NCBI RefSeq assembly: GCF_964213995.1
Contig: NC_135812.1
Location: 103,044,001-103,108,000, forward strand
Length of the DNA: 64,000 nt
Direction of reading: 5' to 3'
From: Mustelus asterias
Lineage: Eukaryota
The notes beneath the pieces were generated by a model. That model had not been told where the DNA came from and did not search any database. It saw only the letters and a program-made list of their open reading frames with translations. The position numbers and the translations under genes were made by a program. Shown here in pieces: positions 1 to 64,000 of the stretch; positions within the stretch are counted from its first letter, which is position 1; every line of letters starts with the position of its first letter.

Positions 1-119
1 ATTTTGCAAGCCCGAAAGCTAGTGGTTTTTGCTACCAAATAAACCTGTTGGACTTTAACCTGGTGTTGTGAGACTTCTTACTGTGTTTACCCCAGTTCAA
101 CACCGGCATCTCCACATCA
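1..119 (+). mobile_element. 3' end of a Penelope-like element (family A), cut by the window edge
   Basis: GAAAGCTAGTGG..AAATAAACCTGTTGGACTTTAACCTGG..CCGGCATCTCCACA matches 2130-2235. Confidence 0.8.
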
Positions 120-567
120 TGAGCATTTATTGCTCATCCCTAGCTGCCCAATTCCCCCCAGATTTTCTGCCTGCGTCGTTGTACTCTCTCAGAGCGAATA
201 CAGGCTGAAAATGGCCCCCCAAAAAAAGTATTTTGCTGTAGGGCAGTTGAGAGAAAACAGGAGGTGTGCCTCAAAACTATTTTGATAGTATAGAGGTACG
301 CCGTGACATATAAAAGGTTGGGATCCACTGCTCTACAGTTCCGTAGAAGAGTCATATGGACTTAAAACAATGTCCCTGATTCTCTCTCCACAGAGCTGTC
401 AGACCGAAGTTATCCAGCATTTTCTGTTTTTTTATTTCAGACTTCTATCATCCGCAGTATTTTGCTTTCATTGGATAAACATCAATATTGGAATGTAAAG
501 TGGCCATAGTCCCAGATAACCATAGACTGCACTCTCCTTCGAGGGGGAGAGCTGACTGGTGGTGATT

Positions 568-782
568 ATGATGTGGAGATGCCGGCATTGGACTGGGGTA
601 AATACAGTAAGAGTTTTAACAACACCAGGTTAAAGTCCAACAGGTTTATTTGGTAGCAAATGCCATTAGCTTTCGGAGCCCTGCTCCTTCCATCTGACGA
701 AGGAGCAGGGCTCCGAAAGCTAATGACATTTGCTACCAAATAAACCTGTTGGACTTTAACCTGGTGTTGTTAAAACTCTTAC
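568..782 (-). mobile_element. Fold-back PLE mini-element (family A)
   Basis: 84-bp inverted arms 607-690 and 699-782 (one mismatch) plus a tail at 568-606; 10-bp TSD GGTGGTGATT at 558-567 and 783-792. Confidence 0.88.
691..725 (+). ncRNA. Minimal hammerhead-ribozyme motif
   Basis: cat-CTGACGA-A-GGAGC-agg-GCTCC-GAAA-GCT-A-atg; stem I is CAT/ATG. Confidence 0.65.
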
Positions 783-898
783 GGTGGTGATTTAACCAGA
801 AAGTCACCACACTTAAGCTGAGGGGCAAGGTTGAGAAGGTGAGCCTTCATGAATAGCCTCAATTATCAATACTGGAAACAATGTACTTGACTAGCACA

Positions 899-1245
899 GG
901 CAGTATGGTGGTTAGCACTGCTATCTCACAGCACCAGGGATCCAGGTTCAATTCCAGCCTTGGATGACTAACAGTGTGGAGTTTGCACATTCTCCCCATG
1001 TCTATGTTGGTTTCCTTCAGGTGCTCTGGTTTCCTCCCACACTCCAAAGATGTGCAGGTTAGGTAAATTGGCCATGCTGAATTGCCCCTTAGTGTCCCAA
1101 GATGTGTAGGTTAAATGGATTAGCCATGGGAAATGTGTGGGGTTACAGAGATACGATGGAGGGATAGGGTCTGGGTTAGATACTATCAGAGTTGGTGCAG
1201 ACTCAATGGACTGACTGACTTCCTTCTGCACTGTAGGGATTCTGA
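899..1245 (+). mobile_element. HE1/V-SINE-type tRNA-derived SINE
   Basis: GTGGTTAGCACTGC A-box, GGTTCAATTCC B-box, V-domain core GGAGTTTGCACATTCTCCCC, LINE-like tail. Confidence 0.85.
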
Positions 1246-1282
1246 GTGGATGCTAGCAGGGATGCCATGAATAAAGAAGACA

Positions 1283-2235
1283 AACAAGGGACACGGTGGA
1301 CAGAATACCCTTCTTCATCCAGTACTTCCCTGGAGCAGAGAAACTACGACATCTTCAACATGTCATTGATGAAGACGAACATCTTGCCAAGGCCATCCCC
1401 ACACCCCCACTTCTTGCCTTCAAACAACCGAACAACCTCAAACAGACCATTGTCCGCAGCAAATTACCCAGTCTTCAGGAGAACAGTGACCACGACACCA
1501 CACAACCCTGCCACAGCAACCTCTGCAAGACTTGCCAGATCATCTCATGTGAGAACACCATCCACCAGGTACACAGGTACATACACTTGCAACTCGGCCA
1601 ACATTGTCTACCTGATACGCTGCAGGAAAGGATGTCCCGAGGCATGGTACATTGGGGAGACCATGCAGACGCTACGACAACGGATGAATGAACACTGCTC
1701 GACAATCACCAGGCAAATTTCTTCCTGTTGGGAACACTTCAGCGGTCACGGGCATTCGGCCTCTGATCTTCGGGGAAGCGTTCGCCAAGGCGGCCTTCAC
1801 GACACACGACAACGCAGAGTCGCTGAGCAGAGGCTGATAGCCAAGTTCCGCACACATGAGGACGGCCTCAACCAGGATCTTGGGTTCATGTCACACTATC
1901 TGTAACCCCCACGACTTGCCTGAGCTTGCAAAATCTCACTAACTGTCCTGTCTGGAGACAATACACATTTCTTTAACCTGTGCTTAACCCTCTCTCCACT
2001 CACAATGTCTGCACTTGATTACCTGTAAAGACTCGCATTCCAACCATTATTTTGTAAATTGAGTTTGTGTCTTTATATGCGCTGTTTGTGAACAGAACTC
2101 CCACTCACCTGACGAAGGAGCAGCGCTCCGAAAGCTAGTGGCTTGTGCTACCAAATAAACCTGTTGGGACTTTAACCTGGTGTTGTGAGACTTCTTACTG
2201 TGCTTTTACCCCAGTCCAATGCCGGCATCTCCACA
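1283..2235 (+). mobile_element. 5'-truncated Penelope-like retroelement with GIY-YIG endonuclease (family A)
   Basis: [53 protein letters not shown]; upstream frame LAFKQPNNLKQTIVRSKL; 18-bp TSD CCATGAATAAAGAAGACA at 1265-1282 and 2236-2253. Confidence 0.92.
2105..2141 (+). ncRNA. Minimal hammerhead-ribozyme motif in the PLE 3' repeat
   Basis: tcac-CTGACGA-A-GGAGC-agc-GCTCC-GAAA-GCT-A-gtgg; stem I TCAC/GTGG, palindromic AGCT in place of stem III. Confidence 0.7.
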
Positions 2236-2386
2236 CCATGAATAAAGAAGACATACAATCGGGCGACATCATGCCTATGGAGGACTCTTCCCGTTGACAG
2301 GGGATATTGACTGGGGACATTGCCCTCTTTTTAGGGACTGCACAAAAACTCTCCTTCATTGAGGGAAAGGTGTGTCAATTGGAGGT

Positions 2387-2494
2387 CCAATAGAAATGCA
2401 GCCCCCTCACAATATCCAATCAGGAGCTGAGTCTCCCTGTTGCTAACACGTGCTTATCCAATTAAAACAGGGATTTTTACCCAGGCTGGCCAAT
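2387..2494 (+). promoter_or_regulatory. TERF2IP promoter with four CCAAT boxes (NF-Y type)
   Basis: CCAAT at 2387, 2416, 2458 and 2490, immediately upstream of the ATG and CpG island. Confidence 0.6.
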
Positions 2495-2540
2495 CACAGT
2501 CCCTCGACCCCAGCCCGCCACTGGTCCCGCGTTGAACCCT

Positions 2541-3186
2541 ATGGCGGCATCGACCTCCAGGCAGACCCCGACCCACTCCCGGACACTTTTCCTGGGAAGC
2601 GAGGGTGTCCCGCTCCGCTTCTACGTGAGGCCGGGGCCCACCAAGGCCTCGCTGTTTCCGCTGATTGTGCACGGCGGCGGGGTGATGTGCCGACACCGGG
2701 AATGGGGCGCCGTCCTGCTGACCGAGCTGGAGGAGACGGGGCCGCCGCCCAAGGGCTACACCACAGCCCGCTACGTGCTGGACTGCGTGGAGAAGAACGA
2801 GCAGCTGCCGCTAGAGGACTACGGTGGCCAGCGGGCCTGCCCGCCGCGGGCTGAGGTCCGGCAGGCCCAGCCAAGAGCCGGTAGGACGCAGTTCAGCAAG
2901 CTGGACGACGTCGCCATCTTGATGTACCTGCGGTCTCACGTTAAAGAGAGCGGGCGCTCGGTCCGCGGCACAGTCACCTGGCAGGAGATGGAGCGGATCC
3001 AGCTGACCGCCCACCCCTGGCAGTCCATGCGGAGCCGCTACTTGCGCTACCTCTGCGGCCGGGAGCACCTTTACCAACTCGACAGCCGCTCCGTCATCCC
3101 CACCGCCATCTTTCCCAAGTTGAACGGTCCGGAGGAGGCCAGCGCTTGGCCAGCTCCCAAACCGGAGGCGGCTCAATTGTGGAAAG
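2541..3186 (+). CDS. TERF2IP: TERF2IP exon 1 (BRCT and Myb)
   Basis: ATG at 2541 in a CpG-rich region; donor AAG|GTGAGG, phase 1. Confidence 0.9.
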
Positions 3187-6100
3187 GTGAGGCCTTCCTG
3201 CGCCAGGGGAAGGACGGCCGTTGGGTTGCCGGCGGCAAGTGAGCATGCGCCCGTCCGTGAATGCCCGTGCGCATGTGCGAGACCGTCAGCTGTCCGCATG
3301 CGCATTTGGACCCCCAAATGTATCGATGTTGTCCCTATCCTCTAAAGTTAAAAGTTTGTTTATTAGTCACGAGTAAAGTTTACATTAATACTGCAATGAT
3401 GTTACTGGGTAAAGGGTAGTTAGCTGAGGTGTTCTTGTCTATTTCTGACCAAAAGGTCCTTCAAGCACACCAGAATGATAGGGAGTGGGATAGCTTGATC
3501 TTGGTTTCGGACAAAGCACGGCACAACATCGAGGGCCGAAGGGCCTGTGCTGTGCTGTACTGTTCTATGTTCAAGCCGCCTGTCTTTTCATATGGTTTCA
3601 TTTTTCTTCTTCTTTAAGGTAGACCTGAAGAGAGAAAACGCAGGAAAATCTCAGCAGGTCTGGCAGCATCTGTAATCATAGAAACCCTACAGTACAGAAA
3701 GAGGCCATTTGGCCCATCGAGTCTGCACCGACCACAATCCCATCCAGGCCCTACCCCCATACCCCTACATATTTACCCACTAATCCCTCTAACCTACGCA
3801 TGCGCATGGGAGAGAAGAGCTGACATTTCGAGTCCAGATGACCCATTGTCCGAGACGTCAGCTTTTTTCTCTCCTTACAGATGCTGCCAGACCAGCTGAG
3901 ATTTTCCAGCATTTTCTCTTTTGGTTTCAGATTCCAGTATCTGCAGTAATTTGCTTTTATTTCTTGAGGTAGACCTGTCTTTTTTTACTCATTTACTGGT
4001 TGTGGGTGTCCAGCATTTCTTACTGTAAAGATATACGTTATAGATTGTTAGCAATATAAAATGTATTTATTAATATGGAAACATTTTGTAGAGGCTTGTA
4101 ATCTTGTAGCTGCAATTTATCATGACCATCAACCTAACCTACACACTTCTGGACTGAGGGTAGCACAGTGGTTAGCACTGGTCCCTCACAGCACCAGGGA
4201 CCTGGGTTCAAATCTGGCCTCTGGCCACCTATGTGGAGTCTGCACGTTCTCTCCATGTCTGTGTGGATTTCCTTTGGGTGCTCAAGTTTCCTCCCACAGT
4301 CCTAAGATGTATGGGTCAGGTTGATTAACCCTAGTATTGGGGGGATTATGTGTGGGGTTACAGGGCCTGGGTTTGTGTTTAGTGCAGATGATGGGCTGAA
4401 TGGCCTTTTTTGCATTGTAGGTATTCAATACAAGCTGACATAGACACTGGGAGAATGTGAAACTCAAGGCTGGAATTGAACCTGGGTCACTGGCAGCAGT
4501 GCTAACACAGTGAGAGCTTTGGCAACGCCGGGTTGGAGTCCAGCAGGTTTATTTGGTGGCGGATGCCGTTAGCTTTCGGAGCGCTGCTCCTTCGTCAGAT
4601 GGAGTGGAAATCTGACGGGGGAGCAGTGCTCCGAGGGCTGATGGCATTTGCTGCCAGGTGGGCCTGTTGGACTTTAACCTGGTGTTGAAACTCTTGCTGT
4701 GTTTACCCCAGTCCAATGCCGACATCTCCACAGCAATGTTAACAACCATTGTGCCATCTTGCCTCAGTCTCCTATATGTTTTCTACATGTCTTTAGACTG
4801 TTTTCTGCCTCAAGACTCTACCCCTTGAGGTGATTACTTAGTCCTAATTGGTCCCTTAAGCCAATTGACCCTCCTTTGCTGTTTTGCCCTTAGAGGGATA
4901 ATCACCAGTTACCCTCCCTAATAGCCCTTGAAGATGATGTGTTTCTGCAGTCCATCTATTGTAGATACACCCATAGTGCTCCTAGCGAGGGAGTCTATGA
5001 TATTCTAATAGTTTCAGTCTTGTGTTAATAATATGAAGGTGCAACTGCTAATAATTGGGTAAAGGGAATAAATAATGGGGAGGAGAGTGAGATGGATAAG
5101 AGACCAGAGCAATGCAAAGCTCGGAGATAAGTTGTGTCATGGGGCAGGAGGAGGTTATAGAGCTTAGAAAATAAACCCCTTCCACTTGATTAGAAGCACC
5201 CACTCTTACAGGACACCAGGGTGCCTTCTCACTGCTAAACAGCTATAAACCTAAACCTAAAGTGTGTCAAGATATGTTCTTTTAAGTGATTTTCCTACAG
5301 CATCCTTGCAGGTAGATTTTTCTGCACCTCTGACTTTGATTTCATTGAGAAGGTTTGAAAAGAAAATCGTATCTCCATTACTTCCTTCTCTATAGAATCC
5401 CTATAGTGTAGAAAGAGGCCATTCAGCCCATCAAGTCTGCACCAACTCTGACAGACCATCTTGCCCAAGTCTCTGTAACTCCAATAAGGGGCCAATCCAA
5501 CTAACCTGCACATCTTTGGAATGTGGGAGGAAACTGGCGCACCCGCAGGAAACCCACTTTGATATGGGGAGAGTGTAAACTCCACACAGTCACCCGAGAT
5601 CTGAATCGAACCCTGGTTCCTGGCACTGCAAGGTAACAGTGCTAACCATTGTTGCTGTGCTACCCAAGTCTATTGTAGTTCAGGCTTGACCATATAGTAG
5701 ACAGCCCAGTGCAGTGAATGCTGCATTGTCAGTGGTCTCATCCTTCACATAAGCAATGAGACAAAAGGACTGATGGCTCCTAGAGCCTCCTTGGCTCGTC
5801 ATCAACTCTGTTTTCCAATCCCATCTCCCATAATTTCTTTCTTAACCCCCACCCCAAAGAGACTATTGATCTTCGCCTTGAATATGCTCTGTGACTGATC
5901 ATGCCTAGTTCTCTAGTGAATCTTACAAAGATTCACAACTCTCTATCCCTTATTCTCAGTTCTAATTGGTAGATACTTGCGATTCTGACCTCCGATCCTT
6001 TGGAACATAAGAGCAGGAGTAGGCCATGTGACCCCCCCCCCCCCCCATCTGCTCCACCATTCATTTAGACATGGCTGACCTTCTACTTTAATGCTATTGT

Positions 6101-9100
6101 CCTGCACCATAACTCTCCAGCTTTATATTCAGAATCTATCAATCTCTGTCTTGAATATACTCAATGACTGAGCCTCCATAGCTTGCTACAGTAAAGATTC
6201 ACTCCTCTGACTAATGAAATTCCTCCACAGCTCAGTCCTAAATGGTCTACCTCTTATTCTGAAATTTGTGCAACCAGGGGAAACTACTATCCAGCCTGTC
6301 AAGCCCTCTTAGAATTTTAAACATTTCAGTGGGATCACGTCTCGTTCTTCTTGGGAAATTCTAGTTTGAGTAGATAGTGGAGTGGACTCGATGGGCCGAA
6401 TGGCCTTACTTCCGCTCCTATGTCTTATGGTCTTATAAACTGTGGCCCTGTCACCCTGTTCCAAGCGCTCTTGAGGGAAGAGCAGGAAGATGTCTCGTTT
6501 GTGAGGTCTTGCACCAGAATTGTTGCTGTACAAGTCTGCCAAGCAATCCTTGTATTTCAATGTAATTCATTTGAGTTTTTTGTGACCATTTGTATAAAGG
6601 TAAGGCCCTGCCCCTATTGCAGTGCGGTGGCTCACAACGCCAAGGATCCGGGTTCAGTTCCCATCTTGGGTGACTTTGTATGGAGTTTGCACATTCTCCC
6701 CATGTCTGCGTGGGTTTCCTCCAGGTGCTCCGGTTTCCTCCCACACTCCAAAGATGTGCAGGTTAGGTTGATTGGCCATGCTAATCCCACGGGGCTGCAT
6801 AGGTGGGATTGTCTGTGCAGACACAATGGCTGAACGGCATCCTTCTGTACTGAGGGATTCTATGATTTATTTACCAGCTTCTTGTTCATAAAATTGTCTG
6901 ACCTGGTTCATTTTAGTTGCTGCTTTTTAAAAAAATTACCAGAAGTGTTGCTGGAGTAACTGGTTTAATATGTCTGATAGGTAAAAAGAACCCAGACAGT
7001 CGCCAGCACATCGACCGAGAGGAAGCAGCTGCCTCAGTTGAACGAGTATCTGATGGTGTAAATTCAGAGGAGGAATGCTTCAACATATTTCCTGTCGCTA
7101 TCCGTGAATTTGAGGTGGGCAGTAAATACTGGCTTCCTTTAATGAAGTTTGTTTTCATCAATTTTTTTGCAATCTGCTTGGTGGGGTGTTTGCAAACAAC
7201 TAGAATTTCCTTGTTTATGATGGCATCTGATAGTCCTGGACTATAGAAAACCACAACTCCATCTCTTCCAGTATAGTCTCCCTCACCATTGACTGACTTA
7301 CCAGATCTTGCCTCCTGAATAAACTGTTAGGTGGCAATATCAGTTGAGGCAGACGAGTGTGGGAAGATAGAGGTTGATTTCTCAAGTAATGGCTGTATGT
7401 TGGAGTGCAGTGTTTAAGACCTCTGCCCTTCTTTGGCCATGCTGTTCCAATACAGCTACAACACTGGCATCTACTTGACAATGTGGAAAGTTGCCCAAGT
7501 AAGTCCTGTCCAAACAAATCTGGAGACATTTTAAAAGTGGTTAACTTCTGATCCATTGGTCAATTTAAGTAATCAGCAAAGTGATGGTGTAATCCACAGT
7601 GCTATCGAATGGCAGTGTGCGTGTGCAGTGGGGTGTCTTTTGAAGTACTGTACAAACATTTTATCTCTCTGCACATCATTAACATTTGTCATTACTATGT
7701 TGAATATCACCTAATCTGTTTTTGATATCAGGTCAGGGAAGAGTCTTGGCCACGGCATGTTCTAATTTTACCTTGGGAGATTATGTCCACATGCACCAGA
7801 GAAACAAGGCTTTAGTATAATTATACCCTCAACTTGCTGATTCTCTGCAGTGTGGCCATCAGCCTTGCTAATTGTTATCCAAGTTGTAGTCGTTATGACT
7901 TATTTGTAAATTATACTGCATTGCCAATTCTGTCACATTTAAGTAATGGTCTTTCTACTTGACCGAGTTGATGGCCAGTGCTGGCGAGCCTAGCTTTTTT
8001 TTTGCTGGCTCTAGATGTCCTGAATCACTAAACTTTTGTTGCTGGTGTTCCCACAATAATGTTGGGCAGCCCCTCTAAGTGTCCAGAGGGGCAATTTTTT
8101 CAGAGGGTGGTGAGTGTCTGGAACAAGCTGGTAGAGGTGGGTACAATTTTCTCTTTTAAAAAGCATTTAGATAGTTACATGGGTACGATGGGTATAGAGG
8201 GATATGGGCCAAATGTAGGCAATTGGGATTAGCTTAGGGTTTTTTAAAAAAAGGGCGGCATGGACAAGTTGGGCCGAAGGGCCTGTTTCCATGCTGTAAA
8301 CCTCTGACACTATGTTGGGTGGAGGCATTGCAAACTTCTGTCCCATCGACTATGCCGGGATGGCAACATATGTTTGCGTAATGGTGGTGTGTCTCTTTGG
8401 GCATTTGAAAGTGATGGTGTTTCCATGATACTACTCCTCTTTGGAGTTTCAGTAGTAGGCAGATGCAGAAATCAGCTTGATGACTTGGTACATGATTGTA
8501 AATACTGCAACGACAGTGCAATGACTATGATAATGGAGTGCTGATCTCGTGCACTGCTTTCTCCCCAAGTAGTATGAAGCTTTAAATGATATTGCAACTG
8601 CACCCATCCAAGTGAAAAATGAGTATTCCATGCACATACCTGACTTTGGCTTTGTAGATGCTGGGACATTGAGGACCAAGTTGCTCTCACTATGACTTTT
8701 CTGTCCTTGGCCTGCTAAAGTGTCCCAATGAAACTCGACACAAGCTTGAGAAACATTACCTCACCTTTTTGATTGTGCACTTTACAGCCTTCTGGACACA
8801 ACATTGAGCTAAACCTTTTAGTTTCTCTTTTTGCACCAGAGAAACAGTAGCTATCCTGTCATTCACACCTTCTCTGACACCTCTTTTACTACTTGCCCCA
8901 TTACCACCCCTTACCAAAATAAACTTTTTGTCATTTTTGTTCTTCTTTTCCTACTCCTTTCACTTGCTGAAAACATTACATTTCTAATGAGCTATAGCTC
9001 CTTGGGGCTAAAGGGATATGGGGGCTGGGGGGTGTGGAAAGTGGTGGGATCAGGATATTGAATTTAATTAAAATGAATGGCCTACTCCTGCTTCTGGTTT

Positions 9101-9920
9101 TCTATATTCAAATCCAAAACAGTAACACTCCACAGGTGCTGCCAGACCAGCTAAGTATTTCCAGGATTTTCTGTATTAAACTGGATTGGTGTTTTACTCA
9201 ATATAAGACTCAGCATAGCCAAGTGATAAGAGAAGGAGGGTTATAAATCTGTCATAGCCTAGTTTGTCTATTCAAGAGCATTTTGAAATGGGACAGACCA
9301 GAGCTGATAGTCAGTTAGAGAACCTTCTGCAAATGAGCTGTTTGAACCATATAGCCAGTTGGTTTGTGATAGGTTTATACTCCAATTGACTTGAAACATT
9401 TTGATCCTCATTCTAGGTTGAAGATGACACTCCAGAACTGGTAAATATTGGTGATGAATTAGAGACCAAGAAGGTTTCTCAAGAGCAACAGATGGAGACT
9501 GACAAACCCCTGCAAGTGAATCCTGCCAAGCATTGTCCTAAGCATAAAGAAACTTTAGCAGGGTTTGTCATGCACAATGAACAATCTGAATTAGACTCTC
9601 AGACACCAGTGGATGAGTTATCCTCTCTGCCCACAGCCTCCCAGGATGAGGTGGAATGTGCAATTAAAGCAATTAATACATTGATGCAAACTCATAACCT
9701 GGATCTCTGTGCAGCCACACAGTTGTTATTGAAGAACAGTGGAGAGCTCTCAGCAGCGTTGCATTTTATGGAAACTGGTCACCGGCCAGATGGTTATCCT
9801 ATCTGGACACACCGAGATGACCTTGACTTGGAGAAGGCTGACAGAAAAGTGCAGGAGCGGTTAATCCAGAAATTTGGCAGTGATAATTTGGCCAAACGCA
9901 TTGCCTTTCGTAAAAGTTAG
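2541..9920 (+). CDS. TERF2IP: TERF2IP/RAP1 shelterin subunit; spliced CDS join(2541..3186,6981..7114,9417..9920), about 427 aa
   Basis: N-terminal BRCT-like segment (HSRTLFL..PLRFYVRPGPTK..LIVHGGG), Myb domain (GRTQFSKLDDVAIL..WQEME..HPWQSMRSRYLRYL) and C-terminal RCT (QLLLKNSGEL..GYPIWTHRDDLDL..KFGSDNLAKRIAFRKS). GT-AG introns with matching phases; total 1284 nt including stop. Confidence 0.93.
3243..3304. promoter_or_regulatory. Cluster of NRF1-like GCGCATGCGC motifs in TERF2IP intron 1
   Basis: GCATGCGC, TGCGCATGTGCG and CGCATGCGCA within about 60 bp at the edge of the CpG island. Confidence 0.45.
3630..3961. mobile_element. Fold-back remnant of a second PLE-like terminal repeat (family B), interrupted by a SINE tail at 3676-3801
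   Basis: GGAAAATCTCAGCAGGTCTGGCAGCATCTGTAA and its complement TTACAGATGCTGCCAGACCAGCTGAGATTTTCC. Confidence 0.65.
4155..4428 (+). mobile_element. HE1/V-SINE-type SINE
   Basis: Same consensus as 899-1245. Confidence 0.8.
4508..4732 (+). mobile_element. Fold-back PLE mini-element (family A) with A-to-G hypermutation
   Basis: Inverted arms homologous to 607-782; degenerate TSD GCAGTGCTAACA (4496-4507) and GCAATGTTAACA (4733-4744); inserted in a SINE. Confidence 0.88.
4566..4602 (-). ncRNA. Minimal hammerhead-ribozyme motif (minus strand of the edited hairpin)
   Basis: ccat-CTGACGA-A-GGAGC-agc-GCTCC-GAAA-GCT-A-acgg; core intact, one stem I mismatch. Confidence 0.55.
5391..5665 (-). mobile_element. 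HE1/V-SINE-type SINE
   Basis: Reverse complement of the same consensus. Confidence 0.8.
6619..6866 (+). mobile_element. HE1/V-SINE-type SINE
   Basis: Same consensus. Confidence 0.8.
6981..7114 (+). CDS. TERF2IP: TERF2IP exon 2
   Basis: Acceptor atag|; encodes GKKNPDSRQ..CFNIFPVAIREFE; donor GAG|GTGGGC. Phase 1 in and phase 0 out fit exons 1 and 3. Confidence 0.8.
9417..9920 (+). CDS. TERF2IP: TERF2IP exon 3 (RCT domain)
   Basis: Acceptor ttctag|GTTGAAGAT, in frame with the 9492..9920 ORF; stop TAG. Confidence 0.9.
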   Translation, partial: VEDDTPELVNIGDELETKKVSQEQQMETDKPLQVNPAKHCPKHKETLAGFVMHNEQSELDSQTPVDELSSLPTASQDEVECAIKAINTLMQTHNLDLCAATQLLLKNSGELSAALHFMETGHRPDGYPIWTHRDDLDLEKADRKVQERLIQKFGSDNLAKRIAFRKS

Positions 9921-11416
9921 CAGCAATATGACATTCGGGCTGTAACTTCTGAGGAGGCAGCAGTTTTCATGGTATTGCTTGAATGGTCTTTTTTAAATCT
10001 CAAGACCCACGTTCACATCTGAATTTTGCTGGATGCGATGTGAGTTTCTGCCAGTTGAGGGCCAAATGAGTAAAGTCCCATTCATGAAACCAGAGTACAA
10101 AACTGCCCCTAGTGTGGCACAAATCTAGACTACAGTCACTTTCCTGAACTGGAACATCCCATCTTTCCATTTCCCATAAGAGATGGTGATCTAATGAAGT
10201 TGAAATTTGATGCTTGATTTATTGGACATTCAATTTGTGCTCTGCCTAACCTGAAGGGTTGAGTTTGGAAGCCTAGTAACAAAATGAATGTGAACACTAG
10301 TTGTTTAAAAATAACTCCCATTTGGCTTGTGGGGTAGGGAAGGAAAGACCATGTAGAACACATTTCAGGAAAGGATTGTGCCCCACAGGACCAAGGATAG
10401 TAATGACTAATATGTACAAATGGCTTTGAACAGAACCATATTTTATTAAAATTTGGGGGGGGAAGAAATACCACAAGTAAACACTTCACTAACAATTTAA
10501 TGGTGAAATTTAAGAAGCATTGATATGTTTACTATCATTAAAAAGTAACATTGGATAATGAACAATTAAAATCTGCAATCCTGTGAAATTTGACCATTTG
10601 AGCAACTGTGCCTAGCACCTGCTAGGGTCTTGAGCAAGGAAAGTTTTGAACTTGCAGAGCAAAGCCCCCTTAACTGTCCATAATTTGCAGGGTCTGTTTT
10701 TCTGAAAATATTATGACCTTGATATTGAACCCGACCACACATGGGAAAGGTTCAAGGATGGCGAGATTTAGAGACGGAGCACTTAATATATAATTGGCCT
10801 TCCACAATGCACTTGTCTGAATTAAAATGCTTGGGTTTTCCAAGGGCTGGTAAACTATGCCACTGTACACTGCCTGTAAAGGGAGATGGGGCTTGCCTTG
10901 TTAAACACAATTAGTTCCTCCTGAAGCCCAGAGAAGTTGCCACCAACATAAGGAAGCAACAGTCCATACTGTGGACAAATGAGCAATGGCATTTGTATTG
11001 ATCTACTAGATGCTCAAGTTTTATACAGTTCAAACGAACAATACGCTGAAGGCTAAAATCTACAGTAATAACTATTGCAACTATCTATTTGGGCAAAATA
11101 GATGAATGATAGGAGAAACAACCGTGTGCTCTGTAGTGATGTTAGGAAATATGACCATTGGTATTGTTCTACCCAGTGCAATAATAGTCATTAAAAACTT
11201 GTGAAATATTTTTGGCTTCAAAAGTTGACTATTTTTGAACTGACCAAACCTATTCAGTTCTTTTCAGGGTCTTGATCTTGTATGGCAGTTAATTGAAGAA
11301 ATATATTCCCCTTAGAAGATTAACATTTTCATTATCAAAAGAATGGGGTGGCCTATCTGCAAAACACCAGATCATTGACACTTTTATACAGTCTGCCAGC
11401 CATAGCAACTGGAACT

Positions 11417-11738
11417 AGGAATATTGAAATCCCTACAGTGCAGAAAGGAGCTATTTGGCCCATTGAGTCTGCACCAACTCTCCAGCAGAGCATCCTACCC
11501 TATCCCCCTTCACCCCACTTCTTTAATTCTCTAATCCCCTAACCTACATATCCTGGGATACAAAGTGGCAATCAACCTCACCTGTATATCTTTGGACTGT
11601 GTGGGAAGAAACCAGAGCACCCAAAGGAAATTCACAGACATGCGGAGACTGCAAACTCCACAAGAAGGTCACTCAAGCCCTGAATTGAACCTGGGTCCCT
11701 GGCACTGTTTCTCAGTGGTGCTTGCCATTGTGCCACCC
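11417..11738 (-). mobile_element. HE1/V-SINE-type SINE
   Basis: Same consensus, reversed. Confidence 0.8.
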
Positions 11739-12166
11739 TAAATAAAAATAGTAAAGCACTTTGTTCCTGAGTGGGATGACAAATTTTAGGTTAACCCTTT
11801 TTAGGTTAGAGTTGAGAGCTGGTTGCTAAGTATATGGTTGGGTGATATGATGGGAGTTCATATATATTTATTACCTAGACTTGGTAACACAGGGCATAGT
11901 TACAAAGTTTGCAGATAACATCAACCTTGGAAATATAGTTAAGTGAGGAGGATAATCACAAGATTCTTGCAGAATATCAACAGATTAAACTGTTAACATT
12001 CTTCACCACAGCCTCTTCACTTTACCTTCTCAAGCTTACTCTCCAGCACATTGCTTCAACAATTGGCATGGTGATGTAGAGAGTGGAACTGGTGCTGCTC
12101 CCTTGTGGCTGTGTCTATGCATATGCAGTGTGCTGGCTGTGAGCTGCACATGCAGATACCAGCAAT

Positions 12167-12553
12167 TAGAAACATTGAAAACTACAGCACAAAACAGGCC
12201 CTTCGGCCCCACAAGTTGTGCCGAACATATCCCTACCTTTTAGGCCTACCTATAACCCTCCATCCTATTAAGTCCCATGTACTCATCCAGGAGTCTCTTA
12301 AAAGACCCTATTGAGTTTGCCTCCACCACCACTGAAGGCAGCCGATTCCACTCGCCCACCACCCTCTGTGTGGAAAAACCTACCCCTAACATCTCCCCTG
12401 TACCTACCCCCCAGCACCTTAAACCTGTGTCCTCTCGTAGCGGCCATTTCCACCCTGGGAAAAAACCTCTGAGTCCACCCGATCTATGCCTCTCAACATC
12501 TTATATACCTCTATTAGGTCTCCTCTCATCCTACGTCTCTCCAAGGAGAAAAG
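12167..12553 (-). mobile_element. CR1 LINE 3' fragment
   Basis: Near-identical reverse complement of 19070-19450. Confidence 0.85.
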
Positions 12554-12575
12554 CAAGAGAGAAATGTGGAATGGT

Positions 12576-13311
12576 TGGTGACCCTGATATCAAAACCAAG
12601 GTGCACATAATTGGAAGAGACTGAAACCCCAGGAAATAGTTTGTTATTGATGGAGTCAGATTAAATTCAACACAATTGATAGTGTTTGTTTTGATCTGAA
12701 TTAATGCAGGGTTCTGTTGTTTTGCTTCCCCTGGGATATTGCAGAGTGGGGCTTGATTGGGTTAATTGACAGGTAAAGTCACATGATTGGGTACTGCTAG
12801 GCTTTCATAAAGAACTTGAGGCAATCTGCTTTGTGAAATCTTTAGAGAGAGGTTGCTTTCTCTGTACCTCTGGTTCTGTCCTGAAGTGAGGACTGGAACT
12901 GGCCAAGAAATAAGCTTCTTTCTCAAGATTCCACTGTCTGGAGGTGCTGCATAAGAATTTGAAGACAAGTATCTGTCTGGATCACTCTCCCATAAGTATT
13001 TTTGGTTTCTGTGCTAAAGATTCTAAAGAAGGGATGTGGGGTGTGAGATACTGCTAAATTGGAATAGAGATAACTACCTGTTGAGAATTATATTTTGTCA
13101 GGTTGGTTGATAAAAGTTATGCTAATTCTTTTTGTTATATTCTAACTGTTTTTAAATAAAGTTTGTTTTGATAAAAGCTTCCATGTTGGTCACTTGAATC
13201 AGACCTGGAGTGAAACACCTTATGCTCACCCAAATGCCAATATCAAATATAAAACTTAAGGTCTAGGCTAACTTCACAGTACACCTGATGTTTCTGATCT
13301 GGTCCTTAACA
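12576..13311 (+). mobile_element. Probable solo LTR
   Basis: Ends in TAACA and contains AATAAA; 3' half homologous to about 47230-47420. The 5' boundary is approximate. Confidence 0.55.
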
Positions 13312-15410
13312 GGGTTAATGTGGACTATGTGAATGTGGTAAATAAGATTGAGCTGCAGACACAGATTGCTATGTAGGAATATGTTGTGGCTATAGCATCT
13401 GGCTCTAAGAAGAGCAAGACTGGGTACTAAAGATTCTTAACTCCAAGGTGTTCTGGGAAGGAAATCAATAAGGCGAGGTAACAGTATTAAAGTGAACATT
13501 ACAGTTCTAGAGGGAGGCCAACCCAGCCCCAAGGATAGAATCTATTTGGTTAGAGTACCGTTACATTACTGCATTTATTTATAGGACACCAATTAGTGGA
13601 AAAAATGTAGAGGAACAAATTGCAAGGAAATTAGGTTAAAGAATGTTATATTCTAATATAGTGACATAAAGGACAGAAATGGGCAAGAATTTAGAGAATT
13701 CAGAATGATTTTTCTGCATCAGTTTTTTTTTGTGTTTTAATGAGTAGACAAATTGAATAATCTGCAATTGTCTTTAGAGAATGAGTTGGGTCAAGTGTCA
13801 ATGCATTTAGGGAACATTTAGCAAACAGTGAACATAGTTTTGTAAGGTTCAGGTTGAAAAGGACAACGATCTATCCAGAGTAAAAATAATTTATTGGGAG
13901 GGAGTTAATGACAAATGGGTGAGAACAGATCTGACCCAATTATATTTGGATCAAACCTGTAACCGAACATCAGGCTGTTTTTAAAGAGGAGATGATCGGG
14001 TACAGTCCAAGTACTATGCAGAAAGGCAAGATCAACAAATCCAGAACTCCATGAATGGCAAAAGAGAGATAAAGCAGGAAAAAAAATGCATAGCTCCAGA
14101 TGTCCAGTAGATAATACAATTGAGAACCAAGCTCAACATTAACTGTTCAGAGGGGAAGTAGAAAAACAAACAAGAAGCAAAGAGAATAAGAAACCCAACT
14201 GCTAACATGAAAGGAAATCCAAAAGTCTTCTATAGGCATTAATAGTAAGGGGACGATCAGAGTAAAGTTCATTTATTAGTCACAAGTAAGGCTTATATTA
14301 ACACTGCAATGAAGTTATTGTGAATTCCCCTAGTCGCCACACTCCAGCACCTGTTCAGGTCAATGCACCTAACCAGCACATCTTTCAGACTGAGAGGAAA
14401 CCGGAGGAAACCCACACAGACACGGGGAGAACGTGCAAACACCAAACAGCCAGTGACCCAAGCCGGGAATTGAACCCGGGTCCCTGGTGCTGTGGGGCAG
14501 CAATGCTAACCACTGTGCCGCCCCCAGAGTGGGGCCAATTGGGGACCTAAAGGAGAATTTACACATGATGCTGCCCAAGTCATAGTGAAAAAAATAGAAA
14601 AGACACTGGATGGGATAAAAACTGATAAGTGGTATTACATTGACTAGCTGTACTTACCAAGTTGTTATCATAGCTAGAAAAGTTGTATCCAAGATTACAG
14701 AAGGTAGTAAGAGTAGGAATTTCAACAACACTGGCTGTAATTTTCAATGTTTCTTGGAATGTAGGGGAGGTGTTCGAGGACTAGAGAATTGCAAACATCA
14801 CATCTTTGTTCAACAAATTGGTGTAAGGATGAGACCAGTCAGTTTAACCTCAGTGCTGGGAAATTACAGACACAATTAAACGACTCCAGTAAATGGGGAT
14901 GAATTAAGGAAATTCTAAACAGGTTAGGGAAAATCATGCTTAACTAAGTTGCTTCAGCTTTAGGTAGCGTTAACATAGGCTATTGTGGTGTACATGGACT
15001 TTTAAAAGTCATTTGCCAAAGTGCATGTAACAAGCTTGACAGCAAAGTTAGAACTCGGGGAAGAAAAGGGACAACAGCAGCATGGATACAAAACTGGCTG
15101 AGTGACAGGAAACAGGGTACTGGTGAATAGTTGTTTTCAGACTGGGGGTAGGTATATACCCCCAGGGATCAGTGTTAAGAGCAAAGCAACAAAGACAGAA
15201 GGAAAAACTTTATTCAGTGAATGGTTAGAGTCTGGAATGCACTGCCTGGGAATATGGTGGAGGCATATTCAATTGAGACCTTCAAAGGAGAATTGGATAA
15301 CTGTTTAAAGAGAAAATAATTGCAGGGTTACAGGGGAATGGGACTAGGTGAGTTACTCTTGCAGAGAGTGGCATAGGTATGATCAATTGAATGGCCTTTG
15401 TATGTAATTC
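13312..15410 (+). mobile_element. Old, degenerate CR1-type LINE interrupted by a SINE
   Basis: Remnants of [10 protein letters not shown] and GKSCLT coding sequence, and a CR1-like 3' end. Confidence 0.65.
14264..14524 (-). mobile_element. tRNA-derived V-SINE variant
   Basis: Reverse of GGCGGCACAGTGGTTAGCATTGC..; tail shared with 22095-22366 and 3346-3408. Confidence 0.8.
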
Positions 15411-18400
15411 AATACAAAAGTTAATTCCCAAATCCTATTTTGACCTGCTGCTAAAAATCTGAAAAATGGTCCATCATGTTTTGGAATTTTAATTCTAAGT
15501 TTATGCCAGGTACATAACCTTGATTCAAGTTCAATAACTACTTCACGCAACTTATCTTTAAATCTCCTGGTAGTCAGAATTATCTAGTTCTACCAGATCC
15601 AGATAAATCTATTGAGATTGAACAGGAAACACCTATTACGGGTTAGTCAAATATATCACATATGATACCAGAAGGTAGACAAATTGAATAATCTGCAGAG
15701 ATTGTTGGACTTTGGAGTGCAACCTTTAAAATGACCTCTATGTTACTGTCAGCTTATTGCGCTGGATGGTGTATTGCCCACAAGAACAAGTTTGAACATT
15801 GGACAAACTGGCACAACTAAAATAGAGAAAAGGAGAAACAAGAAGAGTTGAACGTCAGCAAGATCTCTCCAAACCAACTTCAAGACCGACCACAGGAAAC
15901 ACCAGTACTGAAATCCTCAAAACATGCCTGATATATGAAAGGATTGGCAATCAGTTCCAACTCATATACCAGAATTGCGAAAGTGCTGAAGGTACAATGC
16001 AAGGAATTCCAGGGCACCCAGTACTGGAATTCATGGGATTCCAAGGCACCCAGTACTGATGCCTCATATATCAATTAATCTAAAACAGGGCAAAGTGAAA
16101 CAGTAAAATTACACCAGTGCCCCTTGACTAGGGTGGGAAGATATAATTAGCCATAGTCCCAGCTATTGATTGCTGCTTTGTGATTGTAATTTCATGAAAG
16201 GGTCCAGTCCTGTTTGTCCAGAGAGTTTAATTCAACACTTCACTCATTATTGTGATCAGATCCCTGATAAGTAACCTTCAGGAGGAAATTATAAAGTAAA
16301 TTGACATCCAGAGCACTTTGTAACAAAGCATTCTGTGTACCTTGCTAAATATAGTGAATGTACATGCCTTCTGTTCAAAAAGGGCCCACTTGTAAATTAA
16401 TGAATATATCTGTTTTACACGTTATCCATATCTCAAATGTTTTAGATATCTTATTTAAGCTGGTGTGCTGAAAGTCTGCACTTTGTGCGGATATCAATTT
16501 ATTGCAGAATGGATATATCGGGGTGTTAAACCAATCATGATTTTGTGAGAGCAATTTCCGCTCACTCTGATGGATTTCTGTAATTAATGATTAGTTCTTG
16601 CAATACTCCAAGGCACTAGCAACAGTTGCTCATTGTGTTATCAAAAGTGCAGAAAAACAAAGTGTAAAATGTTTTTGCTCATTTAAACAAGAAATAGAAA
16701 GTGGAGATGGCGGATTGACACATTATTTTACATCAAGAATGAGTTGAATATAAAACATTAACTCTTTCCAATTGACATGTTTTCATTTATTGGTTTGTTC
16801 ATTATTTAATAGATCGGATATGTTTTTTTTACAATGAGGTAAGTATTATACTCTATTGATATTGTATTGGATGATTAAAAAGCCTTTGGTTCATTGCACG
16901 TATCAGTAACAAGTTCCTCCTGATACTGTGTTGGTGTTTATTGAAATGTCAAATATTTCAATTACTATTTTTTAAAGGCCAGTATTATTTTTGTGGCGGC
17001 TAATGTGATGAAAATGGAAGTAATCAACATTAGAGAATGCAGTATTAACAGGGAGCTTTCTTTAGAGTTTATCCAACAAGTAGTGACAGTATTTCCCAGG
17101 TTAGGGTAATATTCATCTGCTGGCAATGAATTCCAAACAATAATGCAGCGCAAGATTCTCCTTCCTGAGTGCAATGAGGGATACATTCTGCAACATTTGG
17201 CGATTTAGATCTGAATATTTATTTGTAAAACACCAAGGGCACCATATTTGATTGTGTGAACTGGAAAGAATTAAATAAACTGATTTAAACTGAGTGGCGT
17301 TTGGAAACTATCATTGAGATGGCTTTAATCAGTAAAATATGATACTGCAGAGGGAATGAGGAAGATTCCCTAAAACAAAAGCAGGAATTTGAACTTGTAA
17401 TGATAAAAAAAAAATCAGTTCATTCAGAAATATTTCAATGCTGCATTTGGGACATATTTAACAAAAACAAACCATGCTGTGTAGAAATTGGTTGCCATGT
17501 TCCTGACATAGTGACCCCCTTCAAAAAAAATTCACTGGCTTTGAAACTTCCAGTGGTTTGAAAAGCACTATACAAATGCAATTCTCATTTTGTATTTACT
17601 TAGCAGCCCTCTGAAATGGCCCAGGAAGCCACTGGGTAAAACAGCTACACACTGTTCAAAAGAAAGCCCACTCCCACCTTCCTGAGGGCAATTGTGAATA
17701 GACAATAAATAAATGTCAACATTTCCATTGATACCAACAACCCTAGAATGATTATATAATCAGATGTTTTTCTGTTGAGTAAATTTAATGAATGCAACTC
17801 TTGAATTTACATCTGAATGATAAATTGTCAAGATTTACAAAGGAAATGGTGAACTAACCTGGTAAGTTGCTATTTTGCTTTGAACCAATTGAATTTCAAT
17901 TGTATGTTGCAAACCTATCTAAGACCGTAACCATAGTAAACATGACGTTTATGAGCAATTGATTCAGCTGAAAAGTAGGTGTGCTGTGGAATTATTCATC
18001 TCAAAATGGTGCTGTGTCATTGAAAAGGTGAGGAACCACTGCTCTAGATCATGGAGCTGCTCAAGACTAATAGCTACTGTTAGCCTAAAATACATATTTG
18101 ATTCAAGTGCATAGTAAAATACCAGAATTATTGATCAGTGTGGAAAAACCTGTTCTGGTCTTAAATTTGCTTTCCAAAATTGAGCTAATGTCCCTTGTCC
18201 TAGTGTTATGGATTTACATTTAATATTCTTTCATACAGGAATACCTGCAAACCGAGACCCAAACCCAGCTCTTGCTTATAACATTTACCACGATGCATGC
18301 ACATAAAAATTTCATAGCCTCCCAGAACCAAATTAATAAATGGTGATTACACCATTAGTTTTAGCCCAAACACAGATTGCCATTCAATGATCATGGCTGA

Positions 18401-18840
18401 TCCTCCATTTTCATATTCCCACTTTCTGCCCATACCCCCGATGCCATTAAAATCTGAATTTTATCTCTTTGAATACATTGCAACTTCCACAAGTTCACTA
18501 CTCTTGAATGAAGAAATCTTTCCTCACCGCAAACCTAAATGGGCTATTCTATCTCCTGGTTATAGATTCCCCAACCAGGAAAAGTGACCTCCCTGCATCT
18601 AGCCTGTCCAGCTATGTTATAATTTTATACTTCTCAACTAGATCTCCCCACATCCTTCTAAAAACTTGTGAATGCAGACCCAGACAAACCACTCTCTCCT
18701 TCCTCATGACTGTCCCACCAACCCATTATCAACCTAGTGAACATCTGCTGTATTCCCTCTATGGCAAGAATATTTGCTCTTGATTCGAAAGGTCCTATAT
18801 ATATATATAAATAATATATCATATATTATTCTTATATCAT

Positions 18841-19460
18841 TATATGGTGTGCTGGCCTTTATCAATCGAGGGATTGAGTTTAGGAGTCCGGGGATAATGA
18901 TGCAGCTATATAAGACCGTCGTCAGACCCCACTTGGAGTACTGTGCTCAGTTCTGGTCGCCTCATTCCAGGAAGGATGTGGAAAAGATTGAAAGGGTGCA
19001 GAGGAGATTTACAAGGATGTTGCCTGGATTGAGTGGCATGCCTTATGAGGATAGGCTGAGGGAGCTTGGTCTTTTCTCCTTGGAGAGACGTAGGATGAGA
19101 GGAGACCTAATAGAGGTATATAAGATGTTGAGAGGCATAGATCGGGTGGACTCTGTGGCTTTTTCCCAGGGTGGAAATGGTTGCTATGAGAGGACACAGG
19201 TTTAAGGTGCTGGGGGGTAGGTACAGGGGAAATGTTAGGGGGAAGTTTTTCACACAGGGTGGTGGGCGAGTGGAATCGGCTGCCGTCAGTGGTGGTGGAG
19301 GCAAACTCAATAGGGTCTTTTAAGAGACTCCTAGATGAGTACATGGGACTTAATAGGATGGAGGGTTATAGGTAGGCCTAAAAGGTAGGGATATGTTCAG
19401 CACAACTTGTGGGACTGAAGGGCCTGTTTTGTGCTGTAGTTTTTCTATGTTTTCTGTTTC
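18841..19460 (+). mobile_element. CR1 LINE 3' fragment
   Basis: [31 protein letters not shown] plus 3' tail. Confidence 0.88.
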
Positions 19461-19483
19461 TATAACTGCAATAAAATGTTTCT

Positions 19484-21212
19484 GGTTTGTGAGAGGGAGG
19501 TCATGCCTCACGAACCTGGTGGTGTTTTTTGAAGAAGTGACCAAAATGGTTGACGAAGGAAGGGCCGTGGATGTTGTCTATATGGACTTTAGTAAAGCGT
19601 TTGACAAAGTCCCTCATGGTAGGCTAGTGAAAAAGGTTGGATCCCATGGGATAAAGGGGGAGGTGGCTAGATGGGTGGAGAATTGGCTTGGTCATAGAAG
19701 ACAGAGGGTGGTAGTGGAAGGGTCTTTTTCCGGCTGGAGGCCTGTGACTAGTGGTGTACCGCAGGGCTCTGTATTGGGACCTCTGCTGTTTGTGATTTAT
19801 ATAAATGATCTGGAAGAAGGAGTAACTGGGGTGATCAGTAAGTTTGCGGACGACACAAAACTGGCAGGACTTGCAGATAGTGAGGAACATTGTCAGAGGC
19901 TACAGAAGGATATAGATAGGCTGGAAATTTGGGCAAGGAAATGGCAGATGGAGTTCAATCCTGATAAATGCGAAGTGATGCATTTTGGTGGGAATAATGT
20001 AGGGAGGAGCTACACGATAAATGGAAGAACCATAAAGGGTGTAGAGACGCAGAGGGACCTGGGTGTGCAAGTCCACAGATCTTTGAAGGTGACGTCACAG
20101 GTGGAGAAGGTGGTGAAGAAGGCATATGGCATGCTTGCCTTTATAGGACGGGGCATAGAGTATAAAAGTTGGGGTCTGATGTTGCAGATGTATAGAACGT
20201 TGGTTCGGCCGCATTTGGAATACTGCGTCCAGTTCTGGTCGCCACACTACCAGAAGGACGTGGAGGCTTTGGAGAGAGTACAGAGGAGGTTTACCAGGAT
20301 GTTGCCTGGTATGGAGGGGCTTGGTTATGAGGAGAGATTGGGGAAACTGGGGTTGTTCTCCTTGGAAAGACGGAGGATGAGGGGAGACTTAATAGAGGTG
20401 TATAAAATTATGAAAGGCATAGATAGGGTGAACGGTGGGAAGCTTTTCCCCGGGTCGGTGGTGACGTTCACGAGGGGTCATAGGTTCAAGGTGAAGGGGG
20501 GGAGGTTTAACACAGATATCAGAAGGACATATTTCACACAGAGGGTCGTGGGGGCCTGGAATGTGTTGCCGGGCAAGGTGGTGGAGGCGGACACACTGGG
20601 AACGTTTAAGACTTATCTAGACAGCTATATGAACGGAGTGGGAATGGAGGGATACAAAAGAGTGATCTAGTTTGGACCAGGGAGCGGCGCGGGCTAATTG
20701 TTCCTGGTTTCTCGTTTCAAGGCTTCATTCTACGATCATCTTGCTGGTGCCAGTACAGAGTGATACTGCGGATAGTTGGGAACCTGTCTCGGGGGCAGGG
20801 GATTCATATGGTGTTCGTGGAAGTGGAAATGACTAGGGTTGGGAAGCATTTTCCGATCGGGGCCATTGTGATCTCCTGGACTCGTTTCGATCGCCTCAGG
20901 GGGTCGGAGAGGAATTTCCCAGATTTTCTTTTCCCCATATTGGCCCTGGGGTTTTTCACTCTGGGTTTTCGCCTCTCCCTGGAGATCACATGGTCTGGAA
21001 TGGGGGGGTGGGGGTAAGTTAATAGGTTGTAATGAACAAAGCATCGTAGCTGTGAGGGACAGCTCGGTGGATAGGATATTGGTATGTAGATAGGCTGGAA
21101 AATTGGGTGGGGATCCTGGATTCAGGATTCAATCCTGGACTGGGGAGCGGCGCGGGCTTGGAGGGCCGAAGGGCCTGTTCCTGTGCTGTATTGTTCTTTG
21201 TTCTTGTTCTTT
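19484..21212 (+). mobile_element. Young 5'-truncated CR1 LINE; reverse-transcriptase ORF open to 20670
   Basis: [44 protein letters not shown]; TTCTTTG-type repeat tail. Confidence 0.93.
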
Positions 21213-22094
21213 GAACTCAAATCCTCTTATCATTTGCCTAATAGCTTGCTGCACCTCTCCACTCATTGACTGGTATAGAAGTACACCCACACTTCCCACT
21301 ATCACCATCATTAAATAATACTCTTCCTGTCTCCTCTCCCCACCCGTGTGTAACTTATTTAGCCACATTGTACTGGATCTGCCATGTTTGCCCATTCACT
21401 CAACTGGAAGCCTCCTTACATCCTCCCCACAACGCCATCCAGTTTTGTAGTTACATTTGGTTCCCTCATTCAGGTCATATATCACATCATGAACAGTTGG
21501 GGCCCCCAAGCACTGACTAGTGTGATACCCCACTAAAAGAAAACGAATTTCTCTTTCCTGTCAACCAATTCTCAGTCTATGTCAACTACACCCAATCAAG
21601 TGTGCTTTAAATTTTGCCTACTAACCAAGGGACCTTATCAAAAGCCTTCTGAAAGTCCAAATATACCACATCCACTGTTTCTCCCTGTTAGTAACTCCCT
21701 CAAAAACAACTAGATTTAAGCACAATTTGCCCTTCAAAAATCTATGCTTGTTTTGTCCAATCCCATTAATGCTTTCCAAATGTTAGCACATTAATATTTT
21801 CCCCACTACTGGTATCAGGGCTGGTCTGTAACTTTCCCTTTTCTCAAATAATGTGGTTACATTTGCCACCCTCCAAATCTGTAGGAACTGCTCCAGAGGC
21901 CATTGAATTTTGGAAGATTACCACCATTGCATCCAATACTCCATTTCCTTTAATACTCTTGTAATTTCTTTTCAGCCTTTAACCAAGCCCTTTGGCCCAA
22001 CTTGTCCAAAGGGCAGCATGGACAAGTTGGGCCAAAGGGCCTGTTTCCATGCTGTAAACCTCTATGAACTTCTCCAGCACCATTGTCAAGTCCA

Positions 22095-22366
22095 GGTGGC
22101 ACAATGACTAGCACTGCTGCCTCAGTGCCAGAGACCCAGGTTCAATTCCTGGCTTGGGTCACTATGGAGTCTGCATATTCTCCCCATGTCTGTGTTGCTT
22201 TCTTCCAGGTGCTCCAGCTTCCTCCCAGTCTGAAAGATGTGCTGGTGAGTTGCATTGGCCAAGTTAAATTCTCCCTCAATGTACCTGAGCAGGCACTGGA
22301 GTGTGGCGACTAGGAGACTTTCAGTAACTTTATTGCAATGTGAATGTAAGCCTACTTGTGACAAAA
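22095..22366 (+). mobile_element. tRNA-derived V-SINE variant
   Basis: Homologous to 14264-14524. Confidence 0.78.
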
Positions 22367-23229
22367 ACAATTCCACCCACTTGGATTTTGTTCAAATATT
22401 TCTGGGAGGTTATTTGTTCCCTCTAATGAAGGCAAAACCAAGTGTTCAACTTTTCTGCCATTTCTTTGTTACCCACTACAATTTCCCTGGCTTACTGCAA
22501 GGGACATTTGTTTTCAATCTTTTCACATTTACAGAGCCTGTAGTTTCTATGCTAACTGCAAATTTTCTCTTATTGTTCCCCTCGGTCACATTTTTTGCTC
22601 TTGCTGAATTCTATAATGCTTCCAGTCCTCAGACATGCTGTTTTCTGGCAATTTTGTGTCTCCCGAATTTCTTATTTTTGCACCAGACAGGAGTAAATGA
22701 TAGTAACTCATGTACACAAAAGAACATGAACCATTGCCTATCCACCCCTTTAAAGTTCCCCAATCTATCCTTACCAATTCATGCCCAGTTTCCTTTATTT
22801 TAGATTCAGGACCCAAGCTTCAAATTTTACTTCACTCAGTCCTCAAGAATTCTATATTATGGTTGGTCTTCCCCAAGGCACAAAGTGATAATACTCAGTT
22901 CCCAGTTGAGAATAGTCTATTCTCTGGTTGGTTCCTCAAATTTGTCTCTACGAAAACCATCACACGCACTCCAGGACTGGAATGGTACAGTACAGGCCAT
23001 TACCAGTTTGGTTTGTCCAATCTAAAAGTTACCCATGATTGCAGTTGTACCCTTATTGCATTTGATTTTTTGTTTAATACCTTCCCTTACTTCCAGGGGA
23101 AGTAGACAACTCCTACATTTTCTGCCCCAACCACAAATGGGGTACTTTGTCAGGACATGCAGTCAAATGAACCATGTAAACTGAAGTGCATTAATTTAAG
23201 CTCAATCCCAAGGATTCATTTTTTTAATT

Positions 23230-23235
23230 TTTATT
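23230..23235 (-). terminator. Probable DDX5 polyadenylation signal AATAAA
   Basis: About 350 nt after the stop codon on the minus strand, followed closely by ATTAAA. Confidence 0.55.
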
Positions 23236-23588
23236 TAAAATGACACTGGCAGTTACATACATACAGAACTCCAAGACTTTCAAATTTCCTTATTGGAAGG
23301 ACATGCATCTTTACATACGCTGTGGTACTTTTTATGCATAAGTTAAACTTGTATAATATTAATCTGCCATTCTAATAGAAAAACACTAACAAAAAATTTC
23401 CAAGGAATGTAAAGTAACAAAAAAATTAAATAGTGGGGAAAGTGCACCAATCCTACTGCTGCACTGCAGTCTTTCCTGGAATATCAATGGTTTCTAATCT
23501 TAAAGAACTTTCTCATCCTCTCCTCAAACAAAAATGGTACAGTACAAGTCAGAAGAGAATGAAAAAACTCAACATCTAGTTCAATAAG

Positions 23589-35939
<12,351 letters not shown>

Positions 35940-36745
35940 TGAAGGTGGGGAAGGAGAGCTGCGCTGCTTGTGGCTCGGACGGAGAGCGGTGCGTGTGTGT
36001 GAGGAAGCCGGTTGGAAGCTGCAGCCAAAATGCCGGTTCCTTGTCCGCCTTTAGTCAAAGCCGGCAAAGAGCGAGCCCGGAACTCATTCCCCCGTATCCC
36101 TCCGCAATTCAAAAACTACGTCGCTCCAACTCTGACCCAAATACCCCTCCCTTCCCCCACCCCCTTCCCCTTGCTTGTCGCTTCAACTCCTATGCGCCCT
36201 CAACCGCCACCCACCCTTGGCAAAACATTCGATCCTTTCCCCTCGCTCCGCGGGATGCTTTTTTAAAACGCCTTTCGCCGCCCCCATCTTGGATTGGATC
36301 GGACCTACTTGGTCTCGCTGAGGGCTACAGGTGAGCGAAGAGTGGCCCTTTCTTCCCCTTGACGACCGGGTGACGTCAATCAAACGGCAAGAGAGGAAAA
36401 TAAATAGATAATGATTAAAGAATGCTTATTCCCGGTGAATGTTGGTTAAAGATGGAAAATGTACGCGATCTTTTTTTAAAAAAAAATGAAAAACAAATAA
36501 AGGCTTTCGGGCGGGGCTCGGGGTTGTGACGCAGTTCCGCGGGCGGGCGGTTGGTGACCTCACGGCGGGAGCCGGTTTAAATGTACAGGGCCGAGTGGCC
36601 ATGGGAGTGGGCTGGCAGCAAGATGGGGGGGGGTTAGTGTAATGTGAGGAAGTGGCATTTTATTTAATTTAGAAAAGCACCTCCGGCTGCTCTTCATTCC
36701 GTCGAAGGAGGGGAGATTCGCGCCGCTTGCACTCGGTGTGACAGG
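35940..36745. promoter_or_regulatory. CpG-rich bidirectional promoter and 5' UTR region of DDX5 and CEP95
   Basis: Divergent start codons about 0.8 kb apart; palindromic CRE TGACGTCA at 36371-36378; ATTGG near 36293; GGGCGG boxes near 36508 and 36541. Confidence 0.75.
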
Positions 36746-36767
36746 ATGGAGATGCAGGACGAGAGAG
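36746..36767 (+). CDS. CEP95: CEP95 first coding exon (MEMQDER)
   Basis: ATG at 36746; donor AG|GTCGGT; phase 1 joins exon 2. Confidence 0.65.
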
Positions 36768-39700
36768 GTCGGTTCATGTTGACTTGTCTTCAGCTGTAGG
36801 CCAGCAGTCAGACTGGACAACTTTCCCAACAAACTTTCCCAGTGATTTCTTTTTTTTAAAAATACCCCTGGAGAAAGGGCTGTCTTTCCTGAGCCGTGGT
36901 GAATTACTTGACAAGACAGCTGCCGTGACTTTTCGTATTTATTTTTTTGTTTCAATGGTTTGTTGAGTTATGTCAACCAGGAAATGTTTTTTGCTTATTT
37001 GATTTTTTTGCTTGCGCTCTCTCTCTCCCTATCAGCTGTCTCTCTCTCTCCGCTCTCAACTGTCTTGTCAAGTAATTAGCCATGGCCCATGAAGGACCAA
37101 AGGCAAGCCCTTTCTCCATTTTAAAGAGAGACAATTTGATCATGTATAATTTGATGAGACATCACTCCTTAAAGTGTAGGGCAAGGCGAGGCCATAAATA
37201 TACCACAACTGATATAGGGATTGGCACGGTTGGCGTCATTCTGCATGACACTCCAGCCAACTGAGCAAACTAAGTGTCAAGGCAACCAGGCACTTGTTTG
37301 GAGACGTCGGTTGGAGCGGTTAAAATAATGGGTGGGGAGGTTCTCGCCCAGCACACTGTTAATTAAAATTGATTGTCAGTCTAATGCTGTAGGTGACAAT
37401 TCACTGTATGTGTTCATTTCGATGCTAGTTTTTGCTGTCCAGCCACCACCACCACCACCCCCCCCCCTTCTGTAGTTTTACTGTGGTTTATGGGATTAAT
37501 GTGATGTCAATATCATTTTTCGAAGCTTTCTAGACATTAAACATGTTGAAATGGAGCCTCTACTGGTTTCGCCCCCTCCTGAGGCGAAGTACTCCGCCTT
37601 TCTGTGTTGTCGAATCGAAAGTGCTGATGCTTTGTGGCGCAGCATATTCTAGCCAGGCTGTGTTCTCCAAGATTCTTTCCAATTTGCTGTAATGTCTTCG
37701 TGTGAAATGTTGAACCTTGGGGATAGGTGTATTATCCAGGTCTTCTGGATTAAAATTCACTTGTACTCTAACAACATTTGTATTTCATGTGAGTAGTATA
37801 ACTATTGTATGTTTGTAACGTTTGGTAAAGTGTGCCTTGCAGTTGTCAATATTGGATTTTTTTGTTAGATAAAGTGCTTTAAGAACATATTGCTTAACTA
37901 ATACCCAGATGGTAAATCAGCTAAATATTATCATAAATAATTCTCCAATTCTCCTGTATAGTGAGTGACTCCTGCACCAAAAAGCCAACATATTTTTGTC
38001 TACTAGTCTAATACATAATTAAAATAAAGTACATCTAACATCTGTGAACTTTGCGGCTTGCAAATATTGATCAAGTAACATGTTGCTAAAACAAAGCTCC
38101 TTGGTAGATTCTCCTATTGCTTTTGTATCACATGGAATGAATGCTACCTGTTAACTGTGCTAATTTGTTTTCTGCTTTGGAACAGTGGATGGGGATGAGG
38201 TTGCCTTATCACCTGTTTTGCCCCTGGGGGGCATTTGATAAGTTGCTACACCAAAGGTTAACAAACAAAACAAGATAAGGGCTCATAGAGTTTGGGATAA
38301 TATATTAGCATGGATAGAAAGCAAGGAGTGGGCATAAATGGGGCCTTTTCCAGTTGGCAAACAGTTAATAGTGGAGTGCTGCAAGAATTAGTGCTAGGCC
38401 TCAGCTATTTACAATCTATATTAATGACAGATAAAGAAAGTTTGCTGATACCAAGCTGGGCAGGAAAGTAAGCTGTGAGGAGAACACAGAGGCTGCAAAG
38501 AGATAGAACCATAGAAAATTACAGCTCAGAAACAGGCCTTTTGGCCCTTCTTGTCTGTGCCGAACCATTTTATGCCTAGTCCCACTGACCTGCACTTGGA
38601 CCATATCCCTCCACACCCCTCTCATCCATGAACCCGTCCAAGTTTTTCTTAAATGTTAAAAGTGACCCCGCATTTACCACTTTATCCGGCAGCTCATTCC
38701 ACACTCCCACCACTCTCTGCGTGAAGAAGCCCCCCCTAATATTCCCTTTAAACTTTTCTCCTTTCACCCTTAACCCATGCCCTCTGGTTTTTTTCTCCCC
38801 TAGCCTCAGCAGAAAAAGCCTGCTTGCATTCACTCTATCTATACCCATCAAAATCTTATACACCTCTATCAAATCTCCCCTCAATCTTCTACGCTCCAAG
38901 GAATAAAGTCCCAACCTATTCAATCTCTCTCTGTAACTCAGCTTCTCAAGTCCCGGCAACATCCTTGTGAACCTTCTCTGCACTCTTTCAATCTTATTTA
39001 CATCCTTCCTGTAACTAGGTGACCAAAACTGTACACAATACTCCAAATTCGGCCTCACCAATGCCTTATATAACCTTACCATAACACTCCTCCAACTTTT
39101 ATACTCGATACTCCGATTTATAAAGGCCAATGTACCAAAGGCACTCTTTACGACCCTATCCACCTGAGACGTCACTTTTAGGGAATTCTGTACCTGTATT
39201 CCCAGATCCCTCTGTTCAACTGCACTCTTCAGAGTCCTACCATTTACCCTGTACGTTCTTCTTTGGTTTGTCCTTCCAAAGTGCAATATCTCACACTTGT
39301 CTGCGTTAAATTCCATTTGCCATTTTTCAGCCCATTTTTCTAGTTGGTCCAAATCCCTCTGCAAGCTTTGAAAACCTTCCTCACTGTCCACTACACCTCC
39401 AATCTTTGTATCATCAGCAAACTTGCTGATCCAATTGACCACATTATCATCCAGATCATTGATATAGATGACAAACAACAATGGACCCAACACCGATCCC
39501 TGCGGCACACCACTAGTCACAGGCCTCCACTCAAGAGAAGCAATCCTCCACAACCACTCTCTGGCTTCTTCCATTGAGCCAGTGTCTTATCCAATTTACT
39601 ACCTCCCCATGTATACCTAGCGACTGAACCTTCCTAACTAACCTCCCATGAGGGACCTTGTCAAAGGCCTTGCTGAAATCCAGGTAGACAACATCAACCG

Positions 39701-42700
39701 CCTTCCCTTCATCCAATTTCCTGGTAACCTCCTCGAAAAACTCTAATAGATTGGTCAAACATGACCTACCACGCACAAAGCCATGTTGACTCTCCCTAAT
39801 AAGTCCCTGTCTATCCAAATATTTGTAGATCCTATCCCTTATCACACCTTCCAATAACTTGCCCACCACCGACGTCAAACTTACTGGCCGATAATTTCCC
39901 GGATTTCTTTTGGAACCTTTTTTAAACAACGGAACAACATGAGCCACCCTCCAATCATCCGGCACCTCCCCCGTGAATACTGACATTTTAAATATGTCTG
40001 CCAGGGCCCCTGCAAGTTCAACACTAGCTTCCCTCAAGGTCCGTGGGAATACCCTGTCCTAGGCAACAAGATGACAAGTGGATTATAATGTAGTGAAGTT
40101 ATTCACTTTGGTTATTGGAATAGAAAAGCAGAATATTTTTTTAAAAGGTGTGAGTGAAATTTATAGATATTGATGTCCAAAGAGATTTTAGTATGCTTTT
40201 ACAGGAATGCAGAAAGTAAGCATGCTGTTACAGCAGGCAATTAGGAAGGCAAGTAGCATGTACACCTTATACACCTATGACTGTGCGCCCAAATTCCCCT
40301 CAATTCGATTTTCAAGTTTGCTGATGACACCACCATAGTGGGACCGAGTACAGGAATGAGATAGAGAATCTGGTGAACTGGTGCGGCAACAATAATCTCT
40401 CCCTCAATGTCAACAAAATGAAGGAGATGACCAATGCCTCTACTTTCTCAAAAGACTAGGGTAATTTGGCATGTCAGCTACGACTCTCTCCAAATTTTAC
40501 AGATGCACCATGGAAAGCATTCTTTTCTGGTTGTATCACAGCTTGATATGGCTCCTGCTCTGCCCAAGACCGCAAGGAACTACAAACGGTCGTGAATGTA
40601 GCCCAATCCATCATGCGAACCAGGCTCCCATCCATTGACTCTGACTACACTTCCTGCTATCTTGGCAAAGCAACCAGCATAATTAAGGATGCCACGCACC
40701 CCGGACATTCTCTCTTCCACCTTCTTCCTTTGGGAAAAAGATACAAAAGTCTGAGGTCATGTACCAACCGACTCGAACAGCTTCTTCCCTTCTGCCATCA
40801 GACTTTTTGAATGGACTTGCCTTGCATTAAGTTGATCTTTCTCTACACCCTAGCTATGACTGTAACACTACATTCTGCACTCCCTCCTTTCCTTCTCTAT
40901 GAACGGTATGTTTTGTCTGTATAGCACGCAAGAAACAATACTTTTCACTATATGTTAATACATGTGACGAAGTGAATCAAATCAAAGCACCGTTGGCCTT
41001 TATTGCAAGTGGATTGCTATACAAGAATAAAAGCATTGTTGCAATTGTGCAGGGTTTTGGTCAGACTAGGGCTGGAATACTTTGAGCAGTTTTGGATCTC
41101 CACATTTAAGAAATGATGTGGAGATGCTGGCATTGGATTGGGGTGGGCACAGTACAAAGAACAAAGAAAATTACAGCACAGGAATAGGCCCTTTGGCCTT
41201 CCAAGCCTGCACTGATCATGCTGCCCGACTTAACTAAAACCCCCTACCCTTCTGGGGACCATATCCTTCTATTCCCATCCTATTCATGTATTTGTCAAGA
41301 CGCTCCTTAAAAGTCACTATTGTATCCGCTTCCACTACCTCCTCCGACAGCGAATTCCAGGCACCCACCACCCTCTGTGTAAAAAAAAAAAAAACTTGTC
41401 TCGTACATACATCTCCTTTCAAACTTTGCCCCCCACACCTTAAACCTATGCCCTCTGGTAATTGACTCTTCCTCCCTGGGGAAAAAACTTCTGACTATCC
41501 ATTCTGTCCATGCCTCTCAATCTTGTAGACTTTTATCAGGTCGCCCCTCAACCTCCGCCGTTCCAGTGAGAACAAACTAAGTTTCTCTAACCTCTCCTGA
41601 TAGCTAATGCCCTCCATACCAAGCAACATCCTGGTAAATCTTTTCTGTACCCTCTCCAAAGCCTCCACATCCTTCTGGTAGTGTGGCGACCAGAATTGAA
41701 CACTATATTCCAAGTGATTAAGGTTCTACAAAGCTGCAACATGACTTGCCAATTTTTAAATTCAATACCCCGGCCAATGAAGGCAAGCATGTCATATGCC
41801 TTCTTGACTACCTTCTCCACCTGCATTGCCACTTTCAGTGACCTGTGTACCTGTACATCCAGATCCCTCTGCGCATCAATACTCTTAAGGGTTCTGCCAT
41901 TTACTGTATATTTCCTATCTGTATTAGACCTTCCAAAATGCATTACCTCACATTTGTCCGGATTAAACGCCATTTCTCTGCCCAAGTCTCCAACCGATCT
42001 ATATCCTCTGGTCCTCATCACTATCCACAAATCCACCAACCTTTGTGTTGTGTGCAAACTTACTAATCAAACCAGTTACATTTTCCTCTAAATCATATAT
42101 ATAAAACCAACACAGGTCCCAGTACTGATCCCTGAGGAACGCCACTTGTCACAGCCCTCCATTCAGAAACGCACCCTTCCATTGTTACCCTCTGTCTTCT
42201 TTGACCAAGCCAGCTTTGTATCCACCTTGCCAGCTCACCTCTGATCCCATGCGACTTCACCTCCTGCACCAGTCTGCCAAGAGGGACCTTGTCAAAGACC
42301 TTACTGAACTCATCTAGACAACATCTCTTGCCCGAGTAAAAAGTCTCCCAACACGAGGTTAAAACCCAACAGGTTTATTTGGAATCATAGGCTTACGGAG
42401 CGCTGCTCCTTCCTCAGGTGGGTTCACAAATGTGGCATATATAGACAGAAACACAATTGCAAGATAATGGTTGGAATGTGAGTCTTTACAGGTACAGACA
42501 ATGCAAGTGGAGAGAAGGATAATCACAGGTTAAAGAGGTGTGAATTGTCTCAAGCTAGGACAATTAGTAGGATTTTGCAAGCCCAGGCCAAATGGTGGGA
42601 GTTGCATGTAGTGTGACATGAATCCAAGATCCCGGTTGAGGCCATCCTCATGCGTGCAGAATTAGCTATCAGTTTCTGCTCGGCGATTCTGTGTTGTCGT

Positions 42701-45700
42701 GTGTCTTGAAGGCTGCCTTGGAGAACACATACCCGAAGATCGGAGGCTGAATGCCCTTGACTGCTGGAGTGTGGGAATGGTCTTGGTGAGATGTTCATCT
42801 TCATCAATGATATGTTGAAGCCTCTGAAGAAGATGTCGTAGTTTCTCCATTCGGGGAAGTACTGAATGACAAAGGGTACTCTGGTCATGTCCTGTGTTTT
42901 GTCTTCTGAGGAGGTCCATGCGGTTTTTTTTTGCTGTGGTGCATTGGAACTGTCAATCGATGAGTCAAGCGCCATAACCCGTTCTTACGAGGGTGTCTTT
43001 CAGTGTTGTGTTCCTCATCTGAGTAGAAATATTTAAGAAAGTATACTTGCATTAGAGAGTACAGAGAAGATTGACTAAATTGGTCCTGAGATAAAGGTGT
43101 TGTCCTATAGTGATACCTAAAGTAAATTGGACTTGTGTTCTCCAGACACACAAACAGAAAATGCTGGAAAATCTCAGCGGGTCTGCCCGCATCTGTGGGG
43201 AGAGAATAGAGCCAATGTTTCAAGTCTAGACCACCCTTTGTCAGAGATGAGAGCCTCCAGAATTAGAATGAGGGGCACTCTCATTGAACCCTATAAAATA
43301 CTGAAGGGGCTTGATGGAGTAAACACAGTTTGTACTTGCTGGCCAGGGAGTCTGGCCAATTAGGACTGAGTGGATTATCATACCAGGGCATGGAGTCCTC
43401 TCTTAGGCAGAAAACGTAGGGACTGGGGTAACCAGTGGGCTGCTTTAGGGCATCTGGGGGGGGGGGGGGGGGGGGGGAGATAGTGGCTGCTAGCCTCTGT
43501 ACAATTTTTCCATGTTAATAAATAACTTTCGTGTCTCTGACATAGTCTGTGAGCATGCATCATTACATTGGTGATGAGATGGAATATGACCTGTGGCCTG
43601 ACACATGAATATCCTGCTTTAATAGAAGTCTGAAGAAAAAAGATACTCTCCTGAATGCCTGTCTTTGGACGATCAGACCCAGTGAGATGTTGAGATACTG
43701 TCAGACCTTGAGGGGCAGATGTGAAACAAACCTGGATTGGATCAGTCAAAAATTTATAAATATAAAGGGGGAAAAAATAAAGAGAAGATTCCATTTCTGA
43801 TATGGCCAGTCAGAACATGATGAATTCACCTCCAAAGGAACACAGAAATTAAAGACTTCAAAAGAAACTGGGAACTATTAAACCTAGAGGAATCAGCAAA
43901 AATAATTAAAGCTTTAGGGGAGACATGAGAAAATAAGAACAAGTCCAGTGAAGAATTGAATCAGGAGAATAAGAGCTTGAAGAAGGAGGCTTGTCAATGA
44001 GAAATTAACTGAAGAGGTTAAAACATCGAAATTGACAGCAGAATCGGCAATTCCGTGCTTGATCAAGATTGCTGAAATGGTCACGTGAATGGAACAGTTG
44101 CAAGCTTGCATGGAAGAGCTCGAAGCAGGACCATATTTGGGACTGTACACAGTGTTTATGTTTGGACACAAGACCTCATCAATGAGCCATCACTACTGTA
44201 GCAATAAAAATCCAATATTCAAGTAGTGGATCAAGTTAGATATCTAGAATTATTGTCTGAGAAGCTTGCAGATCTTTGTGCTGGTAAATAACTGCTGGTA
44301 AATTGCTTGGCTTTATCTAATTGAAACCCAGAAATATCTTGTGGGGAAGACTTACAAACTGTCAATGCCACCAACCCCACTTATTTGGGCTTCAGTTATG
44401 TTCTCTTTGGGCATTTGAGGTTTTAGTCTCTCAATATGGGACAAACTGAAACTCTGAATTATCATCATGTGTTTGGTTTGAAGCATAGCATGAGGCTTTT
44501 GAATATGTCCAAGATCAGTCTGGATAGAAAAGTAAAACTGAGTTACTGTTGTTATATTTGTATGCATTTGAATAATGGGTCACCAGGCATTGTTTACACT
44601 TTTTTTTTTGTTTAAAGAACATGGAAATATAGTTTATAGCTTGATGTCAGTTGTTGATGTTTATAAGTGTTTGATTTCTTACGAAGCAGTGGATGAGTAT
44701 AAAGATGTGCTTCAGAGGCTGTCAATCATTTTAAAATTTTACAAAGGTACTCTTATTTCCTGGTCTGAAATCACTTGGTCCAGTGAACTATTTATTCTTA
44801 TGGGAAATTATACATACCATTTTGTTGTCTACAGGTTTGCTTACCATGACTAATTTGCTCTTTTTGTTCTTTAGATTGGATTATTGTTGCCAATAATCTT
44901 CTTCGCAAGTGCCACATTAATCAGAGGGTAACAAAGCTCTGTGAATGTGACGCAGGTGTATTTATTGCCCTTTATGAAGCTATTCTTGGTGAAAAGGTCC
45001 CAGGTAAGTGAGTCAAAACTGATCATTTGTAATAAAGAAACCCTGCTCAATACCGTAATAGTTTCAAGGGTTTGACATGTTATGCTGCTATGTTTAATGA
45101 GAAAATTTACATGTAAAATTTTAATCTGTTACAGATTACATAGATACTCCCAAAAGTCAGGAAGACGATGCCCATAACGTGCAGGCAGTGATAGATTCAT
45201 TGGCTTTGGACTACTTGCAAATCAGTTTGTCGCACATAACTGGTCAGTATGAAAAAGGCAACTTTATGTCTCAAAATGAAAAATTTGTTTTGAAACAATA
45301 ATTGACACAGCTTCAATTATATACAGAGATTGGGTGATTCATGTTATGTTGAAGTGTAAAGGCTGTGGGTGTTCAGAATTTGATTCTAGAGTTGATTTTA
45401 TTTTTAATGTATACCATTCGTGGCGACACAAACAAAATGTGCAAGGTTCTGCTTGCGCAATTGCTTCCAAGTAATGTTTGTGAAATCCAGCATGCTTGCT
45501 GAGAAAAGCGTACATAACAATATAACTTCAGAGTGACACTGAAAAGTCATTTGCCTAAATTGGTGCTTTTTTTCCCCTCCCCCTTTCTCTCTTCTTGCCC
45601 AGGAGAAAATATTATTCAGAATGACAAAGAAAGTATACGGAATCTGTTGGAAATCTTTGATGGTTTGCTAGAATATCTTACAGAACAGATAAGTGAGGCT

Positions 45701-48700
45701 TCATCCCAGCATGGTAAGTAATTTTTTTTATAAACCGGAGCAGAACAATAAGCTTCTTAGTTTGACTAATCTTTGGAATGATTCATTTTAATCGCTAACT
45801 AGTTGTCACAATCTGTATATAACTTTAAAATGAAACACTGATCTGAACCTTGGCCTGCTGAAGTACTTTCTGTAACTGCCCTCCCTGACATGGGTATATG
45901 CAGTGCAGCAGTTTAGGAAGGCAACTCACCAGTACCTTAAGGGCAATTGACGATGAGCAATAAATGTTGGCCTAGTAAGCACTGCCCACATTCCATGAAT
46001 GAACTTATAAAAAAATGGGTTCTGCAAACTATTTTAGTGTTTGATGGATTTAAATTTTTTTTTACCAGACACTGATCTTTACTTGGGACACAAATGGGCA
46101 CGTTAATTCCCAATGGCTTTCCTGTTTTTTTGTATAACACAGCAGGTGGGGTGGGGGCTTAGAGTTTGAAGTCAGCTAAATGATAATTAAGGTCATTAAT
46201 GACTCAATTGACAACTGATAGGAGAATCTTTGGTCACTGTGACACTAATGAGAACTGTGTAAATGGTGATTGGATGTAGGAGATGGGGTCCCCATCAGAA
46301 GTTCCCTGAGGGGTGCTTCCAGCTGGCAGCTGATACTGCTCATCCTCTGCCTCATTCCTACCAACCAGTAAGGGCACAGGATGTGGCTCTGGGCCCAAGC
46401 TGGCAGTTCCCTCATGCTCTGGGCTCAAACCCAGGGCAAAGGTGTGGCAGGTTGGTGCACATAGCGATGATTGTGTCTACAATGTGCTCAGTTTGACCTT
46501 CTAGGACAGTCAGTAGTCTATGGAGGGAGCTTGGTGCCTCCAAAGAGTGGGTGTTCATACCATATATGGACACCTCTACAGTCCAAAGTATGAAATCCCT
46601 ATGGTATACCTACCAAATCATCTTGGACTTTGCACTTGATATGGTGACAGTACTGTGGCCTAAGAAATGTATTTTAATCTGTTTCTGCAGTTTTTGGCAA
46701 TTTGTCAGCACCGTGTTGTCTGCACCTGGTGTCCTTATTGTTGCTGAGGCACTATAATTGCTATCATGTTTTTAATCTGGACTAATGTAATGTTTCTGTT
46801 TAATGGTCCCTTCGGATTGCAAAGTAGAGCTTGATTAGGGGGTGATTGACAGGGTGTGTGGTTAGAGACAGCTATGCTTCACAGAAAAGTCCAATTTTTA
46901 GTTTCGCTTTTCCGTAGTAGCTTGAAATGGAGAGAAGCAACAGTGCTTTTTCCCCCTCTTGGAGTTGGAGTTTCTGTTCTGTGTGGCTGTTTTTGGAAGC
47001 TGCCCAAGATTAAAGTTTACCTCCGAAGTTTGGCTGTTTTGAAGTTACCCTTCTCTGCAGACAGCTGGCCTGGATTTCTGTCCAGAGGTGTTACAAAGCT
47101 GAAGATCCAGCATCATGTGAGCATACTTGCTTTCTGTCCCAAGTCTGAAGAAGGGTGTGTTTGTGGAAAGATGTTTATCTTGGAATAATAGAGTTAGCTA
47201 GCTGTTAGGAGTTATACTGTCATGCTAAAGTCTTGTAATTGGTAAAAGTTATGCTAATTCTTTTTGTTATAGCTTAAACTTTGATAAAAGATTCCTCGTG
47301 GGTCATTTGAATCATACCTGGAATGAAACACCTTATGACCACCTATGCCAAAATCAAACATAAAACTTAGGGTCTAGGTTAACTTCACAAAACCCCTTGG
47401 AGTTTCTGACCATGTCTTGATAATATCCAGCATCTGACTCCGGATCATTCTGACTGTTCCACCACCCTCTTCACATGGCAGTGTGAAGCGCCCTCACCAG
47501 TCTGTACATGTTCCCTGTCCGACGCATACATCCCTGATGTGGTGACAGTATCTCTGATGGTGCTTGGTGCAGAGAGGATGTGATGCTGCATCCTTGGAGG
47601 GTTCTTCTTCCCCTTAGAGGGGAGTGGTAGCATGGCATCTGGAGGAGGATGATCTGAAGACACTTCTATGACAAAGAGATGCAAGTAAAGGAGTTATTGG
47701 GACCTTGCCACATCAGTGCTATGACAATAACAACTGTCTCATTTGCTATTGTGATAGTAACCTTGTTCTGTCACACGGGCACATGCTCTCCACAACCTTG
47801 TTCATTCTAACATGAGAGATGGAACTCTGCAGACACAGTGCACACTTAAATGAGCTTATCAGGGATTCGATGTTTAACTATATTATCAAGCTTCATTGAA
47901 TCATGCTGACCTTCCGTTAATCTTCCACTTGTCCTGTCCCTTTTCTATCTGATTTGAGCCTTTTGTCATCTCAACAGACTCAGGCATTCCTCCAATTTTG
48001 CCTATAGTCCTGGAGAACTCTGTCCATGAGTGTCAGCATCCCCTTCTCAAAAGGACTCCATACGACCAGGTTTGGAATTTCCCCGCATGTAAGGGTTTGC
48101 TCGTGGCCTCACTTTTTAAAAAAGATGTAAGGGTGCACTCAGTAACAATTTCAGCTTATTTAATGGCATGCCACCTACCCTGTATTGGCAAAGTGCATGT
48201 CATTCTGGAGGTTGTGCTCATCCATCTTATGTACATTCTGGCACGCACCCACCTTACAACTTGACCAAAGCTTTAAAAATGTAATGACATAATTGTGTCC
48301 TTGTTGCATCATGCTGCTTTTGAGGTACAGCAAAATTAACTTTTGTCCTCCAATCGCAGGAACATCCTGTAGCACACTGGCACAAGATTATTCATACCGA
48401 GGGTTTGTACAGCTTAGCCACTCCCATGAAGTCATTAGGCCTATTTTGGCATTAGGACCATGTCCTCCTGATGAGTAGTAGTAGTCTTCTTACTGTGCTT
48501 ACCCCAGTCCAACGCTGGCATCTCCACCTCCTGATGAGCCCGATACTGTTGACCTCCTTGGCCAGTTCCTCCCAGGCTGCATGTGTCTGACTTGTCTTCC
48601 TCCTCTTCCCAGGGTTAGGCATAATCTGTTGATATTGGTCAGAGACTGCATGTAGGAGGGCTTCAAGTGAGTCCTTGTTGAATCTCTACGGGCTGTTTTT

Positions 48701-51700
48701 GCCCTTCCTGTCTTCTCCCTTTTGTGCCAATGGCACAGACATCTCTGGAGGGAAACATGCAACAACTAGACAACTCCATGCAAAGAAGTGGTGAACTTGT
48801 TCAGGTTAAAAAATGCCACTTCTGATCAGTACCCAAGGTTTGGAGACAGCAGACTGAAAATAAAGTGCGCGCACCTTAGAAGCCTGCAAACTACTCTGGC
48901 AAATTATCCTGGGACATTTGAAGTGATCCTGCATTTTCTGGGTCCCGACACTGTCCTGATACTTGATGGCTGCAAACTTGTTCAAGGTCATGGCCAATGA
49001 CCTCTTGAGACCAGACATCCTGCCCTCCAACCCTGGCTGGGATAAAGACCTCAATCCTGCGCTGGAAATTATTAATCCCAATTGATCTTTTTATCAGGTG
49101 CATTGCGGAGGTGGACCTGGAAGTTGAAAGATTGCCAACGTTCAGGTGCAGAACCTGCCTTTGGCGCCCCAGCATATTTTTCCACCTGTGGTGTCTGTTA
49201 CTTTACGAAGGAGACTGCCATTAATAAAATAAGTTGTTTATTGTAGTTTGTGTGGATTAACTCACTTAACGAAGTTTTGTTCTGGTGGGTATGAAATAGT
49301 ACCTATTTAGGAGCATAAACACTGGCAGTGACTAATTGAACCAAATAACCTTTTTCAGTATTGTAGCTAGTATCTGGCCAAGCTTTTTTGTAATTGGTGG
49401 GCATCGCAATGGGTTCAATACAATACTAATCCAAATTTGACTTTCTAATCCTAAATATTGGTTTTAAGGTCAAACACTGGTTCCACCTGCTGTTTCCATT
49501 ATCAGTCCCTTTTGTACCACCTGCTTCCAATACAAAAGATGCAAACTAATAGTTGATCCAAAATAAACTTTTCCGTATTATTACTGTTATTATACAGTTT
49601 TTTGATTTCCAGGAATACTGTAACTTTGTATTTTGTCATTTATTTGGATTAAATATTCTGCTTTTGCATGTGTACTATCAAAGACTTGTGCAGAACTATT
49701 ATTTAAAACTCAGTGGATTTGGAAGAGGCTGCGTTAACTGGCTTGCCCAGTAAGGTTTTGGTTTTTACTTTACACTGGTTTCATTTTGAACTTTCCCTGT
49801 ACCCAAGATGTTTTGGAGTTTAGGATCCTCCATCCAGTTAGTTGATGAGCTGCATTGACAGGAAAATGATTTGATCTCCAACCTTTGTCCCCATCAGTGA
49901 GTGGGTTGATCATGCCTGGTCCCTGCTGGTGGGAACCCCTCCCACATGGGGGTGAAATGATTAGTGAGCCTGGACAATACCGTCCTGGGCTTATTTAGTG
50001 ATATGGAAATGGCGAATTCCATATGGTAATCAGCCTTGCGCTGGACACCATTTGCGACTCCTACTACAGGCACCCCCGCTGATTTTCCTGGCCCACTGCA
50101 CCACTTGAGCAGCGCAGCGGGCCAGGAAAATCGCATCCCTGGTCTCTGTGGGAACAGCAAAAGGGTTGGTGCACTTGGCCTCAATGCACCACTTAAGAAG
50201 TGGAAAATTGGTTGTGCTTCTAGCCAACAATTCTCGTGAGAACCTTTTATGCACATTGAGACCAATGCTCTTCTTTTCCAGCTGTAATACACCATCCAGA
50301 CAGATAATCTGTCAAGGCTCACATGATTAGGGACCAGTCAGGTGATGCACTAAACAAGCATGACTAATTGTGCACAATTTTTCTTGACATGAAGTTAATT
50401 CCTTTGGGAGGGGAGGAGAAAAAAATTGCCAGAGGAAAGATAACAATCAGTTTATTGCCTTTTCATTTTCGTAAATACAAAAACTGCACAGTTTGACTTT
50501 TTTTTTCTCCCCCTTCTATTTTATATTTTAAAATAGGTGATCCTGACTTGCTATCCAGTGAAGCAATATCTGTAATCCGAGGTGTACTTCAAGAGGAACT
50601 TGGGAACCCATGCAAAGAGAGGGTACCCGAAGCAGGAGCACATTCATCAAAAGCGTACAGTCTATTTTTTGAATTTATGGAGAACTTGAGTAATATTTTG
50701 ATTCCTGAATTAAAAGATATAACTTGAATTAATTCAGTAAAGCAAGTGGAAAACAATTATTTAGTCAGCTTGGTCTCTGTTGTTATCCCCTCTTCTGAGT
50801 TAGAAGGTAGCAGTTTCAAATTCTCCTCCAAGACCTGAGTACACCACCTAGGCTGTCACTTAGTCCTGAGGAGTGCTCTGTTGCAAAACCTTTTGTAAAT
50901 TGCATGTTAAAATGATCCTCCACCAACTTGCACTACAAAAAAAATAGAAGTGTAATAGTGATTTATTTGGGTGCATGGCACCTTAAATCCTTTTGCAAGG
51001 CTGTGCACGCACAACGTAAAGGGACCAATTTGTATGCAGCCAGTGCTGGTGCTGCTTACAGGAAACATCTCGGCCTACCTGAACGTAAAAGATTGTACAC
51101 TTGAAAATGAGATGGATGGTCTTTTAGCCAATGATCCTGTGAGTCAGCATTTCTAATGACGAGGTACCGCATGGTAGGTTGTTGCATAAGGTTAAATCTC
51201 TCAGGATCCAGAATGAGGTATCTAAATGGATACAAAATTGACTTCTTGACAGAAGCCAGAGGATGGTTGTAGAGTGTTGTTTTTCAAACTGGAGACCTGT
51301 AACCAGTGGTGTGCCACAGGGATCACTGCTAGGTCCACTGTTATTTGTCATTTATATTAATGATTTGGATGAGAATATAGGAGGCATGGTTAGGAAGTTT
51401 GCAGATGACACCAAGATTGGTGGCATAGTGGACAGTGAAGAAGGTTATCTCGGATTGCAAAGGAAACTTGATCAATTGGGCCAGTGGGCTGACAAATGGC
51501 AGATGGAGTTTAATGTAGATAAATGTGAGGTGATGCATTTTGGTAGATTGAACCAGGGCAGGACTTGCTCAGTTAATGGTAGGGCGTTCGGGAGAGTTGT
51601 AGAACAAAGATCTAGGAGTACAGGTTCATAGCTCCTTGAAAGTGGAGTTACAGGTGGACAGAGTGGTGAAGAAGGCATTCGGCATGCTTGGTTTCATCGG

Positions 51701-54700
51701 TCAGAACATTGAATACAGGAATTGGGACGTCTTGTTGAAATTGTACAAGACACTGGTAAGGCCACACTTGGAATACTGTGTACAGTTCTGGTCATCCTAT
51801 TATAGAAAGGATATTATTAAACTAGAAAGAGTGCAGAAAAGATTTACCAGGGTGCTACCGGGACTTGATGGTATAAGATGAGGCTGGATAGACTGGGACT
51901 TGTTTCTCTGTAGGGTAGAAGGTTGAGGGGTGATCTTGTAGAGGTCTATAAAATAATGAGGGGCACAGATCAGCTAGATAGTCAATAGCTTTTCCCAAAA
52001 GTCAGGGAATCTAAAACTGGAGGGCATAGGTTACGGTGAGAGGGGAGAGATACAAAAGTGTCCAAAGGGGCAATTTTTTCACAGAGGGTGGTGAGTGTCT
52101 GGAACAAGCTGCCAGAAGTAGTAATAGAGGCAGGTACAATTTTGTCTTTTAAAAAGCATTTAGACAGTTGCATGGGTATAGAGGGATAAGGGCCAAATGC
52201 GGGCAATTGGGATTAGCTTAGGGGTTTTTTTAAAAAAAAGGGCAGCATGAACAAGTTGGACCATAGGGCCTGTTTCCATGCTGTAAACCTCTATGTCTCT
52301 AATGCAAAAACTAACTTGCAAATTGTCAATCATGCTTCAGGTTTTTTGGCCATGATCAATAGAAAGGATGGAGGGGGCGGTGGAAAAATATCTTTAATGA
52401 CATAAGTAATTTTTTAAACAGCTTTTCTGAGGTAATGAGCTAGCTGGGCTATGAAAAATATCAAACTTAGTGGCTTGTCTCTACCTCGCGTATTATAATG
52501 GAATCACTTTGACTAATAGAAATACAGCAGGATTTCAAACATCCAAACAAAAGTCAATCCTTTGTAATCGAACCTATAGCAGCACCAAAGACTTTTCAAA
52601 AGGCAAATAACTTTAATCAGTTAGATGAATCAGTGAGGATAACATTACATGTTATTGCACAAAATAGGGTGTCAATTTCATCTGTGAATCTGATCATTAC
52701 TTGTTCACATTCAAATCAAGTGCACCAAATGCAATTCAATCTGGTTTTAAGAGAGATTTTAGCAAAATCATGTGAAAATTCCACTGACATCATAACACAA
52801 AGGGATTGTATTGTTGCATTCTAGGCCCTTTACCATGCATATATTTATTTAGCAAATGCAAAACACCCAAGTCGAGCAATAGCCTCATTTACTGAGTTTA
52901 GGGTATACTCCTCGATGTGCATAATTATTTGTCATTCCACAAGTGACTGAGACCCCAGCGGTGGCTGTACAGGAGCCCTGGTCTGTCCTGAACCTATTTA
53001 GCAAGGACCACTGTCACCATTACAGTTCAAAGCCTGTCGTTTGTCATGAGGAACTTGTTAGTGACTTCCTGTGTTTCTCATTCCTTGATCCAAATGATGT
53101 CTGCTGGTAGATCTTGATCAAGAAGTGTTTTCCATATGGGTGTGCCGAGATGCGGGTAGTGAGTGGTTGAACAGGTCATCATGGAGTGATGAGTGGATGG
53201 TTTCAATCAACCTGTGGGTTTTTGGTCAGTTGGCAGATGTGTGATGGAGTGAAGTTTGCAAGAACAGGAAGCTAGAGGAGGGAGTTGAGTGGACAGTGCA
53301 ATATGTGTAGATATGGGACTGTGCGCAATAGCTTCTATCAAAATAAGAAGCTCTTGCATTTTCTGAGAACAACTAATGCAACTGAATCCAGCACGAACTA
53401 CAAAGCAATTCTAGGTTTGTAACAATATTGTCAGTGATAGCATTTCAAAACAAATTCATTGACTGAAGTAATTTAGGGAGTTCCAAGGATGAGAGAACTT
53501 GACAATGCAAGTTTGTTTTATTATTGTTGCCACTTCTAACCACCCCCAATTTTTATTGGGTTGTTAAAACTTGTGTGAATGTACAAATTGTGATCTGAAT
53601 TTTCTCATTAATTTTAAAATGTGTAAAAATTGATATTTTTTTAACTGATCTAGCTCATCATCATCCCTTCCCACCTGGGATGGAAATGGATCTGAATCCA
53701 CCAATGAGCTCATCCGGCTTGGTGAATCTGCTTGTACATTCGTCCACAGAAAGAGCTCAGGTAATCGCTAATAAATCTTTTCAGTAAGAGCAACATTAGG
53801 ACCTGTGGTTGTGTTTGACTTGCTGTGTGCTTTATATTAGAAATTCCATATGCATTTTTTTAAAAAAAAATTGCTCTGTTTCCATTATTACTTTTTGGAG
53901 CTTCCAATTCAACTTTTAAAAGCCTACTTGTGACTAATAAATAAATAGTTATTGGTCCTTACTTTGCTTTTCCTTTTCTTTCTTGAGACCTGCCTGCTGA
54001 ATTTTATAAGAAACAATCGGAACAGAAGTTGAAGACCTTGGACCAAGGAAAAAATGGGATTTGTTCCTCTGCTTCTAATTTTGCCACTGTGCCTGACACT
54101 AATGGGGAAGAAATGCTGAAACCAGGAAGTAAGTAGGAAAAAATAATGTTTGTTTATAAATAGCAGTATCCTATAGGTGGATGACAACTTTGATTTTGTT
54201 TTGTTAAAGAACTCTTGTGCCTGCATGGAAACATTCAAATTGTTTTTGTCTAGGAGTTTGTGAATTTGAATCCAGAGGCTGCCTTAGATTTTCTTTCTAC
54301 CCCCCATAGCCTGACTGACCACTTGTCTTCTGAGCAAAAGTAAGGACATTATAAAGCAAAATACAGCTGATGTTGGAAACACTTAGCAGGTCAGGCAGCA
54401 TTGTGGAGAGAGAAACAGATAATGTTTCACGTGACTGACCATTCATCAGAACTGGAAAAATGAAGAGATGTAAACTTGTTTTAATCAAGCACAGAGACTG
54501 GGAAAGGTGGTGAGGGGAGGCGAGAACAGGAGAGATATATAGGCACAAAAATCTTGCTGCCATTTACACCGGCAGGATCTCATGATCCTGTTGATGCACC
54601 CCCACTGCGGGTTTCCCAATGGCAAGGGGCACACTCAATGGGAAACGCCATTGACAATGGCGAGATCATAAGAACCTGCTGCCAGTGAGCAGTGCACTGC

Positions 54701-57700
54701 TTCCTGCTGCCATGAAACACGCCACGGGGAAGGAAAATCCCACCCAGGGTGAATGGTAGGAATGATTAGTTAAAGCACAAAATGCATAATGATACCGGAC
54801 AAAAGTTCTAAATTTTCAATTTCTGAAGAAAGATCATTGACCTGAAACATGAGTGATGTTTCTCTCCCCACGAGTGATGTTTCTCTCCCCACAGATGCTG
54901 CCTCAGCTGCTAAATATTTCCAGCATTTTATGCTTTTATTAAGGACGACTTATCTCCAGGGAAACAAAGCATAAATTAAACCTCCTCACCCAGTTTAAAT
55001 CTAGTCACCTGAAGAGTAGCATCGATGGCAATGGATCAATTTCTTTAGTGCTAGAGTGCTGTACCAACAATACCTAAAGCAGTGAGATGCTCAAGTTGCT
55101 GGTCTCTGCTTTGCCATTGAAATTATTTAAATCATTTTTATTTTCTCTAATTATATTGGATAATTTGTCAGTTACTGGTAATCCCCAACATTTTGAAAAG
55201 CAGAAAAAGCAATCCAGAGCAATACATAAGATCATCAGGAATAAATGCAAGGACCTATCTTTCGAGTAAAATTCCTAGATGTTAATTAATGGAAAAATTA
55301 CCATTTACAGCTCTCCAATATCTTCCTCCATCTCTCTGTAACTGATTTGAGATTGAATTCAAACACTTTAATTTAATTTACACCTCCTTCCACTGCCTAT
55401 TTTTCAATCTTTCAGCCTGGTTAAGGTGTTTGTTGCTCTGTTCGTTCAATTTAAAGATTCTTTACCCCTTACTGTGTTGTTTATCAGCTTGCACTTTCAG
55501 CAGCTTAGGGGGCAAAAATGTTTTGTGCTGAAGGGTGCAGGGACAAATCTAACTTGCAGAAAATGCTTTTGGATGTCATACAAGATCTGGTCCAAGACTT
55601 TGGATGGCATTGAGTGATGAACCTGGAGTGTCTGCTCCAAGTATTTTTTTTTTCCCCCTCTGATATTACTTGTGGTGCATTCCCACAAGGGTCTAGTGTG
55701 CTCCATTCATTACAGCAGATATCTATGCTTGCCAGCATTGCCAACCCCTTCGTGTGAAGACCTGAATTAAAACATTACCAGGCTTAATGTAGTCACTACA
55801 GGGTACTGGACTTGGTTGTCTAAGTAGTCTGTGAAGACTAGCCAGTCCAAACTGTTCCATATAGACCTTTGCACCTTGATGAAAATGCCAATACTTGTAA
55901 GAATGTTGTTGGAGGACCAAGTTTACATACTGCACATTCTAGTTGTTTTTCCAGTTAATTGTGGTGTGAATTACCACTAAGATTGGAGAACATAGCAATT
56001 TAACTTAATGGGTGTTTGTTTCAAATATTACCATTGCAGTGCACTTCTAGGCTGTTGGCCCATTTATACTGGACAAGTTTTAAAAAATTTTTAATCTCTC
56101 TTTGTAAAGGGTCTGCTGACAATATGCCTTCCATAAATCATTCCACTGGATTAAACACTAATGCTCTGCAGCTTGGGGAGCCCATTCGACCTGCTATTCC
56201 TCTGCAGTCTCCTTACCACCCACCTGAGTATAGGCCTGCTGTCCATGATGTGCATCTGCCCAGTTATCAGTCCAGCTCTGGTACAGCATTACTGGTCAGT
56301 CAGAAAATCGAACCGAGTTCCCAGAGAAGACCTCCGATTCTTGCAGGAGGACAGAAAGTGAAATCTATGTCTACTATTCATAATGTGAGTAGGCTGACAT
56401 TTTGAATGAAAGTCATTACATTGGTAGGCCATGTTTATGGAGCTTGCATTAAGATTACCTTTCTTTAAACATTTCATTTGCATTTCACAGTAAATTTAGC
56501 TGTCACTGGATGTTTGGGTTAACCATGTTGATTCAAAGAAAAGTACAGCACAGGAACAGGCCCTTCGGCCCTCCAAGCCCGTGCCGATCATGATGCCCTT
56601 ACTCGGTCCGTATCCCTCTATTCCCTCCCTGTTCACCCAGATACCTCTTAAATGTTGCTAATGTGCCTGCTTCCATCACCACCACTGGCAGCGCGATCCA
56701 GGCACCCATCACTCTCCACATGGAAAAACTCCCCCCGCACATCTCCCTTAAACTCCTCCTTCCACCACCCACCTCCCTGCACCCCCCGCCCCTCACCTTG
56801 AACCTATGCTCCCTTGTAATTGACACTCCCACACTGGGAAAAAGCCTCTACCTATCTACCCTGTCTATGCCTCTCATAATTTTGTAGACCTCTATTAGGT
56901 CTCTCCTCAGCTTCTGTCTTTTCAGTAAAAACAATCCTAGTTTAGTCAACATTCTGGTGAACCTTCTTTGCACAGTCTCCAAAGCTTCCGCATCCTTTTG
57001 GTAGTGTGGCAACCAAAACTGCATGCAATACTCCAAATGCAGCCTAAGCAACGTTTTATATAGCTTGTACTCGGTGCCCTGGCTGATGAAGGCAAGCATG
57101 CCATATGCCGCCTTAATCACCTTTGCCACCTGCGTTGTCACTTTTAGGGAACTGTGGACCTGCATCTTCCAGAGCCCGCTGTATGTTAATAGTTCTGCCA
57201 TTTACAGTAATATTCATACCTTGGTTTGATCCCCAAAAATGCATCACCTCGCAGTTATTCGGATTAAACTCCATCTGCCATTTCTGTGCCCAAGTCTCCA
57301 ATCTATCCATATCCTTTTGTATCCTCTGACAATCCCCGGCACTATCGGCAACTCCACCACTCACATTTTCCTCCTGATCATTTATATGTACTACAAACAA
57401 TAGAGGTCCCAGCACTGATCCCTGTGATCCACTAGCTACAGATCTCTATTCTGGAAAAAAAAGCCTTCCACTATATCTTCTGTGATCAAGCCAGTTCTGT
57501 ACCCATCCCAAATCCCATGTGATTTTAGTTTTCGTACCAGTTTGCCATGTGGAACCTTGTCAAACACCTTGCTAAAGTCCATATAAATTACAGTAAGAAG
57601 TCTCTCAACACGAGGTTAAAGTCCAACCGGTTTATTTGGTATCCCGAGCTTTCGGAGCACTGCTCCTTCATCAGGTGAGTCGAGAGTTGGGTTCACAAAC

Positions 57701-60700
57701 AGGGCATGTATAGACAAAGACTCAGTTGCAAGATAATGGTTGGAATGCAAGTCTTTGCAGGAATCAAGTCTGTACCTGTAAAGACAATGTGAGTGCAGAG
57801 AGGGATAATCAGAGGTTATCAAATCAGAGGTGTGAATTGTCTCCACCCAGGACAGTTAGTAGGATTTTTGCAAGCCCAGGCCAAATGGTGGGGGGTTACA
57901 CGTAGTGTGACATGAACTCAAGATCCCGGTTAAGGCCGTCCTCGTGTGCAGAACTTGGCTATCAGTTTCTGTTTGGCGATTCTGCGTTGTCGAGTGTCTT
58001 GAAGGTCACCTTGGAGAACGCTTACTCTAAGATCGGAGGCTGAGTGGCCCTGACTGCTGAAGTCTTCCCTGACAGGAAGGGAACACTCCTGCCTGGTGAT
58101 TGTCAAGCAGTGTCTGTTGTCGTAGCGTCTGCAATGTATCACCGATGTACCATGCCTCAGGACATCCTTTCTGCAGTGTATGAGGTAGACAACGTTGGCC
58201 GAGTCACATGAGACTTCTTACTGTGCCCACCTGAGTCCAATGCCGGCATCGCCACATTGTATAAATTACATTCTCAGCCCTTCCCTCATCAATTATCTTT
58301 GTCACCTCTTAAGGTTCAATCAAATTGGTGAGACATGACCTTCCCCGTTAAAAAAAACCATGCGGCTTGTCACTAACTAATCCATTTTCATCCAAATGTG
58401 CATATATCCTATCCCTCAGTATCTTCTCCAAAGCTTCCCACCACTGACGTCAGGCTCTCCGTCCTATAATTTACAGGATTATCCTTGCTTCCTTACTTAA
58501 ACAAGGGAACAACATTGGCTTTTTTCCAGTCCTCTGGAACCTTGCCTGTGGTCAAAGAAGATATCTGTTAAGACCCCAGCTATTTCTCTCCTTGCCTCCC
58601 GCAATAACCTGGGATAGATCTCATCCGGCCCCGGGGACTTGTCTACCTTAATGTAATTTAGGATACTCAACACTTCCTCCTTCAATATATTGACGTTCTC
58701 TACAGCATTCCCATACCTATCTGTCATGTCCTTCTTGGTGAGTACCGATACAAAGTACTCATTAAGGATCTCCATTTCCTGTGGCTCCATGCATAACTTC
58801 CCTCCATTGTCCTTGAGTAGGCCTGTTCTTTCTCTTGCACCTGATATATGGATGGAAAGCTTTGGGATTCTCCATGACCCTATTTGCTAAAGACATTTCA
58901 TGGTCCCTTTTAGCCCTCTTAATTCCACGTTTAAGTTCCTTCCTACTTTCACTACAATCCAAGGGCTTCATCAGTTAGATGCCCAGACCTAATGTCTGCT
59001 TCCTTTTGACTAACCTTACAGTTTCTCTTGTCATCCATAGTTCCCGAGTCCTGCCATTTCTATCCTTCATTTTTGCAGGGACATGGCTATCCTGCATTTC
59101 AATCAACTTGCTTTTAACAGCTTCAGAAGTGGATATGCCCTCAAATAGCCGCTCCCAATCCACATTCTCCAGTTCCTTTCTTACTTGGCCCTTGCCCAAT
59201 TAAGCACCCTCGCCTGAGGGCCACTTTTGTCTTTATTCATGATTATCCAAAATCTTAGGGAATTATGGTCGCTAAACCCAAAATGCTCCTCCACTGAAAC
59301 GTTGATCACCTGGTCTAGCTCATTCCCCAATACCAAGTCCAGTATAGCCCCCTCCTTGGTTGGATTGTCAACCTACTGTATCAACCTCTTGGATACATCT
59401 AACAAATTGCTCTCCATCCGAGCCCCTGGCTCTAAGGGAGTCCCAGTCAATATGAGAGAAGTTTTCACACCTTTTCAGTATGTGACTACACAACTGCTCC
59501 TCTCCTCTGCGGGCTGTTGGGAGGTCTATAGTACCCAACTCCCAATGTTGTGATTTCACACTTCCTATCCCTGAGCTCCACCCGTAATGCCTCATTACAA
59601 GATCCCTCCAATGTGTCCTCCCTCAAAACAGCTGTGATGTGCTCCCTAATCAGCCATGCAACTCCCCCACCCCTTTTATTTCCTCTTCTGTCCCATCTAA
59701 AACAACGATACATACTCCGGAATGTTAACTTGCCAGTCCTGTCCCTCCTTTAACCATGTCTCCATAATTGCAATAACATAATTCCATGCAGTAATCCAGG
59801 CTCTCAGTTCATCTGTCTTGTCTGTTATACTTCTTGCATTGAAGCAAGTGCACTCCAGACCTCCAGTCCCATTGAGCCCCATGGCATCTCTCTGCCTGCT
59901 TGTACTCTGCGCTATATTTATCTCCAGTCTTTTTTTTTCCCCAGTCCCTGGGGGACATGGTGCAACATGTCCTTGTACAGGCCCCACCTTCCCCAGAAGA
60001 CATCCCAGTGATCCATATATCTAAAGCCCTCCCTCCTACGCCAGCTCTTCAGCCACGCCACGTGTTCAACTGTACTATCTCTCTGTTCCAAGCCTCAACA
60101 GCACATGACATGGGGAGCAATCCTAAGATTAAGAACATTAAAAAATAGGAGCAGGAGTAGGCCATCTAGTCCCTCAAGCCTGCTCCGCCATTCAATAAGA
60201 TCATGGCTGATCTGATAGTGGGTTCAGTTCCACTTACCCGCCTGCTCCCCATAACCCTTAATTCCCTTAATGATTAAAAATCTATCTATCTGTGACTTAA
60301 ACACATTTAACGAGGTAGCCTCTGCTGCTTCATTGGGCAGAGAATTCCAAAGATTCACTACCCTCTGGGAGAAGAAGTTCCTCCTCAACTCTGTTCGAAA
60401 TTGACTCCCCCGTATTTTGAGGCTATGCCCTCTAGTTCTTGTTTCCGTTGTAAGTGGAAATAACCTCACTGCTTCTACCTTGTCTAGCCCCTTCATTATC
60501 TTGTATGTCTCTATAAGATCTCCCCTCAACCTTCTAAACTCCAATGAGTACAGGCCCAGTCTACTCAATCTCTCCTCATAAGCTAACCCCCTCATCTCCG
60601 GAATCAACCTGGTGAACCTTCTCTGTACCCCCTCCAAAGCTAATATATCCTTTCTTAAATAAGGGGACCAAATGATTACTACCCTTTGGGTCCTACCTTT

Positions 60701-61847
60701 TAGCTCCTTGCCTACCTTCCTGAATTATCTTCGCAGGACATCTCTCTTCCTGCTTATGTCATTAATGCCAATGTGGATATCTGTCTGTTTACCCTCCCAT
60801 TTCAGGATGCCCTGTACCTGCTCAGACATCCAGGACCCTGGCACCAGGGAGGCAACACACCATCCTAAAGTCTCATTTGCGGCCAAAGAAAATGCCTGTC
60901 TGTGCCCCTGACTATCGAGTCTCCTACTACTTATCACTCGCTTGGACTTTAGCCCGATCCTGCTCTACAGCAGAACCAGTTGTGGTGCCACAGGCCTGGC
61001 TGCTGCTGGTATTTTCCCCTAAAAGGTTATCCTCCTCTCTCTCTCTCTCTCTTCCCCCCCCCCCCCCCCCCAAATAGTACCCACATTGGTGCAATAGACA
61101 GGGGTGGGGGGCAAACTTCAAATGCTTGAATAAAAACAAAAAATAGCATCTGCAAAAATGAAATAACATCTGGCTGCAACACTTTGAGCACTTTTGAGAG
61201 CAAACATGTATTTTAAGTAGGGTTTGAGATGAGGAAAGAGAAGTTAACAAAGGAAGGAAGCAACAAATGGTCCACACTGGAAGTTAACAGTTGAATTATC
61301 TACAAACTGTTTAAAGTGAATCAGGGAACTGTTTTTAAAAAATCTAAAAAAGAATACGCAGATAAGTAGAATGGTAGAAAAGCTTAGCATGGCAACATCT
61401 GTACCATACAAATTAGAAGCCGGAGTGTAGGACATTTCACTGTAAGGTGGAAGGACATGAGGGCTGCTTTGATAAAACTGCTAAGTACATTCGGAGAAGC
61501 ATGACTCATTGTAGTGATGCAGCAAATGCACAATATAAACACCTGCTAAACATTTAGCATTTAAACTCAAAATTGTATTTAGATACTTAATATTTGCCCG
61601 CTGACTGTTTTATAGTGAAAGTGAGTTTTATTCCTGGATGAATGTGGAAAATGTGCATTTCTGAGATTGAAGGGTTCCAAGATTGCTATCTCTCTTGTGC
61701 TTATATTTTAGTTAATCTGCTTTGAGTGAAGCAAATGCTAAATGGACTTTTTGTTCCCTTGATGTCTTAAATTGACCTATTATCTTTAGTTTCCAGATGA
61801 GCATGAAAATATTTCTACAAAGGTGACACTATCAAAGTCCTGTCCAG
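36746..61847 (+). CDS. CEP95: CEP95 (centrosomal protein 95), 5' portion; the gene continues past the last exon found here
   Basis: Exons 36746-36767, 44875-45003, 45135-45242, 45603-45713, 50537-50654, 53654-53760, 56110-56384, 61790-61847. Encodes [91 protein letters not shown], matching the CEP95 N-terminus. Head-to-head with DDX5 as in mammals. Confidence 0.88.
38506..40058 (-). mobile_element. Young 5'-truncated CR1 LINE; RT split by one frameshift near 39531
   Basis: ORFs 39531-40037 ([22 protein letters not shown]) and 38576-39574 ([18 protein letters not shown]). Confidence 0.93.
40260..40986 (+). mobile_element. Rex1/Babar-like LINE 3' fragment
   Basis: [21 protein letters not shown] and [22 protein letters not shown]; AATCA-repeat tail. 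Confidence 0.7.
41113..43020 (-). mobile_element. Penelope-like element (family A) split by a CR1 insertion
   Basis: Tail at 41113-41153; body at about 42335-43020 with [15 protein letters not shown]; degenerate hammerhead motif. Confidence 0.82.
41154..42328 (-). mobile_element. CR1 LINE fragment nested in the PLE
   Basis: [30 protein letters not shown], frameshifted. Confidence 0.88.
44875..45003 (+). CDS. CEP95: CEP95 exon 2
   Basis: [42 protein letters not shown]. Confidence 0.92.
45135..45242 (+). CDS. CEP95: CEP95 exon 3
   Basis: [35 protein letters not shown]. Confidence 0.92.
45603..45713 (+). CDS. CEP95: CEP95 exon 4
   Basis: [36 protein letters not shown]. Confidence 0.92.
46760..47420 (+). 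mobile_element. Probable solo LTR related to 12576-13311
   Basis: Shared AAAAGTTATGCTAATTCTTTTTGTTATA..GAAACACCTTATG..TCTAGG-TAACTTCACA block. Confidence 0.55.
48000..49175 (+). mobile_element. Possible decayed PIF/Harbinger transposase remnant
   Basis: [20 protein letters not shown] near 48865-48940 weakly resembles the Harbinger CD..ARYPGS.HD motif; highly degenerate. Confidence 0.3.
48476..48526 (+). mobile_element. Tail-only PLE (family A) insertion
   Basis: CTTCTTACTGTGCTTACCCCAGTCCAACGCTGGCATCTCCA with 12-bp TSD CCTCCTGATGAG (48464-48475, 48527-48538). Confidence 0.8.
50537..50654 (+). CDS. CEP95: CEP95 probable exon 5 (3' boundary uncertain)
   Basis: Pyrimidine tract plus atag| acceptor; open frame [20 protein letters not shown]; the only phase-compatible donor found is the weak GC|GTACAG. 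Confidence 0.55.
51155..52300 (+). mobile_element. CR1 LINE 3' fragment
   Basis: [25 protein letters not shown], frameshifted. Confidence 0.9.
53654..53760 (+). CDS. CEP95: CEP95 exon 6
   Basis: [25 protein letters not shown], resembling the recalled human [24 protein letters not shown]. Confidence 0.8.
54352..54940. mobile_element. Inverted pair of family-B PLE-like terminal repeats enclosing a MITE-like insert (about 54540-54747)
   Basis: AGCAGGTCAGGCAGCA..TTCATCAGAA on the left; TTCTGAAGAA..GAAAC..ACAGATGCTGCC on the right. Confidence 0.55.
56110..56384 (+). CDS. CEP95: CEP95 exon 7
   Basis: [23 protein letters not shown]; donor AAT|GTGAGT. Confidence 0.75.
57593..58259. mobile_element. 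Penelope-like element (family A): inverted GIY-YIG and repeat segment plus forward tail
   Basis: 11-bp TSD TATAAATTACA (57582-57592, 58260-58270); minus-strand hammerhead CTGATGAAGGAGCAGTGCTCCGAAAGCTC near 57645-57680. Confidence 0.87.
60131..60671 (-). mobile_element. CR1 LINE 3' fragment of another subfamily, nested
   Basis: ORF 60224-60637 [32 protein letters not shown]. Confidence 0.88.
61790..61847 (+). CDS. CEP95: CEP95 candidate exon 8
   Basis: ctttag|TTTCCAGAT..CCAG|GTGAGA; phase-compatible, but no recognised motif. Confidence 0.45.
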
Positions 61848-63751
61848 GTGAGAATGTTGTTTACTACTTCACGTCCCCATCGCGTAGCAATATAGTTCTC
61901 CGCCCCATTTTTTTGAGTAGTATACCAAATTTTGTTTCAAATTCAGTTTGCAAAGAACTATAATTGTTTTGTAAACAAAAATAATTGCAGATGATAAATC
62001 TGAAACAAAATGCATTTGCCGAGAAAATATTTTATTTTTGGACCCATCAAGGGTCTGACACCAGTGCTGTCTATTTGAAAGAGCTAATCACTTTAGTCGA
62101 ATGTTGCAGCTTTTTTTTCCCTCATAACCTCTTCAAGTATATATCCAGTTGCCTATTGATAGTTGCTGTGGAATCCGATGACTCCACCCTTTTCCAAGTA
62201 GTGCTTTCTAAATCTTATCACCTGTAGGCAAAATCAAAATTCCACATTTCCTCTCTCCTAATTATTTTGAATCTATGATCTCTGGTCACTGACATACCTG
62301 CCAGAGCAAGTAATTTATGCTGATTAACTTTATATCAAAAGTCTGCATTATTTTCAATATCTTTATTAGATCCCACTTTTCCTCTTCAAGCAGAGAAGGT
62401 TAAAGTCCCAATTTCTCCACGTAACTGAAATCCATCATTCTGGGCAAAACTCCTCTGCACCTTTTCCAGGAAACTTGGCATCCTTTCTTTAAAGTGTGGT
62501 ACTGAAAATTGTATGCCGTATTCCAGCTGATGACTAAATAGAGATTTGTGGGCTTAGCATTACTTTTTCTTGGCTTTGTAAATAGGGAGACTGGATACAA
62601 AAACCAAGTATCCCATTTTCTTTTTAAATCACCAAGTATTTGTGTATGTACATCCCCAGAACCCTTTGTTCATGTGTTTCCCTCAAAATAATACAATTTA
62701 TGTTCGTACCTTCACCAGAATTGACGTCCCAGTTCTACTGAAAACCGAAAATTAAACTTTGGTGCTCCTGTTTTAATATTTTCACATTTGGACTTCTGAT
62801 TGTGCTAGCCTTGGTTCAGTGATGGAAATTTCTCTTCTGAGTTGGGAGGTTGTGGGCTGAAGCCCCTCTCATTGAGAGAGACCTGAGCATTAGAGCAATA
62901 TATTCTAGAGCCAACCAGGGAGTGAGCTATGTTAGACTTGGTAATATGTAATGAGACCAAATTAATTAATTACCTCATAGTAAAGGAGCAACAACAGTGA
63001 ACATAACATGGTAGAATTTCACATTCCACTTGAGGGTGAGAAAAGTTGGTCTAAGACCATTTACAAGAGTATGAATTGGCCAAGTGGATTGAGAAAATAG
63101 GCTAAAAGTTAGGACAGTAGAGAAACAGTGGCAGACATTTTTTATAGCTCTAATATATATTCCATTGAGAGATCCTTGAGGGATGCACCATCTGTGGCAA
63201 ACTAAGGAGGTTGAGGATAGTATCCAATTAAAGAAAATACATATTATGCTGCAAACATTAATGGCAAGTCAAAAGATTGAACATATATGTTGGAAACCAG
63301 CAAAGACTGACTAAAAAATGAGGGATAAATTAGAATATGACAGAAAACTAGCTGGGAATATAAAAACTCTTTTTTCTTTTTTAGAGTAACCACTATGAGC
63401 GTTGGTTCTTTTAGAGGGCAAGACTGAGGAATAAGTAATTGGGAAATGAGGAAATAGTGGAAGCAATGAAGAAGTGAATGAGTATTTTGTATCAGTCTTC
63501 ACCATGGAAGACACAAAAAGCAGCCCACAAATAATTGAAAATCCAGAAGGAACAATCATGATCACTAGATTAAAGATCCTGGGGAAACTAATGGGACCAA
63601 AGGCCGCGACGTTCTCTGGACTTAGTCTGCATCTTTAGTACAAAGTGGCTGCAGAGATGGTGGATGCATTGGTTATAATCGTCCAAATTTCCCTGGATGT
63701 CTGGAAAAGTGCCAGCAGTTTGGAAAACCACAAATGTAACAATTCTAATGA

Positions 63752-64000
63752 ACAAAGAACAGCACAGGAACAGGCCCTTCGGCCCTCCAAGTCTGTGCTG
63801 ACACAGATGCCCCCGATCTAATATTTTCTTGCCTCTACATGGTCCATATCCCTATATTTCCTGTTTCTTCATGTATCTATCCAGATGCCTCTTGAATGCC
63901 TGTTATAGAATGTGCTTCCATCACCATCTCCGGTAGCATGTTCCAGGCATTCACCACACTCTGTGGAAAAACTTGCCCCTTACATCTCTTTTAAACTTTC
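63752..64000 (-). mobile_element. CR1 LINE 3' end
   Basis: AACAAAGAACAGCACAGGAACAGGCCCTTCGGCCCTCCAAG tail, as at 56534. Confidence 0.8.

Follow-up and report, generated by a model that had tools for sequence, protein, structure and literature searches.

We identified a fold-back copy of a Penelope-like element at positions 4508–4732 of a 64,000-nucleotide window from the shark Mustelus asterias (the window being the whole stretch of DNA analysed, contig NC_135812.1, positions 103,044,001 to 103,108,000). The copy very probably derives from a hairpin RNA that was hyper-edited by ADAR and then reverse-transcribed into a new germline site. It carries 24 A-to-G changes on one strand, which fall in its paired arms with a marked bias by neighboring base, and it is bounded by a target-site duplication. 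At least 62 further loci in the genome bear similar one-strand scars. The copy and the related features around it are as follows.

563–786, no strand assigned: unedited sibling fold-back with another junction
1246–2240, plus strand: unedited, frameshifted 3′ part of a parent-type Penelope element (PF01541), with a GIY-YIG endonuclease remnant, a pLTR with hammerhead motif, and a tail
4494–4507, plus strand: left copy of the target-site duplication, 14 bp with 2 mismatches to the right copy, within a SINE
4508–4732, plus strand: non-autonomous fold-back Penelope-like insertion (inverted pLTR arm, loop, sense pLTR arm, tail) with 24 A-to-G changes, from the sibling alignment
4508–4600, plus strand: left arm, an antisense pLTR copy that ends at the inner end point and lacks the tail; 12 A-to-G changes at 4512–4568 and 0 in its 3′ 30 nt
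4566–4602, minus strand: minimal hammerhead motif, found by motif pattern (model after PMC4209133), with intact core and palindromic AGCU helix III; one helix-I pair is broken by the 4568 edit
4601–4609, plus strand: 9-nt loop, with the fold-back junction inside a 5-nt inverted microhomology that is also present in linear family copies
4610–4700, plus strand: right arm, sense pLTR; 11 A-to-G changes at 4618–4662 plus 4696, a private 3-nt deletion near 4687, and AATAAA at 4657–4662 changed to GGTGGG
4612–4636, plus strand: minimal hammerhead core, edited from CTGACGA to CTGACGG (4612–4618) and from GAAA to GAGG (4633–4636); no intact plus-strand core was matched
4701–4732, plus strand: unpaired Penelope tail, family positions 94–129, about 36 nt; 0 of 7 As edited
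4731–4744, plus strand: right copy of the target-site duplication

The Fold-Back Copy Carries One-Strand A-to-G Changes in Both Arms

The copy was compared with its 28 best genomic siblings (L002–L030, with the duplicate L029 left out), using the majority base of each alignment column as reference. Of its 28 substitutions, 24 were A-to-G, all on the plus strand and 12 in each arm; these are the same counts that the initial annotation of this DNA had given. They are located at 4512, 4521, 4522, 4527, 4530, 4535, 4536, 4543, 4558, 4561, 4562, and 4568 in the left arm and at 4618, 4619, 4635, 4636, 4640, 4653, 4657, 4658, 4660, 4661, 4662, and 4696 in the right arm. The same annotation had counted about three other substitutions and one 3-bp deletion; the private deletion near 4687 was recovered, but four other substitutions were found (T-to-C at 4517, C-to-T at 4627 and 4717, and G-to-A at 4722). 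The siblings together have 17 A-to-G changes, at most two in any one of them and 0.0096 per A, and the binomial probability of the count in the edited copy is 1.4 × 10−15 even at an assumed rate of 5% per A. One site, 4696, lies at the edge of the stem and is common to 3 of the 28 siblings; it may be an ordinary variant instead of an edit.

The changes depended on the preceding base, with 8/12 As edited after T, 11/23 after A, 4/17 after C, and 1/10 after G. The sole edited GA site is 4618, in agreement with the earlier reading that As after G were mostly spared. Among As followed by G, 4/16 were edited. Within the tail, none of the seven As at 4705–4732 was changed, which upholds the claim that the changes lie in the paired stem, with 4696 at its edge. 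When the two arms of the plus strand are set against each other, they form 70 Watson-Crick pairs, 23 G-T pairs, one A-C pair, and no other combination; the Gs therefore lack the compensating Cs proposed as the mark of a diverged subfamily. The plus strand still folds as one stem, with a computed folding energy of −162.5 kcal/mol compared to −106.4 kcal/mol for the minus strand. G-to-A changes, the type expected of APOBEC on the sense strand, occur once at the locus and make up 30 of the 907 substitutions pooled over edited loci, too few for an APOBEC signature. The AATAAA hexamer that reads GGTGGG in this copy is an editing hot spot across copies.

It had also been proposed that editing destroyed the plus-strand hammerhead core. 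Both core changes are present (CUGACGA to CUGACGG and GAAA to GAGG in the RNA), but, as read from the sequence, this core would already be locked inside the 97-column stem of the hairpin RNA, with the fold-back junction leaving helix I only 2 bp, and the core on the minus strand is intact.

The copy lies within a SINE. About 1.3 kb upstream of the copy is an exon that encodes BRCT and Rap1 Myb domains. This GC-rich exon, at 2541–3186 of the window, resembles the telomere gene RAP1/TERF2IP. A donor-like GT at 3187 suggests that the copy probably lies in the first intron of this gene, on the sense strand. The duplication that flanks it scores 8, exactly at the threshold, which is reached by 2 of 146 shuffled pairs.

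The Family Has the Layout of Penelope-Like Elements

The pLTR of the edited copy, which is itself non-coding, is common to the nearby frameshifted element with the GIY-YIG domain (PF01541 at 1246–1902, 24.7 bits with a cut-off of 22.6). Several features liken the family to known Penelope-like elements. It has an inverted 5′ pLTR and a tail of 30–40 nt at one end, the layout of the Penelope type, and members of the group typically have a truncated copy in inverted orientation at the 5′ end (PMC8557442). Its arms end at family position ~91–99 or at 127–129, two points about 36 nt apart, and the Penelope element of the anole has a tail and two start sites of reverse transcription (PMC11167929). 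A minimal hammerhead core was found in the pLTR by pattern, matching the minimal hammerhead with palindromic helix III described from pLTRs (PMC4209133). Helix I of this putative ribozyme varies in sequence between subfamilies with its pairing kept; a search of the 64-kb window with Rfam at the gathering threshold gave 0 matches.

The family is abundant, with 140,853 occurrences of an unedited arm 23-mer in the 3.68-Gb genome. At one locus (G000:C76:342050-352652), three Penelope ORF matches have equal scores and a spacing of 4,968 bases. This is a probable tandem array of full-length units, which would be useful for classification of the family.

At Least 62 Further Loci Carry Similar Scars

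Three probes with A-to-G doublets were used to search the genome for edited arms. The 24, 49, and 9 matches collapsed to 72 loci, all of which were fetched. Among these motif-selected loci, 63 had at least four one-way changes in an arm and the other nine were weak. A-to-G accounted for 766 of the 907 substitutions pooled over the edited strand, pattern-forced sites included. Further A-to-G changes were present inside the probe in 23/24 and 38/49 matches. In the controls, a CC-to-TT doublet had 2 matches, and a GG-to-AA doublet had 34, of which one showed a further change (this doublet lies at the pattern end, and truncations were counted). Hence, the raw doublet count (24 for A-to-G and 34 for GG-to-AA) does not discriminate, whereas the clustering does (23/24 compared to 1/34).

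Arms that were not selected by motif (n = 128) never had more than two changes. The edit patterns are private to their loci: with pairs of fewer than five edits together excluded, 2/894 and 0/1081 between-locus arm pairs were identical. No copy with at least three A-to-G changes was present among the first 100 of 256 matches to the loop motif, a figure that is biased low because one of the As that the motif requires unedited has become G in 8 of 17 edited arms. One of these 100 copies has six T-to-C changes, seemingly through alignment running into the flank. A capture-recapture estimate of about 52 loci edited on one strand in both arms (9 and 20, with an overlap of 3) is too thin to be trusted. 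The most heavily edited copy seen was L071, positions 560–1556 (G000:C7:37079367-37082389), where an antisense Penelope arm of about 1 kb that reaches into the ORF has 114 one-way changes relative to a natural reference copy.

Pooled Changes Bear Signatures Expected of ADAR

The neighbor bias was also evident in the pooled data, from which forced and variable sites were excluded. By 5′ neighbor, the edited As were 146/262 after T, 218/410 after A, 102/468 after C, and 26/208 after G (P = 9 × 10−17); this avoidance of a 5′ G matches the upstream-G depletion reported for hyper-edited RNA (PMC4365171). By 3′ neighbor, they were 148/345 (43%) for G, 163/420 (39%) for A, 68/184 (37%) for T, and 113/399 (28%) for C, a weak form of the 3′ G preference reported in the same work.

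Editing was concentrated on paired bases. Across 27 hairpins, 466/1041 paired As were edited compared to 5/168 unpaired As, and the difference held for As with a 5′ T or A alone (371/666 compared to 3/37). Position within the duplex also mattered: measured on whole stems, with antisense arms extending past the short reference, 31/145 As with less than 20 bp of duplex on their 3′ side were edited, compared to 564/880 beyond, and 97/186 near the 5′ duplex end. Such depletion fits the footprint described for ADAR2, which reaches beyond the edited A on its 3′ side (PMC9479739), and it explains the unedited stretches 4569–4617 and 4663–4695 of the copy. The host genome has 32 exon matches to the deaminase domain PF02137 at several multi-exon loci, which are candidates for ADAR1, ADAR2, ADAD, or ADAT1.

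The initial annotation had called for a test of whether clustered A-to-G changes occur in fold-back copies and paired positions only, and had named the same excess in linear copies as contrary evidence. The preference for paired positions is clear; fold-back structure is not universal, given that 12 loci have an edited sense arm alone. The best interpretation of these loci is that they represent fragments of hairpin RNAs, because the 128 unselected arms never exceed two changes.

Edit Patterns Label the Strand and the Molecule of Origin

The edited loci fall into three classes. The first contains 27 loci, including 4508–4732, with A-to-G changes on one physical strand in both arms. Since this class is defined by polarity and its loci were picked for A-to-G doublets, its excess of G-T over A-C pairs (529 compared to 19) is partly circular. 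The shared polarity implies that the whole hairpin was present in RNA. The antisense arm is on the 5′ side in 22 of the 27 loci. Some loci carry the tail on their 3′ arm and others on their 5′ arm, which makes transcription of the parents in both directions likely. In L037, L044, L051, L052, and L067, edited hairpins located inside larger composite Penelope arrays, the sense arm precedes the antisense arm in the 5′-to-3′ direction. Target-site duplications were detected at 27/29 siblings, 17/27 loci of this first class, and 4/4 mirror copies with A-to-G changes, compared to 2/146 for the null.

In the second class, which consists of six mirror loci, one arm has A-to-G and the other T-to-C changes, and the edits are identical in both arms at all six. 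Set beside this class, the one-strand polarity of 4508–4732 supports the earlier claim that both of its arms were on one RNA that was edited, reverse-transcribed, and inserted. The identical edits of the mirror arms indicate that both halves were copied from one edited template. Both ends can be placed in five of the mirror copies, and each of these has one end at the tail and its opposite end at the inner point; L069 is a palindrome of 322 columns with matching edited inner arms. We infer that a single RNA was copied from two starting points, with each target strand serving as a primer; the enzyme of the anole Penelope element cleaves and extends both target strands (PMC11167929). Alternatively, mirrored edits would also result from fold-back of the cDNA or from conversion between the arms. 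Two mirror copies on different chromosomes, L039 (1433–1619) and L047 (1464–1630), have the same four-edit pattern and are possibly offspring of one edited source.

The third class has one edited arm, sense at 12 loci and antisense at 18. At L053, an edited insert of 105 nt lies between 13-bp duplications with no partner arm, showing that editing preceded insertion there. Across the 12 sense-only loci, a target-site duplication was found at 0/12 by automatic search and at 2/12 by a looser search, and 9/12 have no inverted partner within the 3-kb locus. Partners or other inverted pieces are present near L031, L043, L045, and L133, and L043 and three others vary with the reference used. Among the antisense-edited loci, several retain an unedited sense partner in the insert (L063 at 1237–1817, L076, L116, L127, and L058). 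In these inserts, the antisense arm may have formed its duplex with another, upstream copy, or bound protein may have shielded the 3′ pLTR.

The fold-back junction of 4508–4732 recurs on several subfamily backgrounds; it is exact in 39 of 100 loop-motif copies, and the arms agree with each other in 18 of 23 scorable cases. We considered whether the 256 loop-motif matches are the offspring of a single master hairpin and rejected this idea, as the motif is also found in linear copies and the exact junction in only 39/100. Recurrence on different backgrounds with matching arms instead suggests that fold-backs are, for the most part, probably made afresh from linear RNA not exposed to ADAR.

Edited Words Are Present in Contigs from Two Studies

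We aligned Logan contigs from 5 of 16 sequencing runs to verify the G alleles. Among the runs listed, none was of RNA, which speaks neither for nor against expression of the family. These alignments are swamped by family copies, and contigs drop rare variants, so that gaps in them prove nothing. The right junction was confirmed by contig X1, which spans 4703–4930 with 0 differences. Exact G-bearing words were recovered for 4655–4687 in X1 and X3, possibly from the assembly's own sample, and for 4646–4687 in X4, from a second organism and a second study. The X4 organism has this exact 42-nt edited word and, at the site, a loose end before 4744 that resembles an empty SINE site. No aligned contig joined the edited positions to the unique flank of 4508–4732, and at 98% identity none covered 4480–4534 or 4623–4644. 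Sequencing data from two studies thus contain the edited words, but tie none of them to this locus through its flank.

Origin of the Edited Copy

We consider an ADAR-hyper-edited hairpin RNA that was reverse-transcribed into a new germline site to be by far the best explanation of the copy at 4508–4732. The path to it would have begun with two cDNAs copied off one RNA, starting at the tail end and about 36 nt inside, and joined at a short microhomology to give a fold-back. Once an older fold-back of this kind was transcribed, it would have yielded the hairpin RNA, as only re-transcribed fold-backs form hairpins; the copy is thus likely a second-round product. ADAR, which the pairing and neighbor biases point to as the enzyme, would then have hyper-edited this RNA from A to I before its insertion at 4508–4732, and reverse transcription, likely by the family's own enzyme, would have placed it in the germline. 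Among the points that sit uneasily with this explanation, the 18 loci edited in their antisense arm alone call for an extra assumption; an unedited partner accompanies that arm in some of these inserts. Moreover, the edits lie on the sense strand of the probable RAP1/TERF2IP-like intron, and this strand would also be predicted if the copy had been overwritten in place.

In such an event, the hairpin would have inserted unedited, been transcribed within the host intron and edited by ADAR, and its RNA or cDNA would have overwritten the locus by RNA-templated repair or gene conversion. In favor of this event, transcription of the locus would yield an ideal substrate, given that both arms are present; the edits lie on the sense strand of the exon upstream; and a genome search by the private 3-nt deletion found no parent copy, the sole match being the copy itself. 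Even so, overwriting in place accounts neither for the mirror copies, whose two arms carry the same edits (6/6), nor for the duplication-bounded insert at L053 without a partner, nor for the nine of 12 sense-only loci without an inverted partner in 3 kb, and the family's own route of reverse transcription is simpler. We therefore judge it very unlikely. Hypermutation by the reverse transcriptase under dNTP imbalance, or a DNA adenine deaminase acting on cDNA, would dispense with RNA editing altogether. Reverse transcription is in the path anyway, and editing is here read from DNA rather than from inosine in RNA. However, misincorporation should strike the unpaired template, yet unpaired As were almost untouched (5/168, against 466/1041 paired), and neither process predicts the avoidance of a 5′ G or the per-strand asymmetry at 3′ duplex ends; we give these processes a chance slimmer still.

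An equally slight chance attaches to an assembly or sequencing artifact in a hard-to-read hairpin, or to a diverged subfamily. The missing contig link between the G alleles and the flank speaks for an artifact. The lack of compensating Cs, the private patterns at 63 loci, and the exact G-bearing words in contigs from two studies and two organisms speak against these readings, and an error in reading hairpins cannot yield mirror or single-arm copies. On such pattern grounds, an artifact at 4508–4732 is unlikely.

The initial annotation had further suggested that ADAR restricts this element. In that case, edited RNAs would insert or re-transpose less and the edited copies would be rare survivors. 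Edited copies are indeed rare (63 found compared to 140,853 unedited 23-mers, and 0/100 among sampled loop-motif copies, the latter biased low), their patterns are mostly private, and both the plus-strand hammerhead and AATAAA are destroyed in 4508–4732. Rarity would count only relative to the number of hairpin-derived insertions, and linear RNA is probably the source of most fold-backs. Hammerhead mutants of the anole Penelope element insert unimpaired in vitro (PMC11167929), ADAR1 restricts L1 independently of editing (PMC5224506), and a single edited source may have given rise to both L039 and L047, which share a four-edit pattern. Insertion of edited copies did occur, in many cases with target-site duplications, and the minus-strand core remained intact. 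The evidence does not support the claim, and we view restriction as a doubtful possibility.

Relation to Known Systems

Passage of RNA edits into DNA through reverse transcription is already known. Processed pseudogenes edited by ADAR were made by L1 in cultured human cells (3 of 235 insertions; PMC11702581, bioRxiv 2024); as here, clustered changes of one type lie within RNA inverted repeats and were carried to DNA by a retrotransposon reverse transcriptase. Those insertions, as reported there, were induced, somatic, and from passenger mRNAs with Alu pairs, whereas ours are in a genome assembly, at 63 loci or more, and arise from a Penelope family's own fold-back. ADAR hyperediting from A to G, similarly fixed in DNA via reverse transcription, is cited for the avian retroviruses RAV-1 and avian leukosis virus in a review (PMC8586724), but from single clones of infectious viruses rather than a genome-wide record in a resident transposon family. 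In vertebrate genomes, LTR retrotransposons retain fixed APOBEC DNA edits, likewise strand-biased clustered changes left by a host deaminase in persisting retroelement copies (PMC4866542). Those are G-to-A changes from deamination of C in cDNA, independent of pairing, in contrast to A-to-G changes in paired RNA; the available text of that study filters for G-to-A and has 0 mentions of ADAR. We found no published report of fixed ADAR-edited Penelope copies in the literature searched, which largely excluded subscription journals.

The Penelope papers cited above (PMC8557442, PMC4209133, and PMC11167929) do not describe editing in the sections consulted, and state there that the formation of inverted structures is undefined. 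In the shark family, in contrast, the edits act as a label of strand and molecule for this process. With a private pattern and strand for each edited RNA, the long-open question of how Penelope inverted repeats and tails form becomes testable by sequence alone. For repeat annotators, they carry a warning that edited copies can resemble GC-rich subfamilies.

We see about even chances that the edits serve as a natural single-molecule barcode of the assembly of inverted Penelope insertions. Both nicked target strands would prime the same RNA, at the tail end and about 36 nt inside, and the cDNAs would join at microhomology; fold-backs would then be re-transcribed in either direction, hyper-edited, and re-inserted, forming a standing route from RNA editing to heritable mutation in this lineage. 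The edited Penelope copies provide a genome-wide, datable record of A-to-I editing entering DNA, the RNA counterpart of APOBEC fossils, and imply ADAR activity in the cells where Penelope inserts heritably.
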